32,000 nucleotides of DNA. It comes from Thermodesulfobacteriota bacterium (GTDB taxonomy: Bacteria > Desulfobacterota > WTBG01 > JAGOGO01). The stretch covers positions 945,622-977,621 of the forward strand of contig CP113000.1 in assembly GCA_026625185.1 (NCBI GenBank), in the 5' to 3' direction. The position numbers and the translations under genes are program-made. Shown here one piece after another: positions 1 through 32,000 of this stretch. A model generated the notes under the pieces. The model was not told the origin of the DNA and made no database searches. It worked only from the letters and a program-made list of their open reading frames with translations. The stretch's first letter is position 1, and each line of letters opens with the position of its first letter.

Positions 1-1
1 T

Positions 2-1117
2 CATAATTTTCGTCAGCTTCTCGAAAATCTTAAGAACATCAAAAATCTTTCTCGACGACCTCTTCTGCTCCACGTGATAACGAAAAAAGGCAAAGGGTAT
101 CTTCCCGCCGAACAAGATCCGGAGAACTTCCATGGCATTGGACCCTTTGATAAAGCAACCGGTAATCCCCATAAAGCAAACAATGCTCACAAGTCTTATA
201 CCGAAGTTTTTTGCGAGACCCTGAATGAGCTTGCGGTGATTGATAATCGCATCATCGCGATAACCGCGGGAATGACCACCGGTACCGGACTGGTTGATTT
301 CAAAAAACTCTTTCCCCAAAGGTTTTATGATGTGGGGATCGCTGAAGAACATGCGGTTGCCTTTGCCGCCGGACTTGCTACCGGAGGGTTTCGACCGGTC
401 GTAGCGATTTATTCTACCTTTCTTCAAAGGGCGTACGATCAAATGCTCCATGATGTCTGTTGGCCAAACCTCCCGGTACTCTTTGCTATTGATCGGGCGG
501 GAATTGTCGGCGAAGATGGCCCTACCCACCAGGGTTTATTTGACCTTTCCTACCTAAGGCATCTTCCTAATTTAGTCGTTATGACCCCCAAAGATGAAAA
601 TGAGTTTCGACACATGCTTTATACTGCCATGACATTAGCGGTGCCGGTAGCAATACGCTATCCCCGCGGAAAAGTTGAAGGTGTGAACATAGAAAAACCG
701 ATAAAGACGCTCCCTTTAGGAAAGGCCGAGGTACTGTGCGAGGGTTCAAAGTTAGCGATTTTTGCCCTTGGTAAAACAGTCTCTCCGGCTTTGTCAGCTG
801 CCACGCTTCTTAAAAATAGAGGTATCTCTGCTACCATTGTAAACAGCCGGTTTGTTAAGCCGCTGGACCAGGAATTGGTCTGCGCGTTAGCCCGGAAAAC
901 GGGAAAAATCCTTACGGTGGAAGAAAATGTGCTTGCCGGAGGTTTCGGAAGCGCTCTCTTGGAAACCTTGGAGCACAATAATATTACGGGGGTTAAAGTA
1001 AAAAGGATAGGGATTTCTGACCAATTCGTTGAACATGGATCGCCCGATATTCTTCGTAAAAAATACGGCCTTGATGCGGCGGGAATTTTTCAGGCTGCGT
1101 GTGAACTGCTGGAATAA
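2..1117 (+). CDS. dxs: 1-deoxy-D-xylulose-5-phosphate synthase, C-terminal ~370 aa (5' end outside window)
   Basis: The frame is open from the window edge (HNFRQLLENL...PLLLHVITKKGKGY). It shows transketolase-like pyrimidine-binding and C-terminal domain motifs (GIAEEHAV, GEDGPTHQG). Confidence 0.93.
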   Translation, partial: HNFRQLLENLKNIKNLSRRPLLLHVITKKGKGYLPAEQDPENFHGIGPFDKATGNPHKANNAHKSYTEVFCETLNELAVIDNRIIAITAGMTTGTGLVDFKKLFPQRFYDVGIAEEHAVAFAAGLATGGFRPVVAIYSTFLQRAYDQMLHDVCWPNLPVLFAIDRAGIVGEDGPTHQGLFDLSYLRHLPNLVVMTPKDENEFRHMLYTAMTLAVPVAIRYPRGKVEGVNIEKPIKTLPLGKAEVLCEGSKLAIFALGKTVSPALSAATLLKNRGISATIVNSRFVKPLDQELVCALARKTGKILTVEENVLAGGFGSALLETLEHNNITGVKVKRIGISDQFVEHGSPDILRKKYGLDAAGIFQAACELLE

Positions 1118-1150
1118 AAAATGAATGCGCTGGCGGAAACACTTCAATTT

Positions 1151-1303
1151 CACCCTCACCCAGACCCTCTCCCTCAAGGGAGAGGGGGGATTTTAGTTGG
1201 TTCCTCTCCTCAAGTAAGAGGGAAATTCTGATTATTTCCTCTCCCTTGAGGGTAGAGTCTTTCGCCTTTACCTTCCTCTCACCCCGACGGGGAGAGGATT
1301 GAG
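1151..1303. repeat. REP/MITE-like cluster of four CCTCTCCC-N4-GGGAGAGG type hairpins bracketed by inverted CACCCTCACC / GGTGAGGGGTG ends
   Basis: There is a perfect 9-bp stem at 1165-1173/1178-1186 (CCCTCTCCC tcaa GGGAGAGGG). Three further imperfect copies lie at ~1201-1224, ~1237-1257 and ~1274-1289. The left and right ~38-nt units are inverted copies of each other. Confidence 0.7.
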
Positions 1304-1350
1304 GTGAGGGGTGTCATATTTATTCAACTGTTTAACGTGCTCCATACCCT

Positions 1351-2091
1351 ATGAGGTCACCCAAAGAAAGAATTGATAAGCTCTTGGTAGATCGAAATCT
1401 GGTTCAAAGCCGGGAAAGAGCGAAAGCGCTTATTATCGCCGGCAAGGTCTTTGTCGACGGCCACAAGACCGAGAAAGCGGGAACCCTGGTTGACCCTGGG
1501 GCCCACGTAGTTTTAAAGGAAAAAGATTTCCCTTACGTGAGTCGAGGAGGTGTAAAGCTGGAATACGCGTTGGATAGTTTTCAGCTTGACGTTAAAAACC
1601 GGATTGCCTTGGATGTAGGGGCTTCCACGGGCGGTTTTACCCATTGTCTTCTTTTGCGAGGAGCGCAAAAGGTTTATGCTGTTGATGTGGGATACGGTCA
1701 GTTAGATTGGACGTTACGGAACGACCCCCGGGTGGTTTGTATGGAAAAGACCAATATCCGTCATCTCACCGCGGACCGCATATCCGATCCGATCTCCCTG
1801 GCAGTCACTGATACCTCCTTTATCTCTTTAAAAAAGGTGCTGGTTCATATTTTCGGTTTGATAGAAAAAGAAGGAGAGGTCCTTGCTCTTATCAAGCCGC
1901 AGTTTGAATTGAGCCCGCGCGAGGTGGGAAAGGGAGGAGTAGTCCGTGATCCTCACCTTCATACGAAGGTAGTTGAAGATATGGTTGCGTTTGCGAACGG
2001 CCTAGGAGCTGACGTGCAAGGAACGATAGAGTCTCCCCTGAAAGGTCCCAAGGGCAACAGAGAGTTTTTTATTTACCTTAAGAAAACTTAA
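1351..2091 (+). CDS. tlyA: TlyA-family rRNA 2'-O-methyltransferase (hemolysin A-like)
   Basis: The N-terminus is an S4-like domain (RIDKLLVDRNLVQSRERAKALI). It is followed by an FtsJ-type SAM site (LDVGASTGGFT). Confidence 0.88.
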   Translation: MRSPKERIDKLLVDRNLVQSRERAKALIIAGKVFVDGHKTEKAGTLVDPGAHVVLKEKDFPYVSRGGVKLEYALDSFQLDVKNRIALDVGASTGGFTHCLLLRGAQKVYAVDVGYGQLDWTLRNDPRVVCMEKTNIRHLTADRISDPISLAVTDTSFISLKKVLVHIFGLIEKEGEVLALIKPQFELSPREVGKGGVVRDPHLHTKVVEDMVAFANGLGADVQGTIESPLKGPKGNREFFIYLKKT

Positions 2092-2115
2092 AAATGTCAG
2101 ACTTTGCAATCACCC

Positions 2116-2164
2116 CCCCTTACCCTACACTTCCCCCTTTACGCTTTACGTCTCACGCTTCACG
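2116..2164. repeat. tandem heptamer array (CTTTACG-like, 4 clear plus 3 degenerate units)
   Basis: The units read cccctta ccctaca cttcccc ctttacg ctttacg tctcacg cttcacg in constant 7-nt phase, in the tlyA-ispH spacer. Confidence 0.65.
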
Positions 2165-2177
2165 CAAAGGATGAAAA

Positions 2178-3017
2178 ATGAAAGTTAAGGTTGCTCAATC
2201 CTCGGGGTTTTGCTTTGGGGTAAAAAGAGCTATGGATTTGGTTCTCCAGAAGGCCCTGCGGGATAATAAAGTAGAGGTATTCACTGATGGCCCGCTAATC
2301 CATAATCCCCAAGCTTTGGAGTTATTACGAAACAAAGGCGTGGTTCCTTTGATTGAGGCCAAAGGAAGCATTAAAGGAATAATTGTTATTCGTTCTCACG
2401 GGGTTTCACCCGAACGCTTCCACGAGCTTAAAAAAACCGGGGCAAAAATTTTGGATGCAACCTGCCCCAAGGTTAAGCAAGTGCAATCAATCATCAGCCG
2501 ATACGCTAAACAGGGTTTTTTTGTGGTAATTATCGGGGATGCTGAACATGCTGAGGTGCAAGGCCTATTAGGATTTGCCGGAGAAAACAGCCGTGTGATT
2601 CAATCCGAAGATGAATTAAAAAAATTACCCTCCCAACAAAAAATATGTTTTGTGGCGCAAACTACCCAGAATCGGAAAAAATATCTTGAGCTTAAAGAGA
2701 AGATAGAAAAACGATTTCCCCAGGCGGAAATCTTTGACACCATTTGTGAGGCCAATCGAAAACGTCAGGAAGAGCTGGAACACCTTTGCCATGCGGTAGA
2801 CGCAATTGTAGTTGTTGGGGGAAAAGAAAGCGGCAACACCAAAAGGCTCGTGGAAATCGCTGAAGCAGAGGGCATCACTACCTTTTTCGGCGAAACTGAA
2901 GAGGATCTTGATCTCAGCCGGTTGCGATCCTATCATGAGATTGGCGTCATTGGAGGAGCCTCCACGCCTGATTTCGTTTTAGAAAAAGTGATTAATAAAT
3001 TGGAAACCTCAATTTAA
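2178..3017 (+). CDS. ispH: 4-hydroxy-3-methylbut-2-enyl diphosphate reductase
   Basis: This is a LytB-family sequence with the three cluster cysteines in typical contexts (GFCFGVKRA, ATCPKV, DTICEA). An AAGGA RBS lies upstream. Confidence 0.92.
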   Translation: MKVKVAQSSGFCFGVKRAMDLVLQKALRDNKVEVFTDGPLIHNPQALELLRNKGVVPLIEAKGSIKGIIVIRSHGVSPERFHELKKTGAKILDATCPKVKQVQSIISRYAKQGFFVVIIGDAEHAEVQGLLGFAGENSRVIQSEDELKKLPSQQKICFVAQTTQNRKKYLELKEKIEKRFPQAEIFDTICEANRKRQEELEHLCHAVDAIVVVGGKESGNTKRLVEIAEAEGITTFFGETEEDLDLSRLRSYHEIGVIGGASTPDFVLEKVINKLETSI

Positions 3018-3160
3018 GAAGGCAGGTCAACGTAACAACTTTTTGTAACCTATTTGTTATAATTATAATGGTGGCCAGGGATTCTTTCAGTAATTTGGCT
3101 TGAATATTTTTCGCTTTGAGCGTAAAAGGCGAACCTACCAGTAAATCAACAGGTCAAAAC

Positions 3161-3748
3161 TCATTGTATCTCCAAAATCTTACCTTCTCTCGCTTCCTGC
3201 AGAAATTGCTCAGCGGTTCTCACTCTCAGGGTGGGATAGGTGGGAAAATGGGAAAAGGCTGCGATGGTTGCGTCGTGATCCTCAGGACGCCGGGTAGCGC
3301 AACAATCAGAGATAATTACGGAATAAAAATCATTGCAAAGCCCATCCATGGCAGTGGCAAGCACACAGACTTCAGTAGCCAAGCCGGTCACGGCAATGGT
3401 GTCGATTTCATAGTTTCGAAGCGTTATGTCCAAATCAGTCTTAAAAAAAGCGCTAAACCGTCGCTTCGGCAAAACGATATCTTCTGGTTTTACCTCCAGC
3501 TCAGGGATTATGTCTGCTCCCTCGGTTCCCCGGAGAGAGTAAGCACGCCTCTTGCTCTTCGCAAAAAGAAAATCTTCTTTAAAATAGCTGTCACAGGCAA
3601 ATACAATTAAGCCCTTGAGCTTACGGGCTTCGCCCACAAGAAACTGAATTCTCGGAATAATAGCCTTAAAACCCTCAATGATAGGGTGATCAGAAGGGCC
3701 TTTAAAAGTATCCTTTAACATATCCACAACAATCACCGCGAATTTCAT
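3161..3748 (-). CDS. isochorismatase-family cysteine hydrolase (possible nicotinamidase-like)
   Basis: A D/K/C triad context is present (VIVVDM..., LPKRRFSAF, GLATEVCV). I prefer the ATG at 3748, which is preceded by GGTGAGG, over the GTG at 3757. Confidence 0.8.
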   Translation of the reverse strand: MKFAVIVVDMLKDTFKGPSDHPIIEGFKAIIPRIQFLVGEARKLKGLIVFACDSYFKEDFLFAKSKRRAYSLRGTEGADIIPELEVKPEDIVLPKRRFSAFFKTDLDITLRNYEIDTIAVTGLATEVCVLATAMDGLCNDFYSVIISDCCATRRPEDHDATIAAFSHFPTYPTLRVRTAEQFLQEAREGKILEIQ

Positions 3749-3855
3749 AGCTCTCACCTCACCATTAAAAGTTTTTATAAATAAAAAAATCCTTCACCAT
3801 TGTTATTCTCTTATGCATTGTTCAACCGACTTTAATGATTATCAACTAAGAAAGG

Positions 3856-3895
3856 CTTCGACCCTTTGACTTTTCGACTCTTTGACTCTTCAATC
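3856..3895. repeat. tandem octamer array (CTTTGACT-like, 5 units)
   Basis: The units read cttcgacc ctttgact tttcgact ctttgact cttcaatc in constant 8-nt phase, in the spacer between two minus-strand genes. Confidence 0.65.
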
Positions 3896-3906
3896 GCTAA
3901 TGCCGG

Positions 3907-4830
3907 TCACCGTCCCTGGTAATAGACCTGGTTATTATGAAGCCGCTGACTGACCTTGCCTTCGTTTTTTAAAGACTCGATTAAATCCATGAGTGCCATC
4001 TTTGGGATACCGAGGGCCAAAGATACTTCATCAAAAGTGCAGGGTCTTCTTTTTACCAGATTGTAAATCCGCTTTTTCCTGTCCGCGGTACTGCCCCGGG
4101 CGTCTTCAGGGAGCGAGCCGGTTATAATTTCCGCTTTTTCTCCAAAAAACTTTTTGATCCGCTCCAACTCCTCACGGCTCACAGGAAAAACACTGTCTTC
4201 CGCGGGTGGGCGGTCAAGGGTGTTGAGCTGAATTTTATCCGGGTTAATTTCCCGAATCACCTCCTGCAGTCTCCTCACTTCTTCTTCCGAGTCATTAATC
4301 CCGCGGCAAAATAGTATCTCGAGCCAGATCTGGCCCGGGAATCGTTTCCGGAAATCTATTAACCCCTGAATGATTTTTTTTAGATCAAGAGAGGGGTGAG
4401 GACGATTTAAAAAGGTAAAAAGAGAAGGGCTGACCGTATCCAGGGAGGGAAGAATAACGTCAGATCGCAAAAGGTCTTCTTTAACGTCATCTCGGTCTAA
4501 CAGTGAACTGTTGGTCAATACCGCAACCGGAATGGAGGTCAGTTTTTTTATCTCCGCAATGATTGTCCCAAGGTGATCATGTAACGTCGGCTCTCCCGAT
4601 CCTCCCAGCGTAATATAATCTGGTTGAAGGGCGGGCTTCTTCAAATAACCCTTAAGTTCATCGATAATCTTCTGGGGAACGCTATACGTTTTACGCTCAG
4701 AGGTAAGATTGGTAGTAGTTCCCAATTCGCAGTAAAGACAGTCAAAGCTGCACGTTTTATAAGGGACCAGGTCAATCCCCAACGACCTTCCTAATCTTCG
4801 TGATGCAACCGGGCCAAAAATATAGCGCAC
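3907..4830 (-). CDS. radical SAM protein with C-terminal winged-helix-like tail
   Basis: A CX3CX2C motif is present (CSFDCLYC), with the N-terminal GPVASRRLGRSLGIDL signature of a conserved radical-SAM subfamily and a GGSGEPTL SAM-binding motif. Confidence 0.85.
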   Translation of the reverse strand: MRYIFGPVASRRLGRSLGIDLVPYKTCSFDCLYCELGTTTNLTSERKTYSVPQKIIDELKGYLKKPALQPDYITLGGSGEPTLHDHLGTIIAEIKKLTSIPVAVLTNSSLLDRDDVKEDLLRSDVILPSLDTVSPSLFTFLNRPHPSLDLKKIIQGLIDFRKRFPGQIWLEILFCRGINDSEEEVRRLQEVIREINPDKIQLNTLDRPPAEDSVFPVSREELERIKKFFGEKAEIITGSLPEDARGSTADRKKRIYNLVKRRPCTFDEVSLALGIPKMALMDLIESLKNEGKVSQRLHNNQVYYQGR

Positions 4831-4918
4831 TGACTTTCTCCTGGCTCAAACGCGCTTTCGGCACAAAAGCATATAGATTACCGATTTAAGAAAAGGCTGA
4901 TAACAAATGCTCAGCGAG

Positions 4919-5413
4919 TTAGTGAGAAAAGAGATCGGGCCTTAGTTTTCGCATAGTTTGAACAATCGGTTCGATAGTACCAGCGTTGTAAAAATTAACC
5001 AGAAAAGCCTGAAGGGCTAAATCCCCTTGAAGATCTAAAGCAAACGCAGTGGCTTTCCGATAAACCACATAAAGGGGATCTCCTTTGGCTACCGCTTCAA
5101 ACAACAAAAGAAAAGCTAAAGGTTTTTTCCCAAAGCGGGAAAAACAGTAAAGGGGTGCGCTTCCTTTTTCATACACTGCCTCGTAAAATCTGGTAACGTC
5201 TTCAATTTTAATTTCTTCACGGCGAATGGGAATACTTAAATACGTAAAGCCAAGAGAGAGGGACTTTTTCTCAACATAACCCCCGAATTTCTCTTCTTTA
5301 TCGCGCACATCAATGAGCGTCTTGTAACCCAGTGCTTTAAGCTGTGCCAGATCTTCATTATCCGGAACAACCCCAATGGTAACCCTCTCATCAAACTTTC
5401 GCGCGTTTTTCAT
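4919..5413 (-). CDS. DUF442 / phosphatase-fold (sulfur-transfer associated) family protein
   Basis: The pattern is GVVPDNEDLAQLKALGYKTLIDVR...YLSIPI...YCFSRFGKK. The CX5R-like loop is degenerate, ending in K rather than R. Confidence 0.55.
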   Translation of the reverse strand: MKNARKFDERVTIGVVPDNEDLAQLKALGYKTLIDVRDKEEKFGGYVEKKSLSLGFTYLSIPIRREEIKIEDVTRFYEAVYEKGSAPLYCFSRFGKKPLAFLLLFEAVAKGDPLYVVYRKATAFALDLQGDLALQAFLVNFYNAGTIEPIVQTMRKLRPDLFSH

Positions 5414-5597
5414 AAGACACCTCCATCGCTAAAAGTTTTTAATTACCTTTGGTACCCTCTCTGGTTCCCATAGCAAAGAAGATCGCTTCCTTTTCCCTTT
5501 GCGTGCTTTATCGTAACAAGGCGTTTCAGACAAGAACTTCCTTAAAGTATAAATTTTTTGATTTACAATAGGAGATATCCTACCTCCCCTATACCCC

Positions 5598-5789
5598 TCA
5601 GGTGGAGCCTGAAGGTTTGCATCCGGACGATGACGATGGTTCTGAGCCGACGCTAAAAAGGGAGATTAATTTCTTGACATACAGTGCGCTGCATCGGGGA
5701 CACGCCATTTTACCGTCATCTTCTCCTGGTAAAAGAAAGACCTGGAATCGCTCGCCACAGTTTTTACATTCATATTCATAAATGGGCAT
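5598..5789 (-). CDS. FmdB-family zinc-ribbon putative regulatory protein
   Basis: The sequence is MPIYEYECKNCG...CPRC followed by a Ser-rich tail, which is the typical FmdB/CxxC_CxxC_SSSS layout. Confidence 0.8.
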   Translation of the reverse strand: MPIYEYECKNCGERFQVFLLPGEDDGKMACPRCSALYVKKLISLFSVGSEPSSSSGCKPSGST

Positions 5790-5813
5790 TTTATTCCTAC
5801 TATTGAATTGATA

Positions 5814-5897
5814 AGGAGTCAGGAGTCAGAATTCAGGAGGCAGAAGCAAGATTAAAGAGTCTGACTTCTGTGTTCTGTCTTCTGAATCCTGTTTTCT
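5814..5897. repeat. 12-unit heptamer array forming an imperfect long palindrome
   Basis: The units are AGGAGTC AGGAGTC AGAATTC AGGAGGC AGAAGCA AGATTAA AGAGTCT GACTTCT GTGTTCT GTCTTCT GAATCCT GTTTTCT. The right half is approximately the reverse complement of the left half. Confidence 0.75.
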
Positions 5898-6357
5898 ATT
5901 TGTTATACGCCCTTTTCCATGGTTCTTTTTTAAACGTCAGGTAATTTAAAAGAGCATTCTTAAGCGTTTCCGCAGCAGTGTCGGCACAATGTTCGCTCTC
6001 TTTCGGAAGTCCATCCAGAGCCTCATTGATTTCCTGGGGGGAAATTTTAAAAGCGTCGACAACCGTCTTGCCGACAACCAGTTCAGTAACCATGCTTCCA
6101 GCAGCAAGCATGGGGCCGCATCCTTCAGTAAAAAATTTAGCATCGTGAATTTTATCATTCGTAATCCGCAACGTTATCTCCAGTCCATCTCCGCACATAC
6201 GACTCCCCTTCCCAATGCCCTGAGGATTTTCTATCATGCCCCAGTTTCGCGGATTGAAACAACGATCCAGAAATTTCTCCGAGTATTCGATGGCACCTCT
6301 CTCACCGGAAGATGAATCAACTCCGCCGTCAAAAGTCTTTTCAAGGTCAGAACTCAT
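5896..6357 (-). CDS. IscU/NifU N-terminal-domain Fe-S scaffold-like protein
   Basis: The three scaffold cysteines sit in typical contexts (MCGDGLEITL, EGCGPMLAAGS, EHCADTAAETL). Confidence 0.8.
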   Translation of the reverse strand: MSSDLEKTFDGGVDSSSGERGAIEYSEKFLDRCFNPRNWGMIENPQGIGKGSRMCGDGLEITLRITNDKIHDAKFFTEGCGPMLAAGSMVTELVVGKTVVDAFKISPQEINEALDGLPKESEHCADTAAETLKNALLNYLTFKKEPWKRAYNK

Positions 6358-6397
6358 GTATTACTCCCCGTGTTTAAATTTTCCGTTCGAAAAGCCG

Positions 6398-7309
6398 TTA
6401 GGTCGCTTTGCCCTTGGTTGCTTTTTCCGGAGTAGAATCTAAAAGTCCTCTCCACGTTTTCACAATCAGGTGAAATGCCTTCGCTGCTTTTGCGTCGGGG
6501 TGCTGCGCTACAAACGGCGCACCACTATCTGAACAAACAACTATTTTGGGATCAAGAGGAATTCTCCCCAAAAAGGAAACCCCCATTTCACGGGCAGCTC
6601 TTTCACCGCCTCCCGTTTTGAAAATATCTATTTCTTTATTACAATGGGGACAAGTAAAGCCGCTCATGTTTTCTATTACCCCAATAAAGGGGACTTTTAA
6701 TTGACGTAAAAAAGTAATGCTTTTTCTGGCGTCCAGAAGAGCCACATCTTGCGGAGTAGTGACAATGATAGCTCCATCCACATTTTTTATGAGGTGAGCG
6801 GTGCTTAATGCTTCATCACCGGTTCCGGGAGGAAGATCAACGATAAGGTAATCTAATGCCCCCCAACATACCTCCCCTAAGAATTGTTTAATGAGGCTAT
6901 GTTTAAGTGGTCCTCTCCAGATAACCGCATCATCTCGGCTGTGAAGAAGAAAAGCGACGGATATAATCTTGACTCCGCTTGGCGTTTTGATGGGCAAGAG
7001 GCCATTTTGGTTTCCGGCCATCCGTTTTTCTTCCACTCCCATCATCTTGGGGATGTTAGGGCCGTGAATATCGGCATCCATAATTCCTACTTCAAAACCT
7101 TCTTGAGCTAAGGTCACCGCCAAATTGACTGCTACTGAACTTTTACCCACCCCACCTTTGCCGCTAAGAATCATAAACTTGTGTTTTACTAAAGACATGG
7201 CTGTTTCGAGCGGTGTTCGCTCGTGGACTCCTTTTTCTTTTTCACTGCATTTTTTACTCAGCGTGCACGTGTTACACTCAGTAGTTTTGTCGCAATTCTC
7301 AGAACTCAT
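6398..7309 (-). CDS. apbC: Mrp/NBP35/ApbC-family Fe-S cluster carrier ATPase
   Basis: It has a deviant Walker A (SGKGGVGKS), a CPHC motif and a Cys-rich N-terminus. Confidence 0.88.
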   Translation of the reverse strand: MSSENCDKTTECNTCTLSKKCSEKEKGVHERTPLETAMSLVKHKFMILSGKGGVGKSSVAVNLAVTLAQEGFEVGIMDADIHGPNIPKMMGVEEKRMAGNQNGLLPIKTPSGVKIISVAFLLHSRDDAVIWRGPLKHSLIKQFLGEVCWGALDYLIVDLPPGTGDEALSTAHLIKNVDGAIIVTTPQDVALLDARKSITFLRQLKVPFIGVIENMSGFTCPHCNKEIDIFKTGGGERAAREMGVSFLGRIPLDPKIVVCSDSGAPFVAQHPDAKAAKAFHLIVKTWRGLLDSTPEKATKGKAT

Positions 7310-7329
7310 ATGCTATCTCCTTTTAGCCT

Positions 7330-7731
7330 TCAATAACCCCGAATTTTTATCAGGCTTCGCCGCTCTTTCTTAGTGGGTTTTCCGGGATATTTAATGGGTG
7401 ATCGTTTCATTAATTTTATTAACTCAAGAGATTCATCTAAAAAGGTTTCTTGTTTTTCTTCGCAGTAAAGATCGCGTGCTTCCTTGGCGGATATGCTCTT
7501 AAAAGAAATGCCTGCTACTTCAATCTTCCGATAGCGATTTTTCCCTTTAACCGTAAGCTTATCGCCCGGCTTAATCAGTTTTGCCGCCTTCGCCCTTTCG
7601 CCGTTGACCTTAACATCGCCCTCATCACACGCTTTCGTTGCCTGGGATCGAGCTTTAAAGATTCGCGCGATTTTGAGCCATTTATCCAGACGAAGTGATT
7701 GTCCGGGAGCTTTTTCCATCAAACGACCCAT
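7330..7731 (-). CDS. S4-domain RNA-binding protein (Hsp15-like)
   Basis: The S4 signature is LRLDKWLKIARIFKARSQATKACDEGDVKVNGERAK. Confidence 0.7.
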   Translation of the reverse strand: MGRLMEKAPGQSLRLDKWLKIARIFKARSQATKACDEGDVKVNGERAKAAKLIKPGDKLTVKGKNRYRKIEVAGISFKSISAKEARDLYCEEKQETFLDESLELIKLMKRSPIKYPGKPTKKERRSLIKIRGY

Positions 7732-7839
7732 TGATTCTTACTCATTCAGTCTGCACAATTATTTCTCGTGTCCGTTGTCAATCATCTTTCGTGTTCAATT
7801 CTTTGACAAAGAACACCAGGCAACGACCATCAGGAAAAT

Positions 7840-8751
7840 TTAAACAATCTCTAACATTCGATTTACTGCCTTAACTGCTCTCTCCCGAATCGCCTGAGGC
7901 ACTGTAATGTGATATTCCATCCGCTCTAAAGCCCACAAAATTTTTTCTAAGGTGATTAACTTCATGTTCGGGCAAACCGCGTGTGTTGAGGCAGGAATAA
8001 ATATTTTTTCCGGATTCTCTTTTTTAAGCCGATGGGTAATCCCAAGTTCAGTGCCAATAATAAATTCCTTAGCTAAACTTTGACGAGCCCGTTTAAGAAT
8101 GCCATCAGTGCTGAGGGCATAGTCCGCCTGCGCAATAACCTCCGGTCGGCATTCCGGATGCACCAGCACCTCCCCGTGTGCATGTTTCTTTTTAAGATTT
8201 ATAATATCATCAGCACCAATTTTCATATGTGTAGGGCAGTACCCGGGCCAAAGGATAAGCTTCTTGTTGGTCTTAGAAGCGGTATACGCACCCAAATATT
8301 GATCGGGGATAAAAATAATCGGTTTTCCATCCTCTACCCATTCCACCACTTTAATAGAATTAGAGGACGTGCAGCAAACATCACACTCCGCCTTGACCTC
8401 AGCAGTGGAATTGACATAGCACACAACCGGCGATCCGGGATATTTCTTTTTTTCTTCGCGAAGCTGTTCGGCATTAATCATATCCGCCATCGGGCAGCCG
8501 GCATTACGATCAGGGAGAAGCACAACCTTATCCGGCGAAAGCATGGCCGCGGTTTCCGCCATAAAATGGACCCCGCAGAAAACAATCACCCTGGCACCGG
8601 TCTTGGCCGCTTGTTGACTTAATCCCAAAGAGTCACCGACAAAATCAGCAATGTCCTGGACCTCTCCGCGTTGATAATTATGGGCAAGGATAACCGCCTG
8701 TCGCTCCTCTTTGAGTTTAAAGATTTTTTCAATCAACTCCTGGTTTCCCAT
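7840..8751 (-). CDS. nadA: quinolinate synthase
   Basis: Full-length NadA-like sequence (ILAHNYQ, FCGVHFMAET, CPNM). Confidence 0.92.
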   Translation of the reverse strand: MGNQELIEKIFKLKEERQAVILAHNYQRGEVQDIADFVGDSLGLSQQAAKTGARVIVFCGVHFMAETAAMLSPDKVVLLPDRNAGCPMADMINAEQLREEKKKYPGSPVVCYVNSTAEVKAECDVCCTSSNSIKVVEWVEDGKPIIFIPDQYLGAYTASKTNKKLILWPGYCPTHMKIGADDIINLKKKHAHGEVLVHPECRPEVIAQADYALSTDGILKRARQSLAKEFIIGTELGITHRLKKENPEKIFIPASTHAVCPNMKLITLEKILWALERMEYHITVPQAIRERAVKAVNRMLEIV

Positions 8752-8842
8752 GGATCATACCCTTATGAATTTTTTAAACCCATTCTTAGACCATCATTAA
8801 ATATTTTTACGAGGCTGCAGGGAAAATGCTTATCGAGAAACT

Positions 8843-10006
8843 TTAAGACAACGCTGACCAAAAAGGGGACATCTCCCGCAATCGGCCGATAATGGAAGGC
8901 AATTTTTCAATAATGTATGAAATATCTCCTTCCGTGTTATACCGGCTCAGGCTAAACCGGACCGACCCGTGAATCGCATTAAACGGAACACCCATCGCCC
9001 GCAACACATGGGATGGTTCCAAAGAACCGGAGGTGCAGGCTGAGCCTGAGGAAGCGCCGATCCCCTCTTTACTCAAGAGAAGCAGGATAGATTCTCCTTC
9101 CACACTCTCGAAGCTAATATTTAAAGTGTTGGGTAGACGATTTCCTTGATCTCCATTAACCCGAGCCTTGGGAATGCTCTTAAGGAGCTCAATCTCCAGA
9201 CGGTCACGAAGATTACCAATCCGGATTCGTTCTTCCTCCATATAGGATTGAGCCAGCTCGCAAGCCTTCCCGATCCCCACGATATAGGGCACATTCTCAG
9301 TGCCCGCTCTCCGGCCATGCTCCTGATGTCCGCCGATGAGCAGGGGAGAAAACCTCGTTCCTTTTCTGATGTACAATACACCTACACCTTTTGGAGCGTG
9401 GAGCTTGTGCCCGGAAAGAGAAAGAAAATCCACCGGCAGCGTGGAAAGGTTAAGAGGAATTTTACCTCCCGCCTGAACCGCGTCAGTATGAAAAACAATG
9501 CCCCGGTCTTTTACTATCTGCCCAATCTGCTCGATCGGGAAGACCACACCCGTTTCATTATTGGCATACATGATGCTGACAATCGCAGTATCATCACTGA
9601 GGGAGTTTTGTAGTTCATCAAGGTTAAGCCTCCCCAAACGGTCCACAGCAAGCTCAGTAACCTTATATCCGTTTTTTTGCAGATGACGGCAGTAATGCAA
9701 AACCGCATTGTGCTCAACTTTGGTGGTTACAATATGACGTTTTTCCGGATACGAGGCGAGCGTTCCGTGGATGGCGGCATTATCACTTTCCGTGCCGCAA
9801 CTGGTAAACACAATCTCTTCAGGGTCAGCGTTAAGCAGGCTCGCAACCTGCTCTCGGGCATAGATCAAATGCTTTTCTACCTGTGCGCCAAAATGATGCA
9901 TGCTCGACGGGTTTCCGTAGAGGTCCTCAAAAAAAGGCAGCATCGCCTCTTTCACTTCTGGAGCCACCCGGGTGGTAGCATTATTGTCCGCATAAACCTC
10001 CTTCAT
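8843..10006 (-). CDS. nifS: cysteine desulfurase NifS
   Basis: The PLP lysine context (SGHKLHAPKGVG) and the active-site Cys loop (SSGSACTS) are present. The start overlaps the nifU stop by 4 nt. Confidence 0.92.
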   Translation of the reverse strand: MKEVYADNNATTRVAPEVKEAMLPFFEDLYGNPSSMHHFGAQVEKHLIYAREQVASLLNADPEEIVFTSCGTESDNAAIHGTLASYPEKRHIVTTKVEHNAVLHYCRHLQKNGYKVTELAVDRLGRLNLDELQNSLSDDTAIVSIMYANNETGVVFPIEQIGQIVKDRGIVFHTDAVQAGGKIPLNLSTLPVDFLSLSGHKLHAPKGVGVLYIRKGTRFSPLLIGGHQEHGRRAGTENVPYIVGIGKACELAQSYMEEERIRIGNLRDRLEIELLKSIPKARVNGDQGNRLPNTLNISFESVEGESILLLLSKEGIGASSGSACTSGSLEPSHVLRAMGVPFNAIHGSVRFSLSRYNTEGDISYIIEKLPSIIGRLREMSPFWSALS

Positions 10007-10851
10007 GATTTCACCTCCACCACGACAATATCTTCACTCACCAGTTCACGTAACTTCCCCTCCACATATTTTTCCAGGGTGAAACCGGAGCTGGGACACG
10101 AACTGCACATGCCCCGCAGAGCCACAAATACTCGATTGCCGTCCATATCAATAAGGTCAATATCCCCTCCATCAGCCTTTAAAGCAGGCCGGATTTCCCT
10201 TTCCAGGGTTTCTTCCACCAGCTTCATTTTCTGAATGTTACTGAGCCTCTTCTTAGGAGCGGGAACCTCTCTGGGAACTTCCTGCTTTTGCTCCCCCTGC
10301 GCGAGGGCAATTAAAGCCTCAATCTTAGGATGACAGGTCTCACATCCCCCGCCCGCTTTGGTGTAGTTTTTGACTTGCTCAACCGTGGTAAGCCCATTTT
10401 CCCTTACAGCACGGATAATCTCTGTATCAGTAATGCCAAAACACTGGCAGACGATCTCCCCCTCCTCCTTTTTCCCCACATCAACCTTGCGATAATTCGC
10501 AATCGCCGCCTCAAGCGCCTCCCGCCCCATAACCGAACAGTGCATTTTTTCCTGAGGCATTCCATCAAGATAATCGGCAATGTCTCGATTGGTAATTTTT
10601 TCTGCTTCTTCTAAAGTCTTTCCAATGATCATTTCGGTCAAGGCTGAGGCTGAAGCAATCGCGCTTCCACACCCGAAGGTTTGAAATTTAGCATCACTGA
10701 TCATTCCCTTTTCATCCAGTTTGATCATCAGCTTTAGGGCATCGCCGCACGCTAATGACCCCACTTCTCCCACCCCGTCCGGATTTTCAATGATGCCGAC
10801 ATTCCGGGGATTGTAAAAGTGGTCTTTAAGCTTTTCCGAATAATTCCACAT
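10003..10851 (-). CDS. nifU: three-domain NifU Fe-S assembly protein
   Basis: It has an N-terminal IscU-like domain (ACGD, FGCGSAIA, MHC), a central BFD-like [2Fe-2S] domain (CQCFGIT...CETCHP) and a C-terminal NifU domain (CSSCPSS). Confidence 0.92.
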   Translation of the reverse strand: MWNYSEKLKDHFYNPRNVGIIENPDGVGEVGSLACGDALKLMIKLDEKGMISDAKFQTFGCGSAIASASALTEMIIGKTLEEAEKITNRDIADYLDGMPQEKMHCSVMGREALEAAIANYRKVDVGKKEEGEIVCQCFGITDTEIIRAVRENGLTTVEQVKNYTKAGGGCETCHPKIEALIALAQGEQKQEVPREVPAPKKRLSNIQKMKLVEETLEREIRPALKADGGDIDLIDMDGNRVFVALRGMCSSCPSSGFTLEKYVEGKLRELVSEDIVVVEVKS

Positions 10852-11349
10852 AGTAGTGAACCTCCTGTGGATAATAACAAAATTTATTTTAATTATATCA
10901 TAAAGTTGGGTTCGTCAATAAAGAATTACGGAAAACCGACAATATGTGTCTGTTTTTAATAATGAAACCAAAATCCCTACCCTTTACGAAATTGTACTTA
11001 CTAACCGTAATTGTTTTATTTTTTGTTGACTTTTCACCTGTTTAATTTGCCTTATCCACTCTAATTCAATATAAAATCAGAAACGACTTAATCATATATA
11101 GGTTTGAAATTCTTCCCCGCTTCTTCTCATAGTTCGCACGGGGTTTTATTTCTTCCTCTTTTTTCTCCCTTCTTCAGAGATGATGGTCATTGCGTTGTAG
11201 CCCTTCTTAATCAACTCCCTATCGCCATACATTTAATGTATATTATCCATACATGATTTAAATATTAGCCTCCTTTTTCCTCTTTCCGTTTATTAGGTGT
11301 ATTCAATAAAACTTAGATTAATCAATTGGTTATCAAAATTTAGTTGAAC

Positions 11350-11364
11350 TGGCACGGCAAATGC
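11350..11364 (+). promoter_or_regulatory. sigma54-type -24/-12 element (TGGCACGGCAAATGC)
   Basis: The GG-N10-GC spacing is exact and the -24 half matches the TGGCAC consensus. The site is ~345 nt upstream of the TPP-enzyme ATG, so the target is uncertain. Confidence 0.3.
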
Positions 11365-11558
11365 TTTTTTAAGTCGTTGGATGGTTCTGGTTAAAAATAA
11401 TTATCCGAAACTTTGCGGACGAAAGGGGTGAAAGAATGTCAGGGTTAATAAAAATTAAAGTCAAACCAGCAGCCAGTTAATTATACAAGTTTAGAAACTT
11501 TGACCTGCTCTTTCCATAGATTGAGGGGTTTTTTTATTGGCAGGATATCTCATTTTTA

Positions 11559-11586
11559 TTGACTTATTTCCTTCCAGGGTTATAAG
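11559..11586 (+). promoter_or_regulatory. sigma70-like promoter (TTGACT-N16-TATAAG)
   Basis: The hexamers were read directly. The site lies ~120 nt upstream of the 11708 ATG. Confidence 0.4.
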
Positions 11587-11707
11587 GATTAACATGATCT
11601 TTACAGTTAAATTATGGGGGAGGTATTAGCCCTAATGATTTTGATATGAGGAATGTCTGTTAATTGAATTCTTTTACAATACTTGTGAAAAGAATGCGAG
11701 GCAGGGT

Positions 11708-13255
11708 ATGAATGGCGCTCAACTAATCATGAGAACAGCTATTAAGGCTGGTATTGAGGTATGCTTTACCAACTTTGGAACAACCGAAATGCCATTAGCT
11801 CTGGCTTTTGACACGCAACCAGGAGTCAAACCTATATTGGGCTTGTTTGAAGGCGTTTGCACTGGAGCAGCAGATGGTTATGGCAGAATGATGGATAAAC
11901 CTGCTTTGACTCTTTTACATTTGGGTCCTGGGCTCGCTAACGGAGTTGCTAACCTGCATAATGCTAAAAGAGCTAAAACTCCAATAGTGAATCTGATTGG
12001 TGAACATACTAGCCAGCATGTTAATCTGGATGCCCCCCTTTCAATGAACATTGAAGCCCTTGCCAGTACAATATCCGGATGGTACAAAACCAATCAATCT
12101 CCCATGGAACTATCTAAAGATTTGGCTGACGCCATTATAGCCTCTCAATATGGACAAATATCCACCCTTATAATACCTAACGACTATCAACAGGAAGAAG
12201 TTACAAACGGTAAAGTTGCTATTTCTCATTTTCCCTTTGATCCAATCGATGAAAATGTCATTGATTGCGCAGCTCAGCTCATGAGGAACCATCATAAAGT
12301 GGCATTGATTATAGGTGGGAGGGCTTTGCGTAAAAAAGGTTTGCTGGCCGCGGCGCGCATTAAAGAACTGAAGGATTGCGACCTCCTTACTGACTGTTTC
12401 CCAAGCTACATGGAAAGAGGGATGGGTTTCCCTGAAATAATCCGAATCCCCTATTTCCCTGAACCAGCAATTGAACTATTATCTCGCTATGAGGCTGTAG
12501 TGATATCCGGCACTAAAGAGCCTGTAGGGTTTTTCGGTTATAAGGGTATCCGAGGCAAATTGCTCGCGGAAGACCAATCCCGTATAATTATAAATTCCAA
12601 TAAGCAAAATCCCATTGAGGCTCTGGAATGTCTGGCTGACGCCCTGGGCTGCTCTAAAGAAATTTCACCAAGAATAACCGCAGCAAGGCGTTATCCTTCT
12701 GTTGCTCAGGGAGAGCTTACCACCGAAAAAGCTTGCCAAACCCTTGCGGCAGTTCAGCCTGAAGGCGCCATTATTGTGGATGAGGGCATCTCCTCCGCAT
12801 TCCCCTATTACTCTTTAAGCCATGGCCTCTTGCCCCATACTATGATTACCATCGCCGGAGGTTCCATTGGGTACGGTATGCCATGCTCTATAGGAGCGGC
12901 TATAGCTTGTCCTGATAGACCGGTAATTAACTTGCAGGCAGACGGAAGCGCTATGTATACGGTACAGGCATTATGGACGCAGGCTAAGCAAGCTTTAAAC
13001 GTTACTACCTTAATTTGTTCCAACCGTCGTTATAACATTCTGAAAATGGAAATGGAGCGGGCCGGCATTAAATCTATTGGTCCTAATGCTAAGGCACTTA
13101 TTGATATTGAGAATCCACCTGTTAATTGGACCAAAATGGCTGAAGCTATGGGGGTCTCGGCAGTTTCAGTATGCACAGGGGAAGCACTGGCAAAGGAAAT
13201 TCAGGGGGCTTTATCTGGAAAAGGGCCCTATTTAATAGAGATGGTTTTAAAGTAA
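11708..13255 (+). CDS. thiamine-diphosphate-dependent enzyme of the acetolactate synthase / benzoylformate decarboxylase superfamily (stand-alone, no small subunit)
   Basis: The N-terminal Pyr domain carries the catalytic Glu context (GTTEMPL). The C-terminal PP domain has a variant ThDP motif (ADGSAMYT...CSNRRYN). The gene has visibly lower GC than its neighbours. Confidence 0.8.
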   Translation: MNGAQLIMRTAIKAGIEVCFTNFGTTEMPLALAFDTQPGVKPILGLFEGVCTGAADGYGRMMDKPALTLLHLGPGLANGVANLHNAKRAKTPIVNLIGEHTSQHVNLDAPLSMNIEALASTISGWYKTNQSPMELSKDLADAIIASQYGQISTLIIPNDYQQEEVTNGKVAISHFPFDPIDENVIDCAAQLMRNHHKVALIIGGRALRKKGLLAAARIKELKDCDLLTDCFPSYMERGMGFPEIIRIPYFPEPAIELLSRYEAVVISGTKEPVGFFGYKGIRGKLLAEDQSRIIINSNKQNPIEALECLADALGCSKEISPRITAARRYPSVAQGELTTEKACQTLAAVQPEGAIIVDEGISSAFPYYSLSHGLLPHTMITIAGGSIGYGMPCSIGAAIACPDRPVINLQADGSAMYTVQALWTQAKQALNVTTLICSNRRYNILKMEMERAGIKSIGPNAKALIDIENPPVNWTKMAEAMGVSAVSVCTGEALAKEIQGALSGKGPYLIEMVLK

Positions 13256-13432
13256 ATTAGTAGCCTATATGGTCTGGTTGTAGCGCTTTTTATATCATTG
13301 TCGTTTTGAATTCATCCCTTGTTTCAATTTTTGGCGACTTGGTTTTAAGAAATGCACTTAGACATAGCTGAATTGTAGTGGAAATGATTATATTTGATTA
13401 TTTATAATTTAGAATGCTAAAAAGGAAGGGGC

Positions 13433-13453
13433 AAGTCATTTGGTGACTTTTTT
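13433..13453 (+). terminator. rho-independent terminator-like hairpin
   Basis: AAGTCA tttgg TGACTT followed by TTTT. Confidence 0.45.
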
Positions 13454-13506
13454 CGCTTTCTGGGTGCTATTTTTATGTGGGAATATAGGCTTGAACTAAT
13501 AGGTGA

Positions 13507-13656
13507 ATAAAAGCTGGTCAATACGGGTTCGTGATCGGGCCTCCGGGATCAGGCAAGACCATGCTTTCTCGGCTCCTATCTTCTATTATTCTTCCTATGA
13601 CGATTGATGAAACGCTCGATGCGACCAAGGTTCACAGCGTGCTCGAATCTGAATGA
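13507..13656 (+). pseudogene. internal fragment of a YifB/ComM-type Mg-chelatase-like AAA ATPase gene
   Basis: The translation IKAGQYGFVIGPPGSGKTMLSRLLSSIILPMTIDETLDATKVHSV matches the Walker-A region and following helix of ComM/YifB (~500 aa proteins). It is bounded by stops on both sides, so only ~49 codons survive. Confidence 0.6.
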
Positions 13657-13869
13657 AACTTTGATTGTTCACTATAATGTAGCGCAGACAAGTTCAAACC
13701 TTTCTATGAAATTTGTTGAGTTCTTTGCCCGCGAACTCTCACCTGCGGAAATAGATAAATTAATTGATAAGTTGAAGGAGCCGAAAACTGATAAAGGTAT
13801 CTAAATTTTCCTTCCAACGTGCCAAAAGAAGAAAGTTTACAGAGATCAATCTAACCATTGTTATGCGAT

Positions 13870-14436
13870 ATGACTATAACCAATAATTCAATCGTATCAG
13901 AAAGGAATGTGTTGGTTGCCACCACCATATTTCTGCTCCAGCGGGGTCTCGTCCCTTATCAATTCTCTGTTGCAGCGGGCCAAGGACTCAAACGCACTGA
14001 TATGACTTCTCATCTTCGACAAGTATTTGCTTCTATCGGGCATTCGCCCAATTTTACTGGCAAAGGAGCGGACATTCTTGCCATATCTAAGAATGAGTGG
14101 TGGGCGGTGGAATGTAAAGGTTCGGGTGCAGGAAAAGCTCAGACTCAACGCAATAATTTTGACCGTGCTTTTGCAAGCGTTGTCTTCTATTACGAGGAGA
14201 AATCCCCAAGTCTTTAAGGAAATTATGCAAATGCGACCGTTTTCATAGCCCTTGCACTTCCAGACACCCAAGCCTACCTGAATGAATTAAGAAAAGGAGT
14301 GCGGATGCCTCTCAGAAAGCGTCTTAATCTGTGGGTTTTGCTCTATCAACGTGATAGCAGATTAATTCGGTCTGTAAGTCCAGATCAAGAGATATGGCTT
14401 GACACAAACCAAATCGTTCCACCGGATTGCCGATAA
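13870..14436 (+). pseudogene. PD-(D/E)XK nuclease-like ORF interrupted by an in-frame TAA (14215-14217)
   Basis: The motif GADILAISKNEWWAVECKG gives a D...ExK arrangement. The same frame stays open for 72 more codons after the TAA (GNYANATVFIALALPDTQAYLNELRKG...), and the downstream part has no start codon. Confidence 0.5.
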
Positions 14437-14460
14437 ATCCGTTTTCCGCTAACCTTTGCG

Positions 14461-14560
14461 TTACTAAAAAAAATTCTCTCTCTGTGCCCAGTTCTCACCC
14501 TTTTCCTCATCACAAGAAAGGCGTTTTGCCGGCGAAAGACCTCCGGGTCGTACTCTATTT
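14461..14560 (-). pseudogene. frameshifted 3' remnant of a 4-oxalocrotonate tautomerase paralog
   Basis: About 70 nt are ~80-85% identical by eye to the 3' end of the intact gene at 16028-16100. A 4-nt deletion breaks the frame (...RRQNAFLV / DEEKGENWAQRENFF*). Confidence 0.55.
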
Positions 14561-14568
14561 ATTAATTA

Positions 14569-14596
14569 TTGACAACTTCATTTTGTATAGATTAAT
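14569..14596 (+). promoter_or_regulatory. sigma70-like promoter TTGACA-N16-ATTAAT immediately upstream of prmA
   Basis: The hexamers were read directly. The -10 ends 9 nt before the prmA ATG and no SD is visible, so the mRNA may be leaderless or nearly so. Confidence 0.35.
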
Positions 14597-14605
14597 GATT
14601 TATTC

Positions 14606-15547
14606 ATGACAAAAGAAGAACCGGGAAAATGGCTGAAAATTGAAATAGCGGCCCCCGTAGAATTAATGGACGCAGTGGGAAATTTTCTCACGGAAACCGG
14701 CGCTCAGGGGGTGTTTCAGGAAACGTTAGGCACTCCATCTCAGGAAGAATTTGACGAAGTGCAATTTCGTGACGCGATCAAGGCTTATTTTGCGCACGAT
14801 GCCGCGAGCGAAGAACGAATTGCCGCTATCCAAAAATACCTAGAAAGCTTAAAGGAAATTTTTCCTGATATTCCAGCGCCGGTCTTGAAAACAGAAATCA
14901 TCAGCGATCCGGGCTGGGGAGAAGCGTGGAAAAAATATTTCAAAGCGGTCCGTGTCAGCAGCAATATTATCGTCAAGCCAACCTGGGAAAAATATGCGCC
15001 GTCCGGCCGTGATATTGTCATTGAAATTGACCCGGGCCTGGCCTTCGGGACCGGCCAGCATCCATCTACCAGAATGTGCATTGAAGCGCTCGAAGACATC
15101 ATGATGCACGATGCTTCCGTGCAAAACTGGAAAACGCTCGATGTGGGCTGCGGCACCGGAATTTTGGGCATTATCGCCGCCAGACTTGGCGCGCGCGATG
15201 TCCTCTGTCTGGACAACGATCCAAAGGCTACGGAAATTGCCGCGAAAAACGCCGCTGTTAATCTGGTTTCCGATCGGCTGCGAATTGTTAATCAGGATGC
15301 CCTGGCAATCAATGAACCACGGAATTTAATCATCGCCAACTTAACCTCCAAACTGCTTTTGAAACTGTGCCGGCACTTAACGCAATTGCTTGTGGCGGGT
15401 GGCTATATGATTATTTCCGGCATCATGGAAAAGGATAGCGGGGATATTGAAGCGAGCTTTTCTGTCGCTCCGTTAATACAACACCGGGTGATTAAAGAAA
15501 AAGAGTGGGTATGCTACCTTCTCAGGAAGGAAGCACCCGCCGTTTAG
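14606..15547 (+). CDS. prmA: ribosomal protein L11 methyltransferase
   Basis: PrmA architecture with the SAM motif LDVGCGTGILGI and the conserved GLAFGTGQHPST. Confidence 0.9.
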   Translation: MTKEEPGKWLKIEIAAPVELMDAVGNFLTETGAQGVFQETLGTPSQEEFDEVQFRDAIKAYFAHDAASEERIAAIQKYLESLKEIFPDIPAPVLKTEIISDPGWGEAWKKYFKAVRVSSNIIVKPTWEKYAPSGRDIVIEIDPGLAFGTGQHPSTRMCIEALEDIMMHDASVQNWKTLDVGCGTGILGIIAARLGARDVLCLDNDPKATEIAAKNAAVNLVSDRLRIVNQDALAINEPRNLIIANLTSKLLLKLCRHLTQLLVAGGYMIISGIMEKDSGDIEASFSVAPLIQHRVIKEKEWVCYLLRKEAPAV

Positions 15548-15615
15548 GCTGAGCGTATTTAAATTACCGCTTAAAATCAATAAAAGCGACTTAACCTGGC
15601 TCTGAGCTCTTTCAA

Positions 15616-15891
15616 TTATTTTGGCGGGTATCCGGACCGGATGCGTTCGAGGGCGGCTTGTATAGGCTGGGGATCAATGCGCCGCATGATGACCCCGATA
15701 TATTGTACCTGCCTGCGCCGGGCGCTGTTGCTTTTTATTTTGTGCACGAATTCGATGGCCGAAAGAAGCTCCTCCGGCAGAGCCATGGTTTTAAGCGTGC
15801 TGAGCGGAAGGTCCACCAGCTCTTCGCCCAGACGCTGCAGCGCCCGGTCTTCATTTTTTTTCTGGGTTCTGCTTTTATATTCCGTATCCAT
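15616..15891 (-). CDS. DUF615/YjgA-like ribosome-associated protein, short form (91 aa)
   Basis: SRTQKKNEDRALQRLGEELVDL...ARRRQVQYIGVIMRRIDPQPI matches the N-terminal half of YjgA. The C-terminal half present in the E. coli protein is absent. Confidence 0.65.
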   Translation of the reverse strand: MDTEYKSRTQKKNEDRALQRLGEELVDLPLSTLKTMALPEELLSAIEFVHKIKSNSARRRQVQYIGVIMRRIDPQPIQAALERIRSGYPPK

Positions 15892-16027
15892 TGTGCAGGA
15901 CTTCCCCTTTCGGTTTACTTACCATCAATCCCTATTAAAATTTTCTTCCGGCAGCGCGCTCGCGTTCTTCCCACAGAAGAACGGGTTTAAAGTATAGTTT
16001 ATACGATCTGAATCGCAACGCCCCCTT

Positions 16028-16207
16028 TTACCCAAAAAATTTCTCTCCCTGCGCCCAGTTCTCGCCCTTTACCTCATCGATCACCAGATAGGTGCTTTGC
16101 TTGGGTTTCCCGGCAACACGCAGAAGCGTGTCGCTGAATTCTTTCGCGATGGTCTCTTTCTGTTCCTTCGTTAATGTGCCAACAAGCTTTAAATTAATAT
16201 AAGGCAT
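16028..16207 (-). CDS. 4-oxalocrotonate tautomerase family protein (59 aa; below the ORF-track cutoff)
   Basis: My own translation is MPYINLKLVGTLTKEQKETIAKEFSDTLLRVAGKPKQSTYLVIDEVKGENWAQGEKFFG. It has the hallmark Pro immediately after Met and a beta-alpha-beta length. Confidence 0.75.
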   Translation of the reverse strand: MPYINLKLVGTLTKEQKETIAKEFSDTLLRVAGKPKQSTYLVIDEVKGENWAQGEKFFG

Positions 16208-16224
16208 CCTTTATTCTCCTCTGA

Positions 16225-16476
16225 TTAGAAATTAACCGCCAGCGCCCGCGGTGGGCAGGCTTTAATGCACAGCTCGCAGGCAATACATTTCTCATTGTTA
16301 AAAATAACCATCCTGGCCACGCGGTCAATAGCCAGCGCGCCGCTCGCACAAACCGCCAGGCACGCTCCGCAATGAACGCATCGGTTCTCATTACGAATAA
16401 TATCCTTGCCTAACGGTTGAATCGCCACCCCGGAGTTTTTTAAAAATTGGATTCCCTCTAAAGAAATTATCATCAC
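16225..16476 (-). CDS. 2x[4Fe-4S] ferredoxin domain, C-terminal part of the split NIL/ferredoxin
   Basis: It has two CxxCxxCxxxCP-type motifs (CVHCGACLAVCASG, CIACELCIKACPP). Its N-terminal ~25 aa (ISLEGIQFLKNSGVAIQPL) look like the end of a NIL domain. It overlaps the upstream ORF by 86 nt in another frame. Confidence 0.6.
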   Translation of the reverse strand: MMIISLEGIQFLKNSGVAIQPLGKDIIRNENRCVHCGACLAVCASGALAIDRVARMVIFNNEKCIACELCIKACPPRALAVNF

Positions 16477-16630
16477 CTTTTAGCTCTAAAACCAAAAGCC
16501 CCGCCTCCTCCGGCGTAATCTGGGCTTTGAGAATATTAAAGTCCAGATTGTACTGCTTCACCAGGCTGCAGACAATGGGCTGATCTACTAAAAGGGGAGG
16601 GAACTTGAGAACTATTTTTCGCGAAATCAC
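16391..16630 (-). CDS. NIL-domain protein, N-terminal part of an apparently split NIL/4Fe-4S ferredoxin
   Basis: The NIL-like start is KIVLKFPPLLVDQPIVCSLVKQYNLDFNILKAQITPEEAGLLVLELKG. The last ~25 residues look like out-of-frame readthrough. Confidence 0.6.
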   Translation of the reverse strand: MISRKIVLKFPPLLVDQPIVCSLVKQYNLDFNILKAQITPEEAGLLVLELKGDDNFFRGNPIFKKLRGGDSTVRQGYYS

Positions 16631-16703
16631 TTTGGGCCTTCTTTAAAAAGCAATTTCATAATGATCGTGATGTTATTTAATCTCTAATAATCAACACGTT
16701 GCG

Positions 16704-17630
16704 TTATTGTTGAAACAACCAGGTTGACAAATAACGTTCCCCGGTATCAGGAAGCACGACCACAATCAGTTTTCCCTTGTTTTCTTTTCTTTTTGCCACT
16801 TCCAGCGCTCCCCAAACTGCCGCACCCGAAGAAATTCCTCCCAGGATCCCTTCCTTAAGCGCAAGTTGCCGGGCAGTCTCACCCGCATCCTCATTGGTAA
16901 CACAAATAATCTCGTCAATAAGGTCCATTCTTAATACGTCGGGGACGAAACCAGCCCCAATGCCCTGAATTTTATGCGGACCGGGTTTGCCGCCGGATAG
17001 CACGGGGGAGTCTTTTGGCTCCACGGCAATTGCTTTAAAATCAGGTTTCCGGGATTTGATCACCTCCGCTACGGCCGTAATCGTCCCGCCGGTTCCCACA
17101 CCCGCTACTAATATATCCACTTTGCCGTCAGTATCCTTCCAAATCTCTTCCGCGGTTGTTTCCCGATGGATTTTGGGGTTAGCAGGATTCTTGAACTGCT
17201 GAGGAATGAAAACATTTTTCATTGTTTTTGCCACCTCTTCAGCTCGTTTCACTGCCCCGGTCATTCCTTCTGCACCAGGGGTAAGAATAAGCTCAGCCCC
17301 CAATATGCGAAGTAATTGCCTTCGCTCCATGCTCATGGTATCCGGCATGGTTAGAATTAATTTATAACCCTTGGCCGCAGCCACAAAGGCCAGCGCGATC
17401 CCGGTGTTGCCGCTGGTCGGCTCAATAATCACCGTGTCTTTTGTAAGCACACCTCTTTTTTCCGCATCCTCAATCAAAGAAACCCCGATACGATCTTTCA
17501 CGCTGGAAAGCGGATTAAAAGACTCAAGCTTGGCCACCACCTCAGCCTCTGCTCCCGCCGTAAGGCGGTTTAAACGAACCAAAGGAGTATTTCCAATTGT
17601 CTTGGTAATATCAGGATATATTTTTTCCAT
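16704..17630 (-). CDS. cysK: cysteine synthase A (O-acetylserine sulfhydrylase)
   Basis: The PLP lysine context (NPLSSVKDR), [11 protein letters not shown] and [11 protein letters not shown] are present. Confidence 0.93.
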
Positions 17631-18004
17631 GTCGGCTCCTTTTTTTATTCTATAAAAATTACCTTAAGAGCTTATTAATTTTTGGTTAAATGTGATACAG
17701 TTAATTGAATGTTTCATTTTCTTCAAAAATTGCTTTTTCAAAATTATTTTTTCTATTTGTTTTATAAAAATAGCATGATTCTCTGATTATCACTAAAAAA
17801 ACCTTGTCAATAATTTTTTAATGAAAATTAATTTTCTTCATAACCAGCTAAATATAAAAGAAAAATACTTAAACTCAAAAATGCTTTTAAAGTGAAAAAG
17901 AATAACAAAACGCTGGATTGACACAATTCAACCAACGTGAGATTGAGCTTATTACCGCAAGAAAGAAGAGGTATTTCCCCTAATTTTTTTCGGGAGGTAA
18001 AATT

Positions 18005-18958
18005 ATGCCAACCATTGATGATGAATTGATAAAACAAGTATGTGAAACCGGCTATCGATCGCATCAGCATTTTCGGGAAGAACTTCCGAAAATAGTCGAA
18101 GATATTGTGGAGACCTGTAATAGTGGTGAATGTTTTGAACAAATGTATTCTGAGGTTATCCCATCCCGTGAGGCGATCATTGAAATCATCCAACGGCTCC
18201 GAGAAATCTTGTTTCCCGGTTATTTTAATAAGGAAAAAACCGACCCGGTTAACCTTAAATATCAAATGGGGCAGTCCGTAAGTGTTTTGTTTGAAATGCT
18301 TGCCGAACAAATTTCCCGAAGTTTTCAGCACGATTGCCTTCGCTTTCATAAGCCATGCATTAAATGTAGCGAGCAAGGCGAGCATGAGGCAGTGATTTTT
18401 TTAAAATCAATCCCAAAAATCCGGCGATTATTAGCAACCGATGTGCGCGCTGCTTATGACGGTGACCCAGCCGCTCAAAGCTTTGATGAGATTATTTTTA
18501 GTTATCCGGGTATGTTCGCCATTATGGTTTATCGCATTGCCCATGAACTTTATGAACAAAAAATACCCCTCATTCCTCGTATCATGACTGAATACGCTCA
18601 CAGTGTCACGGGTATTGACATCCATCCTGGCGCCCGGATTGGAGAAAGCTTTTTCATTGACCACGGGACTGGAGTGGTTATTGGGGAAACCACTGAGATT
18701 GGGAAAAACGTCCGGCTTTATCAGGGAGTCACTTTGGGGGCGCTATCGTTACCCAAAGATGCAGGAGAGCAACTGAGGGGGAAAAAACGACATCCCACCA
18801 TTGAGGATGATGTAATTATTTACGCGGAAGCGACTATTCTTGGCGAGAAAGCGGTAATCGGAACGCGTTCGGTGATCGGAGGCAATGTTTGGATCACTGA
18901 TCCCGTGCCGCCGGACACCAGAGTGCTGTTTGAAACACCTAATTTAATCTATAAATAA
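18005..18958 (+). CDS. cysE: serine O-acetyltransferase (long N-terminal type)
   Basis: The SAT core is DIHPGARIGESFFIDHGTGVVIGETTEIG with hexapeptide repeats. A GGAGG RBS is present, and the gene is divergent from cysK. Confidence 0.88.
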   Translation: MPTIDDELIKQVCETGYRSHQHFREELPKIVEDIVETCNSGECFEQMYSEVIPSREAIIEIIQRLREILFPGYFNKEKTDPVNLKYQMGQSVSVLFEMLAEQISRSFQHDCLRFHKPCIKCSEQGEHEAVIFLKSIPKIRRLLATDVRAAYDGDPAAQSFDEIIFSYPGMFAIMVYRIAHELYEQKIPLIPRIMTEYAHSVTGIDIHPGARIGESFFIDHGTGVVIGETTEIGKNVRLYQGVTLGALSLPKDAGEQLRGKKRHPTIEDDVIIYAEATILGEKAVIGTRSVIGGNVWITDPVPPDTRVLFETPNLIYK

Positions 18959-19471
18959 AAATATGGTTATCTTCTTTAAAAAATTTGACAATTATAAAGT
19001 TGAACTTTAAAATTTCCACATGCATGTTTCCCGCCTCTAATCATCTGCGTTTAAATCCCTTGCGGGCAAAGATGCGGCAGAAACCGGTCTGCTTGTCTGC
19101 CGCGTCAAGAAGTCAACCCCTCTTCCTTCCAATAATCTCGCTTTGCCCTGGCAGGAATTTCCCTCCTGGCTCGTGGAAAAGCTGTAACTCCCACCGGAAA
19201 AGCTTTGGACAAAACTGAAGGTGTGAAGGCGGCTAAAAAGATAACCGTTGATTTTTTGTTGTTTTTTCTTTTGGTTAAGATTAAAAAAGATAAAAAATCA
19301 TCAACCCCAAAAAGATAAGGGACGGAAAGGAACCGGGAGTCTTTGATGGGAAGAATTGTAACTACTGATGAGAAGATAACATAAGGCCAAATCGCCGATT
19401 AAAAAGGCGAGAGGCCTTTTTTCCCAGTAGGGGCACGGGGTTCGGAGCCCACTTGACGAGTTTTCAACTGG

Positions 19472-19615
19472 CTTATGCAGTCTGTATAAGACCGAAGGTA
19501 TCAAAGCAACAAAATGGTTTAACAATATGATATTATGTGATATTTATAACTTCTTAGGAAGATACGGAAAAGTCTTATACAGAAAGCAACGGTCTGTGTT
19601 TCCTGACTTATACGG
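19472..19615. promoter_or_regulatory. cluster of four CTTATRCRG 9-mers (three direct, one inverted)
   Basis: The copies are CTTATGCAG at 19472-19480, its inverted partner CTGTATAAG at 19482-19490, CTTATACAG at 19574-19582 and CTTATACGG at 19607-19615. The cluster lies just upstream of the GTTAGGC core at 19629. Confidence 0.5.
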
Positions 19616-19635
19616 ACTATATAATCTATGTTAGG
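19517..19635 (+). other. possible attC/attI-like boundary site (GTTTAAC-AATAT ... GTTAGGC)
   Basis: The R''-like GTTTAAC (RYYYAAC) and R'-like GTTAGGC (GTTRRRY) can pair fully if G-T wobbles are allowed, and they are 119 nt apart. Internal L-box pairing is weak and AT-rich. Confidence 0.3.
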
Positions 19636-19726
19636 CCAAAAGCGCTGATGCTGTCTAACGGCATTGAATTTCGTGAGGAATTTATTCATGATCTACTTTT
19701 CATCCACGCTGAATTGAGTCGAAACC

Positions 19727-20353
19727 ATGCAAATCGCTGTTACTATAGCTCTCACAGCCACCTACCTTGGCCTCTCGCTGACGCTCGGCGGCGTGCATTC
19801 AAACAATGGCCCTTGGTGGTTCTTCTTGCCTTGCATTGTGTCAATCTGCGCCTTCGTTGTTGCCAAAATGATCATGGCCAAACTTCCGCTGCCCTGGGTC
19901 AATGAACAGGGCTATAGCTCTCCACCTCGCCGTGTCCACCTTTCTTGGAGAGCCACTGTCCGGCTTCCCGCTTATGCGCCATTCCTGCTTATTCTGTGGC
20001 ATTTTCTATCGATCCTGCGCATGCACTTTGACATCGACTGGGTGTTGTGTTGCGTGATCATGCTCGTCTTGGGGATGATGACCATAGTTGCTCTCAGACG
20101 CTGGCGTGAAATCCGACTCCTTCGAAGTGGTGAAGTGGGGATGGCGTTTATCAATAGTCGAGAGAACACTGCTGAGTGGCAAGACGACCGAATATACTAT
20201 CATTTCAAGACTGCCAGAGGGGCAGATGTCTCGGGTCGGGCATTCTATGTTGGATATGATGTACTCGAAGGCTCCATCATCCCAGTGTTCTACGACCCCA
20301 AGAATCCTTCAGATCACGTGGTCGCCTGCGCCTCCTGGTTCGAGGCCGATTGA
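19727..20353 (+). CDS. four-TM membrane protein with C-terminal DUF3592-like domain
   Basis: Four hydrophobic helices are followed by GEVGMAFINSRENTAEW...YYHFKTARGADVSG...GSIIPVFYDPKNPSDHVV, the typical DUF3592 pattern. The gene is GC-rich relative to its flanks. Confidence 0.65.
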   Translation: MQIAVTIALTATYLGLSLTLGGVHSNNGPWWFFLPCIVSICAFVVAKMIMAKLPLPWVNEQGYSSPPRRVHLSWRATVRLPAYAPFLLILWHFLSILRMHFDIDWVLCCVIMLVLGMMTIVALRRWREIRLLRSGEVGMAFINSRENTAEWQDDRIYYHFKTARGADVSGRAFYVGYDVLEGSIIPVFYDPKNPSDHVVACASWFEAD

Positions 20354-20372
20354 CGGTTTGCATGGAAACGCG

Positions 20373-20434
20373 GCCCAACCCGTCAATGCAGCGGATCGTC
20401 CTAAAACCGGGCCTCCTGCTGTTTTTTGTTGGGC
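20373..20434 (+). other. attC-like recombination site 1
   Basis: GCCCAAC-CCGTC-AATGCAGCGG...CCTGCTG-TTTTTT-GTTGGGC. R'' and R' match RYYYAAC and GTTRRRY and are perfectly complementary (7/7). The inner L-like arms pair with bulged bases. The site is 62 nt long and starts 20 nt after the preceding stop codon. Confidence 0.55.
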
Positions 20435-20492
20435 AAGTTCAAAATTGAAAAATGAGCATAATCAAATAACCATTTTTGCAAGGAGCTGAATC

Positions 20493-21977
20493 ATGAACAA
20501 TACAGTGCTTATTGTTATTGTTTGTGCTCCGGTTGTTCTAGCGGCTCTCTTTTTTCTCTATAGGTTTCTATTACAACTTACCACGAAGCCCATTCTGGAA
20601 ATAAGTCTTACTCCATCTGATAGCTTAAGATGGCCCAAAAAGAAAAAGATCGCTGAGTTGGCTGATGCTTTTCAACGGCATGGTTTTGAACTGGCCGGAC
20701 ATTATGATTGTCCGGAAATTCCTGTTGTCAAAATATCAGGATTTGTGAAACCTTCCGAACAAATCATCGGAGTGGTTTATTATCATTCTATTGCCGGAAT
20801 ATGGACAGACCTCTGTGTCGAATACAATGATGGAGAAAGCCTTACAGTTTCCAACGCGCCTGCGGGGCAGGAAATGGATCACATGCCGGGATCGGAAAAA
20901 ATTTATATAAAGGGAAGTTCTGTGGAGGAACTTATCGCGAAAGTTCTATCCGATAGGAAAAACAAAGAGAGGAAAAAAATCACCAAGGAAGAATTTTCTT
21001 CCAATTTCGAAGAAGCGTATAAGAAAGAAATGAAATGGCGCATGGAAAGGGGCGGGCCGACGGCGCTGGAAGTAAAAAAAGTTGCCGATGAAATGGGGGT
21101 TCCTCTTGACAGCGGAAAGATGCTGAATAAAACTCAGCCATTACAGAAGATATGGATGAAGGAGAAGATCAAGCCGAGAAAGGTTAGAAGAGAAGTGATT
21201 GATGCTGAACTGCCGGGAGAGTTTCAAAGGTCGGATGTATTTCGTCAGAAGTTGGAACAAAAAAGCGGGCCCATGCCTCAGCAAATGAATATACCGGCAG
21301 CGCCCGTGTATATTGTGCTTATTGCGGCAATAATCTATTGGCTATATTTTGGCTTTCAATACAATAAAGTCCATACGGTTCCTCTAAACGCAGTAGTTAT
21401 TTTTTTAGCAGTCTTTCTAATTTTCTTCATTACTTTGATGTGGATTAACATGCATCATCAAGCAGCGAAAATCTGTCCCTTTTTAAAACGCATTGCCGAT
21501 CAAAGACCGGGAGCCTTTTTGTTTATAAGCGGGACATTCCCAACGCTCTTCTATGCCAGAGAAGCGTGGCTGGGAAAAGTTGTTTTCGAGCAGGGCGGTG
21601 AGCATCGGGATGCATGTACACGTCTGGAAGCGATAACAAAGCATTCCGGAGGATGGCTGTCTATTAGTCAAAAGAATATAATCAGCACAATTTTTGGCCG
21701 GTCGGATAAGAATAATATTGCATTGCCGGATAGCGATTTTGGCAGAAAGTTCATAATGTCGGGCTCGGATGAAGTACTTGCTGAAGAACTACTTAAATCC
21801 AACTTTACAGGAACAATGATGCGTTTGGATGGCTTTAAAAAACCGAGCGTGGAAATTGACGGCAAATCGGTAACCGTGGAAATAAAACAAAACTTTTTTA
21901 GCACGCGCAGGGAAAAGGAACTAAAGCAATTTCTAGATGCAGCGGAAAACATTATTGATACGGTTGTGAAAAAGTAA
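20493..21977 (+). CDS. hypothetical three-TM protein (494 aa)
   Basis: An AAGGAG RBS precedes the ATG. The protein has an N-terminal TM, a Lys/Glu-rich linker and two central TMs. The C-terminal segment (LPDSDFGRKFIMSGSDEVLAEELLKSNF...) is reminiscent of DUF3137-type tails. No catalytic motif was recognised. Confidence 0.7.
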   Translation: MNNTVLIVIVCAPVVLAALFFLYRFLLQLTTKPILEISLTPSDSLRWPKKKKIAELADAFQRHGFELAGHYDCPEIPVVKISGFVKPSEQIIGVVYYHSIAGIWTDLCVEYNDGESLTVSNAPAGQEMDHMPGSEKIYIKGSSVEELIAKVLSDRKNKERKKITKEEFSSNFEEAYKKEMKWRMERGGPTALEVKKVADEMGVPLDSGKMLNKTQPLQKIWMKEKIKPRKVRREVIDAELPGEFQRSDVFRQKLEQKSGPMPQQMNIPAAPVYIVLIAAIIYWLYFGFQYNKVHTVPLNAVVIFLAVFLIFFITLMWINMHHQAAKICPFLKRIADQRPGAFLFISGTFPTLFYAREAWLGKVVFEQGGEHRDACTRLEAITKHSGGWLSISQKNIISTIFGRSDKNNIALPDSDFGRKFIMSGSDEVLAEELLKSNFTGTMMRLDGFKKPSVEIDGKSVTVEIKQNFFSTRREKELKQFLDAAENIIDTVVKK

Positions 21978-22474
21978 TGGGAACAATGCGTGAATGGCGT
22001 TTGGATATTGAAAGGTGGCCGGGCCCTAACAGACAGAAGAGGAAGGGGTTGCGGGACATTTTCAAGGAAAGTCCTAACGGGAGATATCTATCGGTGCTTT
22101 ATTCATGCAGCGAGATTGATATATATAAAGAGGTCGGCCATTTTGCTCTTTTCGAAGAACCGAAGGATTCACCACGGCTTTTGGTGCGTCCCCGGGGCCT
22201 TACCTGCCTTGTTACCTACGATTCCCAAAAAGACATTCAATGGATTGAGAATCGGTTCTGTGTGGTTACTTCTTACAGCCTCAGACCGAGTTTTTCTTCA
22301 TCCGGCCAACTCAAATCGTTTTACGGTGCAATGATTTTTGATGTTAAAGATCGAAAGGCAGCATATGATCCGTGCTCTTCTGCAGGCAAAATTGTTTCTG
22401 CCTTTCCTGATAAACTTGACTGGAAAAGCTGGAGGCGTTTATCATTGTGGCCGAGGGTATGGTACAAGCAATAG
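21977..22474 (+). CDS. hypothetical protein (165 aa), translationally coupled to the upstream gene
   Basis: The start overlaps the upstream stop (TAATG). No recognisable motif was found. Confidence 0.55.
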   Translation: MGTMREWRLDIERWPGPNRQKRKGLRDIFKESPNGRYLSVLYSCSEIDIYKEVGHFALFEEPKDSPRLLVRPRGLTCLVTYDSQKDIQWIENRFCVVTSYSLRPSFSSSGQLKSFYGAMIFDVKDRKAAYDPCSSAGKIVSAFPDKLDWKSWRRLSLWPRVWYKQ

Positions 22475-22614
22475 TAGGGACTTAGGAAAGCCCTTTATAT
22501 ATTTATATTTGAATCATACCCTCTAATAAATGTTCTCATTAAAGATGCTTTTTTTGAGCTTAAAAGCCATATTTTTTGGGGGAAAAGTCAGGTTAAGAAT
22601 CAGAAGATAAGAGT

Positions 22615-22682
22615 GCCCAACAATTTAATCCACCAGACCGCAAGCAGCGCATTGCTTACGGCTGGTGATCAACACGTTAGCT
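22615..22682 (+). other. attC-like recombination site 2
   Basis: GCCCAAC-AATTT-AATCCACCAG-[ACCGCAAGCA gcgcat TGCTTACGG]-CTGGTGAT-CAACAC-GTTAGCT. The layout of R box, 5-6 nt spacer, L box with one extrahelical C and a terminal hairpin mirrors canonical attC sites. It is followed directly by GGAGG-N6-ATG of the next ORF. Confidence 0.6.
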
Positions 22683-22694
22683 GGAGGTAGGAAT

Positions 22695-23414
22695 ATGCCC
22701 AGAAGATCAAGACCACCATCTACAAAGCGAAGCGAACATTGGCTTCGCGTGATGGTCAATGATTATCCGAAATACCTGAATGACTGCATTGCAAAGGCGT
22801 TCGGATGGGACTCAACGTGTATCGAATGGCGGTCACCCCTCCGAGACGACGATTATGCTGAGTATTACGATCAAGAGTTCCTGGAACGACTTGGTGTAAA
22901 CGATCTGCGGATGCCGTTGCACGAGTTCTGGCCAAAAAGTGGACCGCGCTGGGATGGCCTTGCCCGCGCAAGAGACGGAAAACTGATACTCATTGAAGCG
23001 AAGGCACATATTGAGGAAGCGGTTGATTATCGAAGCAAAGCAGCAGCAAATGCGCTTGCCCGGATAGAGAAAAGACTTGATGAGGCCAAAGCGGCATTCC
23101 GAGCGAATCCGGATGCACCTTGGCATAGCCCACTTTACCAAATGGCAAACCGATTAGCTCACCTGTACTTCTTGGCTGAAATCAACAAGAAGGACGCTTA
23201 TTTGGTCTTTGTTAATTTTGCCAATGCAGCCGACGTTGAAATTCCGGTTGCTCGGGAAGAATGGAAAGGTGCCACACGTCTTGCCCACAAGTTCCTGGGG
23301 CTGAAGGATAGCAGGCTCTCAAGACGAGTTACGTCGATCATTATTGATCTGAAAGAAATTATCGGCCAACAATCGGCTGGAGGCGACGCAAGAAACCGCG
23401 CGCCTCAGCTGTGA
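22695..23414 (+). CDS. PD-(D/E)XK nuclease-like hypothetical protein
   Basis: PRWDGLARARDGKLILIEAKAH gives a D...ExK core. I chose the ATG at 22695 with a GGAGG RBS over the GTG at 22665, which lies inside the attC-like site. The gene is GC-rich relative to the preceding block. Confidence 0.65.
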   Translation: MPRRSRPPSTKRSEHWLRVMVNDYPKYLNDCIAKAFGWDSTCIEWRSPLRDDDYAEYYDQEFLERLGVNDLRMPLHEFWPKSGPRWDGLARARDGKLILIEAKAHIEEAVDYRSKAAANALARIEKRLDEAKAAFRANPDAPWHSPLYQMANRLAHLYFLAEINKKDAYLVFVNFANAADVEIPVAREEWKGATRLAHKFLGLKDSRLSRRVTSIIIDLKEIIGQQSAGGDARNRAPQL

Positions 23415-23450
23415 CGTCATGCCGCTTGATAAGATGGCAACACGTTCGGC
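23364..23450 (+). other. attC-like site 3 (degenerate; overlaps the 3' end of the preceding ORF)
   Basis: GGCCAAC-AATCG-GCTGGAGGCG...CGCCTCAGC forms a stem with one extrahelical G. The R' is ambiguous: either GTCATGC at 23416 or CAACAC-GTTCGGC at 23438-23450. The CAACAC spacer is identical to that of site 2. Confidence 0.35.
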
Positions 23451-23548
23451 ATCTCATTCCACGTCTTTCCCAGCAAAACCCGGCCATTAGCCTTCTTGCT
23501 CCGTTTTATTCCGTCCGCGCCCCATCATCCCCACTATTTCAACAAAGT

Positions 23549-25372
23549 TTACACCTTGTGAAAAAAATTGTAAATATTCTCCGCGTCTTTTGCGGTAATT
23601 GACGGGGCCTGCGAAATTTCTTCCTTTTCGGCATGCTGAATCTTTTTTATGCTGCCAAAATAAATAAGAAGATTTTTTTTCTTCTTGGGACCAATACCGG
23701 GGATGCTATCAAGCGGAGAAGCAGTCTGCTTTTTTGCTCTCAGTTTTCGGTGGAAGGTAATGGCGAAACGATGCGCTTCATCCCGAATCCGCTGGAGAAG
23801 ATGGAGCGCTGAGCTGTGTTTGGAAAGGATAAGCGGATCTTTGCGGCCCGGAAGAAAAACTTTTTCCGGCCCTTTGGTAAAATCCTGAAGCTTGCCCTTG
23901 GCAAGCCCGATGGTGTCAATAGTAATTCCCAATTCCTTCATCACTTGACCGGCAACCTGGAGTTGTCCCTTTCCTCCGTCAACGATGAGAAGATCAGGAA
24001 GGTCTTGCTCTTCCGGGCCTCTGGTAAGGCGGCGTTTAATGACTTCATACATCATTCCATAGTCATCGGCTTGATCCACGGTTTTTATTTTGTAGTGCCG
24101 GTATTTCTGCTTGAGCGGCTCGCCCTCTTCAAACCTGACCATGGAACCCACTGCTTCTTTCCCAAAAAGGTTGGAAATGTCAAAACACTCAATAATTCTG
24201 GGTTCACGCTGAAGGCGGAGACTTTCTTTAATTTTTTTCATTGCTCGGTTAATTTTCTCGCTCTGGGCTTCGCGGTTTTCCAGCATAAGCTTGGCATTGT
24301 CAAACGCCATGGTAAGCAGATTTTTTCGATCCCCCTGGTGGGGAAAAATAATTTTTATTTTTTTCCCCTTGCGCTCCGAAAAGTATTCTTCAATAAGGTT
24401 TTGATTTTCAAGCCGCAGAGGGATAATCACCTCGTCCGGAATATATTTCCCTTCTCCGTAAAATTGGGTGAGAAAGGAGGAAATAACCTCTTCATCCTCC
24501 AACTCAACCTTACGAAAAGAAAATGACTGATTGCCCACCATCCGGCCCTGGCGGATAAAAAGAATAAAAATCTCGAAAAGAATACCCTTGCGAAAATAAG
24601 AAATAACGTCCTGATCAATGAATCGGGTGGAAACGATTTTTTGTTTTTCTAAGGTTTTCTCAATCGCTTTAATCTCATCCCTGATGAGCGCGGCTCTTTC
24701 AAAATTAAGATTCTTAGACTCTTCGTTCATTTCCGCAATCAGTTGAGTGATCAGATCCCGGTCCTGACCGCGGAGAAAGAGGAGGACTTTTTTTACAATT
24801 TTGTTGTATTCCTCCTGGTCAACCTTATAGCAACAAGGAGCTAAGCATCTTTTGAGCTGGAAGTTGATGCACGGGCGAATCCGGTTTTTAAAGATACGCT
24901 GGGAGCACTTCCGAATAGGAAAAAGCCTATGAATGATTTGGATTGTCTCCCGCACCGCATTGGCCGAGGCATAGGGACCAAAATAGAGAGAATTATCTTT
25001 TTCCACCCTTCTGACAAAAATAAGGCGGGGATAGTCTTCCTTAATCGTAAACTTTAAATAAAGAAAGTGCTTATCGTCCTTAAGATTAACATTGTAGCGG
25101 GGCTTATGTTTTTTGATTAAGTTGCTCTCAAGGATAAGCGCTTCCTTTTCCGTGGCGGTGATCAGGTAATCCAAGTCAGCGACTTTAGAAACCAGCACCT
25201 GGGTTTTTATGGGTTGATCAGCGCCTGCTTGAAAATATGACCTTACCCGGGAGCGGAGACTTATTGCCTTTCCCACATAAAGAACAGTGCCTGCCCGGTC
25301 CTTCATGAGATAAACACCCGGCTGGGCGGGAAGAGAAGCTAATTTGTCTTCCAAGTGAGAGAAAGTTTCCAT
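23549..25372 (-). CDS. uvrC: excinuclease ABC subunit C
   Basis: It has a GIY-YIG N-terminus (PGVYLMKD...LYVGKA), a UvrBC-interaction region and a C-terminal (HhH)2. I prefer the ATG at 25372 over the TTG at 25390. Confidence 0.92.
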   Translation of the reverse strand: METFSHLEDKLASLPAQPGVYLMKDRAGTVLYVGKAISLRSRVRSYFQAGADQPIKTQVLVSKVADLDYLITATEKEALILESNLIKKHKPRYNVNLKDDKHFLYLKFTIKEDYPRLIFVRRVEKDNSLYFGPYASANAVRETIQIIHRLFPIRKCSQRIFKNRIRPCINFQLKRCLAPCCYKVDQEEYNKIVKKVLLFLRGQDRDLITQLIAEMNEESKNLNFERAALIRDEIKAIEKTLEKQKIVSTRFIDQDVISYFRKGILFEIFILFIRQGRMVGNQSFSFRKVELEDEEVISSFLTQFYGEGKYIPDEVIIPLRLENQNLIEEYFSERKGKKIKIIFPHQGDRKNLLTMAFDNAKLMLENREAQSEKINRAMKKIKESLRLQREPRIIECFDISNLFGKEAVGSMVRFEEGEPLKQKYRHYKIKTVDQADDYGMMYEVIKRRLTRGPEEQDLPDLLIVDGGKGQLQVAGQVMKELGITIDTIGLAKGKLQDFTKGPEKVFLPGRKDPLILSKHSSALHLLQRIRDEAHRFAITFHRKLRAKKQTASPLDSIPGIGPKKKKNLLIYFGSIKKIQHAEKEEISQAPSITAKDAENIYNFFHKV

Positions 25373-25404
25373 AGGTAGTAGAAATAACAATCTTGTGGAC
25401 CGGT

Positions 25405-25989
25405 TTACCGGAGTTTCGCCACTGCCCGGATCGGAGATGCTTCGGTTGTTAGTTTCAGAGGAAAGAGATAAAGCTCAGCTTTTTGATACAGTATCTTTTG
25501 CAAGTTACACATTTCTTCAACGATCAAGATACCCTTTCCCTGGATAAGGCGATGAACAGTGATATCTCCTACTGAAATAATGTCGCTCCCCAGAATCTTA
25601 ATCCCCAGGCTGCTGATCCACTCTGCTTGTTGCGGGGTTAGACTTGGGGGTGAAAGGTATTTTTCGTCACCCCACCATTGGTCATAGCCGGAATAAAGGT
25701 TTAATATCGGTGTCCCGACCGCATAGCGCCCGATGTCTTGCAACGCAATCGTAGTCGCCGGCCCGAAAAAGGTATCAAGGGGATATTCGCTGAGCATCTT
25801 CCCATTCGGCATTGAGTGCGCCGGGGATTCAATATGCGTGCCGCAATGACAGCTCATGGTAATATTATGAACTAACCACCCTGCCTCCACGATTTTTGGA
25901 TCATCCGGTCTTTTTATCGAGGTTGGCATATCCCCCGGATAAACGGGCATTCCTTGTTCGATGGCAAAAGATAAATCTATGAGTCGCAT
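25405..25989 (-). CDS. cyclase-family protein (kynurenine formamidase-like)
   Basis: The cyclase metal motif HCGTHIESPAH is present. Confidence 0.75.
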   Translation of the reverse strand: MRLIDLSFAIEQGMPVYPGDMPTSIKRPDDPKIVEAGWLVHNITMSCHCGTHIESPAHSMPNGKMLSEYPLDTFFGPATTIALQDIGRYAVGTPILNLYSGYDQWWGDEKYLSPPSLTPQQAEWISSLGIKILGSDIISVGDITVHRLIQGKGILIVEEMCNLQKILYQKAELYLFPLKLTTEASPIRAVAKLR

Positions 25990-26093
25990 GAGTCAGTCCT
26001 TTCTGAGATTCATGGGCATTATTCCCTCAATTCTTTTCTGTCAATAGCCTAACTCCTCACTATAATGTTAAAAAGATTTTCACCGGTTTTAAG

Positions 26094-26700
26094 GTTATTG
26101 ATAACTCAGTTCCACAAAGATCAACTTATCGGTCTCAAACCCAAAATTATCTGCTTTATTATTGAGTTTACTAAGGGTTTCCGCTCCAAACTTCTTATCT
26201 CGTGCTAATATCCACAAGCAGGAAAGATTAGGGCAACCGACGAGAGAATATTTGTAATCTTTATTGTCCAGTTCAATGATATTATATCCGCCATAAAATG
26301 GCCCGAAAAAAGATACTTTTAATCTGCCGACATCAGGGCCGGCAATAAAATAAGCTTTTCCCTTCGCCTGCTGCCATTTCTTCCTTTTTGTATCGTAGCC
26401 TTGGTTTAAAACTTTTATCCCCCATCTTTTCTCAAAGTGGAGGTGACAGAAAGGTTACTTAAATCTCACTCGAAAAAATGAACCGCATTTATATAGGTGA
26501 AAAAAGCAACTCATAGAATCGATTAATTATATTTTATTATTTTATTACGGATTAAAATTTATATTCAAGCGGAAAGATCACTTCCTCAATGTTAAAGAAA
26601 AACAAATTGTTACTCGTTTCTATCTTTGCGGAGGGGATCCGGAATGCGTGAAAGCCGGTACTAAAATATAATTCATTTTTGATTTTATTGGCAACTTCAT
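26094..26700 (-). pseudogene. decayed bacterial lipocalin (Blc-like) gene
   Basis: The open C-terminal frame reads WGIKVLNQGYDTKRKKWQQAKGKAYFIAGPDVGRLKVSFFGPFYGGYNIIELDNKDYKYSLVGCPNLSCLWILARDKKF..., which closely follows the Blc pattern. The N-terminal third is only recognisable across stops and frameshifts (IETSNNL..., signal-peptide-like MKLPIK...). Confidence 0.6.
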
Positions 26701-26735
26701 AAATATATAAGTTTCTAAACTGCGAAAAGGGGGTA

Positions 26736-26764
26736 TTGACAAACCTTCCCCAAAAGACTAAAAT
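26736..26764 (+). promoter_or_regulatory. near-consensus sigma70 promoter for selC (TTGACA-N17-TAAAAT)
   Basis: The hexamers were read directly. The -10 ends 44 nt before the mature tRNA 5' end. Confidence 0.6.
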
Positions 26765-26808
26765 GAAAAACTTAGTGATGGTACAGGAAACTCTTGAAAA
26801 TAATTTAA

Positions 26809-26905
26809 GGAAGTGGTGAGGTCCTGGTGGGCCTCCTGGACTTCAAATCCAGTGAGAGGCGTGAGCAACGTCTCTGGTGGGTTCGATTCCCATGCACTTC
26901 CGCCA
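26809..26905 (+). tRNA. selC: tRNA-Sec (anticodon TCA)
   Basis: GGAAGTGG...CTGGA-CTTCAAA-TCCAG gives the anticodon arm. There is a 6-bp D stem with a 4-nt loop (AGGTCC TGGT GGGCCT), a long variable arm (TGAGAGGCGTGAGCAACGTCTCTG), a T arm (GTGGG TTCGATT CCCAT), and an encoded discriminator G plus CCA. Confidence 0.9.
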
Positions 26906-26910
26906 TTTTC

Positions 26911-26934
26911 AAAACCCCCTTTATAGGGGGTTTT
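26911..26934 (+). terminator. rho-independent terminator after selC
   Basis: AAAACCCCC tttata GGGGGTTTT. Confidence 0.7.
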
Positions 26935-27006
26935 AACTTTGAGCAATTAAATTTTGACATAAAAACTAAATACGTTAAGATAAGGTTTAAAAACAACGGA
27001 GGTTTT

Positions 27007-27315
27007 ATGGCAACGTGTGAAAAGTGTGGAGAAGAATTTAAACCTTATTGGCGCCTTGCCGAGCTTCAGAATAAAAAGTGCGAAAAATGTGAGTACTTAG
27101 AGGAGGAGAAAAAAAATAAACGGATTTGGACCGCATTGCTCAAAGCTGCAATCGGTTTTCTATTAGTTCTTTTTACTCCCTTATCAAGCACATGGCCATT
27201 AAAAGCCTTGGGCTTTTTCCTCATCGTGCTGGGCTTAATTAAATTGATCGAGGATGCCATCATGCACCGCCCTTCTAAAAAAGGAAGCCTGCGAATAAAA
27301 TCTCAAAAACCCTGA
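27007..27315 (+). CDS. small zinc-ribbon / two-TM membrane protein (102 aa)
   Basis: A GGAGG RBS sits at 26998-27002. The sequence is MATCEKCGEEF...KCEKCEY followed by two hydrophobic helices. The longer track ORF starting at 26827 would overlap selC. Confidence 0.6.
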   Translation: MATCEKCGEEFKPYWRLAELQNKKCEKCEYLEEEKKNKRIWTALLKAAIGFLLVLFTPLSSTWPLKALGFFLIVLGLIKLIEDAIMHRPSKKGSLRIKSQKP

Positions 27316-27337
27316 ACAAAAGCTGAAAAACAGCGCC

Positions 27338-28975
27338 ATGAAAATCGCGTTAGCCCAAATCAACACAACCATCGGCGATTTTGAAGGGAATACAGAAAAA
27401 ATTTTCCGGTTTATTGACGCAGCCCACCAAAAAGCCTGCGATCTTGTTATGTTCCCTGAGCTTGCCCTCCCCGGGTACCCCCCTACCGACTACATTGACA
27501 AACCGGACTTTGTCCGATTAAACATGGAAAAATTGGACCAAATTGCCAAAGCCTCTCAAACTATCGGGATAATCCTGGGATACTTAGACGTTAATCACAA
27601 CCAAGAAGGTAAACCGTTTTATAATGCAGCTGCGTTACTCAATAAAGGAAAAATAATTTCCCGTGTTTTTAAAACGCTTCTTCCTTCTTATGATGTGTTT
27701 GATGAAAATCGTTATTTTCAGGCCGGCAAATCTAACCAGGTCATTCATTTTTCAGGAAAGCGATTGGGGATTACGATTTGTGAGGACATCTGGAACGACA
27801 AAGCTTTTTTCCATGAGCACCTTTATCAGGAAGACCCCGTGGAACTGCTGGTCAAACAAGGTTTGGATCTCCTGATTAATATTTCAGGGTCGCCTTTCTA
27901 TGTGGGCAAAAGAGACCTCCGGATAAATATCCTCAAGAACCTTGCCCGCAAATATCACATTCCGGTCGTATATCTAAACCTGGTAGGCGGAAATGACAGT
28001 CTTCTTTTCGATGGCGGAAGTATGGTCATTGACCCTCAGGGACAAGTACGAGCTTCAGCCAAAGAATTTGAAGAAGACCTTATTACTTTTGATGGGGATA
28101 CTAACCAGGGAGATATTCACCTTTCGATGAGAGCTGATGAAGAACTCATATTTAAAGCTCTTTGCATGGGAACAAGGGATTATGTCTCTAAATGTGGTTT
28201 TAAACACGTGGCCTTGGGCTTAAGCGGAGGGATTGACTCTTCGCTCGTTGCCTGTATTGCTGCTCAAGCTCTGGGAAAACAAAACGTCCTGGGAGTGGCT
28301 ATGCCTTCCCTTTACTCGTCTCCAGCAAGCCTTGAGGATGCGCAGCTTCTTGCTCAGCGCCTGGGGATAAATTTTCGCAGCATCTCCATATCCGATATTT
28401 TCCAAATATACCTCAAAGAGTTGCAGCCTTTTTTTGCTCAGTATGAAAGCGACACTACCGAGGAAAATCTTCAAGCGCGCATCCGGGGTAACATCCTCAT
28501 GGCCCTGGCCAACAAATTCAATGCGTTAGTCTTAACAACCGGGAATAAATCCGAGATGGCGGTTGGATATTGCACCCTGTATGGTGATATGTGCGGGGCG
28601 TTGGCAGTTATTTCAGATGTGCCTAAAACCATGGTTTATAGCCTCGCGCGTTACCTTAACCACGATAAGGAGATCATTCCTGGAAGGGTCATCAGCCGAC
28701 CACCTTCAGCAGAATTAAAACCCGATCAGACTGATCAGGATACTCTGCCCCCTTACGATGTCTTGGATGATATTTTAACCGAGTATGTGGAAAAAAACCG
28801 AAACATCGCGGACATAATCAAGAAAGGCCATGATCCAAGAATTGTCCAGGATACAATCCGCCGAATCCACCTCAATGAATACAAGCGTAAACAAGCCCCC
28901 CCAGGACTTAAAATAACTACCAAAGCATTTGGCCTGGGAAGGCGATATCCTATTGCCCACCGTTTCGCCCTATAG
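27338..28975 (+). CDS. nadE: glutamine-dependent NAD+ synthetase
   Basis: It has an N-terminal nitrilase-like domain (FPELALPGY, ITICEDIW) and a C-terminal PP-loop domain (GLSGGIDSS). Confidence 0.92.
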   Translation: MKIALAQINTTIGDFEGNTEKIFRFIDAAHQKACDLVMFPELALPGYPPTDYIDKPDFVRLNMEKLDQIAKASQTIGIILGYLDVNHNQEGKPFYNAAALLNKGKIISRVFKTLLPSYDVFDENRYFQAGKSNQVIHFSGKRLGITICEDIWNDKAFFHEHLYQEDPVELLVKQGLDLLINISGSPFYVGKRDLRINILKNLARKYHIPVVYLNLVGGNDSLLFDGGSMVIDPQGQVRASAKEFEEDLITFDGDTNQGDIHLSMRADEELIFKALCMGTRDYVSKCGFKHVALGLSGGIDSSLVACIAAQALGKQNVLGVAMPSLYSSPASLEDAQLLAQRLGINFRSISISDIFQIYLKELQPFFAQYESDTTEENLQARIRGNILMALANKFNALVLTTGNKSEMAVGYCTLYGDMCGALAVISDVPKTMVYSLARYLNHDKEIIPGRVISRPPSAELKPDQTDQDTLPPYDVLDDILTEYVEKNRNIADIIKKGHDPRIVQDTIRRIHLNEYKRKQAPPGLKITTKAFGLGRRYPIAHRFAL

Positions 28976-29045
28976 TGACTGTGAACAATTAAATTGCTTA
29001 GATAAACAAAACTAAACAATCATAAGGAGAAAGGATAGGCACGTT

Positions 29046-29291
29046 ATGACTGGCGAGCTGAAGAGCACCTTAGACCTTGTTATGGAGAAACTAAAAGGAG
29101 TGGAAAAAGAACTGCCCGGGATTACCCAAGGTCAGAAAGAGCGTATTGCCGAGATAAGGCGAAAATATGAAGCAAAGATTGCGGAAACAAAAATTCTTTC
29201 CACCGACAAAGAAAAACTCGGGCCCGAGATTGTGAAGTTAGAAGAAAAAAGAGAAGAAGAGATTGCAAAGGTTTATCGAGGGATCTCGTAA
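29046..29291 (+). CDS. hypothetical coiled-coil protein (81 aa)
   Basis: The composition is Lys/Glu-rich and helical. The stop codon abuts the 3' end of the convergent tRNA-Pro. Confidence 0.45.
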   Translation: MTGELKSTLDLVMEKLKGVEKELPGITQGQKERIAEIRRKYEAKIAETKILSTDKEKLGPEIVKLEEKREEEIAKVYRGIS

Positions 29292-29366
<75 letters not shown>

Positions 29367-29427
29367 AATAAAATTAATATTACCATCTTTATCCCACAGA
29401 AGTCAAGTAGGATTGAACCTTCTCATT

Positions 29428-30027
29428 TTATGGAAAATATTTTTTCAGGAGGGGGCGAAGTTTCTCCATTGCTCGCGCCCGGTGGCTGATCCGGTTTTTT
29501 TCTTCCTGGCTTAGTTCAGCAAATGTTTTTCCCAAATCCGGCACTAAAAAAAGAGGATCATAGCCAAATCCATTTCTTCCCCGGGGAGACTCCGTTATCA
29601 CCCCTGGGCATTCTCCGTCTACCCATTCCCACCTCCCATCAGGCGTGCACATCACGATCGCGCACACAAACCGCGCCCCTCGTTCAGATAAAGGGACGCC
29701 TCTCATTTCTTGAAACACTTTGCTATTATTGTCTTCATCGCTTGCTTGGGGTCCAGCGTAACGCGCAGAAAAAACACCAGGGCGTTGGCCGAGATAAGTG
29801 ATCTCTAAGCCCGAATCATCAGCAACGGAGACCTCGCCGGTTATTCGGGCAGTTAGTTCTGCTTTTTTCAATGCATTTTCCCAAAAACTTTTTCCATCTT
29901 CGACCACCGAAAACGGATAATCAAAGTCTTTCCAAGAAAGAAGAGCTACATCCTCATCCGCTAAAAAAGCGCGGAACTCCTTAATTTTCCCTTGATTTCT
30001 GGTTCCTATAACTATCTTTTTGGTCAT
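29428..30027 (-). CDS. rdgB: dITP/XTP pyrophosphatase (RdgB/HAM1 family)
   Basis: GTRNQGKIKEF...DDSGLEI...GFGYDPLF are typical Ham1 motifs. Confidence 0.9.
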   Translation of the reverse strand: MTKKIVIGTRNQGKIKEFRAFLADEDVALLSWKDFDYPFSVVEDGKSFWENALKKAELTARITGEVSVADDSGLEITYLGQRPGVFSARYAGPQASDEDNNSKVFQEMRGVPLSERGARFVCAIVMCTPDGRWEWVDGECPGVITESPRGRNGFGYDPLFLVPDLGKTFAELSQEEKNRISHRARAMEKLRPLLKKYFP

Positions 30028-30103
30028 AATACTAAAATTTAAATTGGGAACATTATGTTAGGTCTTTTGTGAACTTGACATCAAAATTATAAGGAATTTC
30101 TGT

Positions 30104-30131
30104 TTTATACACTATAAAAATATCATGTCAA
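30104..30131 (-). promoter_or_regulatory. sigma70-like promoter for rdgB (TTGACA-N16-TATAAA on the minus strand)
   Basis: The hexamers were read on the reverse complement. The site is ~75 nt upstream of the rdgB ATG. Confidence 0.45.
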
Positions 30132-30287
30132 CTTCTTTAACAAAACAACGTCCTTCCCTTTTTGGTTTGAATAACAAATTAAAAAACCCCTTAAGGATAC
30201 TATCCCATGGTTCAGTGATACTTGCGCTAAATGCGAGGATAAAGGTTGAATAACGATATACCGGAAGATGATGGGAGGTGATTTTTT

Positions 30288-30854
30288 CTAACGAAGGGTG
30301 AATTCCTTTAAAATCGTATAGACTGCCCCGGTGGGTTTAAGCTCGCTCTTAAAAAAAATTACCCGCTCAACCCTGATCTCTCCGAAGTCCCGTTCTCGTT
30401 CATCAAGCAGATATTTAGCCAGTTCATCCTTTCCCTTGGGAGACCTGACCCGGCCTAAGGTGAGATGGGCTGAAAATGGGCGCTTTTCTTCCTCAAAGCC
30501 AAGCTTGGACATTTCTTTTTCAATTTCATTTTGTAGTTTGACAAGCTGACCGACTTGGTCTTCAATGCCGATCCAAACTACTCTTGGATTTCTGAGAGAA
30601 GGAAAAGCTCCCATATTTTTTACCATCACCGGCCAGGGTTTAAATCCTTTTATCCCCTCCTGAATCCCCTGCGTAATTTCCTCCACCTTTTTTTCCTCAA
30701 TATTACCCAAAAATTTTAAAGTCAGATGGATCGATTGGGGGTTCACCCACTTGACATCCGCAGATAAGGTCCTAAGCTCTTTTTGCGTTTTACCAATTCG
30801 AAAAATGATTTCAGCCCTGAGTGGGATAGCGATAAAACTTCTTATGGTCGTCAT
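30288..30854 (-). CDS. thpR: RNA 2',3'-cyclic phosphodiesterase (2H phosphoesterase, LigT/ThpR)
   Basis: It has two HxT motifs (HLTLKFLG, HLTLGRV). An ATG at 30854 and a GTG at 30893 are both possible starts. Confidence 0.85.
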   Translation of the reverse strand: MTTIRSFIAIPLRAEIIFRIGKTQKELRTLSADVKWVNPQSIHLTLKFLGNIEEKKVEEITQGIQEGIKGFKPWPVMVKNMGAFPSLRNPRVVWIGIEDQVGQLVKLQNEIEKEMSKLGFEEEKRPFSAHLTLGRVRSPKGKDELAKYLLDERERDFGEIRVERVIFFKSELKPTGAVYTILKEFTLR

Positions 30855-31115
30855 GACAAATTTATCTGAAAAGTAAGAAATAGTAATGACCACAAAATTT
30901 CAGTTACATGATAAAACTCTCATTAATATTTTGTCAAACCCTAACCCCTTATTTGACATACGCTTCATTAACCCCCTTTATCCATTTGACTTTTAAAGCC
31001 ATTTTAATATATTTAATAAGTTCTCTATGCATAGGAAACCCAGAAGTACGGTCGGATTTTCCCCTGCGGTCTCCTTCAAAAAGACCATTTTTCTGTTCTA
31101 TTGCACCCCGATCAT

Positions 31116-31268
31116 TTATCCCGAGACCATGATTCCCGACAAATAAAAATACCTGTTAAATCTCAACCCTGCGCACCGCTGATTATAAGCTGGAGAAACC
31201 TTTTTCTTGAAGGCACGCTGAATTTGGACTCTCTGTCGCTTAGTTTTCTCTATGGCGCAGTTGTGTAT
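31116..31268 (-). mobile_element. possible C-terminal remnant of an IS5-family DDE transposase
   Basis: The translation AIEKTKRQRVQIQRAFKKKVSPAYNQRCAGLRFNRYFYLSGIMV resembles the IS5-family C-terminal pattern YKxRxxIERxFxxLKxxRRIATRYDKxAxxF. It has no start codon, and the surrounding frames are full of stops. Confidence 0.3.
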
Positions 31269-31472
31269 CTAGCAGAGTATTTCATTTATAAGAAACTCTA
31301 ATGGAAGCTCGCAGAGGTGCTATGAACAAGCCCGTAGTCTTCACAGAGATGAAACCTATATCGAAAATTTGGATAGCCATAAGGGACTACATTCCGGCAA
31401 TCTATCTGACCTACCCTTGATGCACCCTGCGCCGACATTCAGCATGGCTTTTTGCGTATTCGGTTAGTTTTT

Positions 31473-32000
31473 CTAACTATTCTTTTTCGTAAGGATATAC
31501 CGTCTAACCTGGTTCAGGGCGACCGCGGAGGTCATCCATTTAATCTGCTGCCGGTCTCCGGGAAGATGATATTCCTTTGTTGATGTTTCTTTTCCGTCGG
31601 TGAGGGAAATAAAAACCGTGCCAACGGGCTTGTCCGGCCTGCCTCCGGCAGGACCGGCAATCCCGGTAGTGGCAAGACCGAGGGTAGTTCCGGCTGAATT
31701 TCGTATCCCTTCGGCCATAAGTTTAGCAGTAATTTCACTTACGGCGCCGTGAGTGCGGATAACTTCTTCGGGCACTTTAAGCAAATCAATTTTAGCCTGG
31801 TTGCTATACACCACGACTACTCGTTCCAAATAATCAGAGCTTCCGGGTATATTGGTGAGACGATGACCGATCAGCCCTCCGGTGCAGGATTCGGCAACAG
31901 CAATAGTAGCCCTTGCCTTTCGAAGCAGATTACCCACTACTTCCTCCATCGTGTCATCATCTGTACCGAATACGTGATGCTCAAGCCTTTCTCTTATTTT
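31473..32000 (-). CDS. cinA: CinA-family protein; PncC nicotinamide-nucleotide amidase domain plus upstream part (5' end outside window)
   Basis: The C-terminal CinA domain is TIAVAESCTGGL...GLATTGIAGPAGG. The frame stays open upstream of the listed ATG to the window edge (KIRERLEHHVFGTDDDT-MEEVV), as in full-length CinA. Confidence 0.85.
   Translation of the reverse strand, partial: KIRERLEHHVFGTDDDTMEEVVGNLLRKARATIAVAESCTGGLIGHRLTNIPGSSDYLERVVVVYSNQAKIDLLKVPEEVIRTHGAVSEITAKLMAEGIRNSAGTTLGLATTGIAGPAGGRPDKPVGTVFISLTDGKETSTKEYHLPGDRQQIKWMTSAVALNQVRRYILTKKNS

Follow-up and report, generated by a model that had tools for sequence, protein, structure and literature searches.

Remains of an integron, with an attI-like insertion site and three cassettes, between cysE and uvrC in a Thermodesulfobacteriota genome

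Our analysis confirms that the remains of an integron lie between the cysE and uvrC genes of a Thermodesulfobacteriota metagenome-assembled genome: an attI-like insertion site and three cassettes have been kept, whilst the integrase gene has been lost apart from about 11 codons (Table 1). Elements of this kind are already well known, and the array is one more instance. An earlier note on this DNA had proposed a CALIN-like array between cysE and uvrC, and this proposal is supported by three co-oriented attC matches with no integrase in the window (the whole 32-kb stretch of DNA analysed). Integrons in Thermodesulfobacteriota have been reported but are little studied, and a search of the raw sequence by eye for the R''/L''/L'/R' boxes can be a correct way to locate cassette arrays in its uncultured members.

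Table 1. Features of the integron remains and their flanks, in window coordinates
Feature	Position	Strand	Description
Hexapeptide acyltransferase gene (left flank; cysE of the earlier note)	18005..18958	+	Pfam Hexapep
Variable DNA without assignment	18959..19430	.	No similarity to L007 or any fetched locus
intI 3'-end remnant (GHGVRSPLDEF), stop codon in front	19431..19463	+	GVRSPLD motif, blastn, alignment to L107
attI-like region	19464..19636	+	Repeats and collinearity with L107
Cassette 1, 798 bp, GC about 52%	19631..20428	+	ORF 19727-20353, 208-aa membrane protein, DUF3592 type
attC site 1	20373..20434	+	R'' GCCCAAC, R' GTTGGGC (20428-20434); weakest site, L box irregular
Cassette 2, 2248 bp, GC 42%	20429..22676	+	Between attC 1 and attC 2
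attC site 2	22615..22682	+	R'' GCCCAAC, spacer, L'' ATC[C]ACCAG[A]CCG, loop, L' CTGGTGAT, spacer CAACAC, R' GTTAGCT (22676-22682)
Cassette 3, 740 bp, GC 50%	22677..23416	+	ORF 22695-23414, 239 aa, large uncharacterised family
attC site 3	23364..23422	+	R'' GGCCAAC, L'' GCT[G]GAGGCG, L' CGCCTCAGC, spacer TGTGAC, R' GTCATGC (23416-23422)
uvrC (right flank), convergent with array	23549..25372	-	Pfam GIY-YIG, UVR, UvrC RNase H domains

Results

An attC site is an imperfect inverted repeat, R''(RYYYAAC)-L''...L'-R'(GTTRRRY), with a length of 50-150 nt. The bottom strand of an attC site, as single-stranded DNA, forms a hairpin of R boxes, spacers and L boxes with bulged bases that is recognised by integron integrases. 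An Rfam search of the window, at both the gathering and E<10 thresholds, returned chance matches only, and since Rfam has no attC family we built attC covariance models of our own. Model R1 derives from 8 class-1 plasmid attCs; run over 93 intI loci it recovered 103 attCs, of which 101 lie on the opposite strand to intI, and model R2 derives from these 103 attCs next to intI genes. Taxon-specific attC covariance models are given in the supplement of Ghaly et al. 2021.

All motifs that the earlier note had read at the three sites are present there, and both models confirm the sites. Scanned over the whole window on both strands with filters off, R1 ranked site 2 first (23.0 bits, E 2.4e-4) and site 1 second (21.1 bits, E 9e-4), in each case with the end points of the earlier note, and site 3 fourth (13.4 bits, placed at 23365-23422). 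The proposed check with an attC covariance model gave significant R2 matches at all three sites, with 33.2 bits for site 2 (E 1e-6), 29.4 for site 3 (E 1.1e-5) and 21.6 for site 1 (E 1.5e-3); R1 and R2 are home-made and not the model of IntegronFinder, and their E-values are rough. The next best R2 match in the window scores 12.3 bits, and the three sites, all on the + strand and with distances of 2242 and 749 bp from one start to the next, are the only convincing ones. Each closes one gene block. In a background of 1.18 Mb of unrelated uvrC loci, R2 found only 5 other matches at E<10, grouped in 3 loci. Real attCs next to intI score 22-70 bits, and the sites described here, at 21-33 bits, lie at the low end.

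Site 2 has the layout of textbook attCs, as had been noticed, and is picked up by the model made from class 1 sites alone. It shares with the class 1 attCs of aadB, aadA2, aac(6')-Ib, blaVIM-2 and others a 7-nt R'', an AATTy spacer, 3 bp followed by a bulged C, a stem that carries another bulge (A on the top strand), 3 bp, a 6-nt spacer and GTTAG; the R''-side spacer is 6 nt here as against 5 nt in class 1 attCs. Its bottom strand folds at -14.2 kcal/mol (z -3.6; 0/200 shuffles as good) with the R box, an unpaired spacer, and a bulged G (22631) and T (22637) on the '' arm. This site looks fully competent. In the model alignment site 3 shows a single bulge (a bottom-strand C), and it has a weak fold on its own (z -0.7 to -1.5), and its R' is degenerate, as previously described. 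Sites 1 and 2, like the attI core, have the crossover triplet GTT (AAC on the bottom strand), which is replaced by GTC in site 3; the homologous site in another metagenome (loci L189/L190) keeps GTT and scores 24.3 bits. Because site 3 has lost this conserved triplet, cassette 3 is probably immobile. Site 1 is structurally weak, with a bottom-strand fold no better than shuffles (z -1.1) and no canonical bulge, and it is followed by a T6 run. The bottom-strand hairpin with unpaired spacer and extrahelical bases that the earlier note had looked to is consequently found in full at site 2, in part at site 3 and not at site 1, the last two being weak when folded alone.

The pairing of R'' with R' is better in the predicted circular form than in the array form for cassette 2 (7/7 versus 4 plus one) and cassette 3 (5 plus one G-T versus 3), and for the circular form of cassette 1 it is 6/7, read straight from the sequence. 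The R' that precedes cassette 2, belonging to site 1 (G + TTGGGC), and the cassette 2 R'' GCCCAAC are exactly complementary.

Directly upstream of cassette 1, the segment 19431-19636 shows homology to an intI 3' end with the attI-like region that follows it. It is collinear with the intI 3' end and the following segment up to the first cassette, including TGTTAG, of L107, an integron on IMG/VR contig IMGVR_UViG_3300010051_000518. The intI remnant has the same orientation as the cassettes and is 75% identical to the L107 intI 3' end over 57 nt (blastn, E 8e-4); its GVRSPLD motif occurs 0 times in a six-frame background of 2.36 M aa and 32 times in intI loci. A global alignment with L107 scores 24, compared with 1.6 on average for shuffles (sd 1.2, maximum 10; z about 18) and a maximum of 7 when 322 other window segments are aligned in the same way. 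No general attI model exists, and the attI comparison is with this one other locus, whose own intI is internally deleted: 132 of the 223 aligned columns are identical, and the central attI part is not conserved. The two loci share the order and spacing of intI end, CAGTCYGTATAAGACC, about 120 nt, CTTATACRGACT..ATAA..TGTTAG, first cassette and attC. In L107 the intI, attI, cassette and attC are all on one strand and intI points toward the cassettes, as here. L107 is unlike our locus in being GC-rich, in having an intI ORF of 91 aa with an internal deletion and in carrying a different cassette, which encodes a 656-aa protein.

The attI-like region holds CAGTCTGTATAAGAC (19478-19492), with inverted/direct copies GTCTTATACAGA (19573-19584) and GACTTATACGGACT (19606-19619), and ends in the core GTTAGGC, with the crossover G|TT at 19630/19631. 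The earlier note had seen this GTTAGGC in front of the first gene block and placed it at 19629; it occupies 19630-19636. It is best read as the attI core because an intI end and an attI-like region survive directly upstream of it. In the fetched DNA, about 3 Mb in all, the attI motif pair occurs only in L107 and the host species, and a pattern search for it in IMG/VR found nothing beyond the contig of L107 itself. A candidate fourth attC, 'site 0' (GTTTAAC at 19517 to GTTAGGC), was rejected: neither R1 nor R2 matches it and it shows no fold (z +0.5), so that this stretch is better explained as attI.

No integrase was found in the window by tblastn with three IntI proteins (best E 0.28), and there is no tyrosine recombinase ORF. 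The absence of an integrase that the earlier note had reported therefore holds, with the refinement that about 11 intI codons and the attI-like region lie directly upstream of the array. Of an intI gene with the IntI-specific additional domain, as in a complete integron, only these C-terminal codons behind a stop are present. Tyrosine recombinase fragments near homologues of cassette 1 (L199-L201) and in L014 are of a generic phage type and not IntI.

ORFs are found for all three gene blocks previously delimited (19727-20353, 20493-22474 and 22695-23414), the middle one made up of 20493-21977 and 21977-22474. The described alternation of higher, lower and higher GC is also seen, the cassettes having 51.8%, 42.2% and 50.3% in a window of 44.4%. 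Searches of NCBIfam, PADLOC and PDB sequences returned nothing for the four cassette proteins. The cassettes may be expressed.

The cassette 1 protein has a weak Pfam match to DUF3592, and its homologues carry PF12158. An 80%-identical homologue (L202) has an attC 19 nt past its stop codon, within an attC array, and GCCCAAC at the same place as in cassette 1. The ATG is preceded by no more than about 13 nt of homology between the two, and the putative left boundary of cassette 1 is given by the attI core alone. In cassette 2 the two ORFs overlap (TAATG) and encode a 494-aa membrane protein that is DUF3137-like and a 165-aa protein. The large two-gene cassette suspected earlier is real: it measures 2.25 kb, and the gene pair is kept elsewhere (L205, L206 and L208), with 70% aa identity for the small protein. 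The neighbourhood of the pair is conserved there, with PsiE, ADP-forming acyl-CoA synthetase and PriA (L205/L206), and an R2 search of L203-L206 found no attC near the homologues. The noncoding flanks of cassette 2 have no homology with the loci of distant homologues, so its boundaries are without support by comparison. A 176-aa neighbour in L198 proved not to be a homologue of the 165-aa protein.

Cassette 3 recurs in the other metagenome (L189/L190) with 83% aa identity. Nucleotide homology begins exactly at GTTAGC and ends, within a few bases, around the next R' core G|T; the flanks are unrelated, and the attC is retained there in an array of further attCs. The unit of ORF and attC is accordingly seen in other contexts with both ends for cassette 3, with the attC and R'' only for cassette 1, and not for cassette 2; certain homologues of the genes in cassettes 1 and 3 have no detectable attCs. 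Site 3 encodes the last ~17 codons of the cassette 3 ORF, whose product has 1474 homologues, many with GQ[PQ]SA tails. The AF2 model of the protein has a pLDDT of 89.8 and a disordered tail (228-239), and D87 and E101-A-K103 are invariant. Foldseek gave no significant match (best E 0.036), and the best of its weak matches are all PD-(D/E)xK nucleases (NucS, SduA, Can2 and McrC); the protein is possibly PD-(D/E)xK nuclease-like. With the three cassettes defined they are now testable, including a family of more than 1,400 homologues, many with attC-encoded tails.

The locus is variable. The hexapeptide acyltransferase gene, next to which lies a PALP (cysK-like) gene (Pfam, neighbouring ORF), is 96% identical in the closest relative, L007. 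Nucleotide homology to L007 stops at 18961 and resumes at 23556, and in that genome cysE and uvrC are adjacent, with 1.9 kb of unrelated DNA containing transposase fragments between them. In farther relatives cysE is not adjacent to uvrC, and the synteny comparison proposed by the earlier note accordingly shows an arrangement that is not conserved. The array is common to four independent assemblies of the species. The variable DNA at its left contains a promoter-like site (18985-19013, +, 11/12 match) and, at about 19404-19426, a terminator-like hairpin with a T run, where the Rfam match to a terminator-type stem is at chance level only; tblastn found no IntI similarity in this stretch.

Discussion

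The locus is very probably a decayed chromosomal integron, from which intI has been deleted and in which attI and three cassettes have been kept, and software would call it a CALIN. We favour this reading because 19431-19636 is collinear with the intI 3' end and attI of L107, with intI oriented like the cassettes. Same-direction integrons are documented in Treponema (PMC3607928), and an attI immediately downstream of intI has been reported in Archaea (PMC9668308). An integron would have sat in the gap between the convergent cysE and uvrC, and three circular cassettes would have been taken up by its integrase at the attI core (G|TTAGGC), which would make the cassette closest to attI the newest. 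A later deletion would have taken intI except for its last ~11 codons, leaving attI and three cassettes, each with its terminal attC. The array would now be frozen because there is no resident integrase, and excision or reshuffling would occur only with an IntI that comes from another part of the genome or from an incoming element.

It is very unlikely that the array is a plain CALIN, at no time provided with a resident integrase, whose cassettes an integrase encoded elsewhere put into a secondary (attG-type) site successively or in one block, or whose cassettes were split off from an integron by rearrangement. Insertion at secondary or attG sites is documented (bioRxiv 10.1101/2022.09.11.507474; PMC4889954), most CALINs have no intI pseudogene nearby (PMC4889954), and both the 32 kb without an integrase and the non-canonical terminal junction G|TCATGC, as expected at a non-att site, would agree with such an origin. 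However, the DNA just upstream of cassette 1 is collinear with an intI 3' end and attI and carries the IntI C-terminal motif, which is unexpected at a random target. Unlikely, too, is that the degraded integron arrived as cargo of a larger mobile element, such as the remnant of a prophage or island, that had inserted itself into the gap between cysE and uvrC. L007 lacks all of 18959-23555, including the 470 bp of unassigned DNA left of the intI remnant, the same L007 gap holds transposase fragments, and L107, the sole locus that shares this attI type, lies on a 'viral' contig of IMG/VR; against this, neither terminal repeats nor any phage, transposase or recombinase gene was found in the inserted segment, which is just 4.6 kb long, nearly all of it attI and cassettes.

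That there is no integron at all, the hairpins being terminators or intergenic repeats and the RYYYAAC/GTTRRRY boxes coincidental, is scarcely credible. Site 1, with its T run and its fold no better than shuffles, could be taken for such a hairpin, and a chance RYYYAAC with its complement is estimated at a few tenths per window. Yet none of the three sites is called a terminator, sites 2 and 3 lack a T run, and three same-strand model matches fall within 3 kb as compared with at most about 4 of similar score per 1.18 Mb. The break points of cassette 3 at core sites and the exact complementarity of the site 1 R' to the site 2 R'' also argue against coincidence.

CALINs are defined in IntegronFinder (Cury et al. 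2016) as two or more same-strand attC sites that lie <4 kb from each other, where an integron integrase is missing from the vicinity; in 83% the number of these sites is below six, and about 5% have a detectable intI pseudogene nearby, the criterion for which was >50% profile coverage (PMC4889954). The present array is alike in its three same-strand attCs 2.2 and 0.7 kb apart, in the absence of an integrase within >8 kb on either side, in its small size, and in its cassettes of unknown function, unrelated to resistance genes and in this respect unlike those of class 1 integrons. It is unlike a typical CALIN in that an attI-like region and an intI remnant of ~11 codons persist, the remnant being far below the >50% profile coverage. 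As a decayed integron it would offer a worked example of how a CALIN can originate, with the integrase deleted and attI kept.

Two separate further readings are doubtful: that our locus and L107 belong to an undescribed lineage of same-direction integrons, with an IntI1-like C-terminus and the attI repeat GTCYGTATAAGAC / CTTATACRGAC, and that cassette 2 is a rare snapshot of cassette genesis. As for the latter, the occurrence of the gene pair elsewhere in a conserved neighbourhood with no attCs found (L205/L206) would suggest a fragment of a chromosomal operon that gained an attC; a two-gene cassette with attC-less counterparts could bear on how cassettes arise, on circumstantial evidence. 

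The likeness to integrons of the Treponema denticola type (PMC3607928) is one of orientation, the remnant frame and the attCs here all being on the + strand and L107 being arranged likewise. Our locus is unlike the Treponema integrons in that nearly all of intI is deleted, in its Thermodesulfobacteriota host, and in a remnant that resembles IntI1-like C-termini (GVRSPLD).

The locus as a probable decayed integron

The DNA between cysE and uvrC is best read as a decayed same-direction chromosomal integron, from which the integrase gene intI appears to have been deleted, leaving attI and three cassettes. By the rules of IntegronFinder the element would be labelled a CALIN, a cluster of attC sites lacking an integron integrase (PMC4889954). 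The CALIN-like insert proposed in an earlier note is thus supported, the refinement being the retained, putative attI. CALINs are more numerous in genomes than complete integrons (PMC4889954) and integrons have already been reported in Desulfobacterota (PMC9668308), so this kind of element is already known. The array is probably frozen, and its cassettes could be mobilized only by an integrase acting in trans.

The gene order of the window is common to four independent assemblies (GCA_029216075.1, JGI 3300019861, Logan SRR21915714 and JGI 3300040734), and its sequence lies within contig JARDUI010000189.1 of the first of these, a MAG labelled Thermodesulfobacteriota. The array sits between two convergent genes. 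In L007, a locus from the closest available relative (UvrC 89% identical, flanking genes ~88% at the DNA level), cysE adjoins uvrC too, and homology to the window ends at 18961 and restarts at 23556. The 1.9 kb gap in L007 contains fragments of IS3-type transposases and, on the opposite strand, a glycosyltransferase-like gene, and the cysE-uvrC adjacency was not found in the more distant relatives compared. Since the L007 gap is unrelated and the distant relatives lack the adjacency, the entire 4.6 kb is accessory DNA; the arrangement is not conserved, in keeping with the earlier note's claim of an insertion. The succession of higher, lower and higher GC that it described is also present (51.8%, 42.2% and 50.3% in cassettes 1 to 3; window 44.4%).

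Compared with the window, L007 has three more insertions, of 1.4-2.5 kb (at junctions near 16681/16704, 26013/26022 and 26664/26659), so it is common in the genus for conserved genes to be separated by small accessory inserts. Its cysE homologue (L007 13725-14673) was matched as two overlapping tblastn pieces, which may reflect a frameshift or an assembly error. Downstream of the array, a tRNA-Sec gene (75.6 bits) and another tRNA gene lie at 26809-26901 and 29292-29366.

Features of the locus and of related loci (R1 scores from the first attC model)
Feature	Position	Strand	Remarks
Hexapeptide acyltransferase gene (cysE of the earlier note)	18005-18958	+	left flank of array
attC site 1	20373-20434	+	R1 rank 2, 21.1 bits, E 9e-4
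attC site 2	22615-22682	+	R1 rank 1, 23.0 bits, E 2.4e-4
attC site 3	23365-23422	+	R1 rank 4, 13.4 bits, E 0.2
uvrC	23549-25372	-	right flank of array
Cluster ending in 494-aa/165-aa pair	L205 198-7994, L206 94-7973, L203 487-5846, L208 442-7128		

attC sites and cassette boundaries

The attC family is absent from Rfam, a search of which gave only chance matches in the window, so we built our own covariance models without use of the window sequence. The seed of R1 comprised eight attCs from bona fide class 1 plasmid integrons (aadB, aadA2, aadA5, aac(6')-Ib, blaVIM-2, aac(6')-29a, arr-3 and dfrA5), aligned with the textbook pairing of R boxes, spacers and L boxes. Run over both strands of the full window with filters off, R1 gave the end points of the earlier note for sites 1 and 2, and for site 3 a start one base after its 23364. 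On 93 intI-bearing loci (plasmids, IMG/VR and metagenomes), used for validation, R1 found 103 attCs, of which 101 lay, as they should, on the strand opposite intI. The 103 sites were used to build R2, which scored site 2 at 33.2 bits (E 1e-6), site 3 at 29.4 (1.1e-5) and site 1 at 21.6 (1.5e-3), with the next best match in the window at 12.3 bits. Control DNA (1.18 Mb, 80 uvrC loci from other genomes) yielded five other R2 matches at E<10, confined to three loci that in turn resemble cassette arrays. Because this background is so sparse, three co-oriented matches within 3 kb are far beyond chance. The identification of the sites as attCs is thereby upheld, and the R-box motifs quoted for them are all in place. 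Elsewhere in the window, GCATAACAATG abuts GTTAGAT at 13849-13866 (minus strand), forming an R''/R' pair that lacks an intervening stem (R1 14.5, R2 9.6 bits), most likely by chance.

Of the hairpins claimed in the earlier note, that of site 2 stood: its bottom strand takes the canonical shape of paired R box, unpaired spacer and L box, with a bulged G (top C, 22631) and, five pairs on, a bulged T (top A, 22637), at a z of -3.6 and with none of 200 shuffles as stable. Sites 1 and 3 fold weakly when taken alone. The GTT of the attC R' is essential; site 3 has GTC instead, and the homologous site in L189, a metagenomic locus, keeps GTT. Site 2 has the look of a competent attC, and site 1 is a weak one.

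Integrase crossover falls between the G and the TT, so the last six R' bases are part of the next cassette. In circle form, the R' of cassette 2 (G 22676 plus TTGGGC 20429-20434) complements its R'' GCCCAAC at every position, compared with four pairs and one G-T in array form. The boxes of cassette 3 make five pairs and one G-T as a circle and three pairs in the array, and those of cassette 1, read from the sequence, pair at six of seven positions as a circle.

An attI-like region and an integrase remnant

No integrase was found in the 32-kb window, as the earlier note had reported for the upstream DNA, but a remnant of ~11 codons of an IntI C-terminus persists at 19431-19463, encoding GHGVRSPLDEF with a stop codon ahead. 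GVRSPLD, the C-terminal motif of IntI proteins, occurs 32 times in intI loci and not once in 2.36 million six-frame background residues. The segment 19437-19493 matches the intI 3' end of L107, an IMG/VR contig (IMGVR_UViG_3300010051_000518; blastn, 75% identity, E 8e-4), where an internally deleted intI, a ~170 nt spacer, TTGTTAG, a 656-aa gene and an attC (39.5 bits) follow one another on one strand. Window positions 19428-19640 are collinear with this segment, the global alignment scoring 24 (shuffles, mean 1.6 and maximum 10; 322 other window segments, maximum 7). In the alignment CAGTCYGTATAAGACC lies immediately 3' of the intI stop and CTTATACRGACT..ATAA..TGTTAG immediately ahead of the first cassette, at spacings of 121 versus 123 nt. 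Inside the window the two motifs recur as inverted and direct repeats, the arrangement seen in the sites that integrases bind in attI. From the collinearity and these repeats we conclude that 19464-19636 is a probable attI-like site with GTTAGGC as its core; the earlier note had recognized this heptamer, though it occupies 19630-19636 and not 19629. Treponema integrons have intI directed towards attI (PMC3607928), and in archaeal integrons attI has been reported to follow directly on intI, on its downstream side (PMC9668308). The attI type apparently common to the window and L107 is of some interest, on thin comparative evidence.

Within 18985-19426, a near-consensus promoter-like TTGACA-17-TAAAAT stands directly after the cysE stop, with a terminator-like hairpin and T run, AAAAAGGCGAGAGGCCTTTTTT, ~400 nt past it. 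This segment is absent from L007, and neither an ORF nor an Rfam match nor a homologue turned up in it convincingly. In L108 (IMGVR_UViG_2837289379_000002, 10001-11416) two IntI C-terminal fragments on one strand enclose an attC of 39.9 bits, an arrangement suggestive of rearrangement or duplication at the end of an integron.

Cassette contents

None of the four cassette proteins was recognized by the family (NCBIfam) or defence-system (PADLOC) libraries. Cassette 3 encodes 239 aa, confidently modelled by AlphaFold except for the tail (pLDDT 89.8), with invariant D87 and E101-A-K103; its best fold matches, non-significant, are the PD-(D/E)xK nucleases NucS, SduA, Can2 and McrC. A homologue in another metagenome (L189, L190) is 83% identical, and the DNA homology sets in precisely at the GTTAGC core ahead of the cassette and is gone a few bases past the core of the next attC, with unrelated flanks on both sides. 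The cassette 3 attC is kept there (24.3 bits), with more attCs downstream. Many of the 1,474 homologues have variable GQ[PQ]SA... C-terminal tails, of the kind encoded where an ORF runs into an attC. Dozens of homologues of 22695-23414 (among P0013-P0069; 65-72% identity) share a near-identical tail, NGNGQPSAGAYALPRAAQP, which suggests one widespread ORF-plus-attC cassette type.

Cassette 2, at 2,248 bp, is unusually large, as anticipated for a two-gene cassette. Its genes, for a 494-aa (DUF3137-like) and a 165-aa protein, overlap at TAATG. The pair is conserved in the comparison loci L205, L206 and L208 in a stable neighbourhood of PsiE, ADP-forming acyl-CoA synthetase and PriA; R2, in a search covering L203-L206 (L208 lay outside it), detected no attC. 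A two-gene cassette with counterparts where attC was not found is of some interest, the comparative evidence again being thin. The pair ends a conserved co-oriented cluster of uncharacterized genes (~220, 325, 183 aa and others; see table), and the slot just upstream of it is variable, holding a methyltransferase, an amidase or a 147-aa protein.

The cassette 1 protein (208 aa, multi-pass membrane, DUF3592-type C-terminal domain) has an 80%-identical homologue in locus L202, where an attC begins 19 nt past the stop, with GCCCAAC kept in place, in an array with more attCs. In a Nitrospirae MAG (JACRLO010000032.1; L198 8001-11986), a co-oriented run of genes with a HigB/HigA-type pair includes a homologue of the cassette 1 protein (76%) and, 1 kb from it, one of the 494-aa protein (48%); the attC search there was negative. 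The run may be a decayed array, or it may hint at a functional link between the two membrane proteins.

attC sites beside uvrC in other genomes

Directly downstream of uvrC in a Candidatus Scalindua MAG (SHMT01000022.1; L020 11938-17118), ~12 small co-oriented ORFs are accompanied by co-oriented attC matches at 12737 (21.2 bits), 14136 (18.1), 15620 (16.0) and 16368 (15.1), a probable further cassette array adjoining uvrC, on the uvrC strand. Strong attC matches flank uvrC in a Syntrophaceae MAG (MNZP01000007.1; L032 5422-5496, 27.1 bits, and 18281-18343, 34.8 bits). In a Nitrospirae MAG, a weak match (L036 7209-7262, 21.7 bits) comes after a DUF2442 ORF close to uvrC on its downstream side. 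Insertions may repeatedly land 3' of uvrC, or a general abundance of attCs in these phyla may account for the pattern. The DUF2442 ORF adjoins a BrnT/BrnA-like toxin-antitoxin pair.
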